Of a stretch of 64,000 nt of DNA, positions 1-64,000 are shown piece after piece. Origin of the DNA: an uncultured Candidatus Rokubacteria bacterium. GTDB lineage: Bacteria > Methylomirabilota > Methylomirabilia > Rokubacteriales > CSP1-6. The position numbers and the translations under genes are program-made. Below the pieces are notes generated by a model. That model did not search any database, was not told the DNA's origin, and saw nothing but the letters and a program-made list of their open reading frames with translations. How positions within the stretch are numbered: the stretch's first letter is position 1; each line of letters begins with the position of its first letter. The stretch is from assembly GCA_963747235.1 (NCBI GenBank), contig CAVVEU010000008.1:96001-160000 (forward strand), given 5' to 3'.

Positions 1-128
1 ACGTGGACGTGGACTACGTGGGGTTCGTGATCCCGGACGAGTTCGTGGTGGGCTACGGCCTCGACTTCGACGGCCGGCACCGGGAGCTGCCGGATCTGGC
101 CGTTCTGGAGCCCGTCACGCCCTCGTGA
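1..128 (+). CDS. hpt: Hypoxanthine phosphoribosyltransferase, C-terminal part (truncated by window edge)
   Basis: Frame from nt 3 reads [28 protein letters not shown], stop TGA 126-128; usual hpt-ftsH order. Confidence 0.9.
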
Positions 129-169
129 TCCGGGTCGGGGCGCCCCCCGCAACCCCTCGCGCCGTATGA

Positions 170-175
170 TATGAT
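170..175 (+). promoter_or_regulatory. -10 hexamer TATGAT 7 nt before ftsH ATG (probable leaderless promoter)
   Basis: TATGAT-TCCCTGC-ATG(183), no Shine-Dalgarno. Confidence 0.55.
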
Positions 176-182
176 TCCCTGC

Positions 183-1994
<1,812 letters not shown>

Positions 1995-2062
1995 CCCGCA
2001 TAGCCGTTCCGGCGCTTGAGCGGTCCGCGAGGCCTTTCAGACGAACCCGCCCCTCTTTCTAA

Positions 2063-2089
2063 TGCGGGGGCCCAGAAATGGCCCCCGCA
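2063..2089. repeat. Perfect 10-bp inverted repeat (hairpin; terminator- or REP-like)
   Basis: TGCGGGGGCC-CAGAAAT-GGCCCCCGCA. Confidence 0.6.
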
Positions 2090-2206
2090 CTCCCCCAATT
2101 GGCGCGGCCGGCGGACACTCGGTGACAGCCTGGTTCCCCCCGGGCTAGCGGACGCTCGTCCTGGGCCTTTTTCTGTATTTCCGGCTCCCGCGGGCGCCCG
2201 GTGCGG

Positions 2207-2215
2207 TGATAAGTT
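2207..2215 (+). promoter_or_regulatory. Putative extended -10 promoter of the folP operon
   Basis: TG-A-TAAGTT, followed by GGAG at 2222-2225 before ATG 2237. Confidence 0.4.
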
Positions 2216-2236
2216 AGTCGTGGAGCAATCCCCCTC

Positions 2237-3088
2237 ATGAACCGCGCGATCGTGGCAGGAGTGTCGGTCGGCGATGGCCTGGACGTGGCCGTCGTGGGGG
2301 CGCTCAACGTGAGCCCGGAGTCCTTCTATTCGGGCTCGGTGGTCGTGGACGCCGACCGGCTGCTCCAGGCCGGGGAGGCCATGGCTCGGGCCGGGGCGGC
2401 CTGGCTCGACGTGGGGGCCATGTCCACCGCGCCCTATCTGGAGACCCGGATCCCGGAGGCGCAGGAGGCGGACCGGCTCCACTGGGCGGTGGGGCTGCTC
2501 ACCACCAAGCTCGACCTGCCCGTGTCGGCCGACGTGAGCCGCGTGGGGCCGGCCCGGGCCGCGCTCGAGGCCGGCGCCCGCATGATCAACGACGTGACCG
2601 GCCTGGCGGGCGATCCGGGCCTGGCGCGGCTGACCGCCGAGTCGGGGGCCGCTCTCGTGCTCATGGCCGCGCCAGCCACGGCCGCACCCACCGGCGAGCC
2701 CGTGGCCACGGTGAGCGCCGCGCTCGAGCGGAGCCTGGCCATCGCGCGTGCCGCGGGGATCCCCGACGAGCGCATCCTGGTGGACCCGGGCATCGGCTTC
2801 TTCCGCGGCGACGGTGTGACCTGGCCCGAGTGGGACTGCCGCGTGCTGGCGGGGCTGCCCGCGCTGCGCGCGCTCGGCCGCCCGCTCTACGTCGGCGTCT
2901 CCCGCAAGTCGTTCATCGGGGCCGTGGCCGGGGTCGCGGATCCCGCCGAGCGCCTGCCGGGCTCGCTGGCGGCCACCGCCGCGGCGGTGCTGGGGGGCGC
3001 CCACGTCATCCGCGCCCACGACGTGGCCGAGACGGTCCAGGCGGTGCGCGTGGCCCAGGCCATCCGTCGCGCCGCCGAGAGCCGGTAG
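2237..3088 (+). CDS. folP: Dihydropteroate synthase
   Basis: LNVSPESF, INDVTG, DPGIGF, GVSRKSF, IRAHDV motifs; ftsH-folP-glmM synteny. Confidence 0.93.
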   Translation: MNRAIVAGVSVGDGLDVAVVGALNVSPESFYSGSVVVDADRLLQAGEAMARAGAAWLDVGAMSTAPYLETRIPEAQEADRLHWAVGLLTTKLDLPVSADVSRVGPARAALEAGARMINDVTGLAGDPGLARLTAESGAALVLMAAPATAAPTGEPVATVSAALERSLAIARAAGIPDERILVDPGIGFFRGDGVTWPEWDCRVLAGLPALRALGRPLYVGVSRKSFIGAVAGVADPAERLPGSLAATAAAVLGGAHVIRAHDVAETVQAVRVAQAIRRAAESR

Positions 3089-3094
3089 CCCGCC

Positions 3095-3919
3095 ATGTGG
3101 CCCGCGCTCCAGACCTTCCGGCTCCGCGACGCGATCGACATCGTGGTGGTGGCCATCGTGCTCTACCGCGTCTTCGTGATGTTCAAGGAGACGCGCGCGG
3201 TCCAGATGCTGCTCGGCCTGGCCGGCCTCATGGTCGCGTCGTTCGTGGCGCGCCACTTCGACCTCTTCAGCACGAGCTGGCTGCTCGACAACTTCTGGTC
3301 GTTCTGGGTGCTCGCCCTGATCGTGCTCTTCCAGCCCGAGCTGCGCCGCGCGCTCACCCGGCTCGGCGAGAGCCGCCTCTTCCAGGGCATGGCGCTGGGG
3401 GCCCGCGAGGAGCGCGGCCACCTCATCGACGAGGTCATCAAGGCGGCCGACGCCCTGGCCAGCAAGCGCATCGGCGCCCTCATCGTGCTCGAGCGCAGCA
3501 CCGGCCTGCGCAACTACGCGGAGCTCGGGGTGCCGCTCGACGCGATGGTCTCGGCCGACCTGCTCGTGAGCCTGTTCCTGCCGTACTCGCCGCTGCACGA
3601 CGGCGCCGCCTTCATCCGGGGCGACCGGATCGCCGCCGCCGGCTGCTTCCTGCCGCTCTCGCGCAACACCCAGCTCGGCCGCAACATGGGCACGCGGCAC
3701 CGGGCGGGCCTGGGCCTGGCCGAGGAGACCGACGCGGTGGTGCTGATCGTCTCGGAGGAGGCCGGGCGCATCTCGCTCGCGGTGGACGGCCAGATGGAGT
3801 CGCCGCTGGACCTCGACGCGCTCCGCCGCCGGCTGGCCGAGCTCTTTTCCCTGGAAGAAGCGCCGCTCCCGCGCCGGACCGCGTGGTGGGAGCCGGCCCG
3901 GGAGTGGCTCCGCAAATGA
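3095..3919 (+). CDS. cdaA: Diadenylate cyclase CdaA/DacA
   Basis: Three N-terminal TMs, FQPELR, LHDGA and GTRHRA catalytic motifs. Confidence 0.95.
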   Translation: MWPALQTFRLRDAIDIVVVAIVLYRVFVMFKETRAVQMLLGLAGLMVASFVARHFDLFSTSWLLDNFWSFWVLALIVLFQPELRRALTRLGESRLFQGMALGAREERGHLIDEVIKAADALASKRIGALIVLERSTGLRNYAELGVPLDAMVSADLLVSLFLPYSPLHDGAAFIRGDRIAAAGCFLPLSRNTQLGRNMGTRHRAGLGLAEETDAVVLIVSEEAGRISLAVDGQMESPLDLDALRRRLAELFSLEEAPLPRRTAWWEPAREWLRK

Positions 3920-4293
3920 GCGTGCTCACGCGGCACTGGGAGCTCAAGCTGCTCGCCCTGGGCGTCTCCATGGTGCTCTGGGCCTTCGTCATGACGTCCG
4001 AGAAGTCGGACCTGATCATGGCGGCGCCGCTCGAGCTCGACAATGTTCCGGCCGGGCTCGAGGTGAAGGGCGAGCGGCCGGACAGCGTGGACGTGCAGCT
4101 GCACGGCCTGCGCGGAACGCTGTCGCGCCTCGGGAGCGACCGGGTGAAGGCGCGGCTCAACCTGTCAGGATCGAAAGCGGGTGAGGTGACGATGCGTGTG
4201 CTTCCCGAGCAGATCACGGTGCCGGCCGGCATCACGGTGGTGCGGGTGAACCCCTCCCGCGTCCGCCTCGTCCTCGGAGCCCCCCGCTCGTGA
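3916..4293 (+). CDS. cdaR: YbbR/CdaR-like regulator, single YbbR domain
   Basis: ATGA overlap with cdaA; WELKLLAL...LWAFV N-terminal TM; between cdaA and glmM. Confidence 0.8.
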   Translation: MSVLTRHWELKLLALGVSMVLWAFVMTSEKSDLIMAAPLELDNVPAGLEVKGERPDSVDVQLHGLRGTLSRLGSDRVKARLNLSGSKAGEVTMRVLPEQITVPAGITVVRVNPSRVRLVLGAPRS

Positions 4294-5639
4294 CCCGCCT
4301 GTTCGGCACCGACGGGATCCGGGGCCTCGCCAACAAGCCCCCGCTGACCACCGAGCTGGCCTTCCGCCTCGGACGCCAGCTCGTCGCCACCCTGATCCAG
4401 CACGACCCCACCAAGAAGACGCGCCTGGTCGTCGGGCGGGACACGCGGCTCTCCGGGCCCATGCTCGAGGGCGCGCTGGTCTCGGGCGCGCTCTCCGCGG
4501 GCGGCGACGTCTACGCGGTCGGCGTGCTCCCGACCCCCGCGATCGCGTTTCTCACCCGCCGCCTGGAGGCCCACGGCGGGGTGGTGCTCTCGGCCTCGCA
4601 CAACTCGTTCGAGGACAACGGCATCAAGATCTTCTCCTCGGAGGGCTCCAAGTTCCCGGACGCCTGGGAAGAGGAGATCGAGGCGCGCCTGAACCGCCCC
4701 GACACCGCGCCGTGGCCGACCGGCGTGGACATCGGCCGGCTCGTCGTCCACGAGGCGGCGGAGGCCGACTACATCGCGCACGCGCGCGCGTCCTGCCCGC
4801 ACGATCTCCGCGACGTGCGCATCGTGCTGGACTGCGCGCACGGCGCCACCTATCGGGTCGCCCCCGAGATCTTCCGCCGCCTGGGCGCCGACGTGCGGGT
4901 GCTGAACGCGAGCCCCGACGGCCAGAACATCAACCGCGGCGTGGGGGCCATGCATCCGGAGGGGCTGCAGAAGGAGGTCCTGCGCTCGCGGGCCCAGCTC
5001 GGGCTCGCCTTCGACGGTGACGGGGACCGCCTCATCTCGGTGGACGAGGCGGGCCAGATCCGCGACGGCGACTACGCGCTGGCCATCTGCGGGCGGCATC
5101 TCGCGACGCGCGGGCAGCTCAAGGGCGGCACGGTGGTCACCACCGTCATGGCCAACCTCGCGCTCGACCGGACGCTGACCAAGGCCGGCATCGGCCTCGC
5201 CAAGGTCGCGGTCGGGGACCGGTACGTGCTGGAGGAGATGCTGCGCATCGGGGCCAACCTGGGCGGCGAGCAGTCGGGCCACCTGCTCTTCCTCGATCAC
5301 GCCACCACCGGAGACGGCATCGTCTCCGCGCTCCAGCTCATCGGGGTCATGCGCGAGAGCGGCGCCACGCTGGGCGAGCTGGCCCAGTGCCTCGTGAAGT
5401 TCCCCCAGGTGCTCGTCAACGTGCGGGTGAAGATCAAGCCGCCGGTGAACACGATTCCCGATCTCGCGGAGCGGGTGCAGGGGCTCGAGGCCGAGATGAA
5501 CGGCGCGGGGCGGATCCTGCTGCGCTACTCCGGCACCGAGTCGCTCCTGCGCGTGATGATCGAGGGCGAGGAGCAGGCGCGCATCGAGCATATGGCCGAG
5601 GAGCTGGCCGGCATCATCCGCCGGGCCATCGGGGCATGA
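4290..5639 (+). CDS. glmM: Phosphoglucosamine mutase
   Basis: LFGTDGIRG, SASHN, DGDGDR, GGEQSGH, RYSGTE. Confidence 0.96.
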   Translation: MTRLFGTDGIRGLANKPPLTTELAFRLGRQLVATLIQHDPTKKTRLVVGRDTRLSGPMLEGALVSGALSAGGDVYAVGVLPTPAIAFLTRRLEAHGGVVLSASHNSFEDNGIKIFSSEGSKFPDAWEEEIEARLNRPDTAPWPTGVDIGRLVVHEAAEADYIAHARASCPHDLRDVRIVLDCAHGATYRVAPEIFRRLGADVRVLNASPDGQNINRGVGAMHPEGLQKEVLRSRAQLGLAFDGDGDRLISVDEAGQIRDGDYALAICGRHLATRGQLKGGTVVTTVMANLALDRTLTKAGIGLAKVAVGDRYVLEEMLRIGANLGGEQSGHLLFLDHATTGDGIVSALQLIGVMRESGATLGELAQCLVKFPQVLVNVRVKIKPPVNTIPDLAERVQGLEAEMNGAGRILLRYSGTESLLRVMIEGEEQARIEHMAEELAGIIRRAIGA

Positions 5640-6049
5640 GCCGGGTGCTGGGCATCGGGGTGGACCTCACCCAGATGCCCCGGATGCGCCGCGTGGTGGC
5701 CCGCTGGGACGAACGCTTTCTCCGGCGCGTGTTCACCGAGGGGGAGATCGCCTACTGCCGCCGCCGCCGCGATCCGATCCCGCACTTCGCGGCCCGCTTC
5801 GCGGCCAAGGAAGCCACGCTGAAGGCGCTCGGTACCGGCCTCCGCATGGGCGTGAACTGGCGCGAGCTCGAGGTGCGCCGCGAGCGCGGGCAGGCTCCCA
5901 CCATGACGCTCCACGGCAAGAGCCGCGCGATCGCCCTCGCCAAGGGCGGCGACCAGGTGCTGCTCTCGCTCACCCACGACGGCGAGTACGCGATGGCGCA
6001 GGCCATGCTGATCGGCGACGGCGCTGATGACGAGGCGGGGCCCCGGTAG
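5636..6049 (+). CDS. acpS: Holo-[acyl-carrier-protein] synthase
   Basis: GIGVDL, RFAAKEATLKALGTG, LSLTHD. Confidence 0.93.
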   Translation: MSRVLGIGVDLTQMPRMRRVVARWDERFLRRVFTEGEIAYCRRRRDPIPHFAARFAAKEATLKALGTGLRMGVNWRELEVRRERGQAPTMTLHGKSRAIALAKGGDQVLLSLTHDGEYAMAQAMLIGDGADDEAGPR

Positions 6050-6819
6050 TCTCGTGGTTGGTCTCGCCCTCCTCGTCCAGGGTTGCGCGGGGCTGATCAC
6101 GGGGAAGGATTCGACCGAGGCGCCGCCCGCGCCCGCCGCTCCGGCGCCCCGGACTCCGCTCCCGGGCGGGAGCGTGCAGGTCGAGAAGGGCCGGCCCGGC
6201 TTCGTCATCGCGGCCCCGCACGGCACCTCCGACATCGCCACCGACGTGATGGGACGCGCGCTCGCGAAGCTCACCGGGTTCGGCCTGGTGGTCGCGACCG
6301 GCTACGCCAATCTCGACGGCGAGGGCCGGCGCTTCAACGTCAATCGCCCGACCGAGAGCGCGCCCGGCGTCGCCGCGCGCCTCGAGGTGGAGACCGCGGC
6401 CGCACGCCAGGTCTACCAGGACTATCGCCGGCACGTGACCGAGGCCGCCCAGGGCGCGGTCCGGCTCTACGTGGAGGTCCACGGCAACATGCGCCCGGAG
6501 AGCGCGGGCCGCGTGGAGATCGCCACGGTGGGCGTGAGCCGCGACGATGCCTGGCGGCTCAAGACCCTGCTGGAGCTGATCCGCGACAGCCGGCTGCGAG
6601 GGCGACGTGCCGCGCCTCGAGGTGTGGGTGGAATCGCAGGACCCGGTCGTCTACACCGCCTCCGCGGCCAAGCAGTCGGGCATCCTGGCCCAGACGCCGC
6701 TCGCGATCCACATCGAGCTGCCGCGCGTGGCCCGGACCACCCACCGGGAGGCCTACACGACGGTGCTCGCCGACTTCCTCATCCAGTCGGCGGCCCTGCT
6801 GCTGCCGCCTCCCCGCTGA
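6027..6819 (+). CDS. Lipoprotein with putative Zn-hydrolase (N-formylglutamate amidohydrolase / poly-gamma-glutamate hydrolase-like) fold; frameshift near 6600
   Basis: Lipobox-like LVQGC; APHG, EVHG and HIELP motifs; joins ORFs 6027.. and 6607..6819. Confidence 0.6.
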
Positions 6820-6823
6820 CGCC

Positions 6824-8374
6824 GTGCTCCCCGTCTTCACCGCCGCGGAGATGCGGGCGCTCGACGCGCGCGCCATCCGCGAGCTCGGCATTCCCGGGCC
6901 GCGCCTCATGGACCATGCGGGCACCGGCGCGGCCGCGCTCATCGCCCGGTGGCTCGCGCCGATCCGCGGCAAGGTGGTGGTCGTCGTGTGCGGCAAGGGC
7001 AACAACGGCGGCGACGGCTTCGTGGTCGCGCGGCGGCTCAAGGCCCGCGGCGCCGCGATCCGTGTGCTCCTGGTGGGGCGGCGCGCCGAGGTGCGGGGTG
7101 ACGCGGCGGACGCGCTCGGGCGCTGGCGCGGCCGCGTCGAGGAGATCGCGGACCCGCGCGGGCTCGCGGGCGCGCTCGGCGGCGCCGAGCTCATCGTGGA
7201 CGCGCTGCTCGGCACCGGCGTGAGCGGCGCCGCGCGCGGGCCGATTGCCGCCGCCATCGAGGCCATCAACCGCGCCGGCGCGAATGGCGTGCCGGTCGTC
7301 GCGCTCGACCTGCCGTCCGGACTCGACGCCGATCGCGGCGCGCTGCTGGGGCCCACGGTGAAGGCCTGGCGCACCGTCACCTTCGCGGGGCTCAAGCGGA
7401 GCCTGCTGCTCGCGCCGGCGTCCGCGCAGGCCGGCGCCGTCGAGATCGGCGACATCGGCGTGCCCGCCGAGGAAGCGCGCCGGGGCATCACCACGTGGCG
7501 CCTCGAGGCCGCCGACGTGCGCCCGCTCTTTCCGCCGCGGGATCTCGATGCCCACAAGGGCCGCTTCGGCCACCTGCTGGTGGTCGCGGGCTCGCTCGGC
7601 AAGACCGGCGCCGCCGTGCTCGCGGGGCGCGCCGCCCTGCGGAGCGGCGTCGGCCTCTGCACGATCGCCGCGCCCGCCTCGCAGCAGCCCATCATCGCGG
7701 CGCAGGCGCCCGAGTACATGACCGAAGCGCTGCCCGAGACCGCCGCGCAGAGTCTCTCGCTGAAGTCCAGGGATCGCATCCTGGAGCTCGCCCGGCGCAT
7801 GGACGCGGTCGCCATCGGCCCCGGGCTCTCGCTCGATCCGGAAGCCCAGGAGCTGGCGCGGGTGCTGATCCGGGAGCTGGAGCAGCCGATGGTCGTGGAC
7901 GCCGACGCGCTGAGCGCCCTGGCCGGCCACCTCGATCTGCTGCGCCACGCCGCGGGCCCGCGCGCCCTCACCCCGCATCCCGGCGAGATGGCGCGCATGC
8001 TGGGCAGCACGATCGAGGCCGTGCAGGCCGATCGCATCGAGGTGACACGCACGTTCGCGCGCGAGCACGGCGTGGCGATCGCGCTGAAGGGCGCCCACAC
8101 CGTGATCGCCGGTCCGGACGGTCACGTGGCGATCAACCCCACCGGCAATCCCGGCATGGCCAAGGGCGGCTCGGGCGACGTGCTCACCGGGATCGTGGGC
8201 GCGCTGCTCGCGCGCGCGATCGAGCCGGCGGCCGCGCTGCGGGCGGGCTGCTACGTGCACGGCCTGGCGGCCGACGTGGCGGTGCGCGAGCGGGGCGAGT
8301 ACGGGATGCTCGCGAGCGACTTCATCGAGAGCCTGCCCGCCGCCCTCCGCGCGCTCGCGGGGGGCGGGGCATGA
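6824..8374 (+). CDS. nnr: Bifunctional NAD(P)H-hydrate epimerase/dehydratase
   Basis: GKGNNGGDG, DALLGTG, DLPSG, HKG, DADAL, TPHPGE, GGSGDVL; GTG start 6824. Confidence 0.95.
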   Translation: MLPVFTAAEMRALDARAIRELGIPGPRLMDHAGTGAAALIARWLAPIRGKVVVVVCGKGNNGGDGFVVARRLKARGAAIRVLLVGRRAEVRGDAADALGRWRGRVEEIADPRGLAGALGGAELIVDALLGTGVSGAARGPIAAAIEAINRAGANGVPVVALDLPSGLDADRGALLGPTVKAWRTVTFAGLKRSLLLAPASAQAGAVEIGDIGVPAEEARRGITTWRLEAADVRPLFPPRDLDAHKGRFGHLLVVAGSLGKTGAAVLAGRAALRSGVGLCTIAAPASQQPIIAAQAPEYMTEALPETAAQSLSLKSRDRILELARRMDAVAIGPGLSLDPEAQELARVLIRELEQPMVVDADALSALAGHLDLLRHAAGPRALTPHPGEMARMLGSTIEAVQADRIEVTRTFAREHGVAIALKGAHTVIAGPDGHVAINPTGNPGMAKGGSGDVLTGIVGALLARAIEPAAALRAGCYVHGLAADVAVRERGEYGMLASDFIESLPAALRALAGGGA

Positions 8375-8817
8375 GCCCGGCGCGGACGCTCGTCTCGCGG
8401 AGCCCCGAGGAGACCCAGGCCATCGGCGAGCGGCTCGGCGCGCGGCTCACCCCGGGCGCGGTGGTCGCGTGCACCGGCGAGCTGGGGGCGGGGAAGACCT
8501 GCTTTCTCCAGGGGCTCGCGCGCGGGCTCGGCGTCGCCACCGACGTGACGAGCCCGACCTTCGTCCTGATCAACCAGTACCGCGGCCGCCTGCCGGTCTA
8601 CCACCTCGACGCCTACCGCACCGGCAGCCTCACCGAGCTGGTGGACCTGGGGCTCGAGGAGATGCTGCACGGCGACGGGGTGACCGTGGTGGAGTGGGCC
8701 GACAAGCTGCTGCCGCTCCTGCCCGCGGCGCGCACGATCCACGTGCACCTGAGCGGCCTCGGCGACGAGCCGCGCGAGATCCAGATCGAGGAGCCCGTAT
8801 CCGATCCGGCGCATTGA
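8371..8817 (+). CDS. tsaE: tRNA threonylcarbamoyladenosine biosynthesis ATPase
   Basis: GELGAGKT, SPTFVL, HLDAYR, VEWADK. Confidence 0.95.
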   Translation: MSPARTLVSRSPEETQAIGERLGARLTPGAVVACTGELGAGKTCFLQGLARGLGVATDVTSPTFVLINQYRGRLPVYHLDAYRTGSLTELVDLGLEEMLHGDGVTVVEWADKLLPLLPAARTIHVHLSGLGDEPREIQIEEPVSDPAH

Positions 8818-8849
8818 CCGGTCCCGCGCCTGCGTGCTACGCGAGGACC

Positions 8850-9557
8850 ATGGGCGCCACCGGCAACGGGATCGGGCAGTGGCCGGTGGAGGATCGGCCG
8901 CGCGAGCGCCTGTATCACAAGGGGGCCGATTCGCTGGCCGACGCGGAGCTGCTGGCCATCCAGCTCGGCAGCGGGCTGGCGGGGTGCAGCGCGATGGACA
9001 TGGCGCGCGATCTGCTGAGCCGCTACGGGTCGCTGTCGGGGCTGGCCGGCTGTGGCGTGGCCGAGCTCGGCGCCATCCGTGGGGTGGGGCCGGTGAAGGC
9101 GGTGCGGCTCGTCGCGGCCTTCGAGATCACGCGGCGCTTGCGGTCGCGGAACGGCCACGGCCGCGTGGTGCTGGGCAGCCCGGAGCAGGTCTTCGCCCGC
9201 TACGGGCCGCTGATGGAGGATCTCAAGAAGGAAGTGTTCCGTGTGGCCCTGCTGGACGCCCAGAACGGCCTGCTGCGCGACGTGGTGGTCTCGGAGGGCA
9301 CGCTCTCGGCCAGCCTGGTGCACCCACGCGAGGTCTTCAAGCCGGCCATCCTGGAGTCGGCCGCGTCGCTCATCCTCCTGCACAACCATCCGAGCGGCGA
9401 TCCGACGCCCAGCCGGGAGGATCTGCGGCTCACCCGGCAGCTCGTGGAGTGCGCCGAGCTGCTCGACATGCGCATCCACGACCATGTCATCATAGGCCGG
9501 GAGCGGTTCATCAGCCTGGCCCAGCGGGGGGCCTTGGCGAAAGGGGCGGACCTATGA
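8850..9557 (+). CDS. radC: RadC/JAB-domain protein
   Basis: RPRERL, VHPREVF, HNHPSGDPTPS, DHVII. Confidence 0.93.
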   Translation: MGATGNGIGQWPVEDRPRERLYHKGADSLADAELLAIQLGSGLAGCSAMDMARDLLSRYGSLSGLAGCGVAELGAIRGVGPVKAVRLVAAFEITRRLRSRNGHGRVVLGSPEQVFARYGPLMEDLKKEVFRVALLDAQNGLLRDVVVSEGTLSASLVHPREVFKPAILESAASLILLHNHPSGDPTPSREDLRLTRQLVECAELLDMRIHDHVIIGRERFISLAQRGALAKGADL

Positions 9558-9997
9558 AGATCCAGGGCGTGGGGCACGTGGTGCTGAAGGTGCGGGATCT
9601 CGATCGCTCGGCCCGGTTCTACACCGGCGTGCTCGGGCTCAAGGAAGTGGCGCGCTTCCCGGGTCGGATGGTCTTCTTCTCGGCCGGGACCAACCACCAC
9701 GACCTGGCCGTGATGGCGGTCGGCGCGGACGCCCCGAGCCCGCCGGAGCAGGCGGTGGGGCTGGCGCACGTGGCGCTCAAGATCGGCGATTCGCTGGAAA
9801 CGCTGCGGGAGGCCCAGGCCATGCTGGAGGCCAACCAGGTGACGATTCGCGGCCTCCGGGATCATCACGTCAGTCAGTCCATCTACCTCGAGGACCCCGA
9901 CGGCAATACGATCGAGCTCTTCGTGGATGCCGACCCCGCCATCTGGTCCGAGGACCCGACGACGGTGGCCACCTCGAAGCCCTTAACCCTTCGCTAG
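9554..9997 (+). CDS. VOC/glyoxalase family protein
   Basis: GHVVLKVRDL, HHDLA, YLEDPDGNTIEL. Confidence 0.88.
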   Translation: MKIQGVGHVVLKVRDLDRSARFYTGVLGLKEVARFPGRMVFFSAGTNHHDLAVMAVGADAPSPPEQAVGLAHVALKIGDSLETLREAQAMLEANQVTIRGLRDHHVSQSIYLEDPDGNTIELFVDADPAIWSEDPTTVATSKPLTLR

Positions 9998-10225
9998 CTT
10001 CTCGACCTCTTTCTTCGAGAGGCTCTGGATGCGGGTGAGGAGGCCCTTCACCTTCCGCTCCGAGGCGTGATCGGCCAGGATCAGCTTCTTCGACTTCGTG
10101 CCCGTCACGATGTACGCCACCCAGTCGTCGAGGTTCGGCGTGCCACGCCACGCCACCGTGAGCCCGCTGAGCCGCATCCGCTTCCTGCCCTCGACCTTCG
10201 CCAGTGGCTTCCGGCTGGCCTCCAT
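9983..10225 (-). CDS. Small basic hypothetical protein (80 aa)
   Basis: ATG 10225 preceded by strong SD AGAAGGAG; K/R-rich MEASRKPLAKVEGRKRMRLSG...KLAKG; own promoter upstream. Confidence 0.75.
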   Translation of the reverse strand: MEASRKPLAKVEGRKRMRLSGLTVAWRGTPNLDDWVAYIVTGTKSKKLILADHASERKVKGLLTRIQSLSKKEVEKLAKG

Positions 10226-10275
10226 ACGTGATGTTCTCCTTCTGAAAATGTGCACGGGGCGATGAGCGCCCGATC

Positions 10276-10304
10276 ACCTTATGAACCGGTCTCAGCCCTG
10301 TCAA
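10276..10304 (-). promoter_or_regulatory. Sigma70-type promoter of the small basic gene
   Basis: TTGACA(10304-10299)-17 nt-TAAGGT(10281-10276). Confidence 0.75.
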
Positions 10305-10466
10305 GGCTTCGTTTCGCCGCGACTCATGCGTGATTCGGTGCCGGGGGGGCCCCCAGCCTGCGTGAATGTTGTGTTCGGTGATGGGTCTCGTGGCGGTGGA
10401 CGATCAGAGCGTCACTTTTTCGTGCCCCCCCTCTGAAACCGCGTCAGAGCGTGCGTTTTCCGCGAT

Positions 10467-10504
10467 TGTGGATCACTGTGGATAAGTGGATAACCTGTGG
10501 GTTA
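10467..10504. promoter_or_regulatory. Cluster of four same-orientation DnaA boxes
   Basis: TGTGGATCA 10467-75, TGTGGATAA 10477-85 (perfect), AGTGGATAA 10485-93, TGTGGGTTA 10496-504. Confidence 0.75.
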
Positions 10505-11509
10505 TTTTCCGGCGGGTTGCAGCGCATCCAGGATGCGGCGCGCCAGCAGCGGGCCCCGGGTGATGAATCCGGTGAAGATCCCGCACGCGGTCGCGCCCGC
10601 CGCGAGAGCCTCGCGCGTGCGCTCGGGGCTGTCGATGCCCCCGGTGGCGATGACCTCGAGGCGGTCGCCGAATCGCTCGCGCACCCGGCGCACGTTCTCG
10701 AGCGTGGTGGCGAACAGGGCGGGGCCGGAGAGGCCGCCCGAGCGCTGCGACAGCCGCGGCTCGTCCACGCGGCGGGTATTGCCGTAGTTGACGATGGTGA
10801 TGCCGGCGTCGAGCGCGGCCGGGATCGTGATCTCCTCGTTGGTCTCCCGGAAATCCGGCGAGATCTTGACGATGACCGGCTTGCGGGTGGCCCCCCGCAC
10901 GGCCCGGAAGACGTCCTTCAGCTCGTGCGGCCGCGTGGACCAGCCGTAGACCAGCTTGGTGTTGGGTGAGGAGATGTTGATCTCGACGAGGTCCCCGAAC
11001 TCCTGCAGGCCCTCCACCACGCGAACGTAGTCCTCGGCCGACTCGCCCGCCGCCGCCACGATGAGCGGGACGCGGTGCGGCAGCCGGGCCAGCGCCTGCC
11101 GGTAGGCCTCGAGGCCGGGATTCTTGAAGCCGTTGCAGTTGACGAGCCCGGGGCCCTCCGCGGTCTCGATGCGCACCAGGTTCGGCTCGGGATGCCCGGG
11201 GCGCGGCCCCGGCGTGATGCTCTTCGCGGTCACCGCGCCCCAGCCCAGGCCCATGGCGCGGCGCAGGATCGCGGTGTCGTAGTACATGGACGAGAGGATC
11301 AGCGGATTCGGCAGCGTCACCCCGCCCAGCGTGATCGCGAGGCGCGGGTCCGCGTTGCGGAAGACGCCGAGGCGATCGAGGGGAAGGTGCCGGAGGCCCC
11401 ACTGGCCGATCGCGATCGCGGCGCGCTCCGGCATGCGGGCCAGCACGCCGTGATAGAGCGCGCGGTAGAGCAGATCGACGGCGCCGACCATGTTCGTGAT
11501 GGCGCGCAT
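10502..11509 (-). CDS. pyrD: Dihydroorotate dehydrogenase (class 2-like, divergent); start uncertain
   Basis: NCNGFKNPG, EINISSPNT, VKISPD, GGLSG, IATGGI; N-terminal amphipathic helices. Confidence 0.82.
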   Translation of the reverse strand: MRAITNMVGAVDLLYRALYHGVLARMPERAAIAIGQWGLRHLPLDRLGVFRNADPRLAITLGGVTLPNPLILSSMYYDTAILRRAMGLGWGAVTAKSITPGPRPGHPEPNLVRIETAEGPGLVNCNGFKNPGLEAYRQALARLPHRVPLIVAAAGESAEDYVRVVEGLQEFGDLVEINISSPNTKLVYGWSTRPHELKDVFRAVRGATRKPVIVKISPDFRETNEEITIPAALDAGITIVNYGNTRRVDEPRLSQRSGGLSGPALFATTLENVRRVRERFGDRLEVIATGGIDSPERTREALAAGATACGIFTGFITRGPLLARRILDALQPAGK

Positions 11510-11523
11510 GATATCCTACCAGC

Positions 11524-11706
11524 ATGCCGCAAGACAGCACGCGCCGACTGCTGCGAGAGTTCGGGATCGCGGTCACCGCCTTCGAGGACGCCGTCGAGGC
11601 CGGGCAGGGTGAGGCCGCGAAGAAGGCCGAGGCCGCGCTGCGCGAGCACCTGAAGGGGTTGATCGAGCTCGTCGAGCGCCTGTCCGAGCAGGCCGCCAAG
11701 CTGTAG
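11524..11706 (+). CDS. Small helical hypothetical protein (60 aa)
   Basis: Coding-like codon usage; TATCCT 6 nt before ATG. Confidence 0.65.
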   Translation: MPQDSTRRLLREFGIAVTAFEDAVEAGQGEAAKKAEAALREHLKGLIELVERLSEQAAKL

Positions 11707-11715
11707 CCCGCGCCG

Positions 11716-12478
11716 GTGCCGGCCCGGCGTATCGTCTCGCTCATCCCCAGCATCACCGAGATCCTCTTCGCCATCGGCGCGGGCGATCGCGTGGTGGGCT
11801 GCACGATCTACTGCACGCAGCCGCCCGAGGGCGTCGCGGACCAAGACCCGGATCGGCGGCGAGAAGAATCCCAAGCTCGAGCTGATCCGGGAGCTCGGCG
11901 CCGACCTGGTCATCGCCAATGTCGAGGAGAACGTGCGCGCGCACGTGGAGACGCTCCAGGCCTGGGGCATCCCCGTCCACGTCACCTATCCCCGGACGGT
12001 CGCCGACGGCATCCGGCTGGTGGGCGAGCTGGGCGAGCTGCTCGAGGCGGGGGCGCCCGCGCGCGAGCTCGAGGCGACCCTGCGGGCGCGCTACGATGAG
12101 GTGCGGGCGGCCGCCACGGGGCGGAGGCCGCGACGCGTGTTCTGCCCGATCTGGCGGAAGCCCTACATGACCATCAACGCCGACACCTACATCCACGACA
12201 TGCTGGCGGTCTCCGGCGGGAGCAATGTCTTCGGCGGCGCCGGGAAGCGCTATCCGGAGGTCACGCTGGACGAGGTCGCGGCCTCGGACGCGGAGGTGAT
12301 CCTGCTCCCGGACGAGCCCTACCGATTCCGCCACGTCCACGAGGCCGACTTCGCCCCGTATCCCGACCTGCCCGCGGTCCGCGACGGGCGCCTGCACCTC
12401 GTGGACGGCAAGCTCCTGTCCTGGTACGGCCCGCGGATCGCGGAGGCGCTGCGGGTGCTCCCGCCGCTGCTGGCCTAG
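11716..12478 (+). CDS. Helical-backbone metal receptor (BtuF/cobalamin-binding-like); frameshift near 11840
   Basis: RIVSLIPSITEILFAIG, IGGEKNP, LLPDEPY, VDGKLLSWYGPR. Confidence 0.82.
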
Positions 12479-13020
12479 CGGCGGCGCTTCGCGGTCTTCT
12501 TCGCCTTCGCCGGCCGCGCGGCGCGCGCCGACTTCTTCGGAGCCGCGCCGGCCGCAGGGGCGTTGAGCTCGAGGATCATCTCGATCTCGACCGGGATGCC
12601 CGCGGGGAGCGAGCCCATGCCGACCGCGGAGCGCGCGTGCCGGCCGTTCTCGCCGAATACCTCCACCATCAGGTCGGAGAAGCCGTTGATGACCTTGGGC
12701 TGGTCGCCGAAGCTCTCGACCGCGTTCACCATGCCCAGGACCTTCACGACGCGCTTCACCTTGTCGAGGCTGCCCAGCGCGGTGCGGGCGGAGCCCAGCA
12801 GGTTGATGCCGACCTCGCGGGCCACCTTGTAGGCGTCCTCGGTGGACATGTCGCGGCCGACCTTGCCGCGGGTGAGCGGCTGCTCGCCGACGCGAATCGG
12901 TCCGTGGCCCGACAGGAAGAGCAGATTGCCGACGCGCACGGCGGGGATGTAGTTGCCCATCGGCTTCGGGGGGTTGGGGAGCGTGATGCCGAGCTCCTTG
13001 ATCCTGGCTTCTGCGCCCAT
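12475..13020 (-). CDS. RidA/YjgF family protein with basic C-terminal tail
   Basis: NYIPAVRVGNLLFLSG, GRHARSAVG, PVEIE. Confidence 0.9.
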   Translation of the reverse strand: MGAEARIKELGITLPNPPKPMGNYIPAVRVGNLLFLSGHGPIRVGEQPLTRGKVGRDMSTEDAYKVAREVGINLLGSARTALGSLDKVKRVVKVLGMVNAVESFGDQPKVINGFSDLMVEVFGENGRHARSAVGMGSLPAGIPVEIEMILELNAPAAGAAPKKSARAARPAKAKKTAKRRR

Positions 13021-13051
13021 GCGGGTCTCCTCTGAGGGGGGCGGAGTGCGG

Positions 13052-13324
13052 CTATGCGGCGACGTGCGACGATCCGACGAAGAAGAACGCGGAGCCGTCA
13101 TCGTCGGCGCGCCAGACGATGGCCTCGACGTCGACCGGCGACGCGTCGGGCGGCTCGAGACGGAGATGCGCGGAGGTCCCGACCGGGGGAAGCGCCGCGT
13201 CCAGCCCGACCTTGACGCCGTGGGCACTCAGGTTCACGGTCTGGAGCCGCAGGGTCTGGTCCCCGATTCGGACCGTGACCGGCCACGTTGCCGCCACGCG
13301 CGTGTACCGCCTATGTTCCTGCAC
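13052..13324 (-). CDS. Stand-alone PilZ domain protein
   Basis: RxxxR (RRYTR) and NxSxxG (NLSAHG) c-di-GMP motifs; probable GTG start 13324. Confidence 0.75.
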   Translation of the reverse strand: MQEHRRYTRVAATWPVTVRIGDQTLRLQTVNLSAHGVKVGLDAALPPVGTSAHLRLEPPDASPVDVEAIVWRADDDGSAFFFVGSSHVAA

Positions 13325-13399
13325 GGTGAGGAGTTTCGCACCGCGGCTGGGGCTCCACAAGGCCTTTTTCCGGCGGCCCCGCCCGTGTCAGAATGCGCC

Positions 13400-14197
13400 A
13401 TGAGCCCGCCCGCGATTCCCGCGCCCGCCGCCACCCTGGTCCTGCTGCGTGACCGGCCCGCCGGTCCGGCCGAGATCCTGATGATCCAGCGCCACAGCAA
13501 GAGCAAGTTCGCGGCGGGGGACTACGTGTTCGCGGGCGGCAAGGTCGAGGCCGACGACATCCCCGACGACGTCGAGCGCTTCGTCCGCGGGCTCAGCCCG
13601 GAGGAGGCGAGCGCCCGGCTGGGGGGCGACCTGGCGCCCCTGAAGGCGCTCGCCTACTGGGTGGGCGCCATCCGCGAGGCCTTCGAGGAAGTGGGCATGC
13701 TGCTGGCCTACGACCGGCAGGGGGAGCTGGTGCGCTTCACGCCGGAGAACCGCGAGCGCTTCGAGGCGTACCGCGCGGCCTGCCAGTCCGCGAACCCGGC
13801 GTTCTTCACGATGCTGCGCGCGGAGGATCTCACGCTCGCCACCGACCGGCTGACCTACTTCGCGCACTGGATCACCCCCGAGGAGCAGCCGCTCCGCTTC
13901 GACACGCGCTTCTTCGCCGCGGTGGCCCCGGCCCAGGACCCGGTGGTGGACGGGCACGAGATCGTGGCGTTGCGCTGGCTGACGCCGCCCGAAGCGATGG
14001 ACGCCGCCAGGCGTAAGGACATCACGCTGCGCCTGCCCACCATCAAGAATCTCGAGCTCGTGCAGAGCGGCGGCACGCGCGCGGACGAGATCCTGGGCTC
14101 GCTGCGCGGCCGCGCGGTGCCCACCATCCGCCCGCGCGTGCTGCAGGTGGACGGCAAGCCGGTGCCGGTGCTTCCCGGCGACCCCCGCTGGTACTAG
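13400..14197 (+). CDS. NUDIX hydrolase (Nudt19/CoA-pyrophosphatase-like)
   Basis: AATLVLLRD, VFAGGKV, AIREAFEEVG, HWITP, RFDTRFF. Confidence 0.88.
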   Translation: MSPPAIPAPAATLVLLRDRPAGPAEILMIQRHSKSKFAAGDYVFAGGKVEADDIPDDVERFVRGLSPEEASARLGGDLAPLKALAYWVGAIREAFEEVGMLLAYDRQGELVRFTPENRERFEAYRAACQSANPAFFTMLRAEDLTLATDRLTYFAHWITPEEQPLRFDTRFFAAVAPAQDPVVDGHEIVALRWLTPPEAMDAARRKDITLRLPTIKNLELVQSGGTRADEILGSLRGRAVPTIRPRVLQVDGKPVPVLPGDPRWY

Positions 14198-14257
14198 GCC
14201 GAGCCCGGCGGGCCCTGCTATACTCGCGCTCCATCACCGCTCGAGGAGGCCGTTCCG

Positions 14258-15254
14258 ATGCGACTCGACCAGCTGACCGTGCAGGTCGCCCCCGAGGACG
14301 TCGAGCTCAAGAAGTCCTGGACGCGCGAGAGCATTGCCCCCGAAGGATGGCTGATCCCGCTGCCCGCCGACTGCGTGGCCGAGCTCGACGAGGTCGCCGC
14401 CGCGGTGCGGGCCACGCCCCGCCCGGTGGACACGCTGGACCCCGCGGACTTCTCCCTCCGCGCCTGCACCGCGGTCATGGCCGTCGGTGCGGGCCAAGCT
14501 CGAGACCGATACCGGCCTCGCGGTGGTGGATCGGTTCCCGGTCGAGCGCTATAGCCACGCGGAGAACCTGGCCATCGGCTGGCTGCTGGCCGCGATGCTG
14601 GGGCAGGTGGTCGCGCAGAAGGCGAACGGCACGCGCCTCTACGACGTCAAGGACTCCGGCCAGGCGCTGGGTTACGGGGTGCGCCGCTCGGTGACCAACC
14701 TGGGCCAGCCCTTCCACACCGACGGCGGCTGGCTCTGGAAGGCGCCCGCCTTCGTGGGCCTCTTCTGCCTCGAGTCGGCGATGGAAGGCGGCCTGAGCCG
14801 CTTCGCCAGCCTCGTCACCGCCCATCACGAGCTGCGCCGCCGGCGGCCCGAGCTGCTCGCGCGCCTCTACCAGCCGTTTCACTGGGATCGGCAGGGCGAG
14901 CACGCGCCGGACGCGCCGCGCGTGAGTCGCCAGCCGGTCTTCGAGTTCGAGGGCGGCACGCTGGCTTCCCGCTACTACGAGGACTACGTGCGCAACGGCT
15001 CGAAGCTGGCGGGCGAGGAGCTCGACGACGAGGGCGCCCAGGCGCTCGAGGCGATGCGGGAGATCGTGGACGATCCGGCCAACTGGGTCGAGTTCCGCAT
15101 CGAGAAGGGCCAGCTCCAGTACCTGAACAACCGCCAGTTCGCGCACAGCCGGACCGCCTTCATGGACGCGGGTCCGGGGCAGGGACGTCACATGCTCCGT
15201 CTCTGGAATCGCGACGAGGGCACCTGGCATCTCGAGGGTCGCCCCGCCGCCTGA
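14258..15254 (+). CDS. TauD/TfdA-family Fe(II)/2-oxoglutarate dioxygenase; frameshift near 14485
   Basis: FHTDG (HxD), NNRQFAHSR, RHMLRLW; SD GAGGAGG. Confidence 0.85.
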
Positions 15255-15269
15255 GCGTCGTCTCGTCCG

Positions 15270-15992
15270 GTGACCCTCGAGACCGCGGTCTTCTCCGGGC
15301 TGGTGGTGCTCCTCGCGTACTGGGTTCGGGGCATGGCGGGCTTCGGCTCCGGGCTGATCGCGGTGCCCCTGCTGACGCTCATGTGGCCGGTCACGCTCGT
15401 GGTGCCGGTGGTGGTGGCGCTCGACTATCTCGGCTCGGCCAGCCAGGGCATCAGGAACGTGGACCAGGTGGCCTGGACGGAGCAGCTCGTGCTCATCCCG
15501 TTCATGGTGATCGGGGTCGCGGTGGGGCTCTGGCTGCTCTACACGGTCTCGACATCGCTGCTCGCCAGGATCCTCGGCGGCTTCGTCATCGCCTACGCCA
15601 TCTACCAGATGCTGCCGCTGCCCGAGCTGCGCGGCTCCCGCGTGGCCGCGAGCTACTGCGGCCTCCTCGGCGGTCTGGTCGGGACGCTGTTCGGGACGGG
15701 CGGGCCCTTCTACGTGATCTACCTCAACCTGCGCGGGCTCGACCGGAGCGTGTTCCGGGCCACCTTCGCGATGAACTTCCTGATCGACGGCGGCGTGCGG
15801 CTGGCCGCGTTCGTGGCCGCCGGCCTCTACCACCGCCAGACGCTCGGCTACCTGCTGGCCGCGGTCCCCATCGCGGGGGCCGGGCTCTACGTCGGCGGGC
15901 GCATCCAGACCGGGCTCTCGCCGCGCGTCTTCCAGCTCGTGATCCGCATCCTGCTCCTGACCAGCGGCCTGGCCCTGCTCCTCAAGCGATAG
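15270..15992 (+). CDS. TauE/SafE sulfite exporter family
   Basis: GMAGFGSGLIAVP and GTGGPF repeats, multiple TMs. Confidence 0.87.
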   Translation: MTLETAVFSGLVVLLAYWVRGMAGFGSGLIAVPLLTLMWPVTLVVPVVVALDYLGSASQGIRNVDQVAWTEQLVLIPFMVIGVAVGLWLLYTVSTSLLARILGGFVIAYAIYQMLPLPELRGSRVAASYCGLLGGLVGTLFGTGGPFYVIYLNLRGLDRSVFRATFAMNFLIDGGVRLAAFVAAGLYHRQTLGYLLAAVPIAGAGLYVGGRIQTGLSPRVFQLVIRILLLTSGLALLLKR

Positions 15993-16000
15993 GAGACGAG

Positions 16001-16961
16001 ATGAGACGCCTCGCGTTCCCCGTGCTCGTGACCCTGGTCCTGGGCTTGCTGGCCGCGCCCGCCGTGGCGCAGGAGAAGTATCCCGTCGCGTCCGATCGAC
16101 TTCGTGGTCACCTGGGGCGCGGGCGGCGGCGCCGACGCGATGGCGCGCCAGCTCGGCGCCCTCAGCCAGCCGCTGCTCGGGGTGGCGCTGCCCGCCTCCA
16201 ACGTGCCGGGCGCCTCCGGCAATACCGGGCTCGCGCAGATCCTGTCCGGCAAGCCCGACGGCTACACGCTCGCGACCTACATCCAGGACACGCTGATGAC
16301 GCTGCCCATGGGCCTGGCGCGCTACAAGGTGGACGACCTCGAGTGGATCACGCGCACCCAGGTGGCCGACTCCTTCCTGTTCGTGCGCGCCGACGGCCCG
16401 TTCAAGACGATCCAGGAGCTGTTCAAGCACGCGGAGGCCAATCCGGGCAAGCTCCGCGTGGGCGCCACCGGCTTCGGCACGGTGGACGACGTGACCGTGA
16501 AGTTCCTCGGCAAGCGCGGCTATCAGATGGTCACGGTGCCGTATCCCAAGCCGGGCGAGCGGTACGCGGCGGCGCTCGGCGGGCACACCGAGGTGCTCTA
16601 CGAGCAGGCCGGCGACGTGCTGCAGTACCTGAAGGCGGGGCAGCTCCGCCCGCTGATCATCTTCGCGGAGCGGCGCCATCCCGCCTTCCCGGACGTGCCC
16701 GCCTCGAAGGAGCTGGGCCTCGACATCACGCTGCCCCAGTTCCGCGGCGTGGTCGCGAAGAAGGGCACGCCGCCCGAGCGCGTCAAGGTCCTGGCCGACG
16801 CGTTCCACAAGGCGATGGAGACGCCCGAGTGGAAGAAGTTCGCCGAGGAGTGGTACTTCCGCCCCGACTCCTACCAGGGCACCGCGGACTTCACGAAGTG
16901 GGTGGGCGGCGAGGTGACCACGCTGGAGCGCCTGGTCAAGGAGTTCGGCCTGCGGCAGTAG
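16001..16961 (+). CDS. tctC: Tripartite tricarboxylate transporter substrate-binding protein; frameshift near 16087
   Basis: Signal peptide, WGAGGGAD, NVPGASG, KPDGYTL, DVPASKELG. Confidence 0.88.
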
Positions 16962-16962
16962 C

Positions 16963-17470
16963 ATGGCGTCGCGCGCGCGCGTCGCCGCCCTGCTGGCGGG
17001 CGTGCTGGGCTCGGGGCTGCTCTTCGCGTCCACCTGGCCGCTCGACGCCATGGTGCCGCGCGGCCAGCTCGGCCCCGGCTTCTGGCCGCGGCTCGTCCTG
17101 ATCGGCCTCGCGGTGGCCTGCCTGCTGAAGCTGCGCGAGGAGCGCCGCGCCGGGCCGGGCGTCGCGGCGGCGTCGGGGATGCTGCCGCGCGTGTCCGCCG
17201 CCCGGCTCGCCCTCGGCATGGCCTGCATCCTCGGCTACGTGATCGCGGCCCCGCGCCTCGGCTTCGCGCTGGCCACCGCCGCCTTCATCGCGGCCTTCAT
17301 GGTGGTGGCGGGCGCCCGGCGTGTGCCGGGGATCGCGGCCACCGCGCTGGCTCGGCACGGTGATCCTGCTCTACACGTTCATCAAGCTCGTGTACCTGCC
17401 GTTTCCGAAGGGCGACGGCCCCTTCGAGCGCGTCACCCTGGCCCTCTACCGCGCCCTCGGCATCTTCTGA
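16963..17470 (+). CDS. tctB: Tripartite tricarboxylate transporter TctB; frameshift near 17350
   Basis: LGPGFWP motif, about 4 TMs, corrected C-terminus YLPFPKG...LGIF*. Confidence 0.8.
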
Positions 17471-17477
17471 TCCCCGC

Positions 17478-19049
17478 GTGATCGAGAGCGTTCTCGGGCT
17501 GGGCATCGGGTTCCAGCACGCGCTGCAGCCGCTGAACCTGGGCATGATCGCGCTCGGCCTGGTCATCGGCATCCTGGCCGGCGCGCTGCCCGGCATCACC
17601 ATGCTCAACTCCATCGTGCTGGTGCTGCCGTTCACCTACCTGATGGGCATCGTCCCCGCGCTGCTGCTGATGATCGGCGTCTACTGCGGCGGCGTCTTCG
17701 GGGGCTCGATCACCGGCATCCTGTTCAACATCCCGGGCGATCCCATGAACGTGCCCACGACCTGGGAGGGCTACCAGCTCAGCCAGCAGGGGCGCACCCA
17801 GTACGCGCTCGGGCTGGCCATCATGTCCTCCGCGGTGGGCGGGCTGGTGAGCGCGCTCTTCCTGGCCTTCTTCGCGCCGCCCTTCGCGCGCTTCGCGCTG
17901 ACGCTCTCGAGCGTGGAGTTCTTCTCGGTGGTGGTGTTCGGCCTGGCCGGCGTCTCGGTGCTGAACCAGTCCTCGCTGCCCGCCGCGCTGATCTCGCTCT
18001 TCGCGGGCATGTTCCTCGGCACCATCGGCACCGAGGCCCAGTACGGCGTCGAGCGCTTCGTCTTCGGCGTGCCGTTCCTCACCACCGGGGTGGACTTCGT
18101 CACCGTGCTGATCGGCCTCTTCGCCATCGGCGAGGTGCTGGAGCAGATCGTCACCGCCCAGCCGGGGGTGGCCACCGCCCGCGGCCAGACGCGCACCGTG
18201 CCCCGGCTGCCGCTGCTCGATCTCTGGCCGCTGCGCTGGCCGCTGGCCCGCGGCACGCTGGTGGGCATCGCGGTGGGCGGCCTCGCGGGGGCGGGGGCCA
18301 CCGTCTCGTCCTTCGTGTCCTACGGGCTCGAGAAGCAGTTCTCGAAGACGCCCGAGCTCTTCGGCCGCGGCCACGCGGGGGCCCTCGTCGCCTCCGAGAG
18401 CAGCGTGAACGGCTCCACCGGCGGCGCCATGATCCATCTCCTCACGCTCGGCATCCCGGGCAGCGCGGCCACCGCGGTGATGATGGGCGCGTTTCTCATC
18501 CACGGCATCCAGCCCGGGCCGCTGCTCTTCACGAAGCAGCCCGAGCAGGTCTACACGCTCTTCGCGGGGATGATCCTGGCCAATATCCTGATGGTGGCCT
18601 TCGGGTTCCTGGCCGCGATCTTCTTCGCCACGCTGATGCGCGTGCCCGCGCCCATCCTGAACACGCTGATCGTGGTCTTCTGCTTCATCGGGGCGTTCGC
18701 GCTGCGCAACGACATGGCCGACGTCTGGCTGACGATGCTCTTCGGGGTGATCGGCTTCTTCATGCGCCGCTACGACCTGCCGATCCCGCCGCTGGTCATG
18801 GGCGTGATCCTGGGCCCGATGGCCGAGCAGTACTTCCTCACCAGCATGGTCGCGCACGGCAATGACCTGACCGTGTTCGTGACGCGCCCGGTGAGCGCGG
18901 TGATCCTGGGCCTGGCGGTGCTGCTGGTGCTGGCCCCGTCGCTCAGGCGGCTTCGGCGAGGAGCCCCGTATTCTGCACCGAATGAATGGTCAGGTGCCAC
19001 TCGCGAGACACCGCCACCCCACGTTCGAGCAGGGGGACGGCGTGGCTGA
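17478..19049 (+). CDS. tctA: Tripartite tricarboxylate transporter permease; last about 30 codons read through foreign remnant sequence
   Basis: GALPG, GGSITGILFNIPG, LTLGIPG, HGIQPGP. Confidence 0.92.
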   Translation: MIESVLGLGIGFQHALQPLNLGMIALGLVIGILAGALPGITMLNSIVLVLPFTYLMGIVPALLLMIGVYCGGVFGGSITGILFNIPGDPMNVPTTWEGYQLSQQGRTQYALGLAIMSSAVGGLVSALFLAFFAPPFARFALTLSSVEFFSVVVFGLAGVSVLNQSSLPAALISLFAGMFLGTIGTEAQYGVERFVFGVPFLTTGVDFVTVLIGLFAIGEVLEQIVTAQPGVATARGQTRTVPRLPLLDLWPLRWPLARGTLVGIAVGGLAGAGATVSSFVSYGLEKQFSKTPELFGRGHAGALVASESSVNGSTGGAMIHLLTLGIPGSAATAVMMGAFLIHGIQPGPLLFTKQPEQVYTLFAGMILANILMVAFGFLAAIFFATLMRVPAPILNTLIVVFCFIGAFALRNDMADVWLTMLFGVIGFFMRRYDLPIPPLVMGVILGPMAEQYFLTSMVAHGNDLTVFVTRPVSAVILGLAVLLVLAPSLRRLRRGAPYSAPNEWSGATRETPPPHVRAGGRRG

Positions 19050-19937
19050 GTTCGCCCTTGATGATATGGAGAGGGGCGAGTGTCCAGGACGCGAAGGTCA
19101 GGCTGTAGGGGTGATCGAGCGCCTCAGCGAGGCGGAGGCCTTCCTGGCCGTGGACGATCTTCCTGGAACTCTCCCCGATCGGCGAAACCCCCAAGTCAAA
19201 TAGCCGCGGGCCATCACCGCAGGAAGTCCGGCGAGGCCAAAGCGTTCCCGGCTCCGATCACCTTCAAGCAGCTGCAGGACCTTTCTGAGAAGATCCTCGG
19301 CCCGCCGATAGTCGCCCGTCCAGAGGCAGGCACGCCGAGGTAGAGACTTCCCGTTACCTGGAGCGGAACATCCCCAAGCGACTCGGCAAGAACCTGGGCG
19401 TTTTGGCCGAACTCGAGCGCTTCCGTGGGATGACCAGTTATCCAGAGGTGGGCATAGAGTGGGACCGCTCCGTCAGCTGAAGACTCGATCGGCTCCGGCA
19501 AGCCCTTGACGGCGATCGGCCCGAGCGACCGCGACCTGGACGTAGCCCTCGGCGAGCTGCAGGTCTCGGCGGTGAGCCGCATGGTGCCGGGCGCCGCAGC
19601 TGCTCCATGCGGCAGCGAGGTGCGTCGTCTGGCCCACGGCGGTGTAGTCCATGCGGAGATCGCTGCCGATGGCGCGGACGACGACCTCTCCGGAGTTGAG
19701 CGCCGACGCGGATCTGCACGTCCACCCCGTGCGAGCGAAAGCACGCTCATCAGCGTAGCTGCTGGACGACTCCTGCATCCGCAGCGCGGCGTAGCACGCG
19801 CGCACCGCGTGGTCTTCGTGCGCGAGCGGCGCGCCGAACAGCGCCATGATGCCGTCGCCCATGACCTGGTTGACGTGCCCTCGTAGCGATGGACGGCCTC
19901 CATCATGCGCTCGAGGACGGGGTCGAGAATCTTGCGC
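18960..19937 (-). pseudogene. Remnant of adenylate/guanylate cyclase-(AAA)-TPR multidomain gene
   Basis: Fragments ILDPVLERMMEAVHRYEG, VMGDGIMALFGAP, NSGEVVVRAIGSDLRMDYTAVG, then TPR-like EGLRLAEALDHPYSL; no start codon and no ATPase segment. Confidence 0.8.
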
Positions 19938-21089
19938 GGGGCCGCCTGAGCAGCGGCAACGCCAGCGCGGCCGCGAGCACGCCCTGGGCCAGCGCGGCCA
20001 GGCGCCATGCCCTGGTAGCCGCCGCTGCCGATGGCGGCGGCGCCCACCGCGGAGCCGATCACGAGGCCGCTCTGGTTGGTGAGCGCGATGAGCCCGAAGA
20101 GCGCGCCGCGCTGGCGGGGCGCCAGCTCGGAGCCGTAGGCCAGGAAGGCCGGGCGGCTCGCCGAGTTGCAGAGGGTCAACAATGTTGCGAGGACCACGAC
20201 CGGCGCGAACGAGAGCCCCGCGCCGAAGAGGGCCAGGCCGAGGCCCGCGCTGATGATCTGGGCGATCACGAAGATCCCGGGCTTGTTGAAGCGATCCCCG
20301 AGCCGGCCGCCCAGCACGTTGCCCGCGATCGCCCCGATCGCGACCAGCGACCAGCACCGGCGCCACGCCCACCGCGCTCAGGCGAAAGCTCAGCATGACG
20401 AAGGCGGGCAGGAAGATCACCACCATGGCGAAGAGCGAGCGCTCCATGAGGTTCGCGCCGAGCAGGTTCAGCAGGCGCGGCACGCCCCAGACCGCCTTGT
20501 ACGTGGCCATCACGCTGGTGCCGGAGGCCATCGGCGCGATGCGGGGGAACCAGCGCCACACGCACCCGGCCAGCAGCAGCATCACGAGGCCGATGGCCGC
20601 GAACGCCCAGCGCCAGCCGAACGCGCCGCCGACCGCGCCCATCACCGGTACGCCGCCGATCGCCGCGAAGCTGAAGCCCATGTTGAACCAGCCCATGGCG
20701 CGGGCTCGGCGCTCGGCCGGGAAGAGATCGCCCACCGAGGCCATGAGGCTGGTGGGCGCGAGCGAGCCCAGCAGCCCGGCCAGGAAGCGCACCACCACCA
20801 GGGCGGTGAAGCTCGGCGCCAGCGCGGCGGCGATGCTCAGCACGGCCACGCTGACGAACGCGGCGATGATCATCGGCTTGCGTCCGAGCCGATCCGACAG
20901 CAGGCCCGAGAACGGCGAGAACAGCGCCTGCGGCACGCCGGCCGCGGCGGCCAGCAATCCCGCCTGGCCCAGCGAGATCCCCAGGTCCCGCGAGATGTCC
21001 ACGAGCAGCGGCCCGATCATCGTCACCGACGTGACGATTCCGGTCACGCCCGCGGTGATCAGGATCATGGGGTCAGGTCTTACATTCAT
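19903..21089 (-). CDS. MFS transporter; frameshifts near 20350 and 20000
   Basis: GLLSDRLGRK motif A, GRLGDRF in second half, multiple TMs. Confidence 0.85.
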
Positions 21090-21955
21090 ACATTTCCGGC
21101 GATCCAGCCCTCGCTCTCGCGGGCGGTGCGCTCTTCGTCGTCGGTGAGATCGGCCGGCCGGGCGAGGGAACGCCCGAGCGCATCGGGCGCGTCCAGCGCC
21201 CAGTCGCGGACCGCGGCGACCTGGCATTGATCCTTGATCGGGTAGGGCTGATCGCGGCAGTCGATCAGGCTCGGCCAGAGCTCGGCGATCACGATGCTGT
21301 CGCGCTCCACCGCTGCGTCCCACGCGGTCTCGAACGGCCAGAGCCGCGCGCGCGACCCGAGCGCCGGGTCCGTGAGCAGGCGGTGGACGGCGGGCAGGCC
21401 CACCAGCGTTTGCGAGCCGACCGAGGCGCGCGTGAAGAGCTTCCACGGGCTCTGGATGCGCCGCGACGCCAGCCGGCGCTCGACCAGCCGGCCGTCGCTG
21501 ATGCGCGGCGGGAAGGGGCGCGGCCTCGTCGGGCTCAGGTGCGGATACACGTGATTTGCGGGATGGCCCCAGAACGGGCCATCGAAGTCCCCGCCGAACG
21601 CGGCCTGGATCTCGCGGTTCAGGACCCCGGCGACCTCGAACCGATTGTTCGCGCCGTCGGGCTCGTCGCGGATCAGGCCGTCCAGCTTGGCGCAGAGCGC
21701 GCGGCCGGCGGGGAGTCCCGCGTCGGCCGGATAGCCGAACGCGAAGTCGAAGCCCACGAAGGCCGCGCCAGGCTCGCCCACGAGCAGGCCGAAGATGAAG
21801 CCTTCCGCCTCGAGCCGGGTGCGGAAGTAGCGGGGCGCGGGTCGAGGCTCGCCGGCGCGGCCCCACGCGACCCAGCAGCGGTCCCGCGCGGGCTTCGCCG
21901 GGCCCCGCGTCGAGGCCGCCGACCAGTCCGCGACGACGACCAGCCGGAAGCTCAG
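21086..21955 (-). CDS. Hypothetical protein, probably DUF429-related RNase H-like fold; start uncertain
   Basis: VADWSAA, GFDFAFGYP, AELWP, EGWI acidic motifs; overlaps both neighbours. Confidence 0.55.
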   Translation of the reverse strand: MSFRLVVVADWSAASTRGPAKPARDRCWVAWGRAGEPRPAPRYFRTRLEAEGFIFGLLVGEPGAAFVGFDFAFGYPADAGLPAGRALCAKLDGLIRDEPDGANNRFEVAGVLNREIQAAFGGDFDGPFWGHPANHVYPHLSPTRPRPFPPRISDGRLVERRLASRRIQSPWKLFTRASVGSQTLVGLPAVHRLLTDPALGSRARLWPFETAWDAAVERDSIVIAELWPSLIDCRDQPYPIKDQCQVAAVRDWALDAPDALGRSLARPADLTDDEERTARESEGWIAGNV

Positions 21956-22983
21956 GGCGTGAGGACGATCTTGCCGAACTGCTTGCCCTCCGCGAGGCGT
22001 CGCTGCGCCTCGACGCCGTCCTTGAGCGGCATCACCGTGTCCACGATGGCCCGCAGCCGCCCCGCGAAGAGCTGGCCCATGACCGTGTTGAACTCGGCGT
22101 CGTTCGACATCGTGGAGCCGATGATCGAGAGCTGCTTCCAGAACACGAGCCGGATGTCGGTCTCGGCGATCGGGCCCGAGGTGGCCCCGCAGGTGACGAT
22201 GCGCCCGCCCTTGGCCACGGTGCGGATCGCGCCCTTCCAGGTGGCGGCGCCCACGTTCTCCAGGATCACGTCCACCCCGCGCCGGCCCGTCTTCTGGCCG
22301 ATCACCTTGACCCAGTCCTCCTTCGCGTAGTTGATGCACTCGTCGGCGCCCAGGGCCCGCGCGCGCTCGAGCTTCTCGTCGCTGGAGGAGGTGACCCACA
22401 CGCGCGCGCCGCAGAGCTTGCCGATCTGCACCGCGGTGGACGACACGCCGCCGCCCACGCCGAGGATCAGCAGGTCCTCGCCCGGCGCGCAGCCGCGCCT
22501 GGGTGACCAGCATGCGCCAGGCGGTCATGTTCACGAGGATGAAGGCCGCCGCGTCCTCGTAGCGGATCGCGGCCGGGCAGCGGGAGGACGTGACGCGCGT
22601 CCACCTTCACGTACTCGGCGAGGCCCGCCGTGGGTGTGCTCGCCCAGGATGCCGTACTTCACGCACATGCTGTGCTCGCCGCGCCGGCAGTACTCGCAGC
22701 GGCCACACGAGAGGTTCGGGTTCACCGCGACGCGATCGCCCACCTTGACGTCCCGCACCGCCGCGCCCACCTGGGCCACGTCGCCCGCGATGTCGCAGCC
22801 GGTCCAGAAGGGCAGGGGCAGGGTGAGGCCGGGCAGGCCCTCGCGGACGAAGAGATCGAGGTGGTTCAGCGCCACCGCGCGCACGCGGACCAGGACGTCG
22901 CCCGCGCCGATCGCCGGGTCCGCGACGTCCTGGTACCGGAGCCTGTCGAGCCCGCCGTGCTCCTGGAAGGCGAGCGCCTTCAA
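21952..22983 (-). CDS. Zinc-binding alcohol dehydrogenase / MDR oxidoreductase; several frameshifts 22490-22620
   Basis: ALNHLD, CGRCEYC...C structural Zn, GVGGGVS, TCGATSG, FGKIVL; TTGA overlap with ccr. Confidence 0.85.
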
Positions 22984-24220
22984 GCGGCGCCGAGTCCCGC
23001 CTTCGGCGCGTTCACCAGCACCGCCATGTTGCCGTAGGGGTGCTTGTTGTCGAGCATGAGCTGGTGGCACTCGGGCAGCTCGTCGAAGCCGTAGGTCTGC
23101 GAGAGGCACGGGTCCACCTTGCCCGCGTCCACCAGGCGTCGTCACCGCCAGCGCCTGCTGATCGTTCGAGAGGTGGCTGCCCTGGAAGCGCTTCTGGCGC
23201 ATCCAGTGATAGCGCAGATCGAGCGTGACGTTGTAGCCGGTGGTGCCCGCGCAGATCACGATCATGCCGCCGGTGCCGCAGACGAACTCGGAGGTGGGCA
23301 GGGTGGCCTCGCCCGGATGCTCGAAGACGATACGCGGACTCACCCGCTCGCCGAGGGCGTCCCAGATCGCCTTGCCGAAGGCGCGCGCGCCCTTGGCCCA
23401 GTTGCCGTAGGCCTTGCCGTCCTTCGTGTCGGGCATCACGCCCCAGTGATCGAACTGCGAGCGATTGATGACCCCGACCGCGCCGTGGTCCATGCAGAAC
23501 TTCTTCTTGGCGTCGTCGGAGACCACCGCGATGGCGCGGCCGCCCTGCGCGCGGACGATCTCGAGCGCGAGGCTGCCGAGGCCGCCGGTGGCGCCCCAGA
23601 CCAGCACCACGTCGCCCTTCTCGACGGTGTGCGGCTCCCAGCCCATCAGCATGCGGTAGGCGGTGGAGGCGCAGAGGAGGAAGCAGCCCGAGGCCTCCCA
23701 GGTGAGCCGCTTGGGCTTGGCGATGCACTGGTGCGCCTGGGCGCGGGCGAACTGGCAGTAGCTGCCGTAGTTGGTCTGGTAGCCCCAGATGCGGGTGGAC
23801 TCGGCCAGCATCGGGTCCTTGCCGGAGAGCACCCACGGATCGTCCGGGCCGCCACCAGCCGCTGTGCACGATGACCTCGTCGCCGACCTTGACGTGCTTG
23901 ACGTCCTTGCCCGTCGCCCACACGATGCCGGAGCAGTCGCTGCCGCCCGCGTGGAAGTCCTCCGGCTCGCCCAGCTTCAGGCGCTCCGCGATGACGTCGA
24001 GGGGCTGGCCGAGCGCGGCCCACACGTTGTTGTAGTTGATGCCCGAGGCCATCACGTAGATCAGCACCTCGTCGGGGCCGATGGTGGGCGTGGGCAGCAC
24101 CTCGCGCTTCCACGCGTCGCGCGGCTGGCCGAAGCGGTTCTGCCGGACCGCGAACGCGTGCATCCGCTTCGGGACTTCTCCGAGCGGCGGCTTGTCACCC
24201 AGGTCGTAGAGATCTGCCAT
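22980..24220 (-). CDS. ccr: Crotonyl-CoA carboxylase/reductase family; frameshifts near 23850 and 23140
   Basis: [42 protein letters not shown]. Confidence 0.9.
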
Positions 24221-24234
24221 GAAGGCCTCCGGGC

Positions 24235-25044
24235 CTATCGGCCCTTGAAGTTGGCGCGCTTCCGCTCGGCGGCGGCCTTGAGGCCCGCCTTGCGGTCCTC
24301 GGAGAGGAGCGGGCCCGAGCATTGCGCCGTCTCCCAGTCGAGCCACGCGCCGAGGTCGCCGTAGTAGGTGCCGTTGATCGCCCGCTTCGCGGCCTGCACC
24401 GCGAGCGGCGCGTTGGCCGCGATCTCGCCGGCCAGCTCGGCCACGCGCGCCTGCAGCTCACCCGCCGGGTACACCGCCTGCACGAGCCCGATGCGGAGCG
24501 CCTCCGCGGCGTCGAAGCGCCGGGCGGAGTAGATCAGCTCCTTGGCCTTCCCGATGCCGACCGTGCGCGGCAGCCGCTGCGTGCCGCCCATGTCGGGCAC
24601 GAGGCCGAGCTGCACCTCCGGGATCGAGAAGAGCGTGCCCTCGGCGGCCAGGCGCACGTCGCAGCAGAGCGCCAGCTCGAGGCCCGCGCCCATGCACGCG
24701 CGCTGGATGGCGCCGATGACCGGCACCCGGAGCGCCTCCACCGCGGAGAAGGACGCCTGGTGCCCCGCCAGGTGCTGGCGGATGCGGTCCAGCGCCTGGC
24801 CGGGCGACATGTCCTCCAGCGCGGTGGTGAGCGTCGAGCCCGCCTTCACGTCGAGGCCCGCGCAGAAGCAGCCGCCCGCGCCCATCAGGACGGCCACGCG
24901 CACGTCGGGCGCCGCGTCCACCACCTTGCAGGCCTCGCCGATGCCGTGCCACATCTCGTTGTCGAGCGCGTTCAGCCGCTCGGGCTTGTTCAGCATGATG
25001 GTGGCGACGTCGCCCTTGATCTCCACCTGCACCTTGTCGGTCAT
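24235..25044 (-). CDS. Enoyl-CoA hydratase/isomerase
   Basis: [28 protein letters not shown]. Confidence 0.92.
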
Positions 25045-25055
25045 CAGTGGCCCCT

Positions 25056-26072
25056 CTATCCATTGAACGCCCGCACCATCGCGGGCAGGCGCGGATCGTT
25101 GACGTTCGGCTGGTACGGCTGATAGAGCCCGGTGCGATCGAGCAGGCCCTGGTAGCGCTCCATGATCTTCGCGTGCAGGTTCTCGTAGGTCGCGGTCACC
25201 GCGTAGGTGTCGAGCATCTCGTCGGTGATGAGATCGGCCATGCCCTGCCAGTCGCCCTCCACCGACTTGCGGTGGAGCTGGCCCGTGACGGCCTCCCAGC
25301 CGTGCGCGGCCAGCACCGGCTGGTAGGTGCGCGTGGAGCCGTAGAAGGCGATCTGCTGCTTCACGGTCTGGGCCTGCGCGGCCCGCTCCTTCTCGGTGTC
25401 GCCCACCACCACGAAGGTGGCCGTCGCGTAGGTGAAGTCCTTGCGCGAGCGCCCGGAGCGCTTCAGCCCTTCCTCCACCGCGGGGTGCACGATCTCGCGG
25501 AGGTACTTCGGCGAGTTGAACGGGTGCACGTGCATGCCGTCGCACAGCTCGCCCGCGATGCGGCACATGAGCGGATTCACCGCCGCGATGTAGATCGGGA
25601 TCTTCGGGTGATCGATGGGCCCCGGGTTGAAGAAGGGCGTCATGACGTCGAAGGTGTAGAACTGCCCCTTGAAGGCGAGCTTGGTGCCGTTCTGCCAGCA
25701 GTCCCAGATGGTGCGGATGGCGCGGATGGCCTCCGCCATCTTGGGCCCGGGCGACTCGAACTTCACCGAGAAGCGCCGCTCGTTGTGCGCCTTCACCTGG
25801 GTGCCGAGCCCGAGCGTGAAGCGCCCGGCCGAGGCCTTCTGCAGGTCCCAGGCGATGTGCGCGGTGATCATGGGGCTGCGCGAGAACACCGTCGCGATGT
25901 TGGTGCCGAGCTTGATGCGCGAGGTCGAGGTCGCGGCCACCGCGACCGGCAGGTACGGATCGTGCTGGGTCTCCGACGACCAGAGGCAGTCATAGCCCAT
26001 GGCCTCGACCTTCCGGGCATAGTCGGGGAGGCTCTTGAGATCGTGGGTCAGCATGGACACGTCGAGCTTCAC
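25056..26072 (-). CDS. LLM-class, probably F420-dependent oxidoreductase
   Basis: SETQHDP, RFTLGLGTQV, MTPFFNPGP, HVHPF, IAFYGST; GTG start with GAGGAG SD. Confidence 0.88.
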   Translation of the reverse strand: MKLDVSMLTHDLKSLPDYARKVEAMGYDCLWSSETQHDPYLPVAVAATSTSRIKLGTNIATVFSRSPMITAHIAWDLQKASAGRFTLGLGTQVKAHNERRFSVKFESPGPKMAEAIRAIRTIWDCWQNGTKLAFKGQFYTFDVMTPFFNPGPIDHPKIPIYIAAVNPLMCRIAGELCDGMHVHPFNSPKYLREIVHPAVEEGLKRSGRSRKDFTYATATFVVVGDTEKERAAQAQTVKQQIAFYGSTRTYQPVLAAHGWEAVTGQLHRKSVEGDWQGMADLITDEMLDTYAVTATYENLHAKIMERYQGLLDRTGLYQPYQPNVNDPRLPAMVRAFNG

Positions 26073-26135
26073 GGGCGTTCTCCTCGCTCGGGGTTCGGCC
26101 AGAAGCATACCTTACTTGAGGGGTATAACCATACG

Positions 26136-27361
26136 GTGCCCCTCTACCGCGGCTGGTCCGTCGTCATCGCCTGCGGCATCCTCGCGAGCTTCTCCTGGGG
26201 CCTCGGCTTCTACGGCCTGGGCGTCTATCTCCACGCCCTCAACCACCTGCACGGCTGGTCCACGGGCCTGATCTCGGTCGCGGTGACCGTCTACTACTCG
26301 CTCAGCGCCGGCTGCCTCGTGGTGGTCGGCGGCCTCATCGACCGCCACGGGCCGCGCGGCGTGCTGACCTACGGCGTCGCTGACGATGGCCGCGGCGGTG
26401 GCGCTCCTCGGCGTGATCACGGCGCCCTGGCAGCTCTTCGTCGTCTACGTGGTGATGGCCACGTCGTGGTCGTGTCTCAGCTCCACCGGGCTCAGCAGCA
26501 CGCTGCTGCCCTGGTTCGGCCGCCGCCAGGGCCTCGCGATGACGCTGGCCCTGACCGGCGCCAGCGTGGGCGGCATGGTGCTGGTGCCGATCCTGGTCGC
26601 GCTGGCGCAAACGTCACGGCTTCCGGTACGCCACGACGGCCGTGAGCGTGGCCTTGCTCGCGATCGGCCTCCCCCTCGTCTGGCTGGTGATCGGCGGGCG
26701 CCCGACCCCCGCGCAGGTGGCGGTCGAGCTCTGCCGCGACGGCGAATCCGAAGCGCCGGCCGAGGGCACGCTGCAGTCGAAGGTGTGGACGCGGCAGGAG
26801 GTCCTGCGCGTGCCGCTACTCTGGACGCTGATGGTGCCCTTCGCGCTGGCGCTGGCCGCCCAGGTCGGCTTCCTCGTCCACCAGATCAGCGTGCTCGAGC
26901 CCTACCTGGGCGAGAGCCACGCCGCGCTGACGGTGAGCGCGACCACCGTGGCCGCGCTGCTCGGCCGCATCGCCATCGGCGTGCTCTCGGACCGCGTGAA
27001 CCTGCGCAAGCTCTCCGCGGTCAACATCGGCGCCCAGGGCGTGGCGCTCGCGGTGATGGCCGCGTGGCCGTCGCCGACCGTGCTGGTGGCCGCCAGCCTG
27101 GTCTTCGGCCTGGGCGTCGGCAACCTCATCACGTTCCCGCCGCTGCTCGCCCGCGAGGAGTTCGGCCAGCGCTCGTTCGGCACCGTGTTCGGCCTGGTGG
27201 GCGCGGCGACGCAGGCCGGGGTCGCGCTCGGCCCGGGCCTGATGGGGCTGCTGCACGACCTGCTCGGGAGCTATCAGACCGCGCTGTGGTGCCTGGTGGC
27301 GCTCGAGGGGATCGCCGCGGTCTCCGTCCTCGGGGGCCGGGCCCTCCGCGACGATCCGTGA
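26136..27361 (+). CDS. MFS transporter; frameshifts near 26380 and 26610
   Basis: GGLIDRHGPR, multiple TMs across three ORFs. Confidence 0.82.
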
Positions 27362-27387
27362 TATACCCCTCCGCAAGGGAGGGCGCC

Positions 27388-28054
27388 ATGGCCAGGAAGG
27401 GCACCGGGCTTCTGATGGTGTGGGCGGACGTGCCGGCGAACAAGGAAGACGAGTTCAACCGCTGGTACAACGAGGAGCATCTGCCGGAGCGCATGGCGAT
27501 CCCCGGCTTCCTGAGCGGGGCCCGGTACGAGGCCGTGAAGGGCGGGCCGAAGCACCTCGCCTACTATGAGCTGGAGAGCGCGGCGGTGCTGGAGACCCCG
27601 GCCTACAAGAAGGTCCAGGCCAATCCCACCGAGTGGACGAAGCGGTCCGGGCCGGGGACCATCGCCACGACGTTCATCCGGAACGTCTACACGCATGATC
27701 CATCCCCAGGCGATCACGCCGGCCATCGCGGGCGCCCCGATGGCGCCGGTGCTCCAGATCGGCCGCATGAGCGTGCCGCCCGCCGTCGATGCCGCGTTCA
27801 ACACCTGGTACAGCACGGTCTACGTGCCGAACTACGAGAAGGTGCCCGGGGTGATCCGCGGCCGGCGCTACCGCGCGGTGGAGGGCACGCCGACCTATCT
27901 GACGCTCTACGAGTTCGAGCACCCCAAGGTCTCGGAGAGCCCCGCGTGGATGGCCCAGCGCGACGCCGTGCCGGCGAACGAGCAGATGCGGAAGAACATG
28001 ACGCACGCGCCCGGCTCGCCGGGGGTCTACGTCAAGACGGTCGAGCTGAAGTAG
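27388..28054 (+). CDS. Tandem DUF4286/EthD-like barrel protein; frameshift near 27693
   Basis: Two repeats: FNRWYNEEHLPER...PGF and FNTWY...VPGV. Confidence 0.72.
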
Positions 28055-28055
28055 C

Positions 28056-28923
28056 TCACTCCTGCGCCGCGCTGCGCACGCTCTGCATCTTGGGATCGAG
28101 CAGATCGCGCAGCCCGTCGCCGAAGAGGTTCAGCCCGAGGATGCAGCCCATGATGGCGGCCCCCGGGAACAGGGTGAGCCAGGGCGCCTGCTGCAGGTAG
28201 AGGCGGCCTTCCGCCAGCACGTTGCCCCATGACGGGATCTGGGGCGGCACGCCCACGCCCAGGAACGACAGGGCGGCCTCGCCCAGGACGGCCGCCGCGA
28301 AGATGAACGTGCCCTGCACGATGACCGGCGAGAGGCAATTCGGCAGCACGTGGCGCGCCAGCACGAGCCGGTCGGGCACGCCCAGCGCGAGGGCGGCCTC
28401 CACGTAGGGCGTCTCGCGGATCACCAGCACCGAGCCGCGCACGATGCGCGCCACCCGCGGCACGTACACGACGCCGAGCGCGACGATGACGTTGGCCACG
28501 CTCGGTCCGAGCGACGCCATGAGGGCGATCGCCAGGATGATGGGCGGGAACGCCATGAACCCGTCCATGATCCGCATCAGGACATTGTCGAGCGGCCGGT
28601 AGTAGCCGCCGAGCAGGCCGAAGATGATCCCGCCCACGAACGAGAAGAGCATGACCACACCGCCCACCAGCATGGAGAGCCGGGTCCCGTAGACCACCCG
28701 GCTCCAGACGTCCCGGCCCACGTCGTCGGTGCCCATCCAGTGGGTCAGGGTGGGCGGGGCCAGGCGCGCCTTGACGTCGAGGAGCTGCGGCTCCCAGCGC
28801 CCGATCACGGGCGCGAACGACGGCCACCAGCACGTTGAGGGCCACCAGGATCGCGCCGATCATGGCGATTCGCCGGCGCCGCAGGAGCCGCAGCCACCGC
28901 CAGCGGGCCGCGGGATCGCTCAC
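28056..28923 (-). CDS. Peptide/nickel ABC permease (DppC-type); frameshift near 28820
   Basis: MGTDDVGRD, YVEAA, EAALSFLG, NLFGDGLRD. Confidence 0.9.
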
Positions 28924-29864
28924 TGGTAGCGAATCCGCGGATCGATCGTCAGGTAGACCAGGTCCACCAGCAGGTTGATCAGGGTGTAGGTGAGGGCGAT
29001 GATCAGCACCACGCCCTGGATCACCGGGTAGTCGCGCCGGAGCACCGCCGAGATGATGAGGCGTCCCAGCCCCGGGATGTTGAACACGGTCTCGATCACC
29101 ACCGCGCCCCCGATCAGGATGGCGAACGTGATGCCGATCACGGTGAGCGTCGGGATGATCGCGTTCTTGAGCGCGTGCTTGTACACGACCGCGCGCTCGG
29201 CCAGGCCCTTGGCGCGGCTGGCCAGGATGTACTGCTCGCGCAGCACGTCGAGCATGCTCGAGCGGGTGATGCGGGCGATCAGGGCGGACTGCACGAGCCC
29301 GAGCGAGACGGCCGGCATGAGGAGCGAGCGCGCGTTGGGCCAGAGGCCCATGTCGAGCGGCACGTAGCCGGCCACCGGCAGCCAGCGCAGCCAGACCCCG
29401 AAGACCAGGATCATCAGGAGCCCGAGCAGGAAGTTGGGGATGGAGAGGCCGATCAGGGCCAGCCCCATGAAGGACTGGTCCACCGCGGTGTTGTGGTAGC
29501 GCGCCGAGACGATGCCGGCGGGCACGCCGATCAGCACCGCGATCAGGGTGGCCCAGCCCGTCAGCAGCAGGGTCGGCTCGACGCGCTCCAGGATCGCCTC
29601 GGTGACCGGGCGGCGCAGGAAGATGGAATCGCCCAGGTCCCCGCGGAGGAGGCGCCCGTACCAGCGCACGAGCTGGGCGGGCAGCGGCTCGTCGAGGCCC
29701 AGGTTCGTGCGCAGCCGCGCGACGTCTCCGGGCGTCGCGTCCGGGCCGGCGATGATGCTGGCCGGATCGCCCGGCGCCAGGTGGATCAGGACGAACGTGA
29801 CGGTGGCCACCACGAGCATCACCGGGATGACCGCCAGCACCCGGCGGAGCAGGTAGGTCTGCAC
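28920..29864 (-). CDS. Peptide/nickel ABC permease (DppB-type)
   Basis: PGDPA, RAKGL, ETVFNIPGLG, RDYP, DPRIR. Confidence 0.93.
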   Translation of the reverse strand: MQTYLLRRVLAVIPVMLVVATVTFVLIHLAPGDPASIIAGPDATPGDVARLRTNLGLDEPLPAQLVRWYGRLLRGDLGDSIFLRRPVTEAILERVEPTLLLTGWATLIAVLIGVPAGIVSARYHNTAVDQSFMGLALIGLSIPNFLLGLLMILVFGVWLRWLPVAGYVPLDMGLWPNARSLLMPAVSLGLVQSALIARITRSSMLDVLREQYILASRAKGLAERAVVYKHALKNAIIPTLTVIGITFAILIGGAVVIETVFNIPGLGRLIISAVLRRDYPVIQGVVLIIALTYTLINLLVDLVYLTIDPRIRYQ

Positions 29865-29870
29865 GCCTCC

Positions 29871-31407
29871 CTACTTGGCCAGCCAGCTATTCCAGAAGTA
29901 CATCCGCGGCGCGGTGCGGAAGTCGCCCCGGAGCTCGCGGCGCGCGGCATCCAGCGTGAAGTAGTCGCCCAGCTTGACGCTGCCCACGTCCTCGTAGAAC
30001 ACGTTCTGGATGCGGTCGATGATGGCCTTGCGCTTCTTGAGGTCGTTCTCGCCCTGCAGGTCGGCGAGCAGCCGCTCCTTCTCCTCGTTGCACCACCAGC
30101 CCTGGAACGTGCAGCGGAGCGCGACGTGGTTGGCCGGATCGGCGGAGAAGACGAAGCCGGTCGAGAAGACCTCCCACAGCTCGGGCTTCTGGGTGCGGTT
30201 GTTGAGCGTGGCCCAGTCCACCACCTGGAGATCCACCGCGATGCCCACTTCCTCGAGCTGCTGCTTGGCCACCAGCGCATTCTTGTACATGAACTCGTAC
30301 TCGCGCGTGGTGATCCAGCGGAGCGGCTGGCCGGCGTAGCCCGCCTCCTTGAGGAGGCGCTTCGCCTTCTCCTTGTCCTTCTGGTTGTAGAGCTTGGCGC
30401 TGGCCGTCGAGTGCCAGGGCTGCTCGGGGAAGAACACGCCCGGGTCGAGCCGGTAGAACTCCGCGAGCCGAAGCCCGCCACCAGGATCGGCTCCATGTCG
30501 AGCGCGGCCTGGAAGGCCTGGCGGATCTTCTTCTGGCTCATGAGCGACGACTTGTGGTTCATGACCGCGACCGCCCAGCCGCGCGGCTTGACGATCCGCG
30601 ACTCCAGCGCGGGCAGGCCCTTGATGCGATCGTAGGAGTCCTGCTTGACGAACATCGCATGGTGGTACTCGCCGGTCTCGACCCCGGCCAGGCGCACCGC
30701 GGTCTCGGGCACGGTGAGGAACAGGATCTCGTCGAAGTAGGCGGTGCGCTTGCCGCCGAAGCCGCTGGGCGGCTCCGATCGCGCGCTGTAGTCCTTGAAC
30801 TTGGCCAGCTTGATGTGCCGGTCCGGCCGGTGCTCCACGAAGCGGAAGGGGCCGGTGCCGATGAACTCCTTGAGCTGGCCCTCGCCCGCGGCCTCGATGC
30901 TCTCCTTCGGGTAGACGGCCGCGTGCGGCTCGGAGAGCCCGTAGATGAGCGAGCTCGAGGGCTGCTTCATGCTGATCACGACGGTGTAGGGATCCTTGGC
31001 GTCCACGCTCTCCACGTACTTCCAGAGCGCGCGACCCACCGAGGCCACCCGGCCCCAGCGCTGGAGCGACGGCACCACGTCGGCCGAGGTCATCTCCTTG
31101 CCGTTGTGGAACTTGACGCCCTTGCGGAGCACGATCGTGTAGCTTGAGGCCCTTGTCGGTCGAGCGTCTACGACTCGGCCAGCAGGGGCACCGGGTTGAA
31201 GTTCTTGTCGTAGGTGAAGAGCGACTCGTTGACGTGCCACATGATCTCGTAGACGAGCGTGGCGGTGCTCATCGGGATGTCGAGCGTGGGCGGCTCGCCG
31301 ATCGACGCGACCTTCAGCACGCCCCCCATGCGCGGGGTCTCCTGGGCGGCGGCGGGCATCACGAAGGCAAGGCTCGCGGCGAGGACGATGAGCGAGAACC
31401 GTTTCAT
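29871..31407 (-). CDS. Family 5 ABC substrate-binding protein; frameshifts near 31165 and 30460
   Basis: Signal peptide, EPPTLD, LRKGVKFHNG, GTGPF. Confidence 0.9.
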
Positions 31408-31442
31408 GGACGTCTCCTTGGGTCGAGCTGCGATGAGGGCGG

Positions 31443-31936
31443 CTACCGTCGTCCCTTCAGGAACCAGTCGACTGCCGCCGAGCCATCGGTGCTCTCGGGC
31501 TCCTGCGCCGGCGCCGGCGGCGCCGCGGTCGGCGCAGCCGGCGGAGGCGGCGTCACCACGACCGGCGGCGGAGCCGGTAGCGGCGCGACCCGGGCTGGTG
31601 CCGGCACGACGGCGGCGGCGGCGGTGTCGCCGGCGGTGGTGGCGTCGCTTTGGGCTGGGCCACGCGTGGCGGCTCCGCCTTCGGGCGGGGCGCGGGAGCC
31701 GGAGGGGCCGCTGCCACAGGGGGAGCAGGCTTCGCGGGCGCCTCGATGAGCAGGATCGCGCCAGGCTCGACTTTCGCGACGCGGCCCACGATCTCGCCGT
31801 CGGGGTCGCGCGAGCGATCGACCGGATACTCGGTGGGCTGCGCCAGGCGGAGCACCAGCATCGCCGCACCAGCCAGGAGCGCCAGGCTTCCGACCGCGGC
31901 ACCGAATACGACGAGGCGAGCAACGACGGGCTTCAC
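31443..31936 (-). CDS. Membrane-anchored proline-rich protein; frameshift near 31610
   Basis: N-terminal TM, long Pro/Ala linker, C-terminal DGSAAVDWFLKGRR. Confidence 0.6.
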
Positions 31937-31957
31937 TTCCTCACTTGCTGATGGCCC

Positions 31958-31986
31958 CTGATACAATGCCGGCGGCAGGCTGTCAA
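31958..31986. promoter_or_regulatory. Overlapping divergent promoters
   Basis: Minus strand TTGACA-17-TATCAG; plus strand extended -10 TGA-TACAAT (31959-31967). Confidence 0.55.
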
Positions 31987-32018
31987 GGGCGCGTTCCCCA
32001 CCACTCGGGAGGCCTCCC

Positions 32019-33604
<1,586 letters not shown>

Positions 33605-33612
33605 CAGGGGCC

Positions 33613-34533
33613 ATGCAGCCGGTGACGACGGTCTCCGCCGGGCAGGCCCCGCGGCGCCTCGACGTCTTCGTGGCCACCCAGACCGCCCACCTGTCGCGAG
33701 CGGCCGCCCAGCGGTGGATCGACGGCGGCCTGATCACGGTCAATGGCCGGCAGACCAAGCCCGCCCGGCTGATCCGCCCGGGCGACGTGATCACCTGTCA
33801 CGTGCCGGTGCGCGAGCCCCCGCCGGTCGAGCCCGAGCCCCTCGCGCTGCACGTGCTCCACGAGGACGCGGAGCTTCTGGTGATCGACAAGCCGCCCGGT
33901 CTCGTCATGCACCCCGGTCCCGGCCACTGGACGGGCACCCTGCTCAACGCGCTCGTGCATCACGTCGGTCACGAGCCCGGTGACGGGCGGCGCGTCCGGC
34001 CCGGGCTGGTCCATCGCCTCGACAAGGGCACCAGCGGCGTCCTCGTGATCGCGAAGACCGACGCGGCCCACCGCGATCTCTCGCGCCAGTTCCGCGCGCA
34101 CTCCGTGCACCGCGTGTACCTGGCGCTGGTGGCCGGCGCGGTCCGGCGGGGCGGCCTGATCGACCGGGGCTGGGCCGGGATACGCGCGATCGGCGCCGGG
34201 TCTCGACGCGCTCACCCAGCCACGAGACGGGCGGTGACGGAGTACCGCGTGGCCGAGCGCCTCGGCCCCGACGCGACCCTGGTCGAGGCGCGCCCGCGCA
34301 CCGGCCGCACGCATCAGATTCGCGTGCACCTGGCCTCGATCGGCCACCCGGTCCTGGGCGACGCGAGCTACGGGACGGCTCCGGCCGATCCGGCGCTGCC
34401 GCGCGCGATGCTCCACGCCGCGGTGCTGGGCTTCGCGCATCCGGCGAGCGGGGAGTACGTGGAGTTTCGCGCGCCGTTGCCGGCCGACATGGAGCGCGCG
34501 GTGGCGCGCGGTCGCGCGGGTGCTCTGCGCTGA
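33613..34533 (+). CDS. rluD: RluA-family pseudouridine synthase with S4 domain (RluD-like)
   Basis: RLDVF S4 domain, DKPPG, HRLDKGTSG, GRTHQIRVH. Confidence 0.9.
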   Translation: MQPVTTVSAGQAPRRLDVFVATQTAHLSRAAAQRWIDGGLITVNGRQTKPARLIRPGDVITCHVPVREPPPVEPEPLALHVLHEDAELLVIDKPPGLVMHPGPGHWTGTLLNALVHHVGHEPGDGRRVRPGLVHRLDKGTSGVLVIAKTDAAHRDLSRQFRAHSVHRVYLALVAGAVRRGGLIDRGWAGIRAIGAGSRRAHPATRRAVTEYRVAERLGPDATLVEARPRTGRTHQIRVHLASIGHPVLGDASYGTAPADPALPRAMLHAAVLGFAHPASGEYVEFRAPLPADMERAVARGRAGALR

Positions 34534-34778
34534 CGAGCATCGAGGCGGGCGGACGCAGAATTCTCGTTTGCGCTTGACATGATTTCGAGTCGGCCCCGCC
34601 ACGATCTGGCTCGGCCGATGGAAAGCAGGGCTGAGCGCTCAGCATCCGGCAGCCGATGCACGTTCTCGAGGCCGAAGACGCCGAATCATGGCGCGCTCCG
34701 AGTTCGCGCGATCTGGGCGCTCCCAGGCGTCGCCGAAACCGAGGTGTAGAGTCGTCCCAGCAAGAAGGGAGACTCGCC

Positions 34779-36157
34779 ATGTTCGCCACGTTCGTCGGAT
34801 CTGCCCACTCCGTTGCAGCCGTCGCAGCCCAACCCGTCCCGCACCTCGCGGAGCTGGATCGCCTGGGCGACCAGATCGCCGAGCTCTCCGCGCACCTCGA
34901 GGCGGCGACGGCCCGCCTGCTCGCGCTGATCCGCGAGTTCGACGCCCGCGAGCGGCTGGGCCAACGGCTTCCGCTCCTGCGCCGAGTGGCTCGCGTGGCG
35001 CGTCGGCCTCGCCCTCGGCGCCGCCCGGGAGCACGTCCGGGTGGCGCGCGCCCTCGGGACGCTGCCGGCCCTGGCCGAGGCGCTGGCGCGCGGCGAGCTC
35101 TCCTACGCCAAGGTCCGCGCCTTGACACGCATCGCGACCCCGGAGACTGAGGTGCGCCTGCTCGCAGTGGGCCGCGCCGGCACGGCGTCCACGTGGAGAG
35201 CATCGTGCGGGGCTGGCGTCGCTTGGACCAGCAGGCCGAAGCGCGTGAGGCCACGCGGCAGCATGCGGGCCGCGACCTGCATGTCTACCAGGATGAGGAC
35301 GGCACCATCGTTCTCCGCGGACGCCTGACCCCGGAGATGGGCACGCTGCTCCTGCGCGCCCTCGACGCGGCCCGCGAGACGCTCTACGAGCGCCGCCGCG
35401 CCAGCGAGGCCGCTCCGCCGGCCACCGACCCGGCATCGGAGACCCCGACCCGGCCGCAGCAGCAGGCGGACGCGTTAGCCCTGCTGGCCGAGGCCGCGCT
35501 GCATGACGAGCTCGACCCCCGGGGCCCGGGGGAGTGCTATCAGGTGGTGGTCCACGTGGACGCCGCGGTCCTGGCGAACGCGGCCCAGCCCGGGCAGTCG
35601 GTGCTGGAAGGCGGCCCGCACGTTCCCGCGGGAACGTCGCAGCGGCTGGCGTGCGACGCGAGCCGGGTGGTGATGCGGCACGACGCGAACGGCCGGGTGG
35701 TGGAAGTCGGCGCCCGCACCCGGACGATCCCCCCGGTGCTCCGACGGGCCCTGCAGCATCGGGACAAGACCTGCCGCTTCCCCGGTGCAATGTCCGGATC
35801 GCCGAGGGGCATCACGTGCGGCACTGGGCCCACGGTGGGCCGACCAAGCTGTCCAATCTTGCCCTGCTCTGCCGCCGGCATCACCGGGCGGTGCACGAGG
35901 AAGGCTATCAGGTCGAGCGACTACCCGACGGCACGCTCCAGTTCTGGCGACCGGATGGCCGCCCATTGCCCGACGTGCCGGCACCGGCGGTGATGCCCGC
36001 CGATCCGGTCGGAGCGCTCCGGGCACAGCACGCCGCCCAAGGGCTCAATCTTCATGCGCGCACGGGGCTCGCGCAGTGGCTCGGGGAGCGACTGGACGTG
36101 GGCTGGGCGATCGACGTGCTACATCCGCGAGCCACGCGAATCGTCCGGGGCTCGTAG
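34779..36157 (+). mobile_element. DUF222 + HNH endonuclease gene (REP13E12-like); frameshifts near 34950, 35190, 35785
   Basis: LGDQIAELSAH, QADAL, QVVVHVD, RLACDA, RDKTCRFPGC, HHVRHWAHGG...NLALLCRRHH. Confidence 0.8.
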
Positions 36158-37222
36158 CGACTGGAGCGGTCGGGCCCGGACGCTGAAGAGCCGGAGCGCC
36201 TCGACCTTCCCGCGCAGCTCCCGTTCCCCCATGTCCTCGACCTCGAGTTCGTCGGGCACCCGGCACCGGCTCAGCAGCGCCTCCGACACCAGGACGCGGC
36301 GCTCCAGCGGGCGACACTGCGCCTCGACCCGGGCCGCCGTATTGACCGTGTCGCCGCTGTGGACGATGTCCTTCTTGATGTCGCCGATCTCGGCGGTGAC
36401 GACGGCTCCTCCGTGGATGCCGGCCTTGAACTCGGGGACGACCCCATACCGCGCGAGATACCGATCCCTTTGCTCGTGGATGCGCTCCGTCACGAGGAAG
36501 ACGCAGCGGAGACAGTTGCCCTGGTGGAGGCCCCGCTCCACCGTCCAGGTCACCACCGCTTCGTCCCCGACGTATTGGTAGATCTGGCCGCGGGTCTCCA
36601 GGATCGGCTCGGCGATGTCGTGGAAGAAGTCGTTCTTGAAGTCGTTGAAGCGGAACGGTCCCAGCGCCGCCGCGATCGCGGTGGAGTCGTTCAGATCGAG
36701 GAACATGAAGATGCGCTCTTCCGCGACGGGTCGGTGATACCGGCCCAGCAGCAGACTCACCAGCGTTCCAGGACCGAGCATCCGGTTGAGCTGCCGGACG
36801 AAGTTGATGAGGAAGCTCACCAGCGTGAGGACGGCCAGCGCCACCAGGAATCGGCCACCCAGGACGAAATCCCGGTATTGCTCGGACGTGTAGTACGCGA
36901 GCAGGCCCCCGTGCTCGGAGAGCCCCAGCATGCTCATCGTCACGACGTGGATGACGACCGCGCACAGGGTGACGTAGAAGAAGGTCCGGATGAGGAGGAG
37001 ACCACCGACGGTCAGGGAGCGTACGTAACGCGGGATCAGGTACAACTCGAACCCTGCGCTGCCCAGCCCGATGACCGTGCCCGTTGCGGTCGCGGTGAGC
37101 TCCCGGGCGAGGTGGGTAGGCACTCGCCGGACGATCCAGTGCACGAGCACGGCCGCGCCGATCCAGCCGCACGTGATCCAGATGGTGGTCCTGGTCGTGT
37201 GAAGGGCCCGCGGCGAAACCAC
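36119..37222 (-). CDS. Membrane-anchored class III adenylate/guanylate cyclase
   Basis: About 4 TMs, FLDLNDST, YVGDE, GIHGG, GDTVNTAAR. Confidence 0.88.
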   Translation of the reverse strand: MVSPRALHTTRTTIWITCGWIGAAVLVHWIVRRVPTHLARELTATATGTVIGLGSAGFELYLIPRYVRSLTVGGLLLIRTFFYVTLCAVVIHVVTMSMLGLSEHGGLLAYYTSEQYRDFVLGGRFLVALAVLTLVSFLINFVRQLNRMLGPGTLVSLLLGRYHRPVAEERIFMFLDLNDSTAIAAALGPFRFNDFKNDFFHDIAEPILETRGQIYQYVGDEAVVTWTVERGLHQGNCLRCVFLVTERIHEQRDRYLARYGVVPEFKAGIHGGAVVTAEIGDIKKDIVHSGDTVNTAARVEAQCRPLERRVLVSEALLSRCRVPDELEVEDMGERELRGKVEALRLFSVRARPLQSLRAPDDSRGSRM

Positions 37223-37225
37223 GGC

Positions 37226-37591
37226 TCAGACCTCGATCTCGATCCAGGCGCGGCGCCGGATCCGGCCGGTGAGCCGGGAGAACAGGTCGCCTATCCACAT
37301 CTGCCAGCCGTACTTGGCCCGCAGCGCGGCGTGCGCGCGCTCGATCACGCCGGGCTCGGTGACGATGCGCGCGGTCACGTCCGACCACCCGCCGCGAACG
37401 TGCCCGCGCATATCGGACGGGGCGACCCGCGCCCGTGACGAATGGCGCAGACGCTTGACCTTGCCCGAGTCGCCGGCCGTGAAGACGTAGATCTTCCCGT
37501 CCGCCGCCGCGAACCAGACCGGCGTCTTGACCTCGGCTCCGCTGCGACGAAACGTGGCCAGACTCAGATAGCGATGGCGGTCGAGCGGCAT
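37226..37591 (-). CDS. PPOX-class, probably F420-dependent oxidoreductase
   Basis: LSLATFRRSG..VKTPVWF, GKVKRL, KYGWQ. Confidence 0.85.
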   Translation of the reverse strand: MPLDRHRYLSLATFRRSGAEVKTPVWFAAADGKIYVFTAGDSGKVKRLRHSSRARVAPSDMRGHVRGGWSDVTARIVTEPGVIERAHAALRAKYGWQMWIGDLFSRLTGRIRRRAWIEIEV

Positions 37592-37592
37592 G

Positions 37593-38702
37593 TCAGGCGA
37601 GCCCGAGCGATCGGGCCACGGTCTCGAGGTGCAGCGTCGCGTCGCCCGCATCCAGACCGGCCGCGAGGATGCGCTTGTGGAAGAGATGGAGCGGGTGCTC
37701 CTCGCTGTAGCCGATGGCGCCCATGATCTGGTGCCCGCGGCGGGCCACGCGCAGGCAGGCCTCGCCGCCGTAGGCCTTGGCCGCGGCGATCGCGGCGCCG
37801 GCGTCGGGACGGCCCGATTCGAGCTTCCAGGCGGCTTCCCACATGAGCCAGCGCGCGCTCTCGACGTCGCGGAACAGGTCCGCGCAGGCGTGCTGGATGG
37901 CCTGGTAGCCGCCGATGGGCCGGCCGCCCTGGACGCGCACGCGGGCGTGCTCCACGCAGAGCTCGAGGACACGCTGGGCGGCGCCGGCCATCTCGGCGCT
38001 CCGGGCGAGGGCGCCGATGCGAAACGCGGGGGCGAGCAGCGCCCAGCCGTCTCCGGGCGCGCCGAGCAGGTCGTCGGCGCGGGTCTCCACGTCGGTGAGC
38101 TCGACCTCGAAGAGCTTGTCGCCGGTCATGCTGTCGAGCGGGCGCGCGGCGATGCCGGCGCGGTCCATCGGGAGCAGGAGCGCGGTCGGTCCGGCGGCGG
38201 ACCGCCCGAGCACGATCACGTCGGTGGCCACGTGCGCGTCCTGGACGAAGAGCTTGCGTCCGCTGAGGCGGCCGGGGGCGGAGACCGGCAGGGTCAGCGC
38301 GTCCGGGTCGAGCCGTCCCGACTCCTCGAGCACGGCGAGCGCGCAGATCCGCTCGCCCAGGGCCAGGGCGGGGAGGAGGGCCTGGGCGCGTCGGCCGCCG
38401 GCCGCGGTCAGCGCGGTGGTCGCGACGACGGCGCTCGCGATGAACGGGCTCGGGAAGCAGGCGCGTCCCAGCTCCTCGACGAGGGCCAGCGCGTCGCCGA
38501 CCGAGCCGCCGCTGCCGCCCAGCTCGGTCGGGACCAGGAGGCCCGGCCAGCCGAGCGTCGCGATCTCCTTCCACAGATCGGCCGCGAAGCCGCGCGGGTC
38601 GAGCGCGATCGCCTGCACACACTCGATCGGGCACCGCTGCTGCAGCAGCGCGCGCGCCGATTGCTGCAGGAGCTGCTGCGACGGCGAGAACGCGAGATCC
38701 AT
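37593..38702 (-). CDS. Acyl-CoA dehydrogenase family, beta-type partner subunit
   Basis: ACAD fold, RPIGGYQAIQH, HQIMGAIG; lacks usual catalytic motifs. Confidence 0.85.
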   Translation of the reverse strand: MDLAFSPSQQLLQQSARALLQQRCPIECVQAIALDPRGFAADLWKEIATLGWPGLLVPTELGGSGGSVGDALALVEELGRACFPSPFIASAVVATTALTAAGGRRAQALLPALALGERICALAVLEESGRLDPDALTLPVSAPGRLSGRKLFVQDAHVATDVIVLGRSAAGPTALLLPMDRAGIAARPLDSMTGDKLFEVELTDVETRADDLLGAPGDGWALLAPAFRIGALARSAEMAGAAQRVLELCVEHARVRVQGGRPIGGYQAIQHACADLFRDVESARWLMWEAAWKLESGRPDAGAAIAAAKAYGGEACLRVARRGHQIMGAIGYSEEHPLHLFHKRILAAGLDAGDATLHLETVARSLGLA

Positions 38703-39882
38703 CAGGCGCGGGCCCGCGGCTCGGCGGGCAGGCCGAGGGCCCGCACCGCGATGGTCGTGCGCTGGATCTCGGACGTCCCGCCCGCGAGCGTGTGGCCCCA
38801 GCTCGTCTGGTACTGGTGCTCGATCTCGCCGCGGAGCCGGGCCCAGCGGGAGCCGGCGCGCAGGACTCCATAGGGCCCGAGCAGCTCCATGCCCATCGCG
38901 AGCACGCGCTGGCCCAGCTCGTCGGCCATGACCTTCGCGGCGGAGACCGGGCCGGTCGCGGGCAGGCCGCGCTCGATGAGCCAGGCGGCGCGGAGGAAGA
39001 GCGCGCGGAGGGCCGCGACCTCGGTCGGCGGCGTGGGCGAGCCGCCGGCGCGCCACCGCGTCCCCGGGCGTGGCGGCGTTCACGTACTCGACGAGCAGGC
39101 CCAGGATCCGTCGCAGGAACGGGCGCCTTGTAGAAGCGCCCCCAGAAGCGGTCGGTGTCGAGGCCCTTCAGGAGCTGGTTGAAGCCCTCGCCGGGCTTGC
39201 CGAGCACCCAGTCGCGCGGCACGCGCACGCCGTCCATGAAGATCTCGTAGTGGTAGACCCGGCCGGTCAGGCTGCGGATCGGGCGCACGTCCATGCCGGG
39301 CAGCCGGTTGTCGACCATCAACATGGTGAGGCCGCGGTTGCGAGTGGACGCGGGATCGGTGCGGGCGAGCACGGTGCCGTAGCTCGCGATGCCCGCGTGG
39401 CTCGACCAGATCTTGCGGCCGTCGAGCACCCAGTGATCCCCCTCGAGGCGGGCGTGGGTCTTGAGCGCGAGCAGGTCCGAGCCCGCGTCGGGCTCGCTGT
39501 AGCCCTGCCAGAACGTGGCCTCGCCGCGCGCGACGAGCGGGAGGATCTCGCGCTGCAGGGTCTCGGAGCCATTGCGGATGATGGAGTCGGCGACCTGCAG
39601 GCAGCCCGAGAGCGGGCCGAAGGGCGCGCCGGCGGCCGCCAGCTCGTCCAGGAGGATCAGGAGGTAGCTCATCGGCCGCGCCTCGCCGCCGTGCTCGCGC
39701 GGCCAGGCCATGCTGAGCCAGCCGCGCTCGCCGAGCGCGCGCGTGAAGGCCCGCGAGTGGGCGCCGGAGCCATAGCCCGCGTCGGTGCCGTCCTCGGGAA
39801 ACGTCTCCGGCGGATGGGCGTGGAGAAACGCCCGCACCTCGTCGGTGAAGGCCTGCTCGGAGCCGGAGAGCCCGAAGTCCAT
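38702..39882 (-). CDS. Acyl-CoA dehydrogenase family, alpha-type subunit; frameshifts 39030-39120
   Basis: GYSEPDAGSDL, KIWSS, GGTSEIQR. Confidence 0.87.
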
Positions 39883-39902
39883 GGCCGGAGCCTGCGCCGG
39901 GC

Positions 39903-40973
39903 CTACCGCCGCCGCGCCAGCTCCGAGAAGGGGCCCGAGATCCGCACGATCTGGTTGAGCTGGAACACGCCGGTGCGGATGACCGAGACGAGCAGATCGC
40001 CGGCCAGACCGGCGGCGCGCGTCTCGGGGGTATCGGGCACGACGACGAGCCCCCGCGGGGCGTCGCCGTCGGTGAAGCGCGCGAGGGGCAGCCGGTTGCC
40101 GTCGGCGGTGACGCCGAAGATCTCGTTGGCCTGGCGATCGGTCACGAAGACGGAGCCGCCGGGGCCCGGGCTCAGGCCCTGCGACACCGGGCCCTCCACC
40201 ATGAGGCGCCGCTCGCCCCCGGGCGCCACCCGCCAGAGCTCACCGGGGCCGCCCTGCCACGGCGCTTCCGCGCTGCCGTCGCTGCCGACCCACAGGTGGT
40301 CCGCGTCGTCCACGGTGAGCGTGCGCGGGCGGAGCACGCGCAGGTAGCTCGGGTCCAGCACGCGCCCGGTGGGGTCGAAGCGCACGACCACGCCGCGGTC
40401 GCGGTCGGCCACGTAGACGTTGCCGGCGGAGTCCACCGCCGCGCCCTCCGGCTGGATCAGGATCGGCGGCGTGCCCGGGTCCGGCGTGCCCCCGGCGAAG
40501 AACACGATCCGGCCGTCGATCAGGCGATACAGCACGCCCACGCGGCGGTCGCGGTCGAACGTGGTGACGAAGAGCTCGCGCCCGCCCCGGCCGCCGCTCA
40601 CCTGCGCGTTGTTCAGCGGCGGGCCGTGGAAGAAGCGCGGCTCGGTCGCGGCGGTGAGCTGCGCGCCGCCCGCCTTGATCCGGTAGATGGACGTGAGGTA
40701 GTCGAACTCGCCGCCGCTGTACCGCCGGCCGCTGCGCGCGAGATAGAGCGCGCCGGTATGATCCACGGCCAGGGTGGGGGTCGTGGGGATCCCGCGCCCG
40801 CGGAACTCGGTGGCCCCGCCGAAGCCGTCGCCGGTGACGTAGATCCGCGCGGTGAAGCCGGCGGGCAGGACGATCTCGGCCCGCGCCGCGGTGGGAGCGA
40901 GCGAGAGTGCGGAAAGGGCCAGCGTGACGGCAAGGCGTCGTCCTGCTCCGGGTCGTGAACATGGAGTCCGCAT
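39903..40973 (-). CDS. Secreted NHL/SMP-30-like beta-propeller protein; start uncertain
   Basis: Signal peptide ending AARA; repeats such as PEGAAVDSAGNVYVAD. Confidence 0.7.
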   Translation of the reverse strand: MRTPCSRPGAGRRLAVTLALSALSLAPTAARAEIVLPAGFTARIYVTGDGFGGATEFRGRGIPTTPTLAVDHTGALYLARSGRRYSGGEFDYLTSIYRIKAGGAQLTAATEPRFFHGPPLNNAQVSGGRGGRELFVTTFDRDRRVGVLYRLIDGRIVFFAGGTPDPGTPPILIQPEGAAVDSAGNVYVADRDRGVVVRFDPTGRVLDPSYLRVLRPRTLTVDDADHLWVGSDGSAEAPWQGGPGELWRVAPGGERRLMVEGPVSQGLSPGPGGSVFVTDRQANEIFGVTADGNRLPLARFTDGDAPRGLVVVPDTPETRAAGLAGDLLVSVIRTGVFQLNQIVRISGPFSELARRR

Positions 40974-41089
40974 GATAGCGTCTCGCGAGTGTCCGCTTCA
41001 ACCGGTCCTCGCGGCCTGCTTCTTCTCTTGCCTCCGGTCGCGTGATCGCGGATACTCCCGACCACCAAACCTTCGGGGAGGGACGACCC

Positions 41090-41539
41090 ATGGCGCGCTT
41101 GACGATCAACGGCCGATCGCTCGAGGTCAACGTCAACCCCAACACGCCGCTCCTGTGGGCCATCCGGGAGCAGGCGGGGCTCACCGGGACCAAGTACGGC
41201 TGCGGGATCGCCCAGTGCGGCGCCTGCACGGTGCACGTCGACGGCGTCGCGGTCCGCTCCTGTGTGATGCCGGTCGCCGCCGTCGCGGGCAAGAAGATCA
41301 CCACCATCGAGGGCCTGGCCACCGGCGCCGTCCTGCACAAGGTGCAGAAGGCCTGGCTCGACCACGAGGTGCCCCAGTGCGGCTACTGCCAGGCGGGCAT
41401 GATCATGGCGGTGGCGGCGTTGCTGAAGGACAAGCCCAGGCCGACCGACGCGGATATCGACGCGCGGATCACCAACATCTGTCGCTGCGGCACGTTCCAG
41501 CAGGTTCGTGAGGCCATTCACGCTGCGGCCAAGGCCTGA
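41090..41539 (+). CDS. 2x[2Fe-2S] small subunit of xanthine oxidase-family molybdoenzyme (IorA-like)
   Basis: [28 protein letters not shown]. Confidence 0.93.
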
Positions 41540-41553
41540 GGGGGGTGGACATC

Positions 41554-43737
41554 ATGATCACCAGGACTCCGAAGATCAATCGCCGCTCCTTCGTCGTCGG
41601 CAGCGTCGCGGTCGGCGCGGGTCTCGCGCTCGGCCTCAAGATCCCGTTCGGCACGGAGGTCGTCCGCGCGCAGGACGGCTCGCCCGAGGTCACCGCGTGG
41701 GTGGTCATCCGCCCGGACGATACCGTCGTGATCCGGATCGCGCGCTCGGAGATGGGACAGGGCACGCTCACCGGTCTCGCCCAGATGGTCGCCGAGGAGC
41801 TCGAGTGCGACTGGTCGAAGGTGCAGACCGAGTACCCGACGCCCGGCCAGAGCGTCAAGCGCAAGCGCGTGTGGGGTGACTTCTCCACCGGTGGCAGCCG
41901 GGGCATCCGCACGTCGCACGAGTACGTCCGCAAGGGCGGGGCCACCGCGCGCGAGATGCTGATCCAGGCCGCGGCCGACGCCTGGAAGGTTCCCGCCGCC
42001 GAGTGCAGCGCCGCCAACAGCGTGATCACCCACAAGACCTCGGGCCGCACCACGACCTACGGGAAGGTGGCGGAGGCCGCCGCCAAGCTCACGCCGCCCG
42101 CGAACGTGGCGCTCAAGGACCCGAAGGACTGGAAGCTCATCGGCAAGTCGGTCAAGCGCCTGGACACGATGGCCAAGCTGACCGGCGCGCAGGTGTACGG
42201 GTTCGATCTCAAGCTGCCCGGGATGCTCAACGCCGCGATCAAGGATTGCCCGGTCTTCGGCGGCAAGGTGAAGAGCCTTCGAGGCGACCAAGGTCAAGGG
42301 GATGCCGGGAGTCCGGCACGTGCTCCCGGTTGGCGATTCGGCGGTGGCGGTGGTGGCCGACACGTGGTGGGAGGCCAAGACCGCGCTCGACGCGCTGCCC
42401 ATCTCCTGGGACGAGGGCCCCAATGCGAAGGTCTCGAGCGCGACGATCGCGGACATGCTGAAGGAGGGGCTCGACGCCGACCAGGCCTTCGTCAACAACC
42501 AGAACGGCGACGCAAGGCCGCCATCGGCGGGCGCGGCGAAGAAGGTCGAGGCGGTTTACGCGTATCCGTTCCAGAACCACGCGCCGATGGAACCGATGAA
42601 CGCGACGGCCAGGTACACCCCGGACCGGTGCGAGGTCTGGGTGCCCACGCAGAACGGCGAGGCCGCATTCGCGGCGACGCTGTCGGCGTCCGGGCTGCCG
42701 GCCGACAAGTGCGAGGTCTACAAGATCAACCTGGGCGGCGGGTTCGGCCGGCGCGGGGCCTTCCACGACTACGTCACCCAGGCCGTCCTGATCGCCAAGC
42801 AGATCCCGGGCATCGCCGGTGAAGCTCCTCTGGTCGCGCGAGGAGGACATGTTGCACGGAAGGTATCACCCGGTCATGCAGGCGAAGCTGACCGGCGCCT
42901 CGATGCCGAGCGGCAACCTGGTCGGGCTGCACATGCGCCTGTCGGGGCAGTCGATCCTCAGCGGACGTGTTCCCGCAGATGCTCCAGAACGGGCAAGGAC
43001 TCCTGACCTTCCAGGGCCTGCACAAGAGCGGGGACTTCGCCATCGGCTACACGGTCCCGAATCTCCTGATCGACCACGCCATGCGCAACACCCACGTCCC
43101 GCCGGGCTTCTGGCGCGGGGTGAACATCAACCAGAACGCGATCTTCCTCGAGTGCTTCATGGACGAGCTCGCCCATGCGGCCGGCCAGGATCCGCTCGAG
43201 TTCCGGCGCAAGCTGATGGCGAACCACCCCAAGCACCTCGCGGTGCTGAACGCGGTGGCCGACCGGGCCGGCTGGGGCAAGCCGGCGCCGCAGGGGGTGT
43301 ACCGCGGGCTGTCCCAGATGATGTCGTTCGGCAGCTACGTGGCGGCGTGCGCCGAGGTCTCCGTCAAGGACGGCAACAAGGTGAAGGTCCATCGCATCGT
43401 CGCCGCGACCGACACCGGGTACGCCGTCAACCCGGCGCAGATCGAGCGCCAGATCGCCGGCTCGTTCGTGTACGGCCTCTCCGCGCTCTTCATGGAGGAG
43501 TGCACGGTCAAGGACGGCCACATCGAGCAGACGAACTTCCACGAGTACGACTCCATGCGGATCGCGCAGATGCCGAAGGTGGAGGCGATCGTCATGCCGT
43601 CCGGCGGCTTCTGGGGCGGCGTCGGCGAGCCCACGATCTGCGTGGCGGCGCCCGCGGTCCTGAACGCCTTCTTCGCCGCGACCGGCAAGCGCCTGCGCAC
43701 GGTTCCGCTGAAGCACCACGGCGTGACCCTGGTATAA
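41554..43737 (+). CDS. Molybdopterin-binding large subunit (IorB / isoquinoline 1-oxidoreductase beta-like), Tat-type leader; several frameshifts 42280-42970
   Basis: NRRSF, SEMGQG, TGGS, HAPMEP, GGGFGRR, WSREED, GGVGEP. Confidence 0.9.
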
Positions 43738-43741
43738 GCCC

Positions 43742-44032
43742 GTGATCGGCAGGGCCCTGGCCGCGGCGATCGGGATGGCCTCGATCGCCGCGGCGGTGGC
43801 GTCGGCGGAGCCTCCGGCCGGCGCCGCGGCGTGCTCGGGTTGTCACCCGGCCTCTCCACGGGTGGCGTCGCCCGTGCCTCGACTCACCGGGGTCGATCAG
43901 GCGGCGATCGTCCGGGCCCTCCGGGAGTTCCGCTCGGGGCAGCGTCCGGCCACCGTGATGGACCGGATCGCCAAGGGCTTCACGGACGACGAGATCCAGG
44001 CCCTCGCCGCCTGGTTCGCCACGCAGAAGTGA
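43742..44032 (+). CDS. Monoheme cytochrome c (FccA-like)
   Basis: Signal peptide, CSGCH, TVMDRIAKG. Confidence 0.9.
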   Translation: MIGRALAAAIGMASIAAAVASAEPPAGAAACSGCHPASPRVASPVPRLTGVDQAAIVRALREFRSGQRPATVMDRIAKGFTDDEIQALAAWFATQK

Positions 44033-45303
44033 AGGCCGGCCGCCGCGCGTTCATCGGGCTCGGCGTCGCGGCCACCGCCTCGGCCGCCTTCCGCCCGGTC
44101 CGGGCGCTCGCGCAGGGCGCCGCCCCGCGCGTCGTGGTCGTCGGAGGCGGGTTCGCCGGCGCGAGCTGCGCCCGCGCCCTCCGCCAGGCCGCGCCGCGGG
44201 CGGCCGTCACGCTGGTCGAGGCGAACCCGACGTTCACCGCCTGCCCGTTCAGCAACGCGGTCATCGGCGGCCTGCGCGAGCTCTCCGCGCAGCGGTTCAC
44301 GTACGAGCGGGTCGCCGCCGACGGCATCACCCTGGCGCGCGCGCTCGCGACCGGCGTGGACGCGCAGGCGCGATCGGTCACGCTCGCGGACGGCGCGCGC
44401 CTGCCCTACGACCGGCTGGTGCTGGCCCCCGGCATCGACATGCGCTGGGGCGCGCTGCCCGGCTACGACGAGGCGGCGGCCGCCCAGATGCCGCACGCCT
44501 GGCGGGCGGGCGAGCAGACCGCGCTGCTGCGCCGGCAGCTCGAGGCGATGGACGACGGCGGCCTCGTCGTGATCTCGGCGCCCGCCAATCCGTTCCGCTG
44601 CCCGCCCGGGCCCTACGAGCGGGCCAGCCTGATCGCGCACTACCTCAAGACGAGGAAGCCGCGGTCCAAGCTGATCATCCTCGACGCCAAGGACGCGTTC
44701 TCCAAGCAGCGCCTGTTCCAGGCCGCCTGGGCCGAGCTGTACCCGGGCCTGCTCGAGTGGGTGCCGCTGTCCAAGGGCGGCAACGTCACCTCGGTGGACG
44801 CCGCGACGCGCACGCTCGTGACGGACTTCGGGCGGCACCAGGCGAAGGTGGCCAATGTCATCCCGCCGCAGAAGGCGGGCCGCATCGCCGAGGTGGCCGG
44901 CGTCGCCGACCGCACCGGCTGGTGCCCGATCGATCCGGTGACGTTCGAGTCGAAGCTGCAGGCCGGCATTCACGTCATCGGCGACGCGGCGATCGCGGGG
45001 GCGATGCCGAAGTCGGCCTTCGCCGCGAACGCGCAGGCCAAGACGTGCGCGGCGGCGGTGGCGCGGCTCCTCACCGGCGCGGTCCCGTCCACGCCCAAGC
45101 TGATCAATACCTGCTACAGCCTGGTCGCGCCCGACTACGGGATCTCGGTCGCCGGGGTCTACCAGCCGTCCGGCGGGCAGCTCGCGGAGGTCCCCGGCTC
45201 CGGAGGCGTCAGCCCGGCGGACGCGCCGCGCGCGACGCGGGCCGCGGAGGCCGTGCTCGCCGAGGCGTGGTTCCGCACGATCACCGGCGAGGTATTCGGG
45301 TGA
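44029..45303 (+). CDS. fccB: Flavocytochrome c sulfide dehydrogenase flavoprotein (FccB/SoxF)
   Basis: Tat RRAF, GGGFAG, CPFSN, FRCPPGPYERA, MPKSA, NTCYS. Confidence 0.92.
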   Translation: MKAGRRAFIGLGVAATASAAFRPVRALAQGAAPRVVVVGGGFAGASCARALRQAAPRAAVTLVEANPTFTACPFSNAVIGGLRELSAQRFTYERVAADGITLARALATGVDAQARSVTLADGARLPYDRLVLAPGIDMRWGALPGYDEAAAAQMPHAWRAGEQTALLRRQLEAMDDGGLVVISAPANPFRCPPGPYERASLIAHYLKTRKPRSKLIILDAKDAFSKQRLFQAAWAELYPGLLEWVPLSKGGNVTSVDAATRTLVTDFGRHQAKVANVIPPQKAGRIAEVAGVADRTGWCPIDPVTFESKLQAGIHVIGDAAIAGAMPKSAFAANAQAKTCAAAVARLLTGAVPSTPKLINTCYSLVAPDYGISVAGVYQPSGGQLAEVPGSGGVSPADAPRATRAAEAVLAEAWFRTITGEVFG

Positions 45304-45722
45304 ACCGTCCGGCGTGGATGACCGTGGTCGCCGCGGTCTGCTGCCTGGCGGGGACGGCGCATGCCAGCGACGCCCTCCCGCAATCGCTCACCGGCGCCAA
45401 GGGTGATGCCACGCGCGGCCGCGCGATCGTCGCCAGCCGTCAGGTCGGCCTGTGCCTGCTGTGCCACAGCGGCCCGTTCCCGGAGGAGCGGTTCCAGGGC
45501 AACCTCGCCCCCGACCTCACGGGGGCGGGGACGCGCTGGTCCGAGGGCCAGCTCCGGCTCCGGATCGTGGATTCCAGCCGGCTCAATCCCGCGACGATCA
45601 TGCCGGCGTATCATGTGACGAACGGATTGGCGCGGGTGGCGCCGGCCTGGCGGGGCAAGCCCGTCCTGAGCGCCCAGCAGATCGAGGACGTGGTGGCCTT
45701 CTTGATGACGCTGAAGGACTGA
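45300..45722 (+). CDS. soxX: SoxX c-type cytochrome
   Basis: GDATRGRAI, CLLCH, GNLAPDL, TIMPAY. Confidence 0.9.
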   Translation: MNRPAWMTVVAAVCCLAGTAHASDALPQSLTGAKGDATRGRAIVASRQVGLCLLCHSGPFPEERFQGNLAPDLTGAGTRWSEGQLRLRIVDSSRLNPATIMPAYHVTNGLARVAPAWRGKPVLSAQQIEDVVAFLMTLKD

Positions 45723-45726
45723 CCGG

Positions 45727-46203
45727 ATGGACCGTCGAGCGTCGCGTCGCGAGTTCCTGCGGGCCGCCGGCGGCGTCGCGGCCGGCCTGGGGCTCGGGTC
45801 ACTCGTCGCGGTCCGGCCCGCGCGCGCCACCCCCGCCGAGATGGAAGACGCCATCCGCAAGGTGATCGGCTCCCCGACGGTCACCCCCGGTCGGGTGACG
45901 CTCGATCTGCCGCCCCTCATCGAGAACGGCAACGCGGTGCCGCTCACGGTGTCCGTGACGAGCCCGATGACCGGCGCCGATCACGTGCGGGCGATTCACG
46001 TCTTCACGCAGAAGAACCCGCAGCCCAATGTCGCGAGCTTCCACCTGGGGCCGCGCGCGGGCCGGGCGAAGGTGGCGACCCGTGTCCGGCTCGCCGACTC
46101 GCAGATGGTGATCGCGATCTGCGAGCTGAGCGACGGGACCTTCTGGTCGGACAGCGCGGACATCGTGGTCACCCTCGCGGCGTGTCTCGAGGACGGGATC
46201 TAG
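45727..46203 (+). CDS. soxY: SoxY-related carrier with non-canonical arm (VTLAACLED)
   Basis: Tat SRREFL, ENGNAVP, KNPQP, TRVRLA; C-terminal Cys not in GGCGG. Confidence 0.88.
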   Translation: MDRRASRREFLRAAGGVAAGLGLGSLVAVRPARATPAEMEDAIRKVIGSPTVTPGRVTLDLPPLIENGNAVPLTVSVTSPMTGADHVRAIHVFTQKNPQPNVASFHLGPRAGRAKVATRVRLADSQMVIAICELSDGTFWSDSADIVVTLAACLEDGI

Positions 46204-46205
46204 CC

Positions 46206-46526
46206 GTGGCGAGCGTGCTGATCAACGTGCCCCCGCGGGCCAAGCGCGGCGAGATCATCGAGATCAAGACCCTGATCTCGCACACGATGGAGACGGGGTT
46301 CCGCCGCACCCAGCTCGGCGCGGTGATCCCCCGCGACATCATCCGGCGGTTCGCGTGCACCTACAACGGCACCGAGGTCTTCCGCGCCGAGCTCCACCCG
46401 GCGATCTCCGCCAATCCCTTCATCGTGTTCTCGACCATCGCCGTCGAGAGCGGCACGCTCGAGTTCCAGTGGACCGGCGACAACGGCTTCTCGGTGACGC
46501 AGTCGGCCGCCATCCTTGTCGAGTAG
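46206..46526 (+). CDS. soxZ: SoxZ
   Basis: LISHTMETG, AISANP, WTGDNG. Confidence 0.9.
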   Translation: MASVLINVPPRAKRGEIIEIKTLISHTMETGFRRTQLGAVIPRDIIRRFACTYNGTEVFRAELHPAISANPFIVFSTIAVESGTLEFQWTGDNGFSVTQSAAILVE

Positions 46527-47298
46527 GAGCCGACTCGCCGCCGCGGCGGTGGCGCTCGCGTTCGCGGCGTCGGCGTTCGCGGCCGAGATCCCCCGCGCCG
46601 ACCGCCGCTCCGGCTACGACTTCATGAGCCGCGAGACCCGGGCGATGCAGGACGACGACACCGCCAATCCGGGCATGCTCTGGGTCCTCGAGGGCGGAGC
46701 GCTCTGGACCCGGAAGACCGGCTCCGCCGGCCGGGCCTGCGCCGACTGTCACGGCGACGCCCGCGTGACCATGAAGGGCGTGGCCGCGCGCCATCCCGCG
46801 TTCGACGCCGCCCGGGGGCGGCCGCTCAACCTGGAGCAGCGCATCAACGCCTGCCGGGTCGACCGGCAGGGCGCGCCGCCGCTCGCCTACGAGAGCCGGG
46901 AGCTCCTGGCGCTGGCCGCCTACGTCGCGCGCCAGTCGCGCGGGGTGCCGATCGAGGTCGCGATCGACGCGCGGACCCAGCCGTTCCTCGACGCGGGCCA
47001 GGCCATCTACCATCGACGCCAGGGCCAGCTCAATCTGGCGTGCGGCCAGTGTCACGACGACCACTGGGGGCGGCAGCTCGCGGGCAATGTCATCCCGCAG
47101 GCGCACCCGACCGGGTACCCGCTCTACCGCCTGGAGTGGCAGGGGCTCGGCTCGCTCCAGCGGCGCCTGCGCAACTGCCTGGTGGGGATCCGCGCGGAGC
47201 CGTACGAGTTCGGCGCGCCCGAGCTCGTGCAGCTCGAGCTCTACCTGATGTGGCGCGCGCGGGGGATGACCTTCGAGGCGCCCGCGGTGCGGCCCTGA
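46516..47298 (+). CDS. soxA: Diheme SoxA
   Basis: NPGMLWV, CADCH, GQLNLACGQCH, YPLYRLEW, RRLRNC. Confidence 0.92.
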   Translation: MSSRSRLAAAAVALAFAASAFAAEIPRADRRSGYDFMSRETRAMQDDDTANPGMLWVLEGGALWTRKTGSAGRACADCHGDARVTMKGVAARHPAFDAARGRPLNLEQRINACRVDRQGAPPLAYESRELLALAAYVARQSRGVPIEVAIDARTQPFLDAGQAIYHRRQGQLNLACGQCHDDHWGRQLAGNVIPQAHPTGYPLYRLEWQGLGSLQRRLRNCLVGIRAEPYEFGAPELVQLELYLMWRARGMTFEAPAVRP

Positions 47299-47311
47299 GG
47301 CCGCGCCGCGC

Positions 47312-48503
47312 TCAGCCCTGCGGCCGGACTTCCTGGGCGAGGTAGTCGATCGCCGCCTGCACGCCGCCGGATCCGTGCGGGATCCCGAGCGCCGCGAGCC
47401 CCATCTCGATCGAGCCGAGGACCCCGAACATCATGGGCGCGTTGATGTGGCCCATGTGGGCGATGCGGAAGGCCTTGCCCGAGAGCTCGCCGATGCCGAC
47501 GCCGACGACCACGCCGCAGTGCGCGCGGCAGTAGGCGAGCAGGGGCTTCGGATCGCCGCCGGGCGTCCGGACGGTCGTGACCGAGTTGCTGCGCTCCGCC
47601 GGCTCGGTGATGTTCAGCGCCAGCGCCCCGCTCTCCGCCCATCGGCCGACCGCCCGGCGCGTGGCTTCTCCGAGCAGCGCGTGGCGACGGGCGGCCTGCG
47701 GGAGGCCCTCGGCGAACAGCATGTCCATCGCCTTGCGCAGGGCGAACAGCAGGTGCTGCGGCGGGGTGCCGCCGTACTTCTGGTAGTGCACCTCGCCCAT
47801 GCGGAACGTCCAGTCCCAGTAGCGCGTGCGCAGGTCGGCCTTCTGGTGGGCGGCCAGCGCCCGGTCATTGGCCGCGACGAAGGCCAGGCCGGGTGGGGTC
47901 ATCAGCCCCTTCTGCGAGCCCGACATGGCGACGTCCACCTTCCAGGCATCCATCTCGAACGGCATGCAGCCGAGCGAGGCCACGCAGTCGACCATCAGGA
48001 GGGCGGGGTGATTGGTCGAGTCGATGGCCCGACGGATGGCCGGGATATCGTTGACGACCGCCGAGGCGGTGTCGACCTGCACGACGAGGATCGCCTTGAT
48101 CTCGTGGGCGGTGTCGGCCGCCAGGCGCTGGGCCACCGCGGCCGGATCCACCGCGCGCCGCCAGTCTCCCTTCAGCACCTCGACCTTGATCCCCAGCATC
48201 CGCGCCATGTCGCCCCAGCCGAGCGCGAACACGCCGGACTCGAGCACCAGCACCGTCTCGCCTCGCGACAGGACATTGCTGACCGCCGCTTCCCAGCCGC
48301 CGTGCCCGTTGGCCGCGTAGATGAAGACGCGCCCGGCCGTGCCGGAACAGCCGGGGCAGATCCTCGAGCAGGGTCCGGGTCAGCTCGACCATGTCGCCCG
48401 AGTAGATGTCGATCGCCGGGCGGTGCATCGCCTGGAGCACGGCGTCCGGGATATTGGTCGGGCCGGGGATGCTGAGAAATTCGCGACCGTTGGCGACTGT
48501 CAT
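47312..48503 (-). CDS. Class V PLP aminotransferase (serine/alanine-glyoxylate type); frameshift near 48340
   Basis: IPGPTN, VDCVASL, GSQKGLM, FRIAHMG. Confidence 0.9.
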
Positions 48504-48532
48504 GGAAGACATCCTAGCATTTCGAGCCGGGC

Positions 48533-49358
48533 CTAGGCGGTGGCCTTCAGCGAGAACATCAGGGGCAGGCTGCCCCGGCCCTGGGGCAGGCGCGGGTCCT
48601 CCGGCAGGCGCCACCAGCCGTCGGCGTCCTGCTCCATCCACGGGAAGAACCGCCACGCCATGAACGGGTACTCGTCGAACGCGGTGATCCGGAGGCCGGC
48701 GCGGACGAGCGCGCCGATGAGGTCCGAGACCGTGTGGAGCCAGACGTGCTCGACGCTCGCGATCGGCGCGTCCGGCGTGCTGTAGCAGCCGGGGTACTCC
48801 TCGCGGATGGGCTCCGGCCCGTGGAAGTACGGGTAGAGCAGCCGCAGGGCCGGCTCGGCCAGCGCGATCGTCGAAGATCTGGAGCAGGGGATGCGCCTCG
48901 ACGATGTAGAAGATGCCGCCCGGCGCCAGGAAGTGGGCGATCACCTGGGCCCAGCGCTCCAGGTCGGGCAGCCAGCCCAGCACGCCGTGGGAGGTGAAGA
49001 CGACGTCGAAGCGGCCGGTGAGATGCCGGGGCAGGTCGTAGAGGTCGCTCTGCACGAAGGTGGCGGGTACTCCCATCCGGGCCGCGAGCGCCCGCGCGGC
49101 GGTCACCGCTTCCTCGGAGAAGTCCACGCCGGTGACCGTCGCGCCGTGTCCGGCCCAGCGGATGGTGTCCATCCCGAAGTGGCACTGGAGGTGGAGCAGC
49201 GACTTGCCCCGGACGTCTCCCGGCCCGGCGCGGTCGATCGGGCGGAGATCGCGCCCGCGGCCCGCCGCGAATGCCTCGACGTCGTACATCTCGGACCGGA
49301 GGTTGATCCGCGTCCAGGCGTTCCAGAGCGTGCGGTTGGCCTCGCGGTACTCGTCCAC
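48533..49358 (-). CDS. Class I SAM-dependent methyltransferase; frameshift near 48865
   Basis: LLHLQCHFG, GVDFS, WLPDL, EAHP. Confidence 0.87.
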
Positions 49359-49361
49359 GGT

Positions 49362-50411
49362 CTACGCGTCCAGGCGATAGACCCGCCGGGCGGTGCCGCT
49401 GAACATGGCCTGCTTCTCCGCGGCGGAGGCGCCGCCCGCGATCCGCTTGAGCGCGTTCCAGAGCCCCGCCCAGCCGATGCCCATCTTGTCCACCGGGAAG
49501 TTGCTCTCGAACAGGCAGCGGCTCGCGCCGAAGAGCTCGATGCACGTCTCGATGTACGGACGCCAGAGGGCGGCCAGCTCGGTGGAGGTGGGCGGCTTCG
49601 GCTGGGTGCGGTAGTCGTAGGCGGCCAGGCGCATCATCATGCCGCCGAGCTTCACGACCACGTTGGGGCATCGCGCGAGCTCGGCGATCTGCGGCTTCCA
49701 GGCCGCGAAGACGTCCTTCTGCTTGCCGGTGTAGGGGCCGTAGCCGAGCACGCCGCCGACGTGGCCGAGGATGATCGTGGTGTCGGGGAACGCGCGGGCC
49801 AGGTCCACCACGTCCGCGAGCTGCGGATGGAACACCCAGGCGTCGAGCGAGAGGCCGAGCCGGGTGAGCACCGCGAGGCCCGCCCGGAAGTCGGGCCGCT
49901 GGTAGACGTGCGGCCCGTCGGCCACCGCGCTGTTGCCGATGATGTCGCTCGCGTCCCACGCCGCCGAGTGCCGCACCCCGCGGAAGCGCCCGCCGCCGGC
50001 GCGCAGATGCGCCTGCAGCACCGGCTCCACGCGGTCGCCCAGGGTGAGGTCCGCGAAGCCCACGATGCCGGCGGCGACGCGGGTGGGCCCGTACATGCCG
50101 CTGGCGCTCATCGCGGCCTGGCCGGCCACGAACTCGGTCTCGCCCACCGGCCGCATCTCCGCGGGCCCGGCCGCGCGGTACATCGAGTGGCATTCGAGGA
50201 ACACGGTGGCGACCAGGTTGTGGCCGGTGGCGGCGTCCGCGAGGAAGTCGGTCAGGAGGTAGCGGTGGCCCTCGCGGTCCCACAGGTGGTGATGCGTGTC
50301 GATGATCGGCAGGTCGGGCTCGAGGATCGGCTCGGGCGGCTGCGTGGCCAGCCACGCCTCGTCCGGATGATGGATTCTCCCGAACTGGGTCGGACGGTCG
50401 GACGCGCTCAT
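49362..50411 (-). CDS. Amidohydrolase family 2 protein
   Basis: IIDTHHHLW, GHVGG, FESNFPVDK. Confidence 0.9.
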   Translation of the reverse strand: MSASDRPTQFGRIHHPDEAWLATQPPEPILEPDLPIIDTHHHLWDREGHRYLLTDFLADAATGHNLVATVFLECHSMYRAAGPAEMRPVGETEFVAGQAAMSASGMYGPTRVAAGIVGFADLTLGDRVEPVLQAHLRAGGGRFRGVRHSAAWDASDIIGNSAVADGPHVYQRPDFRAGLAVLTRLGLSLDAWVFHPQLADVVDLARAFPDTTIILGHVGGVLGYGPYTGKQKDVFAAWKPQIAELARCPNVVVKLGGMMMRLAAYDYRTQPKPPTSTELAALWRPYIETCIELFGASRCLFESNFPVDKMGIGWAGLWNALKRIAGGASAAEKQAMFSGTARRVYRLDA

Positions 50412-51246
50412 GCGGAGTCTCCCAGGGTGCGCAGCAGGGTTTCGCTCGCGCGGTCGGCGGGGAAGAAGCACTCCACGCGCAGCTCGTGCAGCGTGATGTC
50501 GTACGGGACGCCGAGCGTGGTCAGCGTGGAGAAGAACGTGAGATGGGTGTTCCCGCGGCGCAGCTCGACACCCAGGAACGGCACCGGCGCGGCGTCGAGA
50601 TCCAGGGTCCGCCACTTCTGGGGCACGTCCGGGTAGGAGAGCAGCTCTTCGAGCAGCCGGCTCGTCTCCGCGTCGCCGATGCCGCGGGCCAGGTCGCGAT
50701 GCAGCCACTGGATGAGTCCGGCCGCGGTGGCTTCCCAGTTGACGATGAAGGGGCGCATGCCGCGCGGATGGTAGAAGAGGCGCATCGCGTTGGGCGGGCC
50801 GCCGACCGCCGCCACCGCGTCGGCGTCGAGGAACAGGCCCATCAGCCGCCGGGCGCCGCCATTGGTCATCAGGATGTTCCAGTGGCCGTCGATGACCAGG
50901 CCGGGGTAGGGCTCCTGCTGGCGCATCATGAAGTCGAGCGCCCGCCGCACGTCGGCCATCTCGGGCGCCTCGAGGCCGGTTTCCCGGTACACCGGCGCGT
51001 AGCCGGCGGCGGTCAGCAGGTCGTTGCGCCCGCGCGGCGGGACCTCGAGCACGCGGCTCAGCAGCAGCACCATGTCGCGGCTCGGCTGGGCGCGGCCCGT
51101 CTCGATGAAGCTCAGGTGCCGCGAGGAGATCTCGGCGTCCACCGCCAGGGCGAGCTGGCTCAGGCGCCGGCGCTCGCGCCACTGCTTGAGCAGGCGGCCG
51201 AACGTGCCCCCCGTGCGGCTCGCAGTCGCTGGGTTCTGGTCGTCAT
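50408..51246 (-). CDS. XRE-family HTH regulator with MmyB-like ligand-binding domain; frameshift in first codons
   Basis: FGRLLKQWR...SQLALA, HLSFIETGRAQPS, QEPYP, FFPAD. Confidence 0.88.
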
Positions 51247-51280
51247 GCGGGGAAGTATACGCAGGACGGGATCGAGCGCC

Positions 51281-51297
51281 ATTACCTCCAAGGTAAT
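51281..51297. promoter_or_regulatory. Palindromic operator between divergent XRE and thioesterase genes
   Basis: ATTACCT-CCA-AGGTAAT (7-3-7). Confidence 0.7.
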
Positions 51298-51343
51298 TGA
51301 ACTGGCTCCCGGTTTCGGGGAGGATGGCGGCCGGAGGTCACCC

Positions 51344-51742
51344 ATGGACATCGATCCCACCCCGTTCAACGAGCGGATGGCCGGAACCCTGAGCACGCTG
51401 CTGGGGCTGCGCATCGTGGAGGCGAGCCCCGACCGCGTGGTGGCGGAGCTGACGATCCGCGACGAGCTGCGCACCGTCGGCGGCGCGCTGCACGGCGGGA
51501 CCCTGATGGCGCTGGCCGACACGGTGGGCGCCGCCGCCACCATCGTGAACCTGCCGCCGGGCGCGGGCACGACCACGCTCGAGTCGAAGACCAACTTCTT
51601 CGCGGCCGGGCGCGACGGCGTGGTGCGCGCGGAGGCCACGCCGCTGCACCGGGGCAAGCGCACCCAGGTGTGGCAGACCCGCGTCACCGACGAATCCGGC
51701 CGGCTCCTCTCCCTGACGACCCAGACCCAGATGGTGCTGTGA
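51344..51742 (+). CDS. PaaI-family thioesterase
   Basis: LHGGTLMALADT, ESKTNF. Confidence 0.9.
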   Translation: MDIDPTPFNERMAGTLSTLLGLRIVEASPDRVVAELTIRDELRTVGGALHGGTLMALADTVGAAATIVNLPPGAGTTTLESKTNFFAAGRDGVVRAEATPLHRGKRTQVWQTRVTDESGRLLSLTTQTQMVL

Positions 51743-52690
51743 AGGTCGCCTTCGCGGGGGTCTTCGCGGGCCACGTCGCCGACCGGGTGCGGGCGCGCCT
51801 GCGCATTCCGTGCGAGGTGACGCTGATCGACGATCGCGACGATCGGCGACGTGGACGTGCTGGTGAGCATGGCCTTCACGCGCGAGATGGCCGCGGCCGC
51901 CCCGCGGCTGCGCCTGGTGCAGGTGCCGGGCGCGGGCCTCGATCGCATCGACCGGGCCGCGCTCGCGCCGGGCACCGCGCTGGCCAATGCCTACGGCCAC
52001 GACGTCGGCATCGCGGAGTACGTGATCGGCGCGATGCTCGCGATCACCCGGAGCTTCTGTCGCATCGACGCCGACCTGCGCCGGGGCCGCTGGGACAGCG
52101 TGTGGTCGGGCGCGCCGGTGCCGCTCTGGCCGGAGCTGGCCGGCAAGACCCTGGGCATCCTCGGCTACGGCCGCATCGGCCAGGCGGTCGCCCGGCGGGC
52201 GCTGGCCTTCGACATGGACGTGCTGGCGATCCGGCGCGACGCGAGCCGGCCCGATCCGCACGGGCTCGCGTTCGTGCGCGGCCCGGCGGCGCTCGACGAG
52301 GTGCTGGGGCGCGCCGACTACCTGGCCATCACGCTGGCGCTCACCCCCGACACGCGCGGGCTCATCGGCGCCCGGGAGCTCGCGCGGATGAAGCCCACCG
52401 CGGTGCTGATCAACGTGGCCCGCGGCGAGGTGGTGGACGAGGACGCGCTCTACGACGCGCTCCACCGCGGCGCGATCGCGGGCGCCGCGCTCGACGTCTG
52501 GTACCGCTACCCGACGGGCGCCGCGCCGGTCCATCCCGGCCACCGCCCGTTCCACGAGCTGCCGAACGTGCTGATGACGCCCCACGTGTCGGGCTGGACG
52601 GAAGGGATGATGGACGCCCGGGCCGGGATCATCGCCGAGAACATCCATCGCACCGCGCGGGGCGAGGCGCCCGTCAACCTGATCGGGTAG
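51739..52690 (+). CDS. D-2-hydroxyacid dehydrogenase; frameshift near 51840
   Basis: GAGLD, GYGRIG, NVARG, ALDVW, TPHVSG. Confidence 0.9.
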
Positions 52691-52807
52691 AACTCACCCG
52701 GAAAATCGTACCCGGAGGCCGCCATCCAAGGGAGGGAAGGACGCCGCGGCGGGTACTTGCGCTGGGCACGCGCCATGCTCGTGGAGGGGATAGGAGGTCG
52801 ACCATCC

Positions 52808-53047
52808 ATGAGCGTGACGCGCAAGGTGCGTATCAATCTGGTCAGCGAGCGGGAGCTGCTGGAGATCCCCGGGCTGGACCCTGCCGGGGCGGCCGCGATC
52901 GCACGGTTCCGCGCGGAGCACGGCCCCATCGAGGAGGCCGCCCAGCTCTCGGCCATTCTTCGTGGTCATCCGGGGGTGACTGCCGTGAAGGAGAGCGTGG
53001 ACTTCGCCCCGGCCGACACCACCGCGCCCGAAGCGCCGGGGGCGTAG
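52808..53047 (+). CDS. Small helix-hairpin-helix (ComEA-like) protein
   Basis: RINL...ELLEIPGLDPAGAAAIARFR..HGP; SD AGGAGG. Confidence 0.7.
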   Translation: MSVTRKVRINLVSERELLEIPGLDPAGAAAIARFRAEHGPIEEAAQLSAILRGHPGVTAVKESVDFAPADTTAPEAPGA

Positions 53048-53086
53048 ACTCGGCGGACGCGATACAACTGCGGTAGACTTCGGCCG

Positions 53087-53359
53087 ATGAGCGCCAAGAC
53101 CCCGTCGCGGCAGGAGTCGCTCACCCGGGCGCTGGATTTCCTCGCCGCGGGGGAGTGGCAGCGCGCCCACGAGATCGTCCAGGAGGACAAGTCGGAGCTG
53201 GCCTCGTGGCTGCACGGGATCGTCCACACGCTGGAGGGCGATCTCGACAACGCGCGCTACTGGTACCGCCGCACCACGCGCGAGTTCCCGGGCGCGGCCG
53301 CGGTGCAGCGCGAGATCGTCGCCGCGCGCCTAGCGCTCGCCGAGGAACATCGCGCGTAG
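53087..53359 (+). CDS. Small conserved-looking helical hypothetical protein
   Basis: WQRAHEIVQ...WLHGIVHTLEGDLDNARYW; TAGACT 7 nt upstream. Confidence 0.75.
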   Translation: MSAKTPSRQESLTRALDFLAAGEWQRAHEIVQEDKSELASWLHGIVHTLEGDLDNARYWYRRTTREFPGAAAVQREIVAARLALAEEHRA

Positions 53360-54988
53360 CCGCGCCTTCTGCACCTTGTCGCCGTGCGGGCCCGGGGTCC
53401 GGGGCACGTCGGCCACCACGCGCACGTGGCGCGGCACCTTGAACGAGGCGATGCGCCCCCGGCAGTGCGCGATGACCTCCTCCTCCGTCACGCTCGCGCC
53501 GGGTCGCGGGATCACGTAGGCCACCGCCGCCTCGTTGGTGCGCGGGTCGGGGATGCCGATGACGAAGGCCTGTAGCACCTTCGGGTGCGTCTGCAGGTAG
53601 TCCTCGATCTCGCCGGGCGCCACCATGAAGTGGCTGATGCGCAGCACCTCGCGCAGGCGCCCGATGAAGACGACGCGGCCCGCGGCGTCGCGCACCGCCA
53701 GGTCGCCGGTCCGGAACCAGCCGTCGGGCGTGAAGGCCTTCGCGGTTTCCTCGGGCTTCTCGTAGTAGCCCTTCGTCACGAGCCGCCCGCGCAGCCAGAG
53801 CTCGCCCTCGTGATCCACCGGCTGATCCCGCCCGCTCTCCGGATCCACCACGCGCGCCTCGATGCCGTCGGCGGGCCAGATGCCGGCGCGGGCGCGGCTC
53901 TCGAGCGGCTCGTCGAGATCGTGCACCAGCGCCATGGCGTTGACCTCGGTCATGCCATAGGGCTGGAACGCCTGGCGCACGCCGAGCCGCTCCACCACCG
54001 CCTCGAAGAGACCCTGCACGCCGCCGCCGGTGGCCGCGAAGCCGCCGGTGCGCAGGCGCGAGCGATCGCGCCGCGCCAGGTCCGGGTGCTCGAGCATCGG
54101 GATCGCCATCGCGTCCACGCCGTTCCACACCGTCACGCGCTCGGTCTCCATGAGGCGGAGCGCGACCGCGGGCTCGAACGTCTCCATCAGGATCAGGGCC
54201 GCGCCGTGGCTGAGCGCGGCCAGGGGGATGCAGAGGCCGCCCCAGGTGCCGGACAGCGGCAGGGCGTGCAGCACGCGATCGTCCGGCGTCAGGCGCAGGA
54301 CCTCGCCGCACCACCAGCCGTGCGGCAGGCAGTTGTCGTGGGTGATGACCGCGCCCTTCGGGAACGACGTCGTCCCGGACGTGTAGAGGATGGTGAACGG
54401 ATCGTCGGGGCCCACGGACTCCGCGGCGCGGCCGAGGGCGGCCGCCCACTCGGGCGCGTCCCCGTCGTCGACCACGTCACGGAGGCGCAGGCATCCCGGG
54501 TAGGGATCGTCCGCGTCCACGATCACGCGACGGAGCAGCGGGAAGTCTTCCGCGAGGAGCTCGCCGGGCACGGAATCGGCCAAGGCCGGGAGCACCTCGG
54601 CGAGCGTCTCCAGGTAGTCCACCGGCCCCGCGTGGTCGGCGCAGACGAGCGTCGTCGCGTCCGACTGGCGCAGGATGTAGCGCAGCTCGTGAGCCTTGTA
54701 GCGCGTGTTGAGCGCCACCACCACCGCGCCGATCATCGCGCAGCCGTACTGGGCGAAGAGCCACTCGGGCCGCGTGGGCAGCCAGAGGGCGACCTTGTCG
54801 TTCTTCTTGACGCCATGGGCCAGCAGGCCGCGCGCCACGCGCTGCGCCTCGCGATGGAACCGCGCGTAGGTGATGCGCCGATCCGGCGCGACGATCGCCT
54901 CGCGCTCCGCCGCGCGCCCGGCCATCGCGCCGAGCATGTCGCCCACGGTCTTCCGCAGAAACGGATTGCCGTCTCCGGAGGGCAGCAT
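53330..54988 (-). CDS. Acyl-CoA ligase (AMP-binding)
   Basis: YTSGTTSFPKG, YGMTE, FRTGD, C-terminal KVQK. Confidence 0.92.
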   Translation of the reverse strand: MLPSGDGNPFLRKTVGDMLGAMAGRAAEREAIVAPDRRITYARFHREAQRVARGLLAHGVKKNDKVALWLPTRPEWLFAQYGCAMIGAVVVALNTRYKAHELRYILRQSDATTLVCADHAGPVDYLETLAEVLPALADSVPGELLAEDFPLLRRVIVDADDPYPGCLRLRDVVDDGDAPEWAAALGRAAESVGPDDPFTILYTSGTTSFPKGAVITHDNCLPHGWWCGEVLRLTPDDRVLHALPLSGTWGGLCIPLAALSHGAALILMETFEPAVALRLMETERVTVWNGVDAMAIPMLEHPDLARRDRSRLRTGGFAATGGGVQGLFEAVVERLGVRQAFQPYGMTEVNAMALVHDLDEPLESRARAGIWPADGIEARVVDPESGRDQPVDHEGELWLRGRLVTKGYYEKPEETAKAFTPDGWFRTGDLAVRDAAGRVVFIGRLREVLRISHFMVAPGEIEDYLQTHPKVLQAFVIGIPDPRTNEAAVAYVIPRPGASVTEEEVIAHCRGRIASFKVPRHVRVVADVPRTPGPHGDKVQKARLRAMFLGER

Positions 54989-55041
54989 GGGCCACATGCT
55001 AACGCTTTACACCGGGCGCCGAATGTGGAAGATGGAAGCCG

Positions 55042-55629
55042 ATGAAGTGCCAGAACGTGCGGCGTACGCTGTCCCTCTTCGTCGACGGGAAGCTCGCGCT
55101 CACTGAGTGGGCCATCATTCAGGGGCACCTGCTCGAGTGCGCCGAGTGCCGGAAGGAGCTCGACCGGCTCCGCGGGCTGGCGGGCGTGCGGGCCCGCGCC
55201 CACCTGCGCCGCACGACCGCGATGACCGCGGCGGCGATGGCCGTGGTGCTGGCGGTGGCCACGGTGGGCGGGGTCTTCATCTATCACGGGAGCTTCCCCG
55301 AGCTGCCGTCGTGGGGGACGCCGCCCCCGCCGCGGGTCGCCATCCCGCCCGCGCCGGCTCCCGAGCCGGTCGCGCCGGTGACCGTCCCGGCTCCGTTCGT
55401 GCGATCCTCGCCCCCGCCTCCCCCGCGGGCCAAGGGAACCGCCGAGGCGACGCCCTGGGGGACGGCGCCTCCCGCGCCCGAGCCGGCCGCGCGCGCGACG
55501 CGCCCGGCGGCCACCGCCGAGGCGCCCACCGAGGACCGCATGCCGACCACGCAGGCCCGCCCGCCCGCGGTGGTGAACGCTCCGCCGGACGCGGAGGCGA
55601 TGCCGACCCAGAGGCCTTCCCGCCGGTAG
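55042..55629 (+). CDS. zf-HC2 (ZAS) anti-sigma-like membrane protein with Pro-rich tail
   Basis: C3 plus HLLECAEC, one TM, Pro/Ala-rich C-terminus. Confidence 0.75.
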   Translation: MKCQNVRRTLSLFVDGKLALTEWAIIQGHLLECAECRKELDRLRGLAGVRARAHLRRTTAMTAAAMAVVLAVATVGGVFIYHGSFPELPSWGTPPPPRVAIPPAPAPEPVAPVTVPAPFVRSSPPPPPRAKGTAEATPWGTAPPAPEPAARATRPAATAEAPTEDRMPTTQARPPAVVNAPPDAEAMPTQRPSRR

Positions 55630-55644
55630 CGGGCGCCCGCCGGG

Positions 55645-55810
55645 CTAGGTGCGCTGGGCGTGGGTCTTCAGGTACTTGCCGACCGCTTCCAGCAGGAGCC
55701 CGAGCGCTTCCTTCTCGGTGCGCCCGGTCACGCTCACTTCCGGGTAGGACGACGGCGGTGGCCCGGAAGATCCCGCCCTCCTCCTGGACCATCTCGACCT
55801 CGATCCTCAT
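55645..55810 (-). CDS. HicB-like (UPF0150) small protein; frameshift near 55750
   Basis: Corrected read MRIEVEMVQEEGGIFRATAV.YPEVSVTGRTEKEALGLLLEAVGKYLK. Confidence 0.6.
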
Positions 55811-56608
55811 GCCGCGCCTCCGCGGGAGGTGCGGGCGCGCTCGGCCAGGAAGAGGTAGCGCGAGAGGCTGAAGAAGTACTCGCCCCGCGCGGCCTGGCTC
55901 CGCACGTCCTCGGCCCACCGCGCGGCCTCGTCCTCGGTGATCCCGCCCCGGCTGGCCACGAAGCGCGCGACCACGTCGATCATGCCGGGGCTGTAGGTCT
56001 GCTCGCTCATCTCGACGTTGACCACCGGGATCATCGTCACGGTCCGCACCGCGAAGCCGCTCCGCCGCAGCAGCTCGGGCAGGTGCGCGGGCAGGTGGGG
56101 ATGGGCGAAGCGCTGCTCCCAGGCCCGGAGGACCCGGGCGGTGCGCTCGCGGTCGCCCGCAGTGCCAGACGCAGGACTCCCAGTCGGTGTCGAGCACGGC
56201 GAGGCGCCCGCCCGGCTTCAGCACCCGATACGCTTCGGCCAGCCCCCGCTCGACGTCGGCCATGTACTCGTAGACCTGCATCGCGGTCACGAAGTCGACG
56301 CTGCCCGCCGCGGCGGGCACCGCCTCGGGATCGGCCTGGCGGAACTCGGTGCGGCCGGTGACCGCGTCGTGCCGGGCCCGCTCCTCGCAGGCGATGATCA
56401 TGTCCGGCACCGCGTCCACGCCCATGATCCGGCCGGTGGGGCCCACGTCGCGGGCCAGCTCGCAGGCGAGGAGGCCGAAGCCGCAGCCGATGTCGAGGCC
56501 GCGCTCGCCGGTGCGGGGCGCGATGATGGCGCGGATGCGCGCGCGCTGCTCCGAGACGTCCGGGGTGGACCGCGCGGGATCGAGGAGGGCCGGGTTGGCG
56601 ATCGTCAC
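55807..56608 (-). CDS. SAM-dependent methyltransferase (UbiE-like); frameshift near 56160
   Basis: LDIGCGFG, RVLKPGG, DTDW. Confidence 0.87.
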
Positions 56609-56614
56609 GCCGGA

Positions 56615-56643
56615 ACGCTAACAGCGCCCGGCCCTCCCGTCAA
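56615..56643 (-). promoter_or_regulatory. Leaderless sigma70 promoter of methyltransferase
   Basis: TTGACG-17 nt-TAGCGT-6 nt-GTG. Confidence 0.7.
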
Positions 56644-56678
56644 CCGGTTGCGTCCCCGGGCCGCCCGCCCCCCGCCCG

Positions 56679-57062
56679 CTACGCGCGAGGCTTCTGCGCG
56701 AGGACCTGCAGGACGACCTGACGCATGTCGGCCAGGTTGAAGGGTTTCTCGAGCGCGGGCTCGCCGGTCTCGGAGAGGAAGGTCGCGTACTCCTCGATGC
56801 CGGTATTCGCGCTCATGAAGATGAACCGGGGCGGATTGTCCGCGTAGCGCTGGCGGATCGCGCGGTAGAGGTCGGGGCCCTCGAGGTTGGGCATGCGCAG
56901 ATCGGTGACCACGAGATCGGGGCGGTGCTCCTCGGCGCGCTGGAAGCCCTCGGCGCCGTCCGTCGCGCTGTCCACCTCGTGGCCGTCGCGCTTCAGCACT
57001 TCCACCAGCACGTCGCGGAGGTTGTCCTCGTCGTCCACCACGAGGATGCGGGCCCGCGCCAT
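56679..57062 (-). CDS. Single-domain response regulator
   Basis: ILVVDDE, TDLRMP, MSA, KPF. Confidence 0.92.
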   Translation of the reverse strand: MARARILVVDDEDNLRDVLVEVLKRDGHEVDSATDGAEGFQRAEEHRPDLVVTDLRMPNLEGPDLYRAIRQRYADNPPRFIFMSANTGIEEYATFLSETGEPALEKPFNLADMRQVVLQVLAQKPRA

Positions 57063-57063
57063 G

Positions 57064-58269
57064 CTAGCTCCGGGCGTCGAGGATGGCCTGCGCGATCAGC
57101 CCGGCGCCCTCGTAGCAGCGCTCGGGGGACTCGAAGCTGAAGGCCAGCCGGATGTGGCGCTCGCCGCCCCCGTTGGGGAAGAAGGACGTGCCCGCGGTGT
57201 ACTGCACGCGCGCCTTGACCGCCGCGTCGTACAGCTTCGCGGTGTCGGTGCCGGTCGGCAGCTTGATCCAGATGAAGAACCCGCCCTCGGGCCGGCTGAT
57301 CTCGACGTCGGTGTCCCGCAGCTTCTCCCACAGCCCGCGCAGCATGGCGTCGCGCTTGGCGCGGTAGACGTTGACGAGCAGGGCCACGTGGGGCGCCAGG
57401 TTGTCGCGCAGGAAGTAGGTGGCCACGCGTGACGCGAACGGATTCACGCCGCCCCCGAAGAGGAAGCCCTGGAAGGCGGGGATCATCTCCTTGGGCGCGC
57501 AGAGCCAGCCGAGGCGGAAGCCCGCGCCCAGGATCTTGGACACGGTCCCGGCGCGCATCACCCGCCCGCCGCCGTCCAGCGCGTAGAGCGAGGGCAGGTG
57601 CTCGCCCTCGAAGCGCAGCTCGCCGTAGGCGTCGTCCTCCAGGATGAGCGTGTCGTACTCGTGGGCGAGGTCGATCAGCTCCCGCCGCCGGCGCAGGGAG
57701 AGCGACGGCCCCGACGGGTTCTGGAAGTTCACGATCGTGTAGATGAGCTTGCAGCGGCGGCCCTGCTTCCGGAGCGTGGCCAGGTGCTCCCGCGCGACGT
57801 CCACGACGAGCCCGTCCTGATCCACCGGCACGTCGAGCACCTGCGGGCCGTGGCGGCGGATGGTCTGGAGCGTGCCGGAGAAGGTCGGGGCCTCGGACAG
57901 GATCACGTCGCCCGGGTCCACGAGGGCGCTGAAGGCCAGGGAGAGCGCGTGCCCGGAGCCGTTCGAGATGATGATGTTGTCGGGACCGACCTTGAGCCCC
58001 TCGAAGAGGCCGTACTTGTGGCACACCAGCTCGCGCAGGCCGCGGTAGCCCTGCGCCTCGCCGTAGGTGAGCGCCTCGGCGCCCTCGGCCCGGATCATCC
58101 GGGCGGTGGCGTCGATGAGGCCGTCGTAGGGGAAGGACGCGGGATCCGGGAGCCCGCCCCCGAACTCGTACAGCGCATTGGTGACCGGACGCGCGGCGGC
58201 CGGCGCGCCCCAGCCGATGCGGGCACGCGTGGACAGCAGCTCGACGAAGGAACGAGGGGCGGTGGTCAT
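57064..58269 (-). CDS. Class I/II PLP aminotransferase (MocR-like, no HTH)
   Basis: GGLPDP, NFQNPSG, EDDAY, SKILGAGFRLGW. Confidence 0.9.
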   Translation of the reverse strand: MTTAPRSFVELLSTRARIGWGAPAAARPVTNALYEFGGGLPDPASFPYDGLIDATARMIRAEGAEALTYGEAQGYRGLRELVCHKYGLFEGLKVGPDNIIISNGSGHALSLAFSALVDPGDVILSEAPTFSGTLQTIRRHGPQVLDVPVDQDGLVVDVAREHLATLRKQGRRCKLIYTIVNFQNPSGPSLSLRRRRELIDLAHEYDTLILEDDAYGELRFEGEHLPSLYALDGGGRVMRAGTVSKILGAGFRLGWLCAPKEMIPAFQGFLFGGGVNPFASRVATYFLRDNLAPHVALLVNVYRAKRDAMLRGLWEKLRDTDVEISRPEGGFFIWIKLPTGTDTAKLYDAAVKARVQYTAGTSFFPNGGGERHIRLAFSFESPERCYEGAGLIAQAILDARS

Positions 58270-58279
58270 CGGGTGGCTC

Positions 58280-58990
58280 TCAGCGTTTCTTTGGTGGTGG
58301 GGAGTAGGTCGTGAGCACCTTGACGAAGGGCTGCGCGCCGGCGGGCACCGCGTAACGGCCGCCCAGCAGGACGTCGCGGGAGTCGGCCTTGGCGCCGTAG
58401 AGCGTGCGGATCGCCTTGCCGTCGGGCTGCACGGTGGCCCCCTCGAAGGAGGCGCCCGCGAAGAAGCCGGTGGAGCGCGCGTAGGAGAAGATCTCGGCCT
58501 TGAACGACCCGTCGGTGTTGGCGGCGTCGTGCAGGCTCTTGGGCCCCGCGGTCAGCGACACGTCGCCCCCGAGGGTGGTCTCGCTCTTGAGCAGGCTCTC
58601 CACGCCCTTGTCGCTCATGACGACCAGGACGAGGTCGATGACCTGGCCGCCGAGCTGCAGGCCGAAGCTGCCGCCGCCCACCGTGAAGAAGGCGGGCGCG
58701 CTCCAGCGCCCGTCGGAGGCCCGCTTGACGCTCATCACGCCTTCGCCGTGCCGGCCGCCGACGATCACCGCGCCCTTCTTCACCTGGGGGAAGACCGCGA
58801 TCGCGCGCGCCCGCGCCAGCATCTCGCGGGGGATCGCGGTGTCCTCCTTGCCGGAGGCCATCTCGCCGAGCACGGAGGTCGCCTTGCGCAGTCGCTCGCC
58901 GAGCTCGCCCGCGCTGTCGGCCCGGGCGCCGACGACCGGCCCGAGGAGGACCAGCAGCCCGAGCGCGGCGCCCCACGCGAGTCGTCTCAT
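58280..58990 (-). CDS. Secreted SYLF/Ysc84 lipid-binding domain protein
   Basis: Signal peptide, GGRHGEG, WSAP, GLQLGGQ, YARSTGFFAG. Confidence 0.88.
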   Translation of the reverse strand: MRRLAWGAALGLLVLLGPVVGARADSAGELGERLRKATSVLGEMASGKEDTAIPREMLARARAIAVFPQVKKGAVIVGGRHGEGVMSVKRASDGRWSAPAFFTVGGGSFGLQLGGQVIDLVLVVMSDKGVESLLKSETTLGGDVSLTAGPKSLHDAANTDGSFKAEIFSYARSTGFFAGASFEGATVQPDGKAIRTLYGAKADSRDVLLGGRYAVPAGAQPFVKVLTTYSPPPKKR

Positions 58991-59098
58991 AACACGAGGA
59001 TTTTAGCCCATTTCCGATCAGGCTGCCCACTTCGCGGGCGGCATTTGTTCGGCGCCTTTCGAGTTATCCTGAACCGGGAGCGATCCCGGGAGGGCCCC

Positions 59099-59890
59099 AT
59101 GAGGCTATCGAGACGGGTATTCCTCAGATCGGGACTGGGAGGCGTGGGCGGCTTGCTCGCGGCCGGCGAGGCGCACGCCTCCCTCGAGATTGCCAATCCC
59201 GACGTGCGACAGCGCCTGGTCATCGTCAACGCCGACGATCTCGGCCTGTCCGACGAGATCGACCGCGGCATCTTCGAGGCGCACGACCGCGGCATCGTCA
59301 CGAGCGCGAGCCTCCTGGTGGACGGGCCGCACGCCGCCGACGCGGTCCGGCTCGCCCGGCAGCGCCCCGAATCTCGGCCTGGGCATTCACGTGGCCTTCG
59401 ACGACCGCGGGCGGTGGCTGATCAACGTGCAGGATCCGCGGGTCGTGCAGCGGGAGGTGGCGCGCCAGCTCGACGCCTTCGTGCGGATGACCGGCGCCCC
59501 ACCCACCCACATCGACTCGCACCATCACGCCCACCGGTTCTTCAACGTGGCGCGCCACTTCATCGAGGCGGGCCAGCGCCTGGACGTGCCGGTGCGCGGG
59601 TTCTCGGAGGTCTTCTTCGTGGGGCGCTTCTGGGGGCAGCCGGAGCTCGGCCGCACCGACATGACGAAGATCAGCGTGGAGTACCTGCTCGCGCTGCTCC
59701 GGTCCCTCGGCCCCGGGATCTCGGAGGTGTCCTGCCACCCCGGCCACGTCGAGAGCCGCCCCGACGCGCTCTACAACCGGGAGCGCGAGGTCGAGCTGCG
59801 CTCCCTCTGCGACGCGCAGGTGAGGGCCGCGATCGCGGAGGAAGGCATCCGCCTGATCAGCTTCCGCGAGTACGCGCGGATCGCGGCTAG
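59099..59890 (+). CDS. ChbG/HpnK/YdjC deacetylase with Tat leader; frameshift near 59370
   Basis: SRRVFL...AHA, NADDLG, THIDSHHH, CHPG. Confidence 0.85.
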   Translation: MRLSRRVFLRSGLGGVGGLLAAGEAHASLEIANPDVRQRLVIVNADDLGLSDEIDRGIFEAHDRGIVTSASLLVDGPHAADAVRLARQRPESRPGHSRGLRRPRAVADQRAGSAGRAAGGGAPARRLRADDRRPTHPHRLAPSRPPVLQRGAPLHRGGPAPGRAGARVLGGLLRGALLGAAGARPHRHDEDQRGVPARAAPVPRPRDLGGVLPPRPRREPPRRALQPGARGRAALPLRRAGEGRDRGGRHPPDQLPRVRADRG

Positions 59891-61077
59891 GCCACGACCT
59901 TCTTGTCGCGGAGCGTCTTGATGTCCCCCGCGGGGATTCCCAGCTCGCCCAGCACCTGATCGGTGTGCTCGCCCGAATGCGGGGCGGCGCTCCGGATCGT
60001 TCCCGGGGTGTCGGAGAGCTTGATGGGCTGGCCGAACTGCTTCACGATGCCGTGCACCGGGTGGCGCATCTCCACGATCATGTCGCGCGCCTGCACCTGC
60101 GGGTCGGCCACGACCTCCTCGGGCTCGTAGACCTTGCCGACGCAGACGTCGGCCTTGACCAGGAAGTCGTACCACTCGTCCCGGGTGCGCGTCCGGATGA
60201 TGGCCTCGATCTCCTCGCGGGCCGCCACCTCTTCCGCGTTGGCCGCCCGCACGAACTGGTCGGCCTTGCGGGCGAACTTCACCATGTCCGGCCGGTTGAT
60301 GGCCTTGCAGAAGTTCTCCCAGAGCCAGGGCTCGGTGCACCCGATGGTCAGGTGCTTGCCGTCCTTGGTGTCGTAGACCGCGTAGTACGGATAGGACCCG
60401 CCCAGGAAGCCCTCGCCGCGCTTGGGCGCCATCCCGTCGCTCCAGAAGAAGCGCATGTTGGGCGTGGCCGCGAGCAGGGCCAGCGAGGTGTCGAGGTAGG
60501 AGACGTCCACGTGCTGGCCCCGGCCGGTGCGCTCGCGCGCGAACAGCGCCATCATGATGCCGAGCGCGCCGTGCATGCTGGCCCCGCCGTAGTCGGCCAC
60601 CAGGTTGAGCGGGAAGATCGGCTTGCGGCCCGGCTCGCCGATGAGGTTCAGCACCCCGGCCATCGAGAGGTAGTTGCCGTCGTGGGCCGGGTAGTCCTTG
60701 TACGGGCCGTTGTGGCCGAAGCCGGAGAGCGAGCAGTAGACCAGGCGCGGGTTCGTGGCCGAGAGCGTCTCGTAGTCGCCGCCCAGGCGCTTCATCACGC
60801 CGGGCCGGAAGCCCTCCACGATGACGTCGGCGGTGGCCGCGAGCTTCTTGAAGATGGCCTGGCCCTCGGGCGCCTTCATGTTGAGCGCGAGCGAGCGCTT
60901 GTTGCGGTTGACATAGGCGAACGCGGCGCGCCGCTTGGTGGCGGCGTCCTCGGCCTCGGTGGGCGGCGTCTCGATCTTCAGCACGTCCGCGCCCATGTCG
61001 GCCATGAACATGCCGGGCAGCTCCGCGGGGGGAACCCGCGCCATCTCCAGCACCTTGATTCCGTCCAGCACTCCCAT
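59887..61077 (-). CDS. CaiB/BaiF family III CoA-transferase
   Basis: MADMGADVLKIE, NRNKRS, GFRPG, ADYGG, GEHTD. Confidence 0.92.
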   Translation of the reverse strand: MGVLDGIKVLEMARVPPAELPGMFMADMGADVLKIETPPTEAEDAATKRRAAFAYVNRNKRSLALNMKAPEGQAIFKKLAATADVIVEGFRPGVMKRLGGDYETLSATNPRLVYCSLSGFGHNGPYKDYPAHDGNYLSMAGVLNLIGEPGRKPIFPLNLVADYGGASMHGALGIMMALFARERTGRGQHVDVSYLDTSLALLAATPNMRFFWSDGMAPKRGEGFLGGSYPYYAVYDTKDGKHLTIGCTEPWLWENFCKAINRPDMVKFARKADQFVRAANAEEVAAREEIEAIIRTRTRDEWYDFLVKADVCVGKVYEPEEVVADPQVQARDMIVEMRHPVHGIVKQFGQPIKLSDTPGTIRSAAPHSGEHTDQVLGELGIPAGDIKTLRDKKVVA

Positions 61078-61088
61078 GGGGGCTCTCC

Positions 61089-61844
61089 TTACCGGTAGGC
61101 GTCGGGCGCCTTGACGGCCTTGTCCCAGAACGCGGGGTCGTGGCTCGGGAAGATGCGCCCGCCGGTGAGCCGGGCGAGCGTCTTGAGCCGCTTGATGCTG
61201 TGCATGGCCCGGGTCGGGTCCCACACGACGCCGGGCGGGATCTCCTCGTCGATCGAGCGCTGCCAGTAGCAGGAATCGCCGGCCAGGATCACCGGGCCGG
61301 TCCGGGGAAGCTCCACCAGCAGCGACTGATGCCCCGGGGTGTGGCCGTCGCTGCGCAGCGCGGTCACGCCCGGGACGAGCTCGGTGTCGCCGTCGAGCAG
61401 GCGCCAGCGGTAGCCGGGCAGGTCGAAGTTCTTGCGGTAGTAGTAGGAGGCGAAGAACGCGGCCGGGTACTGCGCGTACGCGTACTCCTCCTTCTGCACC
61501 ACCAGCTCGGAGGTGTCGAAGATCGCGGCCCCGCCCGCGTGGTCGAAGTGCAGGTGGCTCAGGACGACCAGGTCCACGTCCTTGGGCTCGAGCCCGATCG
61601 AGTCGAGCCGGTGCACGAGCAGATCCTCGTCGCCGAAGCGGCAGAGCGGGTCCTGGCGCACGAGGCCGGGGACCGCGCGGGGCGAGATGCCGGTGTCGAA
61701 GAGGATGGTCGCGTCCCCGGTGCGCACCAGGTAGCAGGTGACCGGGATGGCCACGCGCTCGGCCGAGCGGTCGCCGTAGAAGAGCCCCGCGGTCTCGAAG
61801 CCCAGGAAGCCGTTCTGCAGCGCGTAGAGCGCCTCGACCGCCAT
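61089..61844 (-). CDS. N-acyl-homoserine lactonase-family metallo-beta-lactamase fold protein
   Basis: HLHFDH, GHTPGH, GD..Y, HDP. Confidence 0.88.
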   Translation of the reverse strand: MAVEALYALQNGFLGFETAGLFYGDRSAERVAIPVTCYLVRTGDATILFDTGISPRAVPGLVRQDPLCRFGDEDLLVHRLDSIGLEPKDVDLVVLSHLHFDHAGGAAIFDTSELVVQKEEYAYAQYPAAFFASYYYRKNFDLPGYRWRLLDGDTELVPGVTALRSDGHTPGHQSLLVELPRTGPVILAGDSCYWQRSIDEEIPPGVVWDPTRAMHSIKRLKTLARLTGGRIFPSHDPAFWDKAVKAPDAYR

Positions 61845-61846
61845 GC

Positions 61847-62572
61847 TCAGGCGCGGGACTTGGCGGGGCGGCGGGCTCGGGCGGCCTTCGGGCGGGCGGC
61901 CGGCACCAGCGGGTCGTAGATCCAGATCTTGTTGGCGGCGCTGATCCCCATGGTGACGGTGCGGCCGTCCAGCATGATGGAGACGGTGCCCGCGTAGGGG
62001 GCGATCTCGCTCACCACGATGCGGCTGCCCGGCCGGATCCCGCTCTCCCAGAGGAAGCGCAGGAGCTGGCGGTCGGCCTCCGCCTCCTCGGTGATGCGCT
62101 CGACCACGAACGGGTGGCCCGCGGGGGCCTGGCTGAGCGGGATCGGGCTGTGCGCCTCGGGGGCGGGCATGCCCGGGATCGGGTTGCCGTGCGGGCAGGT
62201 GCTCGGCATGCCGAGGGTCTCGGCGAGCCGCTCCTCGACCACCGGGGAGAGCGCGTGCTCGAGGCGATGGGCCTCGTCGTGCGCGCGCGACCAGTCGAGC
62301 CCGAGCACGTCGGTCAGCCAGCGCTCGATCAGGCGATGCCGGCGCGCCATGGTCTCGGCGATGCCGAGCCCCTTGGTGGTGAGCCGGATCTCCTTGCGGC
62401 CCCCGAGGCGGATGTAGCCGTCCTTCTGCATGCGGCGCAGCGCCTCGGTGATGGACGGCGCGGAGACGTGCATGTGCCGCGCGAGCCGCGCGCCGATCAC
62501 CGGCTTGTCGGTGCCGGCCAGATCGTAGATCGCGCCCAGGTAGTCCTGGATCGCCGGAGTGGTCTCGTTCAT
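61847..62572 (-). CDS. DtxR/MntR metal-dependent regulator with FeoA-like domain
   Basis: DYLGAIY, RRHRLIE, EAHRLEH, CPHGNPIP; TTGCCC-17-TATGCT-7-ATG. Confidence 0.9.
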   Translation of the reverse strand: MNETTPAIQDYLGAIYDLAGTDKPVIGARLARHMHVSAPSITEALRRMQKDGYIRLGGRKEIRLTTKGLGIAETMARRHRLIERWLTDVLGLDWSRAHDEAHRLEHALSPVVEERLAETLGMPSTCPHGNPIPGMPAPEAHSPIPLSQAPAGHPFVVERITEEAEADRQLLRFLWESGIRPGSRIVVSEIAPYAGTVSIMLDGRTVTMGISAANKIWIYDPLVPAARPKAARARRPAKSRA

Positions 62573-62653
62573 GGCCGCCAGCATACCGACCGGCGCGGCG
62601 GCGGGCAAGTCCCCGGGCGGCCGTGATATTCTTGCCCGACCAGGAGGCCGACC

Positions 62654-63818
62654 ATGGACTTCGCGCTCACGGAATCACAGGAGCTGATCAAGAAGGAGAC
62701 GGGGGCGCTCGCCCGCACCTTCTCGCTCGACTACTGGCTCGACAAGGACGATCGAGCCGAGTACCCGACCGACTTCGTGAAGGCCTTCGCGGACAACGGC
62801 TGGCTCGGCATCACGATCCCGGAGGAGTACGGCGGGGCCGGGCTGGGCGTCACCGAGGCCGCGCTGATGCTCCACGAGATCTGCGCCTCGGGCGCCGGCA
62901 CCTCCGGCTGCTCCCCCATCCACTTCTACGTGTTCCCGCCCACCCCGATCGTCAAGTACGGCACCGAGGCGATGAAGCGGAAGTACCTGCCGCGGATCGT
63001 GAGCGGCGACATCGTGATGGCCTTCGGCGTGACCGAGCCCAACGCGGGCACCGACACCTCGCGCATCCAGACCCGCGCCGTGAAGCAGGGCGACCGCTGG
63101 GTCGTCAACGGGCGGAAGGTCTGGACCACGAACGCCCAGCACGCCAACAAGATCCTCCTGCTCGCGCGCACCGCCGACCGCGACCCGGCCCGTCCGCTCA
63201 AAGGGATGACGCTCTTCTTCGCCGACTTCGATCGCGCCAAGATCTCGGTGCGCCTGATCCACAAGCTCGGCCGGGCCGCGGTCGACTCCAACGAGATCTT
63301 CATCGACGACCTGGAGATCCCCGACGCGGACGTGGTGGGCACGCCGGGCGAGGGCTTCTACCACCTGCTCGACTCGCTCAACCCCGAGCGCATCGTGATC
63401 GGGATCGAGGCGGTCGGCATCGGACGCGCCGCGCTGGACCGCGCGGTGCAGTACGCCAAGGAGCGCGTCGTCTTCGACCGGCCGATCGGGAAGAACCAGG
63501 CCATCGCGCATCCGCTCGCCCACGCGATGGCCCAGCTCGACGCGGCCGAGATGATGTGTCTCAAGGCCGCGTGGCTCTTCGACAACGGTAAGCCCTGCGG
63601 GCGCGAGGCCAACGCGGCCAAGATGCTCGCGGCCGAGGCCGGGTTCAACGCCTGCGACGCCGCGCTCCAGACCTTCGGCGGCTTCGGCTACGCCAAGGAG
63701 TTCCACGTGGAGCGGCTGTGGCGGGAGGTCCGGCTCTACAAGATCGCGCCCGGTCTCCCAGCAGATGGCGCTCAACTACCTGGCCGAGCACGTGCTCGGC
63801 CTGCCGCGGTCCTACTAG
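62654..63818 (+). CDS. Acyl-CoA dehydrogenase; frameshifts near 62700-62750 and 63750
   Basis: FGVTEPNAG, LNPER, RPIGKNQ, GGFGYAKE; SD AGGAGG. Confidence 0.88.
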
Positions 63819-63822
63819 CGCG

Positions 63823-64000
63823 ATGGAGCTGCTCCTCACCACCCACGACACCGGGTACGAGCGACCCGACGGGCCGACCATCGCCAAGGTGCTGGCGTCG
63901 CTCGACGGCGGCCGCAACGTGCTGGCCACCCTCGGCACCTCCGACGCGACGTATCTGCAGGCCAGCGGGAGCGTGCAGACCGGCTTCGGCCTGTACCTGC
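63823..64000 (+). CDS. Hypothetical protein, N-terminal part (truncated by window edge)
   Basis: ATG 4 nt after previous stop, open to the end: MELLLTTHDTGYERPDG... Confidence 0.55.
   Translation, partial: MELLLTTHDTGYERPDGPTIAKVLASLDGGRNVLATLGTSDATYLQASGSVQTGFGLYL

Follow-up and report, generated by a model that had tools for sequence, protein, structure and literature searches.

Analysis of a 64,000-nucleotide stretch of DNA (hereafter the window) from a Rokubacteria MAG (phylum Methylomirabilota, thus not a proteobacterium) revealed eight genes on the plus strand at 41090-47298, in the order iorA, iorB, cyt c, fccB, soxX, soxY', soxZ and soxA. They constitute one translationally coupled operon, predicted to be a self-contained periplasmic oxidation module, and a member of an uncharacterised Sox variant. 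The operon encodes a predicted Tat-exported, IorAB-type molybdenum hydroxylase without FAD subunit. It also codes for FccB and its small cytochrome, along with a SoxXA-type pair of cytochromes and a carrier of the SoxYZ type. IorAB and SoxY'Z are the invariant core of the module, and comparison of genomes showed that the set has been passed on as one unit in different phyla.

Gene content of the operon

The first-pass annotation had described eight same-strand genes with overlapping or very short junctions, and both points hold at these positions: neighbouring genes are either 2-5 nt apart or joined by GTGA or 11-nt overlaps. Its family assignments were upheld by Pfam and NCBIfam profile scores, and within the cluster the Mo enzyme indeed has no FAD-subunit gene. 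The twin-arginine motifs it had reported are present on IorB (INRRSFVVGS), FccB (GRRAFIGLG), and SoxY' (SRREFLRAAGG), with two matches to the Pfam TAT_signal profile (19.7 and 18.5 bits) lying under its cut-off of 22.7. The acyl-CoA dehydrogenase and aminotransferase genes flanking the cluster are both truncated in frame.

The small [2Fe-2S] subunit of the xanthine-oxidase-family hydroxylase is encoded by iorA (41090..41539), starting at the ATG at 41090 behind a GGGAGG-like stretch and lacking a signal peptide (Pfam Fer2_2 93.8 bits, Fer2 38.7 bits; 93% identity to the orthologue in the related genome G013). The large molybdopterin subunit gene iorB (41545..43737) carries the RR leader and is split over three frames, with its MoCoBD_1/2 matches spread on the pieces accordingly, whereas G014 has an unbroken orthologue with an open frame of 730 residues from stop to stop (~727 residues as a protein). 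GGGFGRR and GVGEP are retained in the IorB orthologues. The closest solved chain is 8gy3_C, the large subunit of an aldehyde dehydrogenase (E 1.7e-74, full length), with an identity estimated by eye from the alignment at only about one third. The 8gy3 enzyme, presumably the membrane-bound one of acetic acid bacteria, likewise combines Mo and [2Fe-2S] subunits with a cytochrome c as acceptor and has no FAD subunit; it differs in having a dedicated trihaem subunit where a carrier protein and Sox cytochromes are found here.

The third gene (43742..44032) encodes a monohaem c-type cytochrome of 96 aa with one CSGCH motif and a Sec-type leader, identified from its translation, as its Pfam cytochrome c matches are weak and under cut-off. 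It is likely the cytochrome subunit of a flavocytochrome, with fccB (44029..45303, RR leader) encoding the flavin subunit of a flavocytochrome c sulfide dehydrogenase (FCSD_central 166.9 bits, FCSD-flav_bind 93.1 bits). FccB aligns to 5n1t_A (E 2.1e-146) and 1fcd_A (E 2.5e-123), including three Cys-bearing stretches (TACPFSN, FRCPPGPYERAS, and NTCYSL). The likeness to FCSD/SoxEF systems (PDB 5n1t, 3vrd, 1fcd) extends from these motifs to the c-type cytochrome gene just upstream; differences are the single haem motif of that sub-threshold cytochrome and the placement of fccB within an operon with a Mo hydroxylase.

Among the Sox-like genes, soxX (45300..45722; CLLCH; TIGR04485 83.9 bits, cut-off 61), whose start overlaps the fccB stop by GTGA, encodes a monohaem cytochrome, and soxA (46516..47298; TIGR04484 222.6 bits, cut-off 110; PF21342 140.3 bits) a dihaem cytochrome with CADCH, CGQCH, and a distal Cys in RLRNC. 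Both haem motifs and this Cys align with 1h31_A over the full length (E 2.7e-55). Between them lie soxY' (45727..46203) and its partner soxZ (46206, or alternatively 46182, to 46526; PF08770 97.3 bits, TIGR04490 86.3 bits, cut-off 76). SoxY' has an RR leader and a C-terminal arm ending in ...VVTLAACLEDGI instead of ...GGCGG. It scores 214.4 bits against TIGR04487 (cut-off 172) versus 112.2 bits against TIGR04488 (cut-off 125). Its arm reads AAC-L-E-D-G-I, the A-C-x-E part being without variation in 60/60 aligned sequences, and Cys153 aligns with the canonical carrier Cys of 2ox5_Y. By score and arm, SoxY' is a member of TIGR04487 ("SoxY-related AACIE arm protein") with no protein-level difference; this family is curated but uncharacterised, a name without attached function. 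In addition, the NCBIfam profile search returned a weak match to TIGR04557, a family of SoxYZ-like carriers associated with quinoprotein dehydrogenases. Judged by their motifs and alignments, SoxA', FccB, the IorB orthologues, and the SoxY' cysteine look catalytically competent.

Conservation of the gene order

We surveyed 48 loci within the class (45 plus those of G013, G020, and the window) and 80 loci from a scan of public genomes, the Rokubacteria loci being shared in part between both sets. In the class survey, iorB was found directly upstream in 32/32 loci with at least 4.5 kb of sequence upstream of soxY'; in all six loci without visible iorB the sequence ends less than 2.4 kb upstream. 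The genes fccB, cyt c, and soxX were present in 41/41 loci, with the small cytochrome at the same position in all 41 having enough upstream sequence, and soxZ and soxA in 46/46. Among public loci with at least 4.5 kb upstream, 55/57 carried iorB by a strict distance rule and 56/57 when allowing for an insertion: in L137 iorAB follows past 2.3 kb of inserted sequence, and L132 is truly without iorAB. The linkage extends over Rokubacteria, Alphaproteobacteria, and Betaproteobacteria, the betaproteobacterial loci being without cyt c and fccB. No soxA follows the first soxY'Z in 8/71 loci, five of which (L118, L120, L130, L140, and L145) consist of iorAB-soxY'Z alone, all cytochromes having been dropped. 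No further conserved genes were found in the flanks of the surveyed loci.

The IorB orthologues linked to the carrier form one clade in a quick tree and have a mean column identity of 77% over 54 sequences, and further IorAB paralogues present in these loci and genomes are without carrier. In the remaining three of the eight loci (L100, L134, and L144), a second set comes after the first soxY'Z in place of soxA: a paralogous iorAB followed by soxX, a SoxY gene with an ESACLD arm, soxZ, and soxA. Enzyme and carrier thus look as if they had diversified together. With no neighbour of the AAC-arm soxY being more constant than iorAB in three phylum-level groups, the possibility that this linkage is not conserved was refuted. 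Together with the presence of the module in genomes showing no SoxB, two of them 99-100% complete, this comparative evidence supports the reading of a separate module coupling a Mo enzyme to a carrier.

Relation to SoxB, SoxC, and known Sox systems

Neither SoxB nor SoxC was detected in the flanks of the class loci (0/48) or the public loci (0/80), while the control locus L157 was detected. A check for remote copies showed both to stay under their family cut-offs throughout the source genome (88% complete; covered except for 16,000 bases), the best SoxB match reaching 44.7 bits versus a cut-off of 550, and SoxB was likewise not found in 20 other sampled genomes of the genus. Within the class, however, 38/50 module-bearing genomes have SoxB elsewhere and 25/50 have SoxC over cut-off. 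The description as an incomplete Sox system therefore applies to the source genome and fails as a general rule. The module is even enriched in SoxB-bearing genomes (38/50 versus 45/201; related and not independent genomes).

The module shares with the canonical Kelly-Friedrich Sox system (SoxXA, SoxYZ, SoxB, with or without SoxCD) the SoxXA-type pair with both haems and distal Cys, the SoxYZ-type carrier with Cys at the aligned position, and the periplasmic location, which is predicted here. In contrast, its arm is AACLEDGI rather than GGCGG, SoxB and SoxCD are missing from every surveyed flank, and the Mo enzyme belongs to the xanthine-oxidase rather than the sulfite-oxidase family. In a Rokubacteria genome with both systems (G113), module proteins and canonical Sox proteins share only 28-38% identity.

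The first-pass suggestion of similar gene orders in Alphaproteobacteria was correct (Xanthobacteraceae, Reyranella, and, from PMC3797975, Starkeya). As described by Kappler and Nouwens 2013 (PMC3797975), Starkeya novella has a second sox cluster (soxX2Y2Z2A2F2, Snov_1982-1977, with the xanthine-oxidase-family Mo enzyme Snov_1975/1976) that matches the gene content here: one operon without SoxB and SoxCD contains the Mo enzyme, a flavocytochrome resembling SoxF, and duplicates of SoxAX and SoxYZ. The present copy differs in belonging to Methylomirabilota and, considering that SoxB is found neither in the source genome nor in the 20 genomes of its genus, it is no "duplicate" of a resident Sox system. 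A possible lack of functional significance was suggested in that paper; the conservation of the module argues against it. The operon type is near-unchanged in several phyla, with a published mention in 2013, and the earlier statement that it has no assigned function was right.

Possible function of the module

Our favoured, though tentative, reading is that IorAB may oxidise a sulfur adduct bound to the cysteine of SoxY'. Sulfide oxidised by FccB and/or oxidatively joined by SoxX'A' to Cys153 would yield a carrier persulfide; IorAB would then add water-derived oxygen to this bound sulfane sulfur, two electrons at a time, taking the textbook place of SoxCD, and its electrons would pass via the two [2Fe-2S] clusters to the c-type cytochromes. 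As pure conjecture, the oxidised sulfur might come off with no SoxB involved, for instance when an unstable S-sulfinate releases sulfite or through thiolysis. Against this stands that we know of no xanthine-oxidase-family enzyme oxidising sulfur or acting on a protein-tethered substrate. Furthermore, a replacement of SoxCD by IorAB would be expected to place the module mainly in SoxC-less genomes, which the 25/50 with SoxC contradict. The very low expression of the equivalent Starkeya novella cluster on thiosulfate, methanol, and glucose, as reported in PMC3797975, also speaks against this reading.

It is rather unlikely that SoxY' instead holds an organic or organosulfur group, e.g., an aldehyde as thiohemiacetal on Cys153 or a thiol as mixed disulfide made by SoxX'A', on which IorAB performs its usual C-H hydroxylation. 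The aldehyde dehydrogenase as nearest solved relative and the retained generic hydroxylase motifs would fit, as would the missing induction of the Starkeya cluster by thiosulfate (PMC3797975). The existence of TIGR04557, with carriers tied to quinoprotein dehydrogenases, also makes the pairing of carriers with non-sulfur dehydrogenases an already curated idea. However, all extended modules have recruited enzymes of sulfur metabolism: one is a genuine sulfide dehydrogenase, the other a SoxA whose active-site Cys is of the thiosulfate type. In addition, the flanks contain no conserved transporter or enzyme that would produce aldehydes, and the module is enriched in SoxB genomes, with the caveat of relatedness given above.

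Xanthine-oxidase-family enzymes need a terminal Mo=S ligand. SoxY'Z, loaded by FccB and SoxX'A', could be a periplasmic persulfide donor installing or repairing Mo=S, with IorAB acting on an unrelated, free substrate; this is the second of two mechanisms offered by the first-pass annotation, the first being a Mo enzyme that acts on an adduct tethered to SoxY. Such a role would explain why SoxB is not needed and why IorAB keeps the carrier, rather than the cytochromes, as its constant partner. It would also fit the lability of the sulfido ligand, for which no periplasmic repair system is known. It is nevertheless very unlikely: a general maintenance factor should serve many enzymes of the family, but the carrier goes with a single narrow and highly conserved group of IorB orthologues, other paralogues lacking it, and six accessory genes are a large outlay for cofactor repair.

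Highly improbable is mere sharing of electron wiring, in which IorAB is an ordinary periplasmic dehydrogenase feeding the cytochromes of the operon, beside a separate, partial oxidation of thiosulfate or sulfide by the Sox-like proteins. Enzymes of the IorAB type usually depend on a cytochrome c as partner (as presumably in 8gy3) and the operon supplies three cytochromes, but the minimal loci drop every cytochrome and keep iorAB-soxY'Z, which marks the carrier as the constant partner, and SoxXA with SoxYZ cannot turn over without SoxB in the known Sox pathway.

Frame breaks in iorB

The first-pass annotation treated iorB as a single open frame and overlooked single-base insertions at 42276, 42813-42815, and 42963, which shift the frame from 0 to +1, +2, and back to 0. 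They are missing from the orthologues in four relatives (G013, G014, G015, and G020), and iorB also has a compensated -1/+1 pair at 42512/42526. A dying module with iorB as a true pseudogene might be suspected from this accumulation within 2.2 kb, its break density being two to five times the window average; the excess is modest (three breaks; Poisson P ~0.02-0.10 at 0.26-0.5 breaks/kb).

We compared the GC3 phase of the window, up to its last ~200 bases, with that of G013, the closest relatives of the source genome being MAGs. Of 64 net non-3n indel events, 28 switched phase in the window only, with only 3/28 in iorB, 13 others flanked on either side by GC3 values of 0.90 or more, and window-only switches in many further genes including both flanking ones; another 21 switched in G013 only. 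In addition, the dN/dS of iorB versus G013 is 0.21 overall and still 0.16-0.20 in the long segments past the frameshifts, within the range of the other cluster genes (0.13-0.42), and all seven remaining operon genes are intact. Gene decay is therefore distinctly unlikely. Since iorB is under purifying selection and comparable breaks occur here and there throughout the window, the frameshifts are most probably errors of an indel-prone assembly.

Gene content and layout of the module

The analysis shows a self-contained periplasmic unit, in which a xanthine oxidase (XO)-family molybdenum hydroxylase, IorAB, is genetically tied to the carrier protein SoxY' with its cysteine-bearing arm, the two usually being joined by a carrier-loading SoxXA and a sulfide dehydrogenase. 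Within the window (71% G+C), the eight genes of this unit follow each other on the plus strand at 41090-47298 with almost no intergenic space, and profile searches agreed with the gene names given in the first-pass annotation. The iorA product (41090-41539) carries two [2Fe-2S] domains (Fer2, 38.7 bits; Fer2_2, 93.8 bits), while the MoCoBD_1 and MoCoBD_2 domains encoded by iorB (41545-43737) are spread over three frames. A gene for a 96-residue cytochrome c (43742-44032) is followed by fccB (44029-45303; FCSD central and flavin-binding domains), whose own GTG overlaps the TGA of the cytochrome gene, and by soxX (45300-45722; TIGR04485, 83.9 bits at a cut-off of 61), sharing a GTGA overlap with fccB. 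The carrier gene soxY' (45727-46203) matches TIGR04487, the model of the "SoxY-related AACIE arm protein" (214.4 bits at a cut-off of 172; arm A-A-C-[ILV]-E). It precedes soxZ (46206, or 46182, to 46526), passing the curated NCBIfam cut-off for true SoxZ, and soxA (46516-47298; TIGR04484, 222.6 bits at a cut-off of 110).

IorB, FccB, and SoxY' bear recognizable twin-arginine motifs and the three cytochromes hydrophobic Sec-type leaders, as first described, while IorA has no leader. For IorB, Tat export is predicted from the motif INRRSFVVGS, with a Pfam TAT_signal match (E 7.7e-4, 19.7 bits) under the cut-off of 22.7. Likewise, the reported lack of an FAD-binding medium subunit was borne out by profile search among the eight contiguous genes. 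The eight-gene operon itself is thus real and correctly placed, except that its iorB is broken and does not form one open frame.

Origin of the iorB frameshifts

Three-frame translation placed the coding phase of iorB in frame 0 up to ~42276, in +1 up to ~42813, in +2 up to ~42963, and again in 0 up to the stop codon. When aligned with its orthologues in four relatives, iorB showed one extra base per site at 42276, 42813-42815, and 42963, along with a compensated -1/+1 pair at 42512/42526; the orthologue of one of these relatives (G014) is an intact open frame of 730 residues. In order to evaluate such events over the whole window, we applied a codon-position G+C (GC3) test to every net non-3n indel relative to its 92%-identical relative G013, stopping at an event in the last ~200 bases. 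Among 64 events, the phase switched in the window only (28), in G013 only (21), in both (10), or in neither (5).

The frameshifts are probably assembly errors. Only three of the 28 window-only switches fall in iorB, the other 25 lying elsewhere, and in 13 of those outside iorB GC3 reached at least 0.90 on both sides. Both genes flanking the operon are affected as well: an acyl-CoA dehydrogenase gene (37564-39882), cut in frame and left with its N-terminal and middle domains only, and a class-V aminotransferase gene (47312-48253), cut in frame and starting at profile position 104, are truncated in coincidence with window-only switches (39025/39123 and 48341, respectively). A real, very recent pseudogene is an unlikely alternative reading, favored by a break density in iorB (three in 2.2 kb) of two to five times the window average and opposed, besides by the distribution of the switches, by the dN/dS of the corrected frame against G013. 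This amounts to 0.21 overall and 0.16-0.20 in the two long segments after the frameshifts, matching the other genes of the cluster (0.13-0.42). The genome is a 42-contig assembly rated 88% complete, and among its named relatives the closest are MAGs; public sequencing runs gave partial matches only, the best, from soil metagenomes, sharing 0.38 of the words. ORF-based readings of this assembly call for frameshift-aware tools.

The single-base indels switching phase in the window only are scattered across 8800-64000. One of the 21 switches restricted to G013 splits the soxZ of that genome.

Genetic linkage of IorAB to the carrier

The module occurs widely among soil lineages: TIGR04487 scored above its cut-off in 50 of the 251 sampled genomes of the class, and a public scan with the SoxY' alignment, using one genome per species, returned at least 575 related stretches. 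On class level, we surveyed 48 loci, comprising 45 fetched places (with flanks of as much as 10 kb either way), the relatives G013 and G020, and the window, with two unpublished genomes omitted; queries were the proteins of the window and the intact IorB of G014. Directly upstream of soxY', and in the same order as in the window, iorB was present in 32 of 32 loci with at least 4.5 kb of upstream sequence, and the six loci without visible iorB all end less than 2.4 kb upstream. The genes fccB, cyt c, and soxX were found in 41/41 and soxZ and soxA in 46/46 loci.

The best 80 of the at least 575 public stretches originate from Rokubacteria (loci shared with the class survey), Alphaproteobacteria (Xanthobacteraceae, Reyranella, Pseudolabrys, Bradyrhizobiaceae), and Betaproteobacteria (Burkholderiales). 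Those closest to the window bear the labels Candidatus Rokubacteria, Rokuibacteriota, or Methylomirabilota, and the window is therefore not of proteobacterial origin. Of these 80, 57 reach far enough upstream (at least 4.5 kb), and 55 of them have iorB there. Of the two remaining loci, both on public alphaproteobacterial MAG contigs, L137 has an insertion of ~2.3 kb between soxX and soxY' with iorAB still present, and L132 (cyt c-fccB-soxXY'ZA), devoid of iorAB in the 8 kb upstream, is the sole true exception among the 57. The first-pass annotation had made its reading depend on iorAB being conserved next to this soxY type in other genomes, which the two surveys revealed to be the case. On the basis of this conservation, a functional coupling of IorAB to the carrier is strongly supported.

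Three layouts were observed: the eight-gene one, a betaproteobacterial one without cyt c and fccB, and a minimal iorAB-soxY'Z arrangement (L118, L120, L130, L140, and L145). As the layouts vary around iorAB-soxY'Z, the molybdenum enzyme and the carrier represent the constant core. In three Burkholderiales-type contigs (L100:10919-15820, L134:2879-7555, and L144:5369-10501), a second, paralogous iorAB is located directly downstream of iorAB-soxY'Z, accompanied by soxX, a SoxY with a ...VTESACLD(M/Q)S arm, soxZ, and soxA; molybdenum enzyme and carrier thus appear to have been duplicated and diversified together. Clustering of the flanking ORFs of all 80 loci yielded no further conserved genes (transporters, regulators, hydrolases) beyond the eight. 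The next-commonest family, found in 14 of the 80, has a leader sequence from which one may guess at a periplasmic substrate-binding protein of Burkholderiales. A seeming SoxX-SoxY' fusion in one genus (open frames of ~320 aa) was rejected, its upstream part being soxX read out of frame.

The IorB proteins of Rokubacteria and of Burkholderiales MAGs are 83-84% identical. In a quick tree rooted by long-branched paralogues, all 16 Rokubacteria-type sequences group in a single clade (SH-aLRT 99) that sits among betaproteobacterial ones, with Alphaproteobacteria more basal, a topology that may point to transfer of the module between phyla. For eight MAG contigs (L084, L096, L118, L120, L129, L133, L134, and L144), the taxon labels of the submitters, including Gemmatimonadales, Limnocylindria, Bordetella parapertussis, Enterobacteriaceae, Asaia bogorensis, and Streptomycetaceae, appear to clash with sequence relatedness. 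L096, for instance, is one and the same contig as G020, placed by the genome collection in the genus of the window. Such labels should not be used for defining the host range.

Competence of the parts and proposed function

SoxY' terminates in VVTLAACLEDGI. None of the 60 aligned sequences departs from the arm residues A152, C153, and E155, and Cys153 aligns with the carrier cysteine of 2ox5_Y. The full length of SoxA' (primes denoting the Sox proteins of the module) can be aligned with the dihaem SoxA 1h31_A (E 2.7e-55); the alignment takes in both CxxCH motifs and the cysteine of RLRNC, which we take to be the ligand of the active-site haem. FccB matches solved flavoproteins of sulfide dehydrogenases (5n1t_A, E 2.1e-146) with three aligned cysteine-bearing motifs (TACPFSN, FRCPPGPYERAS, and NTCYSL), presumably providing the FAD-linking cysteine and the redox-active cysteine pair as in 1FCD. 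Intact IorB orthologues match the large subunit of an aldehyde dehydrogenase (8gy3_C, E 1.7e-74), with GGGFGRR and GVGEP retained; all 54 of the sequences compared share G394, F397, G398, R399, R400, and E691, and we assume the GEP glutamate to be the catalytic base.

A complex prediction of IorB (40-726), SoxZ', and SoxY' (36-158) from locus L075, run on alignments made for this analysis, scored 0.83, compared with 0.60 for the best of three controls, and passed a mark that 58 of 80 solved complexes and two of 110 mismatched pairs attain; the runs agreed in at least 51% of contacts, with a partner pLDDT of at least 78. Every listed confident contact is one between SoxZ' and SoxY', and the control lacking IorB scored the said 0.60. 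This prediction, a check suggested in the first-pass annotation, therefore owes its pass to the expected SoxY'-SoxZ' interface alone and says nothing about IorB. These modeled contacts correspond to the textbook SoxYZ heterodimer, and the score may reflect likeness to solved structures.

The glycine arm passes through a narrow channel in the structure of SoxB with SoxYZ, and the bulkier acidic arm of SoxY' would therefore fit a different enzyme. As a tentative model, sulfide-derived sulfur would be placed on Cys153 of SoxY' and oxidized on the carrier by IorAB in two-electron steps, the electrons would be passed to the cytochromes, and the product would leave the carrier without SoxB. With somewhat greater reserve, IorAB could be considered as the first XO-family molybdenum enzyme acting on a carrier-tethered substrate, constituting together with SoxY'Z a SoxB- and SoxCD-independent periplasmic route by which soil and freshwater bacteria from several phyla oxidize sulfane sulfur derived from sulfide. 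Among the other readings, a tethered organic or organosulfur group on the carrier is unlikely, and a role of the carrier in donating sulfur to the Mo=S ligand appears distinctly less probable. That IorAB and the Sox-like proteins merely share cytochromes is the least plausible, given that the minimal iorAB-soxY'Z loci are cytochrome-free.

If the molybdenum enzyme indeed acts on the carrier, the Sox carrier-protein principle would reach a second molybdoenzyme family, and XO-family chemistry would gain a new reaction type. A route in which IorAB acts on a carrier-tethered substrate would further represent a branch of the sulfur cycle that metagenome surveys now class as "incomplete Sox". Since cultivable carriers of the module exist, its function is open to direct testing.

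Relation to the canonical Sox system

With regard to soxB and soxCD, already reported as missing from the window, a search of the whole genome (88% complete, less 16,000 withheld bases) revealed neither SoxB (best match 44.7 bits at a cut-off of 550) nor SoxC (81.4 bits at a cut-off of 420). At E 1e-60, a SoxB match is absent from this genome and from 20 of 20 sampled genomes of the genus, two of those without a match being rated 99-100% complete. The fetched flanks of the 48 class and 80 public loci contained neither SoxB nor SoxC, while the control locus L157 was detected. Elsewhere in the genome, SoxB occurs in 38 of 50 module-bearing class genomes versus 45 of 201 others and SoxC in 25 of 50 versus 24 of 201, in tallies cross-tabulated by hand that include the unpublished G116 and G233 and related, hence not independent, genomes. 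IorAB as a stand-in for missing SoxCD was rejected, as these SoxC counts exhibit no complementarity. The module thus resides mostly in sulfur oxidizers, yet it is independent of SoxB and not complementary to SoxCD.

The SoxXA pair, passing TIGR04484 and TIGR04485, resembles that of canonical Sox systems. In contrast to their SoxY with its GGCGG swinging arm, SoxY' remains under the TIGR04488 cut-off (112.2 versus 125 bits), and both the SoxB thiosulfohydrolase and the SoxCD sulfane dehydrogenase, the latter optional in truncated Sox systems, lack a counterpart over cut-off in the genome of the window. One class genome (G113) harbors both systems, its canonical SoxY ending in GGCGG; as its canonical proteins are only 28-38% identical to those of the module, the latter represents a separate unit. 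Metagenome surveys count matches to soxX, soxY, soxZ, and soxA as thiosulfate oxidation. Three of the four Sox proteins of the module (SoxX, SoxZ, and SoxA) pass the curated "true Sox" models of NCBIfam, yet in the flanks surveyed SoxB never lies beside the module, which also occurs in genomes without a SoxB match; it is therefore probably miscounted in this way.

The module is a variant of the Sox system already noticed in print. According to its description in the paper, the "second sox gene cluster" of Starkeya novella (soxX2Y2Z2A2F2 plus an XO-family molybdenum enzyme) has the same gene content and is nearly silent on glucose, methanol, and thiosulfate, its authors considering that it may lack functional significance or matter under other conditions (Kappler and Nouwens 2013, PMC3797975). 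A second soxY of B. diazoefficiens, which may or may not be of the AAC type, is described as dispensable for thiosulfate oxidation (PMC5748708). Our literature search, covering Rokubacteria sox papers by title and abstract, found nothing on the module beyond the Starkeya paper among the papers listed. With the window, this variant gains a Rokubacteria representative from a genus in which no SoxB was detectable.

The closest relative of the window, G013, encodes a SoxC over cut-off (C21:1096013-1097233, 571 bits) and gave no SoxB match; the contrast with the genome of the window, which has neither, may be real or due to incompleteness.

Outside the window, a second variant SoxYZ pair lies beside a different molybdoenzyme set on the minus strand (G000 contig C40:324000-337000; locus L160). 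Its SoxY-like protein ends in VTVAGCAA and scores under the TIGR04488 cut-off (108.5 bits). Next to it are encoded a fragment of a Mo-bisPGD subunit, a 4Fe-4S/NrfD fusion protein, a cytochrome c, and an FccB-like product, followed by a fumarate-reductase-type flavoprotein. Other genomes of the genus have sub-cut-off SoxY and FccB-like matches on the same contigs, which suggests that this set is conserved within the genus.
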